From Deinococcaceae bacterium (lineage in GTDB: Bacteria; Deinococcota; Deinococci; Deinococcales; Trueperaceae), in the NCBI GenBank assembly GCA_040256005.1, contig JBDZWC010000092.1, forward strand, positions 1-12,277: 12,277 bases of DNA. Reading direction: 5' to 3'. A model generated the notes under the pieces. That model was not told the origin of the DNA and did not search any database. It saw nothing but the letters and a program-made list of their open reading frames with translations. The position numbers were made by a program, and so were the translations under genes. Positions 1 to 12,277 of the stretch are shown here, piece after piece; position 1 is the stretch's first letter; every line of letters starts with the position of its first letter.

Positions 1-158
1 ATCCTCGTGCCCGACACGAATCATTGCTGCCACTTTCTGGCCACTATGCAGAAGGTTGTAAGTGGCTCTGACGCCAAAAAGACATGAGGGCATGCCCGGC
101 CGCACACACGGGCCGCGGCCGAAGACGGATATCGCGAAGGGCCCTCGTCAGGCGCCCA

Positions 159-542
159 CTACGGCTTCGGCAGATTGACGGTAAGCAGTCCGGCCTGCAG
201 ATGAGCCGTCACCCGCTCGGGGTCAACCGGCGATGGCAGCCGGATCGTGCGCTGGAACGGGCCCACGGGCCTCTCGGTGAACACCGGCGTGGCGTCGGCC
301 AGGATGCCGTCCCTGATGCCAGCGATGAGCAGTTCGTCGCCCTGCACCGCGATCTCGAGGTCGCCCTGCGCTACGCCGGGAACCTCGACATGCACCAGGA
401 AGGCGTCACCGGTGTCGTGAAGGTCCGCTCTGGCAACGAGAGGAGAGGCCGCGCCGTGCGCGCTGGCAAGGCGATCGATGCTCTCCTTGACGGCGATCAG
501 CTCCTCTATGTCGCCGGCGGTGCCGTACTTCTGGATCTTCAT
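159..542 (-). CDS. Hsp20/alpha-crystallin family small heat shock protein (127 aa)
   Basis: Alpha-crystallin motifs 'DLHDTGDAFLVHVEVPGV', 'ERPVGPFQRTIRLP..VDPERVTAHLQAGLLTVNLPK'. Confidence 0.93.
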   Translation of the reverse strand: MKIQKYGTAGDIEELIAVKESIDRLASAHGAASPLVARADLHDTGDAFLVHVEVPGVAQGDLEIAVQGDELLIAGIRDGILADATPVFTERPVGPFQRTIRLPSPVDPERVTAHLQAGLLTVNLPKP

Positions 543-548
543 CGGGGC

Positions 549-557
549 ATCGTAGCA
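549..557 (-). promoter_or_regulatory. Extended -10 (TGcTACGAT) 6 nt before the hsp20 ATG; leaderless promoter
   Basis: Minus strand reads TGCTACGAT-gccccg-ATG, with no SD sequence. Confidence 0.7.
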
Positions 558-601
558 CCGGCCTCAGGCGGCCTTGTAGGCCCCGTTGTGGGCTCGGCGA
601 C

Positions 602-610
602 TGCTAGCTT
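602..610 (+). promoter_or_regulatory. Extended -10 (TGcTAGCTT) 6 nt before the miaA GTG; leaderless promoter
   Basis: Plus strand reads TGCTAGCTT-taccgc-GTG, with no SD sequence. Confidence 0.7.
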
Positions 611-616
611 TACCGC

Positions 617-1555
617 GTGGCAGACGAAGAACCGCACCTCGCGACGTCCGGCCGAAAGGTGCCGGCGATCGTAGGGCCGACAGCGTCGGGGAAGAGCGCG
701 GCGGCTCTGGCGCTGGCTCAGGAGTTCGGTCTCGAGATCGTCAGCGCCGACTCGATGCAGGTCTACACGGGGCTCGACATCGGCACCGCCAAGCCGTCCG
801 CCGAGGAGCAGCGGGCGGTACGACACCATCTGATCGACGTGGCCTCACCGGAGGAGCGCTTCACGGTCGCGAGGTTCGTTGAGCTGGCCGAAGAGGCCAT
901 CGCAGAAGTGCTCTCCCGTGGCGTCACGCCGCTCGTGGTCGGTGGCACCGGCTTCTACCTAAAGGCGCTGCGCGAGGGCGTGCCTACGGCACCAGAGGCG
1001 AACCCCGAGCGGCAGGCGCCGCTATGGAGAGCGGTCGAGGAGGGGAAGCTCGCGGAGCTCGTCGCAGAGCTGCGCGCGGCCTCGCCCGCCGACGCCGAGC
1101 GCGCCGCCGGCAACCCCCGCCGGGTCGTGAGGAGCGTAGAGATCCTGCGCGCCACCGGCAGGCCACCGTCGGACTTCCCGTTCACGACGCCGCGCTTCGA
1201 GTACGAGGTGTTCCTTCTCGATCCGCCCGCAGACCGGCTGCGGCAGCTCATCGAGGAACGCGCGCGCCGGCAGCTGGAGACGGGTCTACTGGACGAGGCT
1301 CGAGCCCTGCTTACGATCGCGGACCGCTCGCCTACGGCACTGCAGGCGATCGGCTACAAGGAGGTCTTCCCGTACCTGCGCGGTGAGGCGACCCTCGAGG
1401 AGGTAACGACCGCGCTGGTCGACGTCACTGCCCGCTACGCCAAACGCCAGCGGACCTGGTTCCGGCGTGAGCCTAGGGTGCATAGGCTCGAGATGACCGG
1501 TGAGGAGGCCCTGCCGCAACTGCGCCGCATGATGCGGGAGATGGACCTGGTCTAG
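617..1555 (+). CDS. miaA: tRNA (adenosine(37)-N6)-dimethylallyltransferase
   Basis: P-loop GPTASGKS, DSMQVY..LDIGTAKP, HHLID, VGGTGFY, QAIGYKE, YAKRQRTWFR. Confidence 0.98.
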   Translation: MADEEPHLATSGRKVPAIVGPTASGKSAAALALAQEFGLEIVSADSMQVYTGLDIGTAKPSAEEQRAVRHHLIDVASPEERFTVARFVELAEEAIAEVLSRGVTPLVVGGTGFYLKALREGVPTAPEANPERQAPLWRAVEEGKLAELVAELRAASPADAERAAGNPRRVVRSVEILRATGRPPSDFPFTTPRFEYEVFLLDPPADRLRQLIEERARRQLETGLLDEARALLTIADRSPTALQAIGYKEVFPYLRGEATLEEVTTALVDVTARYAKRQRTWFRREPRVHRLEMTGEEALPQLRRMMREMDLV

Positions 1556-1632
1556 TTGGCGGCTCGGTGCGGCCGCGTCGGCGCGCAGGCTAGTTGGCTG
1601 GCTCGGTGCCGGGCACGTCGTCGCGGTGCAGG
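1552..1632. repeat. Degenerate tandem duplication of the dnaJ 3' end (38 bp copy at 1552-1589, 43 bp original at 1590-1632)
   Basis: ctagttggc-ggctcggtgc-ggccgcgtcggcgc---gcagg aligns to ctagttggctggctcggtgccgggcacgtcgtcgcggtgcagg; 35 of 38 aligned bases are identical by manual alignment. Confidence 0.85.
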
Positions 1633-2738
1633 CGGTCCTTGATCTTGCCGAAGATGCCGCGCACCTTCTCGCCGACGGTCTCGTGCTCGTCAACGACCTC
1701 GCCCACCTCGACGGCGTACGCCTCGAGGTGCTCGCGGGCCTCGGACGACAGGCGGGTGGGCACGACCACCTTGGCGACGACCACGATGTCGCCTCTGCCC
1801 GACTGCCGCAGGCGCGGCATGCCACGGCCGCGCAGGCGGAACTGGGTCATCGGCTGCGTGCCGGCAGGCAGGTCCAGCGGCTCGGTGCCTTCCATCGTGG
1901 GCACCTCGAACGCGCCGCCCAGCGCGGCCTGCGCGATGCCGATCTCCAGCTCGTGCACGAGGTCGTCGCCGTCGCGCGTGAAATGGGGGTGTGGTGCCAT
2001 CGTGACGTAGACGTAAAGGTCGCCCTTGGGTCCGCCGTCCACGCCGGCGTTGCCGGCCTGGGGCACCCGTAACCGGTAGCCGCCGTCGATGCCCTTGGGC
2101 AGCGGCAACTCGACCTCGGCCTGACGCAGCTGCCGGCCTCGGCCACCGCAGACGGTGCAGGGCTCGGTGATCACCTGGCCGTCGCCGCGGCACTCGGGGC
2201 ACGTGCGCGTGGTCATGACGGTGCCGAACAGCGACTGCGCCTGCGTGCGCACCTGGCCCACGCCGCCGCAGGTGGGGCAGTCGTGTTTGCCGTTGGAACC
2301 GGGCTCCGCGCGTTCGCCGTGGCAGTGCTCGCAGGCCTCCATGCGCTCGACCGGCACCTTCACGGTCTCGCCCGCCCACGCCTGCTCGAGCGTGACTTTG
2401 ACCTCTACCTCGAGGTCCTCGCCGGGGTGCCCGCGGGTGCGCCCCCTACCCATGCCCATCCCGGCCGCGCTGCCGCCGAACACCGAGGCGAAGATGTCAA
2501 AGATGTCCATGCCCATCGGCATGTCGCCCACGCTGCCGTAGCGGTCGTAACGCGCGCGCTTCTCCTCGTCGGAGAGAACAGCGTACGCCTCGTTGATCTG
2601 CTTGAACTTGTCCTCTGCGGCCTTGTCGCCGGGGTTCCTGTCGGGGTGGTACTTGAGCGCCAGACGCCGGTACGCGGCCTTGATGTCACCCGCGTCGGCG
2701 TGACGATCGACCCCCAGGAGCGCGTAGTAGTCGGGCAT
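1590..2738 (-). CDS. dnaJ: Molecular chaperone DnaJ (class A, with zinc finger)
   Basis: J-domain with HPD ([10 protein letters not shown]), short G/F region, four CxxCxG motifs (CEHCHG, CPTCGG, CPECRG, CTVCGG), C-terminal GDLYV domain. Confidence 0.97.
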
Positions 2739-2746
2739 GCGCCGGC

Positions 2747-2752
2747 AGTATA
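2747..2752 (-). promoter_or_regulatory. -10 element (TATACT) 8 nt before the dnaJ ATG; leaderless or near-leaderless promoter
   Basis: Minus strand reads TATACT-gccggcgc-ATG, with no SD sequence. Confidence 0.65.
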
Positions 2753-2792
2753 ACTACGGCCCCTGGCGGCCGGGATGCGACGGGTTACTGCC

Positions 2793-3176
2793 TCAAGCCC
2801 CCTTGCGCTGCAGAGCCTGCAGGCGCTTGGCGGCCTCATCTGGATCCAGGTCGCCCTTCTCGAGGAGATCGAGCACCTCGGCGCGCTCCTCGCTGGTGTC
2901 CGGCTCGGCCTCGTAGCCCAGCGCCAACAGGAGCTTCTCGAAGCGCAGGCGGATCGTCGGGTAGCTCAGGCCGAGGATCCTCTCGACCTCCTTGAGGTTG
3001 CCGCGCACCTTCACGAATATGCGCAGGAACTCGAGGTTCTCCTCGGGCAGCATGGCGAACTCGTTCGGCGTGAAGCGCCCTTCGATGGTGACCCCGCTCT
3101 CCTCGCATTCGAGCTTCGTGACGAGCAACGGGCCGCCGGTGACGGGGCAGCGGGTGGGCATGGGGAGCATGGGCAT
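2793..3176 (-). CDS. DUF2089 family protein (degenerate Zn-ribbon + HTH + C-terminal SHOCT-like helix pair)
   Basis: 'CPVTGG..LECEESGVTIEGRF', 'GNLKEVERILGLSYPTIRLR' HTH, C-terminal 'EERAEVLDLLEKGDLDPDEAAKRL'. The start overlaps the upstream stop (TGATG). Confidence 0.9.
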   Translation of the reverse strand: MPMLPMPTRCPVTGGPLLVTKLECEESGVTIEGRFTPNEFAMLPEENLEFLRIFVKVRGNLKEVERILGLSYPTIRLRFEKLLLALGYEAEPDTSEERAEVLDLLEKGDLDPDEAAKRLQALQRKGA

Positions 3177-3664
3177 CAGATGACCTCGATGGTGATTTGA
3201 GTGCTGTCGCCGCCGGGTTCGGTGGCGTCCACGTCGACGATCTTGCCTTCCGCCAGGTCCTCGGCGGCGGTGTCGAGGAGCTCGCCCAGGTCGATGCCTT
3301 GGGCCTGCAGCTCCTCACGGGCGTTGTGTGGGAGGAAGCGGAGCGCGAACTTGGCGAGAGCGTAAGGGACGTTGACGTCCACGTTCGTGGCCTCGCCGCC
3401 CGCCTTGGTCGCTTCTACCTTGATGCGCACGAAGCGGGGTCGCTTGGCGCCCGGGGCCCGGGCCATGGGGAAGCTCGAACGAGCCAGTTCGAACGCGGGA
3501 TCGGGCGAGCGCGGCACCTGCGGGGCGCGCGGCATGGGCGGAAGCGGCAACGACTCCGCCGGCGTGGGCCCGAGCGCCTTGAGCAGGACCGCAGCCTGGT
3601 CAGCCGTGACCTTGCCGGCCGCGAGCATGTCGAGGATCCGGCGCCTGTCGTTGGAGCTAGCCAT
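3176..3664 (-). CDS. SHOCT-like (YvlB/LiaX N-terminal-like) domain protein, 162 aa
   Basis: N-terminal 'DRRRILDMLAAGKVTADQAAVLLKAL', Pro-rich linker, C-terminal alpha/beta region 'RFVRIKVE..NVDVNVPYALAKF..GKIVDVD..ITIEVI'. SD AGGAG lies 5 nt before the ATG; 8-nt overlap with the upstream gene. Confidence 0.8.
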   Translation of the reverse strand: MASSNDRRRILDMLAAGKVTADQAAVLLKALGPTPAESLPLPPMPRAPQVPRSPDPAFELARSSFPMARAPGAKRPRFVRIKVEATKAGGEATNVDVNVPYALAKFALRFLPHNAREELQAQGIDLGELLDTAAEDLAEGKIVDVDATEPGGDSTQITIEVI

Positions 3665-5072
3665 CGGCGCTCCTCTGCGTCATCACGTCGAGGTCACCGG
3701 TCGTCACCCTCAGGTCGAGGGTCGCCGAGCCGTCGCCCAAGGTGCCTTCGATCGAACCGCCGAGGCCCGAGCCGCTGCGGTGCAGTCCTGTCACCCGGGC
3801 ATCGGCGTCCCCGATCGAGACGCGGCCCTTCACCCGCGCGTTGACGTCGTGGGGCAGCCTGACGTTGAGGTCCCCAGCGCCGATGGTGACGATGTGGTAG
3901 CCCGGCCGCGGGTCGATTGTCGCGGTGAACTCTCCTGCGGTCATCCCGAAGTCCACGCCCTCGAGCGTGTCGGCGTTCAGCTCGCCGGCTCGCATGCGTC
4001 CTCGCAGGAAGCGCACGCCGCGCAGGGTGACATCGCCGGCGGTGGCTTGGAGGTTGAGGCCGTAGTCGGGTGGCACCTGGACCTTGAGCTCGCCGGACTT
4101 GAGGCTGGTCACGATGCGGTCGATGAACGTGCCGCGTTCGGGCATGAACTGGATGCGGTAGCCGTCGTCGGTCTCCTGGATGTCGAAGTGGCCCGGCCCA
4201 CCCTCCGCGATCGGCCCCGTGAGGCCGGGCACAGCCTTGACCTTCAGCTCACCTGCCAACATCTCGACCGAGATCCACTTGGTGCCGGCAGGGGCGATGC
4301 CGGCGCCTGGACGGGACGCCTCGTCTGGTTGATCCGCCGCCCCTTTCAGGTCTGCGGAGACGGCGCGCATCGCGTCCCTTGAGGTCCTGGCGGCATCGCG
4401 CGACGCGCGACGCGCTTCCCTGGCAGCCTCCCGCGCAGCGTCCCGCGCGGTCCGCATCGCCTCGCGGGCGGCGTCGCGGCCCTGCCTGGCGGCCTCCCTG
4501 GCTGCCTCGCGGGCCTTCTCCATCGCTTCCTGCGCCTGGTCTCGAGCGCGCTCCCGCGCCTCTTGCGCGGCCCTCAGCGTGGCGTGGAGAGACATCGCCT
4601 CTTCCATCCGCTTGTCGACGCGCTCGTCGTAGTGCGGCTCCGCGTCCTGTTCGGTCTCGCGGGTGTCTTGTGGTCTCGCTGCCGGGTCGCCTGGGCCGTT
4701 GTCCTGCGCCTGGGCGGCTGGTGCCGGTCGCTCTTGCGGGGGCTGTTCCGGTTCGGCCGGCTGTGGTTGCACGTCTGGCGCTGCAGCGGCGGAGGCGTTC
4801 GAGCTGGAGGTAGGGGCCGCCTGCGCAGCGTCCGCCGAGCTTAGCTGGCTCTCGTACTCCTCCTCGAACGCCCGGTCGAACTCGGCGTCCAGCTCCTCCT
4901 CGTTCCGGAGGTCGTCCTGACGATCGGCAGATGCTGAGCCTGCGCTACCCGCGGCAGCGAGCCTCTCACCGGCCGCGTCCACCTCGCGCAGGACCGCGAT
5001 CAGATGCTCGCCCTCCTCGGGCGTGATCTGCCCGTCCGCCACCATCTGCCTGATCCTGTCGACGTCGTTCAA
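3657..5072 (-). CDS. SHOCT-like N-terminus + disordered linker + 11-mer helical repeats + DUF4097/Toastrack-like beta-repeat domain, 471 aa
   Basis: N-terminal 'DRIRQMVADGQITPEEGEHLIAVL'; C-terminal recurring AGEL/AGDV/AGEF/AGDL/IGDA/TGDL beta-turn motifs and 'GTLGDGSATLDLRVTTGDLDV'. TTG start with SD AGGAG 6 nt upstream. Confidence 0.8.
   Translation of the reverse strand: MNDVDRIRQMVADGQITPEEGEHLIAVLREVDAAGERLAAAGSAGSASADRQDDLRNEEELDAEFDRAFEEEYESQLSSADAAQAAPTSSSNASAAAAPDVQPQPAEPEQPPQERPAPAAQAQDNGPGDPAARPQDTRETEQDAEPHYDERVDKRMEEAMSLHATLRAAQEARERARDQAQEAMEKAREAAREAARQGRDAAREAMRTARDAAREAAREARRASRDAARTSRDAMRAVSADLKGAADQPDEASRPGAGIAPAGTKWISVEMLAGELKVKAVPGLTGPIAEGGPGHFDIQETDDGYRIQFMPERGTFIDRIVTSLKSGELKVQVPPDYGLNLQATAGDVTLRGVRFLRGRMRAGELNADTLEGVDFGMTAGEFTATIDPRPGYHIVTIGAGDLNVRLPHDVNARVKGRVSIGDADARVTGLHRSGSGLGGSIEGTLGDGSATLDLRVTTGDLDVMTQRSADG
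4347..4577 (-). repeat. Seven 11-residue (33-nt) imperfect repeats in the 471-aa protein (aa 166-242)
   Basis: LRAAQEARERA|RDQAQEAMEKA|REAAREAARQG|RDAAREAMRTA|RDAAREAAREA|RRASRDAARTS|RDAMRAVSADL. Confidence 0.8.
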
Positions 5073-5142
5073 TGCCTTCTCCTGTCGGTGTTCGTTGGCG
5101 TCGGCGGGCCGCCGGTATGCGCTAACGAGCCGCTCGCTTCCG

Positions 5143-5331
5143 TTAGCGTGCCGCCGCGACTCGCGGAGCGGGTTCGCCGTCGAGGCTGGCGGCGAGTCGC
5201 CGCAGCCCTGTGGCGATCCGGCGTGCCAGCTGGGAACGACCAGCCTGGCTAGCCTGCGTCAACGCCTGGCGTTCTCTATGGAGCGCCTCGACCTTCTCGT
5301 TGCTCATCCGCATCAGGTGCTCGTACGACAT
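5143..5331 (-). CDS. Small hypothetical protein (62 aa), first gene of the operon, with a basic amphipathic C-terminal helix
   Basis: Perfect SD AAGGAGG (5338-5344) 6 nt before ATG 5331, directly after a near-consensus promoter; sequence MSYEHLMRMS...LARRIATGLRRLAASLDG. Confidence 0.8.
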   Translation of the reverse strand: MSYEHLMRMSNEKVEALHRERQALTQASQAGRSQLARRIATGLRRLAASLDGEPAPRVAAAR

Positions 5332-5351
5332 GGCCAACCTCCTTGGCGATG

Positions 5352-5380
5352 ATGCTAAGGCAGGGTTGAGAGATTGTCAA
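5352..5380 (-). promoter_or_regulatory. Sigma70-type promoter TTGACA-N17-TAGCAT for the four-gene operon
   Basis: -35 TTGACA at 5380-5375, 17-bp spacer, -10 TAGCAT at 5357-5352, then SD and ATG. Confidence 0.85.
5366..5380. promoter_or_regulatory. Candidate operator TTGA-N7-TCAA overlapping the -35 element
   Basis: ttga-gagattg-tcaa; further GTTGA half-sites lie upstream near 5397 and 5415. Confidence 0.4.
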
Positions 5381-5388
5381 GTCGCTGT

Positions 5389-6309
5389 TTATAGACGTTG
5401 AGGTTGTGCTTGCTGTTGACCCTTCGCGGCGCCCTCCTCTAGCGCCAAGATGTAAGCACCGTCTTCGAAGCCCGTGACGGTGTACCCGTGTGCCAGTAGT
5501 GTGGCGAGCGTCGCCCTGTGGGCGCTGCGCCAGGCGAGAGCCGCGTTCCGGTCGGCGAAAACGTCTAGGCCTTCGGCCGGCGCGGCGACGCGGACGAACG
5601 AAGGCCTGTCGCGCGGCCCACCGCGGCTCGCCTTGTTGAGGGCCCCGAGATCTTGCCTGGGTTCGCCGTCGGCCCCACACACCAACAGCCAGTGGTCGCT
5701 GGCGGGTCCGTCCGGTGCCGAGTCCTCGGCCGAGTCCTCGAGCGGCTCCGCGCCCGCCGCCCGGGACACGTCCCACAGCGCGAGCAGCCTGTCGCTGGCG
5801 ATCCCGCCACCCAGGGCGCCCGGCATGGGCCCGTAGACGTCGACCAAGTAGTCATGCGCGCGCGCCCCCAGGATGGAGAGGTTGAAACGCGCGTTCTTGG
5901 CGAGCAGGGGGTCGAAGGTCCAGCTGATCCACGCCAGCCCGTGGCGGCGGCACCATTCGGCTTGATAGCCCTTGAGCGCCCGACCCACGCCCGAGCTGCG
6001 GTGCTCCGGCAGGACGGCAGCCATGTGGGAGTGCATACCGGTCCCGGCCATGCCCCTACCGTGGGGCGCGGCGACGAAGCCGTACGCGAACCCCACCAGC
6101 TCGTGACCCACGAACGCGCCGATGACGAGCCCGCCGGCGTGAGCGGCGGCGGACATGGCCGTGGCCGGCACGATCTCGAGGTCCTCGACCCCCCACACCG
6201 TTCGCTGCAACGACTCGACCGGCCGCAGCTCGGCGACCGTGGACAGCTCTCGCAGCTCGACGTGAGCCCCGACGCGACCTATCTCGACGTCTACATCCGT
6301 GCCGGTCAC
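5389..6309 (-). CDS. GNAT family N-acyltransferase (COG3375-like, related to D-amino-acid N-succinyltransferases)
   Basis: 'LQRTVWG', 'HSHMAAVLPEHRSSGVGRALK' (acyl-CoA motif A), 'WTFDPLLAKNARFNL..LGA', 'YGPM', 'SDRL'. Confidence 0.88.
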   Translation of the reverse strand: MTGTDVDVEIGRVGAHVELRELSTVAELRPVESLQRTVWGVEDLEIVPATAMSAAAHAGGLVIGAFVGHELVGFAYGFVAAPHGRGMAGTGMHSHMAAVLPEHRSSGVGRALKGYQAEWCRRHGLAWISWTFDPLLAKNARFNLSILGARAHDYLVDVYGPMPGALGGGIASDRLLALWDVSRAAGAEPLEDSAEDSAPDGPASDHWLLVCGADGEPRQDLGALNKASRGGPRDRPSFVRVAAPAEGLDVFADRNAALAWRSAHRATLATLLAHGYTVTGFEDGAYILALEEGAAKGQQQAQPQRL

Positions 6310-6316
6310 GTCCTAG

Positions 6317-6322
6317 AGGATA
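6317..6322 (-). promoter_or_regulatory. -10 element (TATCCT) 7 nt before the GNAT GTG; probable leaderless promoter
   Basis: Minus strand reads TATCCT-ctaggac-GTG. Confidence 0.6.
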
Positions 6323-6357
6323 TTCAGTGGTAGGCGGCCGGCTGGCGTCTCGTCAGC

Positions 6358-6828
6358 CTAGTGACGGCTGGCCGATGGCGACGTACCGCTCAGGCTCAAC
6401 TGCGGCTCGTCCACCTCCCAGCCGGTGGCGCGTTCGATCTGCTCCTTCAGGTAGAGCCCGAGCGGCTTCCCGTCGATGAGCGGCGCCGGCACGTCCAGCA
6501 CTTCGCCGGTCTCCTTGCACACCACATGGTAGTGCGGCGTCACGTTGCTGTCGTAGAGCGATTCGCCGTTCGCACCCTTGAACTCGCACACCAAGCCGGC
6601 TTCGGCCAGCGCCGAGAGGTTGAGGTACACCGTCGAGAGGCTGAGGTCCTCGCCGCGCGCCTTCAGGTCTAGGTAGAGGCTCTCGGCGCTGACGTGCCTG
6701 TCCTTCTCCGACAGGTAGGCCAGTATCGCCTCGCGCGGACGGCTGTAGCGCAGCCCTCGGTCCTTGAGGACCTGTCGCACTTCGGCCCTACGTGGATCGC
6801 CGTGGTCAGCTTGTCCGTTGGCAGACAT
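6358..6828 (-). CDS. Fur family transcriptional regulator, PerR-like
   Basis: 'LKDRGLRYSRPREAIL', 'HVSAE', 'SLSTVYLNL', 'YDSN..PHYHVVC..GEVLDV'; H, D, H, H, D regulatory-site pattern as in PerR. Confidence 0.93.
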   Translation of the reverse strand: MSANGQADHGDPRRAEVRQVLKDRGLRYSRPREAILAYLSEKDRHVSAESLYLDLKARGEDLSLSTVYLNLSALAEAGLVCEFKGANGESLYDSNVTPHYHVVCKETGEVLDVPAPLIDGKPLGLYLKEQIERATGWEVDEPQLSLSGTSPSASRH

Positions 6829-6852
6829 CGTCAGGGAGCCTCGCCTGACGCG

Positions 6853-6878
6853 AGCGTACCATGTCGGAATACTTCCGA
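6853..6878 (-). promoter_or_regulatory. Extended -10 (TGgTACGCT, 6861-6853) with an adjacent 15-bp inverted repeat TCGGAA-N3-TTCCGA (6864-6878); candidate autoregulatory box
   Basis: Perfect 6-3-6 inverted repeat in an AT-richer patch directly upstream of the -10 of the Fur-family gene. Confidence 0.6.
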
Positions 6879-6960
6879 ATTGTATTTGTGGACGTCGGCA
6901 GCGCGGGTGCGTGTCGTGCAGGACGCGATCCCAGCCGAGCCCATCAGCAGTGCCGACACC

Positions 6961-7950
6961 TCAACCAAGCAGGTCGGCGACCGCGGCTCTCTCCTCCAGA
7001 AGCTCGGCTTCGGACGCCTTCATGCGCTTGCGAACGTCGTCCCCTAGCTCGAGGTCCCTTACGACCGTCACTTCGCCGCCGCTAATCGTCACCGGATACG
7101 AGTAGATGACGTCACCCTCGACGCCGTAAGCGTTGCCCGTCTCTCTGGCGGAGATCGCCATGCTGACCCAGTCGCCGTCGGCAGTCCCAAGGGCCCAGCT
7201 ACGCACGTGGTCTATCGCTGCGTTGGCAGCCGAGGCAGCGCTTGACGCTCCGCGGGCATCGATGATGGCCGCCCCGCGCTTCTGAACGGTAGGGATGAAG
7301 TGGTCGACGACCCATGCCTCGTCAACGAGGTCGCGCGCCGGCCTGCCACCAACGGTCGCGTGGCTGAGATCGGGAACCTGCGTGCTGGAGTGGTTGCCCC
7401 AGATGGTCATCCGCTTCACGTCCGCCACCTGCGAAGACGTCTTCACGGCGAGCTGGCTCAACGCGCGGTTGTGGTCGAGCCGGGTCATGGCACTGAACTG
7501 CTTCGGTGCTAGCTCGGGGGCGTTGCGCATCGCGATGAGGCAGTTGGTGTTCGCCGGGTTCCCCACCACCAAGACCTTCGCGTCGCGCGATGCACGTTCG
7601 TTGAGCGCCTTGCCCTGAGTCGTGAAGATCGCTCCGTTGGCCTGCAGCAGGTCCTTGCGTTCCATACCCGGTCCCCGTGGCCTCGAGCCGACCAGAAGGG
7701 CGTAATTGGCACCATCGAAGGCCTCGCCCGGGTCATCGCTTGCCCTGGTCGCGTGAAGCAACGGGAACGCACAGTCCTCGAGCTCCATGATCACGCCCTC
7801 CAGCGCCTTCATGGCCGGGGTGATCTCCAGGAGCTGAAGCTCGACCGGCTGGTCCTTACCGAGCATGTCGCCCGCCGCGATGCGGAACAAGAGCGCGTAG
7901 CCGATCTGCCCTGCTGCACCTGTGACGGCAACCTTCACTGGCTGTTTCAT
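6961..7950 (-). CDS. mdh: Malate dehydrogenase (type 2, Thermus/cytosolic-like)
   Basis: [66 protein letters not shown] lies 5 nt before the ATG. Confidence 0.98.
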
Positions 7951-8034
7951 CTCTGCTCCTCGTCCCCTGGCCTAGCTTCGCGCTTCGTGCGCCGCTCCTA
8001 TTTGGCTATGTCCGGCACCTGCTGCCACCTACGC

Positions 8035-8064
8035 CCACGACATCGCGCTCCACGACGTCGCGCT
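8035..8064. repeat. 15-bp tandem direct repeat (ccacgacRtcgcgct x2) upstream of mdh
   Basis: ccacgacatcgcgct (8035-8049) and ccacgacgtcgcgct (8050-8064); degenerate third copy ccacgacgacgcg at 8119-8131. Confidence 0.6.
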
Positions 8065-8188
8065 TCGAGCCGGGCTAGCTGCGCACCGCGCCTCCGAACT
8101 AGATGCGGACGACGCTGACCACGACGACGCGTGGCCGGCGACGGCAACGGTGATGCTAACCGACCGGTCCCTTGGGACGCCGGCTCGA

Positions 8189-8204
8189 TGTTTCACGTGA
8201 AACA
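8189..8204. promoter_or_regulatory. parS: parS centromere-like site
   Basis: Perfect consensus palindrome TGTTTCACGTGAAACA about 80 bp downstream of parB. Confidence 0.97.
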
Positions 8205-8283
8205 ACCGGATTCTTCCGCGGGGAGGTGCGCGACCGCTTCGCGATGCGGCGCCTCCGCGCCTGGCGTCGCAAGTGGCCGGACG

Positions 8284-9105
8284 CTAGGCCTGGTAGCCGA
8301 GCAACTCTAGGAGCCTCTGAAGTTCGTCTTGGTTGTGGAAGTGGAGCTCGATCTTGCCGCGGTCCGCGCCCGTGATACGCACTCTGGTGCCAGCATGCCG
8401 GCTTAGGTCCTCCTCCAAGCCGCGGTACCGCTCGCCCTCCCTCGTCTGTTCCTTGGAACGGGGCGCCGGGCGCTTGAGTCGCTCTGCCTGCCTTACCGAA
8501 AGACCCTTCGCAACGATCGTCTCGAACGCCCATAGCCGATCTTCGTCCGCCTGGGCCAGCACCGAGCGCGCGTGGCCCGCGCTGATCACGCCTTCTTCCA
8601 AGGCTGTAAGAACAGGCTCGGGCAGCGTCAGGAGCCTAAGAGTGTTCGCCACGGCGCTTCGGCTTTTGCCTACGGCCTGTGCCACCTTCTCCTGGTTCAG
8701 CCCGAAATCCAGGAGCTGCTTGTAGGCCCGCGCCTGCTCGACGTCGTTGAGGTCCTCCCGCTGTAGGTTCTCGACGATCGCGATCTCGAGCGCTTCCTGG
8801 TCAGTGAGGTCACGCACCAACGCCGGGACCGTCGCGAGCCCCGCCTGCTTGGCTGCCCTCAAGCGCCTCTCCCCGGCAACGACCTCGTAGCCGTCTCCGA
8901 CGGGACGCACAAGGATCGGCTGCAGCACTCCTCGCTCGGCAACGGATGCGGTCAGTTCGGCGATCGCCGCTTCGTCGAACCGCTTGCGCGGTTGCAGTGG
9001 CGACGCCGTCACCTTCGAAGTGGGCACCTGTTGTGCTCCGCCCTTGTCGGCTTTGGGCAGAAGGGCGTCCAGACCACGCCCCAAACCCCTAGGCTTCGCT
9101 GACAC
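8284..9105 (-). CDS. parB: Chromosome partitioning protein ParB/Spo0J
   Basis: GLGRGLDALL N-terminal peptide, QPRK.F, GVLQPI, AGERRLRAA CTP box, ENLQREDL, HTH 'GKSRSAVANTLRLL'. The GTG start at 9105 is chosen for SD GGAGG 9 nt upstream. Confidence 0.97.
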   Translation of the reverse strand: MSAKPRGLGRGLDALLPKADKGGAQQVPTSKVTASPLQPRKRFDEAAIAELTASVAERGVLQPILVRPVGDGYEVVAGERRLRAAKQAGLATVPALVRDLTDQEALEIAIVENLQREDLNDVEQARAYKQLLDFGLNQEKVAQAVGKSRSAVANTLRLLTLPEPVLTALEEGVISAGHARSVLAQADEDRLWAFETIVAKGLSVRQAERLKRPAPRSKEQTREGERYRGLEEDLSRHAGTRVRITGADRGKIELHFHNQDELQRLLELLGYQA

Positions 9106-9847
9106 GCTCGATGACCTCCTCGGCCAGCTCACGGTACGCGATAGCCCCCTGTGAGCTCGGCGCGTACTCGAATATCGATCTACCGTACGACGGTGCTTCG
9201 GCCAGGCGAACGGTCCGCGGGATGATGGTCCGGAACACCTGAGTGCCGAAGTGGCGCCTCACGTTCTCTTCGACCTCCTGCGAGAGGCGCGTGCGGCCGT
9301 CGTACATGGTCAACAGGATGCCGAGTATCCGAATGTCCCGGTTCAACGAACCCCGGACGCGCTCTACCGTCTCCATCATGCTGGCGATGCCTTCGAGCGC
9401 GTAGTACTCCGTCTGCAACGGGATCAGGAGCTGGTCGGCAGCGCCGAGCGCGTTGAGCGTGAGGGCGCCCATCGACGGCGGGGCGTCAATCACGATGAAG
9501 TCATAGGTGGGTCGCACGCCGATCAGGGACCGGCTCAAGAGCATCAGGTTGTCGCGACTTGCGTCCAGCTCGACGGCCGCGCCGGCTAGGTCGCTGGACG
9601 CCGCGAGCAGGTCCAGGTTCTCGACACCGGTGCCCGTAACGGCGTGACGAGCCGAAGACTCCCCAGAAAGCACATCGTAGATCGTCTGTTCTGGTCGCGT
9701 GATTCCCACGCCGCTGCTGGCGTTGGCTTGCGGATCGAGGTCTACCAGAAGGATCCGGCGTCGTTCTGACAGCGCAGCCGCCAGGTTCACAGCCGTGGTC
9801 GTCTTGCCGACGCCGCCTTTCTGGTTGATCACCCCGATGGTGGGCAA
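9089..9847 (-). CDS. parA: Chromosome partitioning ATPase ParA/Soj
   Basis: Deviant Walker A NQKGGVGKTTT, DLDPQANAS, IDAPPS, QTEYYALEG, LAEAPS.G. TTG start with SD GGAGG 6 nt upstream. Confidence 0.97.
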   Translation of the reverse strand: MPTIGVINQKGGVGKTTTAVNLAAALSERRRILLVDLDPQANASSGVGITRPEQTIYDVLSGESSARHAVTGTGVENLDLLAASSDLAGAAVELDASRDNLMLLSRSLIGVRPTYDFIVIDAPPSMGALTLNALGAADQLLIPLQTEYYALEGIASMMETVERVRGSLNRDIRILGILLTMYDGRTRLSQEVEENVRRHFGTQVFRTIIPRTVRLAEAPSYGRSIFEYAPSSQGAIAYRELAEEVIERVSEA

Positions 9848-10545
9848 GCGCGTCCTCCAGCCAGGCGCAGTGCGACGAGGCTACCATCGCGGCCCAGCGG
9901 ACGCTCATCTGCTACGGCGAGAACCGCCTCTCCTTGGGTAGAAGCCGAGGCGAACGCCCACATGGCCGGGCTTTCGACGTCCTCGTCGAACGTGCCGTGC
10001 CGGCGTGAACCGGGCGAGAGCCACTCGCTGAGGTCGTTCAACTCCTCGTGCCAGCTCGGGCCCCTGCGGCTGACCAGGTAGCAAGGGTCGCGATGGAGGT
10101 GTCGCGTCAGGCGCGCCACGGAGGCGAACGTGGAGACGGCTTGGGCCGTGACCACGTCGGCGCACACGCCGGAAAGCGCCGTGATGTCGGCCGTATGGAC
10201 GATCGCGTTGTCGAGATCAAGTCGGCCGGCGGCCATGTCGAGGAACGCTCCGCGCCGGCGCCGGCGCTCAACGAGGTGCACCGTGGCACCCGGGAGCTCG
10301 GCGGCGATGACTACCCCAGGCAATCCTGCTCCCGAACCCAGGTCAACGACGACGGCGCTCTGGCCCACGAGGTCCGAGATGACGGCCGCGTAGGCCCGCG
10401 CCTCCTCGATCAGACGATCCAGCTCGTCGATGCCCTTCGTGGACACCAGGTCCAGCGTGCCGTGGTACTGCTCCAACAGCCTCGCGTACTCACCCAAACG
10501 TGCGTTCGTCACACAGCTCCTCTGCACCTCTTCCTGGTTCCACAT
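9829..10545 (-). CDS. rsmG: 16S rRNA m7G527 methyltransferase RsmG/GidB (divergent; may start at GTG 10512)
   Basis: SAM motif VDLGSGAGLPG, LVE.R..R..FL, and canonical position between mnmG and parA. GTG 10512 has GAGGAG just upstream. Confidence 0.88.
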   Translation of the reverse strand: MWNQEEVQRSCVTNARLGEYARLLEQYHGTLDLVSTKGIDELDRLIEEARAYAAVISDLVGQSAVVVDLGSGAGLPGVVIAAELPGATVHLVERRRRRGAFLDMAAGRLDLDNAIVHTADITALSGVCADVVTAQAVSTFASVARLTRHLHRDPCYLVSRRGPSWHEELNDLSEWLSPGSRRHGTFDEDVESPAMWAFASASTQGEAVLAVADERPLGRDGSLVALRLAGGRACPPSG

Positions 10546-10710
10546 GACTCTGCCGCAGCTATCGCCCGCGGTAATGAAGGCGCCACGAAGTCTGGCGGCC
10601 CTGGGAGGACGGCACGGCCCTCGCAGGCGTGGCTACCTCCCCAGCCCCGCTTGCGATCGCCATGCGACACGAACGTCTACGGTCAGCTCCGCCGCGCCTA
10701 GGCCGGCGGA

Positions 10711-10726
10711 TGTTTCACGTGAAACA
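10711..10726. promoter_or_regulatory. parS: parS centromere-like site
   Basis: Perfect TGTTTCACGTGAAACA; the palindrome extends to 20 bp (GATGTTTCACGTGAAACATC, 10709-10728). Confidence 0.97.
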
Positions 10727-10823
10727 TCTTCTCCCACGAAGGACTGAGATGGATGACCGGAGACGACGTGCGAGTAATGGCAGCGACCACGGCGGCTCGA
10801 ACCGCTTATACCTGCCGGGTAAA

Positions 10824-10849
10824 CCCCGTCGTTCGGCGCCGAAATGGGG
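10824..10849 (-). terminator. Possible weak terminator hairpin after mnmG
   Basis: Minus strand CCCCAT-TTCGGCGCCGAA-CGACGGGG followed by only TTTA, about 25 nt after the mnmG stop. Confidence 0.3.
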
Positions 10850-10873
10850 ACAGGCGAGATCTGAGCTTCGTGC

Positions 10874-12277
10874 TCAGCTCTGCGCGACGTGCTCGCGCTG
10901 CTTGCTCCGCAGGTGCACCAACAGCGCGGCGACGTCGCTGTCCCTCACGCCCCGCAGGCGCTGAGCCGCACCCACCGTTGCCGGCCGGGCCCGCTCGAGG
11001 GCCTCCCGGCCCTCGCTAGACAGGCTCGCGATTGAGCCGAAGTCGACGTGGCCCAGGTGCCTCTGTTCGTAGTCGGAGCGTTCGGCGAGATGCTTCTCGG
11101 CCCGTTCGATGTACGGCGCGTAGCGGACCAGCACCTCGACCTTGGCCCTCTCTCTGGCTGTGAGTTCGGGTGAACCTGGGCCGACCAGCGCCACCACGGA
11201 GTCGTAGCTCTCACCTGGGCGGCACATCAGCTTCGTAGCTGGGTCGCCCGCCACGCGGGCGGCGGCCAAACGCGCGAACTCCGCTCGCACACGGCGCTCC
11301 GACGCGCTCACCTCGGACACGCGCTCGTCGGACACGAGACCCCATGAGTGCCCCACGCCGACCAAGCGCTCGTCGGCGTTGTCTTGGCGGTGAAGGAGCC
11401 GATGCTCGTTACGCGAGGTGAGCATGCGATAGGGCTCGTTGAGACCGCCGCGGACGAGGTCGTCCAGCATCACGCCGATGTAGGCCTGATCGCGGCGCAG
11501 CGTCACCCTGTCCATACCCTGTGCGTGACGGGCGGCGTTGACGCCGGCGATCAAGCCCTGCGCAGCGGCCTCCTCGTAACCCGAAGTCCCGTTGATCTGA
11601 CCCGCCGAGAACAGCCCCGGCAGCCGACGCGACATCAGCGTAGTGTCGAGCTGGGATGGCTCGAGAGCGTCGTACTCGACGGCGTACGCGTAGCGATGGA
11701 TAACGGCGTCCTCGAAGCCGGGCAGTGTGCGGATCATGTCGTCCTGGAGGATGGGGGGCATCGAGCTCGAGAAGCCCTGCAGGTAGAGCTCGCTGGTATC
11801 GACCCCGTCCGGTTCCACGAAGAGCAGGTGCTGGTCCTTGTCCGAGAACCGCACCACCTTGTCCTCTATGGAGGGGCAGTACCTAGGACCCGTGCCCTCG
11901 ATCTCGCCGCCGTACATCGCCGACTCCGCGAGGTTTCTCAGGATCAGTTCGTGCGTGGCGGGCGTCGTACGGGTGAGCCAGGTAGACGTGCTGGCGGCTC
12001 TGCGACCGGGGTAGCCCGTGAAGCTGTCGGGCGGGTCGTCCGACGGAACCTCGTCCAGGACGCTCAGGTCTACCGAGTCGGCCCTGATGCGCGGCGGGGT
12101 GCCGGTCTTCAGGCGCAGCAGTTCGTGCCCGGTCTGGATAAGGCTCTTGGACAGGTGCCTGGCAGGTGGCTCGCCCTGCCTGCCGCCCGGCCGGCTCTGC
12201 TTGCCGTACCAGACGTCACCAGCGAGGAAGGTCCCGGTGCAGAGCACGACGCTTGGAGCCGAGAGGTCACGGCCGAC
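10874..12277 (-). CDS. mnmG: tRNA uridine-5-carboxymethylaminomethyl modification enzyme MnmG/GidA (5' part outside window)
   Basis: TGTFL, RLKTGTPPRI, GPRYCPSIEDK, YAVEYD, AGQINGTSGYEEAAAQG, EPYRMLTSR.E.RL. The frame is open to the window edge. Confidence 0.98.
   Translation of the reverse strand, partial: VGRDLSAPSVVLCTGTFLAGDVWYGKQSRPGGRQGEPPARHLSKSLIQTGHELLRLKTGTPPRIRADSVDLSVLDEVPSDDPPDSFTGYPGRRAASTSTWLTRTTPATHELILRNLAESAMYGGEIEGTGPRYCPSIEDKVVRFSDKDQHLLFVEPDGVDTSELYLQGFSSSMPPILQDDMIRTLPGFEDAVIHRYAYAVEYDALEPSQLDTTLMSRRLPGLFSAGQINGTSGYEEAAAQGLIAGVNAARHAQGMDRVTLRRDQAYIGVMLDDLVRGGLNEPYRMLTSRNEHRLLHRQDNADERLVGVGHSWGLVSDERVSEVSASERRVRAEFARLAAARVAGDPATKLMCRPGESYDSVVALVGPGSPELTARERAKVEVLVRYAPYIERAEKHLAERSDYEQRHLGHVDFGSIASLSSEGREALERARPATVGAAQRLRGVRDSDVAALLVHLRSKQREHVAQS

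Follow-up and report, generated by a model that had tools for sequence, protein, structure and literature searches.

A conserved Deinococcota operon with three SHOCT-like tags and a candidate operator for its DUF2089 regulator

Results

Organization of the locus

The 12,277-nt window, by which we mean the whole stretch of DNA analysed, carries a four-gene operon on its minus strand: a promoter, a 62-aa ORF (5143..5331) and genes for proteins of 471 aa (3657..5072), 162 aa (3176..3664) and 127 aa (2793..3176). A sequence-only reading of this DNA had described a 62-aa ORF followed by three overlapping ORFs, and that layout is present; 70 nt separate the 62-aa and 471-aa ORFs, the 471-aa and 162-aa frames overlap by 8 nt, and the 162-aa and 127-aa frames by 1 nt (TGATG). 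The minus-strand orientation is a point that it left unstated. The small ORF (5331-5143) starts with ATG after AAGGAGG, where the ORF list has a 64-aa TTG start instead. About 50 nt upstream lies a sigma70-type promoter, TTGACA-17-TAGCAT (5352..5380, minus strand; TTGACA 5380-5375, TAGCAT 5357-5352), which is conserved in relatives. One sigma70-like site was found in the window against 0.5±0.7 in shuffles, a count that is weak by itself. Contigs from RNA runs (mixed runs) covered 16-30 of 30 bins over the whole window and may be of DNA origin. We rejected the downstream dnaJ as a fifth operon member because it is optional, lying within 700 nt of the operon in 27 of 79 loci.

Gene order is conserved: a neighbourhood survey found Toastrack, X and DUF2089 in that order in 75 of 82 Deinococcota loci, and the operon is conserved across Deinococcus-Thermus bacteria. 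Pfam scans of the ORFs agreed with the domain identities given earlier (SHOCT-like, Toastrack DUF4097, DUF2089), with the Toastrack tag falling below the PF22746 cut-off, and likewise found no kinase, PspA or PspC encoded within the operon.

The four proteins

The 471-aa protein resembles YvlB and LiaX in architecture: a SHOCT-like segment (1-30), an acidic linker (31 D/E against 10 K/R) whose length varies widely in relatives, Ala/Arg/Glu helical repeats and a C-terminal Toastrack domain (PF13349, 24.2 bits against a cut-off of 22.9). In the 162-aa protein, a SHOCT-like segment (2-30) and a Pro-rich linker precede a domain that we call X (78-161; beta-beta-alpha-alpha-alpha-beta-beta). Its AlphaFold model has a pLDDT of 83.7. 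We found no clear PDB match for its fold (no Foldseek hit at E<=0.001; best VIA Z 4.7), which does not establish a new fold, and a PDB sequence search with its profile gave nothing beyond one match at E 0.19. Structural neighbours in the Atlas label the X part PF30712, which is also fused to XRE HTH regulators, and X can be recognised in loci of Bacillota and Actinomycetota (E 7e-9 to 2e-3).

The product of the 62-aa ORF has two helices, of which the C-terminal one (34-51; moment 0.70, net +3) is amphipathic and cationic. Its profile matches 42 of 82 loci, with further copies found by eye, and retrieves 587 cluster representatives at E<=0.001, nearly all of 51-93 aa among the 150 listed. No Pfam family was matched consistently among 39 members, and the ORF belongs to a real protein family that lacks a Pfam match. 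Atlas feature matches (0.89-0.90, to unnamed clusters) are leads only.

The system had been called soluble, and this description is not general. The operon proteins have no TM helix (highest 19-residue Kyte-Doolittle means 0.08-1.24), and this operon encodes no membrane protein. However, an inserted fifth gene is present in 44 of 82 relatives, though we did not find it in this genome; its product is more hydrophobic and in many cases has a hydrophobic helix. A PspC-domain frame lies elsewhere in this genome (G000:C163). Solubility of the system is thus lineage-specific. In this genome, which is 96.8% complete, no PspA scored above the cut-off. Homology between the fifth gene and X is a lead only (hhalign probability 0.3-6.5%, E 0.0016 at best).

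The 127-aa regulator combines a degenerate zinc ribbon (PF22747, 49.1 bits against a cut-off of 27.6), an HTH (PF09862, 74.4 against 33.4) and a C-terminal SHOCT-like tag; DUF2089 is also present in the control genomes of Thermus thermophilus and Deinococcus radiodurans. A PDB sequence search gave no match. In its structural model (pLDDT 87.5; tag helices 95-107 and 112-126), residues 38-88 can be aligned with DosR (Z 8.1; 50 residues at rmsd 1.7), so that the HTH fold, as modelled, is of the DosR/NarL/sigma-4 class.

Could DUF2089 itself be the sensor, through the thiol or metal state of its ribbon or through proteotoxic stress near dnaJ, with the other three proteins acting as effectors, for instance as sponges for peptides or as scaffolds akin to chaperones? 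All 63 aligned sequences have Cys10, no terminator was found here between the operon and dnaJ, and the acidic Toastrack linker recalls the charge-dependent peptide binding described for LiaX (PMC6936494). Yet only two of the four zinc ligands are Cys (C10, T13, C24, S27), the second and fourth Cys are kept in just 20 of 63 sequences, and proteins from two other families within the order lack ribbon Cys entirely. Moreover, dnaJ has its own TATACT immediately before its start, and its linkage to the operon is largely confined to one family. We consider a sensing role for DUF2089 improbable.

A candidate operator overlapping the promoter

A candidate DUF2089 operator (5366..5402, minus strand) spans the -35 element. 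Its consensus, TTnAnA-N3-TnTnAA, occurs twice in tandem, 22 bp apart, as two imperfect palindromes, CTCAAC-gtc-TATAAA (5402-5388) and TTGACA-atc-TCTCAA (5380-5366), the second of which contains the -35 hexamer. The sequence-only reading had placed the operon boundary at 5380, inside this element, which extends to 5402. The tandem palindrome lies upstream of 79 of 82 Deinococcota operons; the loci are kin, so locus counts here overstate support. By eye, the element did not match the consensus of the CIRCE, HAIR or CtsR box.

Some of the conservation of the palindrome reflects promoter strength, its half-sites being similar to the -35 hexamer. When flanks alone were scored, the operator was the best of 282 TTGACA sites in its own genome (15.0, next -5.4). 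We aligned 35 held-out promoters solely by the TTGACA that precedes the small ORF; of their 245 key bases in the flanks, 211 matched, compared with 83±7 in composition shuffles and with 97 of 546 at a further 78 promoter-like sites in this genome. In 62 of 66 held-out loci, no more than 450 nt separated the best operator site from the first gene, and three of the four misses belong to a paralogue group with a different recognition helix. The strict pattern has one match in this genome and none in three well-assembled genomes (G013, G019 and G027, 96-100% complete) in which no DUF2089 exceeded the cut-off; a looser pattern has four matches in G013. A tight pattern retrieved five metagenomic loci, close kin, and all four with downstream DNA run into the operon.

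We found no larger operator regulon in this genome, where the sole other score above 14 was 15.4 (C201:9219). A copy lies upstream of an ABC exporter in two of nine same-genus genomes with enough upstream DNA. In one genome (G033) the motif is upstream of the partner genes, ~180 kb away from DUF2089, whose own gene (L060) lacks the operator (score 4.1). We dropped a Thermus scotoductus locus with DUF2089 alone plus the operator (L112) as an instance of co-segregation, as it is probably a recent deletion; a 32-aa upstream ORF there fuses the small-protein start to the fifth-gene end.

Because 79 of 82 operons have the palindrome in front of them and this genome has no second copy, DUF2089 is probably an autorepressor with a regulon near one operon. 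A regulatory role for DUF2089 had been suggested before, and the candidate operator and the modelled HTH fold point the same way. It is doubtful that the motif is instead bound by an activator (DUF2089 at -35 in a class II-like manner) or by another global factor, or is merely an unusually conserved strong promoter. The HTH does resemble sigma region 4, the half-sites resemble TTGACA, and the motif is absent at the L060 gene, but the flank bases are position-specific beyond composition and unique among the TTGACA sites, the motif is missing from the paralogue group, and a near-consensus promoter scarcely needs activation.

Three non-equivalent tags

All three SHOCT-like motifs quoted in the sequence-only reading are present in the translations. 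PF22746 scores for Toastrack, 162-aa and DUF2089 proteins were 24.7, 35.0 and 26.8 bits in the Pfam scan (cut-off 27) and 26.1, 36.8 and 29.5 bits in the genome search, which found no other matches in the genome. The Toastrack tag reached E 8e-8 with our own profile, which was seeded with this motif. Classical SHOCT (PF09851) gave no match at E<=0.1 among the operon ORFs.

The tags differ by class. A hydrophobic residue (LIVMF) occupies -6 in 86/86 X, 77/77 DUF2089 and 11/82 Toastrack tags, and +10 in 86/86, 10/77 and 82/82, respectively; R/K at -8 is found in 81/86 X, 78/82 Toastrack and 7/77 DUF2089 tags, and D/E at -2 in 72/77 DUF2089 tags. These counts leave out 10 DUF2089 motifs and 1 Toastrack motif that are out of register. 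DUF2089 retains one hydrophobic face, Toastrack the other, and the 162-aa protein both. This difference suggests polar face-to-back docking, and the hetero-binding of motifs proposed earlier is compatible with these class-specific faces. The pattern is broken in two of the three non-Deinococcota DUF2089 proteins examined (L072 and L073, Bacillota; hydrophobic -4 and +10), and the DUF2089 tag of this window has Leu at -4. Mutual information between motifs (66-73 paired loci, no kinship control) was uninformative, its top pairs being variable surface positions. No fusions of partner genes appeared among 8000 scored candidates in a weak search of longer proteins, where one match joined DUF2089 to a solute-binding domain. 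For one classical SHOCT domain, a published test did not support oligomerisation (PMC3581485).

Alternatively, DUF2089 could autoregulate while the tags, with no mutual binding, serve as separate localisation handles for the inner membrane face or for a shared partner (the fifth-gene product, PspC or a protease). Anchoring at the inner leaflet has been predicted for SHOCT-like domains (PMC11237479), the fifth gene and the PspC-domain frame supply possible partners, and B. subtilis, in which DUF2089 was not detected, has the tag on YvlB. Against this, the tags carry a net negative charge (-1.8 to -3.6) and are nearly without aromatics, a single shared receptor would not account for three class-specific surfaces, and we did not find the fifth gene in this genome. 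We regard such handles as unlikely.

Discussion

The association of SHOCT-like, Toastrack and DUF2089 domains is already published (PMC11237479), as the sequence-only reading had recognised. That paper describes a close likeness, a DUF2089 and SHOCT-like+X pair, adjacent and coupled like the two genes that overlap here by 1 nt; the regulator comes first there, whereas DUF2089 comes last here, where a soluble SHOCT-like+Toastrack gene and the 62-aa gene are added. We found no operator reported there, and the tag is proposed to serve as a membrane anchor. It also describes a sigma/anti-sigma/TM-Toastrack/DUF2089 context (Text S2.4) in which Toastrack is likewise coupled to DUF2089; here there is no sigma factor, anti-sigma factor or TM anchor. 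B. subtilis yvlABCD encodes a SHOCT-like+Toastrack protein too, YvlB (PMC11237479), and LiaX of enterococcal liaXYZ is similarly without secretion signals or TM helices (PMC6936494). Unlike the operon here, both operons include genes for PspC and holin-like membrane proteins and are controlled by sigma-W or LiaR rather than by a dedicated one-component regulator inside the operon. In two-hybrid tests YvlB binds PspA/LiaH (PMC9239133), and LiaX binds daptomycin and LL-37 (PMC6936494). In the literature searched we found no functional study of DUF2089 or of the SHOCT-like domain, no mention of PF22746, PF22747 or PF30712 and nothing joining Deinococcus with DUF4097; among the matches listed, none concerned SHOCT in Deinococcota.

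We propose that DUF2089 represses its own operon through the tandem palindrome, that its partners dock on its tag, and that stress lifts repression. DUF2089 dimers likely bind both palindromes, and binding would probably repress; activation is the less favoured outcome for a near-consensus promoter whose -35 element lies within the site. There is perhaps an even chance that the tags of the 162-aa and Toastrack proteins dock face-to-back on the C-terminal tag of DUF2089, which would offer face A (-10/-6/-2, +4/+8; acidic), with face B (R-8, -4, +10, +13) on Toastrack and both on the 162-aa protein. Stress would shift tag contacts and release DUF2089, and partner binding could either stabilise or remove the repressor. 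The signal may, with similar confidence, be envelope stress, a suggestion drawn by analogy from other systems, YvlB and LiaX among them, and from the operator copy at the ABC exporter; the failure to find a PspA above cut-off in this genome and the lack of a membrane protein in the operon count against it. Taken whole, the explanation falls a little short of an even chance.

The earlier proposal had called the 162-aa protein an adaptor. It is not an obligatory one, because two genomes keep Toastrack and DUF2089 with no X gene found in either; nor is Toastrack obligatory, because a search with one Thermus query did not find it in four genomes whose loci have X and DUF2089 without it. Face-to-back binding allows both arrangements.

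The proposed control of a transcription factor by a shared small domain, in one-faced and two-faced versions, is analogous in its working to PB1-type front-to-back docking (Aux/IAA-ARF) and to RsbV/RsbW partner switches; we claim no homology. "Partner switching", the earlier term, survives here as analogy only, since the Pfam scan found no kinase, phosphatase, sigma factor, anti-sigma or anti-anti-sigma domains. More speculatively, and rather less probably, SHOCT-like hairpins could dock in a polar manner through two faces and so be what PB1 front-to-back assembly has as its equivalent in bacteria. The DUF2089 repressor and the Toastrack sensor, each with a one-faced tag, and the 162-aa protein, with a two-faced one, would form a chain whose make-up sets operator occupancy without a kinase, and the cationic 62-aa protein would be an effector that binds membranes.

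Beyond the published association, our work adds the operator candidate, the non-equivalence of the tags, the 62-aa family and the lineage-specific fifth gene. The locus supplies a candidate operator with exact coordinates, a regulon of close to one operon, and predictions of tag pairing at the level of residues. Both DUF2089 and the SHOCT-like domain occur widely, and T. thermophilus and D. radiodurans, which have DUF2089, are genetically tractable hosts. Whether the SHOCT-like domain is a membrane anchor or a protein dock would bear on YvlB and its relative LiaX, a modulator of resistance to daptomycin and peptides.

Operon organization and neighbourhood

A GNAT gene and dnaJ flank a set of four minus-strand ORFs. 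A 62-aa ORF (5331-5143, -) comes first after the promoter. It is followed by genes for a 471-aa protein (5072-3657, -; Pfam PF22746 and DUF4097, or Toastrack), a 162-aa protein (3664-3176, -; PF22746), whose C-terminal domain we call X, and a 127-aa DUF2089 protein (3176-2793, -; PF22747, PF09862 and PF22746). The overlaps are 8 nt (471-aa/162-aa) and 1 nt (162-aa/127-aa). These are the only three matches in the genome (96.8% complete) to PF22746, the SHOCT-like two-helix motif hereafter called the tag, and hydropathy revealed no stretch of transmembrane strength in the three tag-bearing proteins. TTGACA-17-TAGCAT (5380-5352, -) is the sole sigma70-like site within the window. An independent run yielded a contig that agrees with 4686-5472 except for 2 differences, which excludes an assembly artefact in the promoter region.

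Several observations show that the 62-aa ORF is a genuine gene: its profile matches in 42 of 82 loci, with further copies seen by eye, the family has 587 cluster representatives, and the second helix is cationic and amphipathic (mean net charge +2.1 in 35/39 members). No Pfam family matched it consistently. GC-rich hairpins occur in the interval from this ORF to the Toastrack start (5073-5142, -) and recur with different sequence in the same-genus loci L034, L037 and L039; they possibly confer differential mRNA stability.

No terminator was found between the operon and dnaJ. The dnaJ ATG has TATACT 8 nt upstream and no evident Shine-Dalgarno sequence (2738-2760, -), an arrangement that we take to resemble the leaderless -10-motif starts of this phylum. 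The window's other neighbours are ordinary genes. Pfam identified Hsp20, miaA, dnaJ and a Fur family member among 159-542, 617-1555, 1590-2738, 6358-6828, 6961-7950 and 8284-12277; from their translations, others are presumably malate dehydrogenase, parB, parA, rsmG and mnmG.

Conservation and variants of the operon

PF09862 is present in 38 of 41 related genomes, exceeding the cut-off in 37. We examined 121 loci (the window, 40 by handle and 80 from GTDB); 5 were set aside as paralogues, 12 as duplicates and 22 for having <3 kb upstream, which left 82. The order Toastrack, X, DUF2089 holds in 75/82, and 66/82 carry the tag on all three proteins by our own profiles. The reduced or altered variants are informative. 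Two genomes keep Toastrack and DUF2089, with no X gene found; Thermus loci have X and DUF2089 without Toastrack, which a search with one Thermus query did not find in the 4 genomes tested. Toastrack is repeated in three loci, and the operon is split in the related genome G033.

A fifth gene lies between X and DUF2089 in 44/82 loci (for example L153:4517-4951, L100 and L097) and was not found in the window's genome. Its product (85-205 aa) has an X-like layout, and many copies contain a helix that is hydrophobic (KD values reach 2.5); homology to X is weakly supported. The fifth gene is fused to X in L143, and stand-alone genes resembling it come after X in L072 and L073.

X has a confident predicted fold, for which fold searches gave no clear match among solved structures. 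Among its neighbours in the Atlas, which bear the label PF30712, are XRE HTH fusions; these tie X to transcription control elsewhere. The DUF2089 zinc ribbon (residues 10-27) decays stepwise in the phylum, from four Cys in thermophiles to two in the window; two other families have none (L053, L055, L060). In the Armatimonadota protein P0151, a solute-binding domain (PF13458/PF01094) joins the ribbon and HTH in place of the tag.

The locus is conserved and real; the variant is new, and its general kind has been described. PMC11237479 splits DUF2089 into ZnR, HTH and SHOCT-like parts, catalogues a gene pair in which DUF2089 precedes SHOCT-like+X, and describes YvlB as SHOCT-like+Toastrack; the string 'Deinococc' is absent from its main text. 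We found no functional study of DUF2089 in the literature searched, which lay largely outside subscription journals. A Bacteroides DUF2089 pair appears in an iron-dependent stimulon table with a 2.0-fold change (p 0.087; PMC10434189).

The stimulus proposed for the operon is taken by analogy from YvlB and LiaX. Reported YvlB partners are PspA, LiaH and Yvl proteins (PMC9239133). LiaX is described as lacking secretion signals, with an N-terminal domain that binds daptomycin and LL-37 and a C-terminal domain that inhibits LiaFSR (PMC6936494), and garvicin KS is reported to induce Listeria Toastrack genes (PMC12791056). No PspA exceeded the cut-off in the window's genome (96.8% complete); T. thermophilus and D. 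radiodurans each have one. A short PspC-domain frame adjoins a UbiX-like gene at locus L186 (window's genome, contig C163:18343-18513).

A candidate operator

Alignment of the promoters on their -35 elements revealed bases conserved beyond the hexamers: T-21, T-13, A-10, A-9, A-8, T+11 and A+13, counted from the first T of TTGACA. These bases make up a pair of imperfect palindromes (TTnAnA-N3-TnTnAA) spaced 22 bp apart, and the -35 falls within the second. Because TGTAAA-N7-TTGACA in the centre also constitutes an inverted repeat, the register of the dimer is ambiguous. In the window, the upstream palindrome (5389-5402, -) overlaps the GNAT stop codon.

A matrix trained on 18 loci, none from the window's genus, ranked the window promoter first of 282 genomic TTGACA sites on flanks alone (15.0 vs -5.4) and found no second good site in the genome's 6.2 million positions. 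In 62/66 held-out loci, the top-scoring site anywhere in the locus falls <=450 nt from the first gene, a count that, like the others here, is inflated by kinship of loci. Three of the 4 misses are paralogues with a YNT rather than YPT recognition helix, and the fourth scores 14.9 at the right place. Without the matrix, 35 promoters matched 211/245 key bases, against 83+-7 for shuffles; other promoter-like sites matched 97/546.

With a strict operator pattern, each of 41 genomes had between 0 and 3 matches, the extra ones being mostly the operon's 5' part on a different contig, or else sites scattered over AT-richer genomes without a module gene. In two same-genus genomes, an extra match is a copy of the operator-promoter upstream of a fused ABC exporter gene pair (L156:480-2421, G003:C97; L157, G005:C43). 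The 7 remaining same-genus orthologues that have sufficient upstream DNA, among them the one in the window's own genome (C150:9778), lack this site.

The HTH in the DUF2089 model can be aligned to DosR (Z 8.1, rmsd 1.7, 50 residues), and also with sigma-4 domains and NarL. We infer that DUF2089 binds the tandem palindrome and represses its own promoter; this autorepression is the best-supported step of the proposal. Promoters of four loci with paralogous DUF2089 bearing the YNT helix (L042, L068, L069 and L071) lack the main operator. In three of these AT-rich loci, TATAAG/CATAAG boxes flank a TTGACA, and operator specificity has possibly changed along with the recognition helix.

Tag faces and proposed control of DUF2089

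How might the partner proteins act on the regulator? When the three tag classes are registered on the turn Gly, residues differ systematically among them. A helical wheel places -10/-6/-2 and +4/+8 on flank A and -8/-4 and +10/+13 on flank B, which by coiled-coil geometry would be two faces of an antiparallel hairpin. The DUF2089 tag has a hydrophobic A face (LIVMF at -6 in 77/77), with E/D at -2 in 72/77, and a mostly polar B face (+10 hydrophobic in 10/77). The Toastrack tag is hydrophobic on B (-4 and +10 in 82/82), with R/K at -8 in 78/82, and polar on A (-6 hydrophobic in 11/82). Both faces are hydrophobic in the 162-aa class (86/86).

The charge complementarity of R-8 and E-2, together with both reduced modules, is compatible with a B-on-A docking predicted from these residues, and the actinobacterial DUF2089 tag examined fits the face pattern. 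Counter to such docking, the B face is hydrophobic in each of the two DUF2089 tags examined from Bacillota, and the window's own DUF2089 tag has Leu at -4. In one case, a classical SHOCT seemed not to oligomerise (PMC3581485). SHOCT-like domains have been predicted to serve as inner-leaflet anchors (PMC11237479); net acidic charge in every tag class argues against binding of anionic lipid by the tags. Through tag contacts, the partner proteins would control DUF2089. Such tag-mediated control is plausible, and it provides predictions at the level of individual residues.
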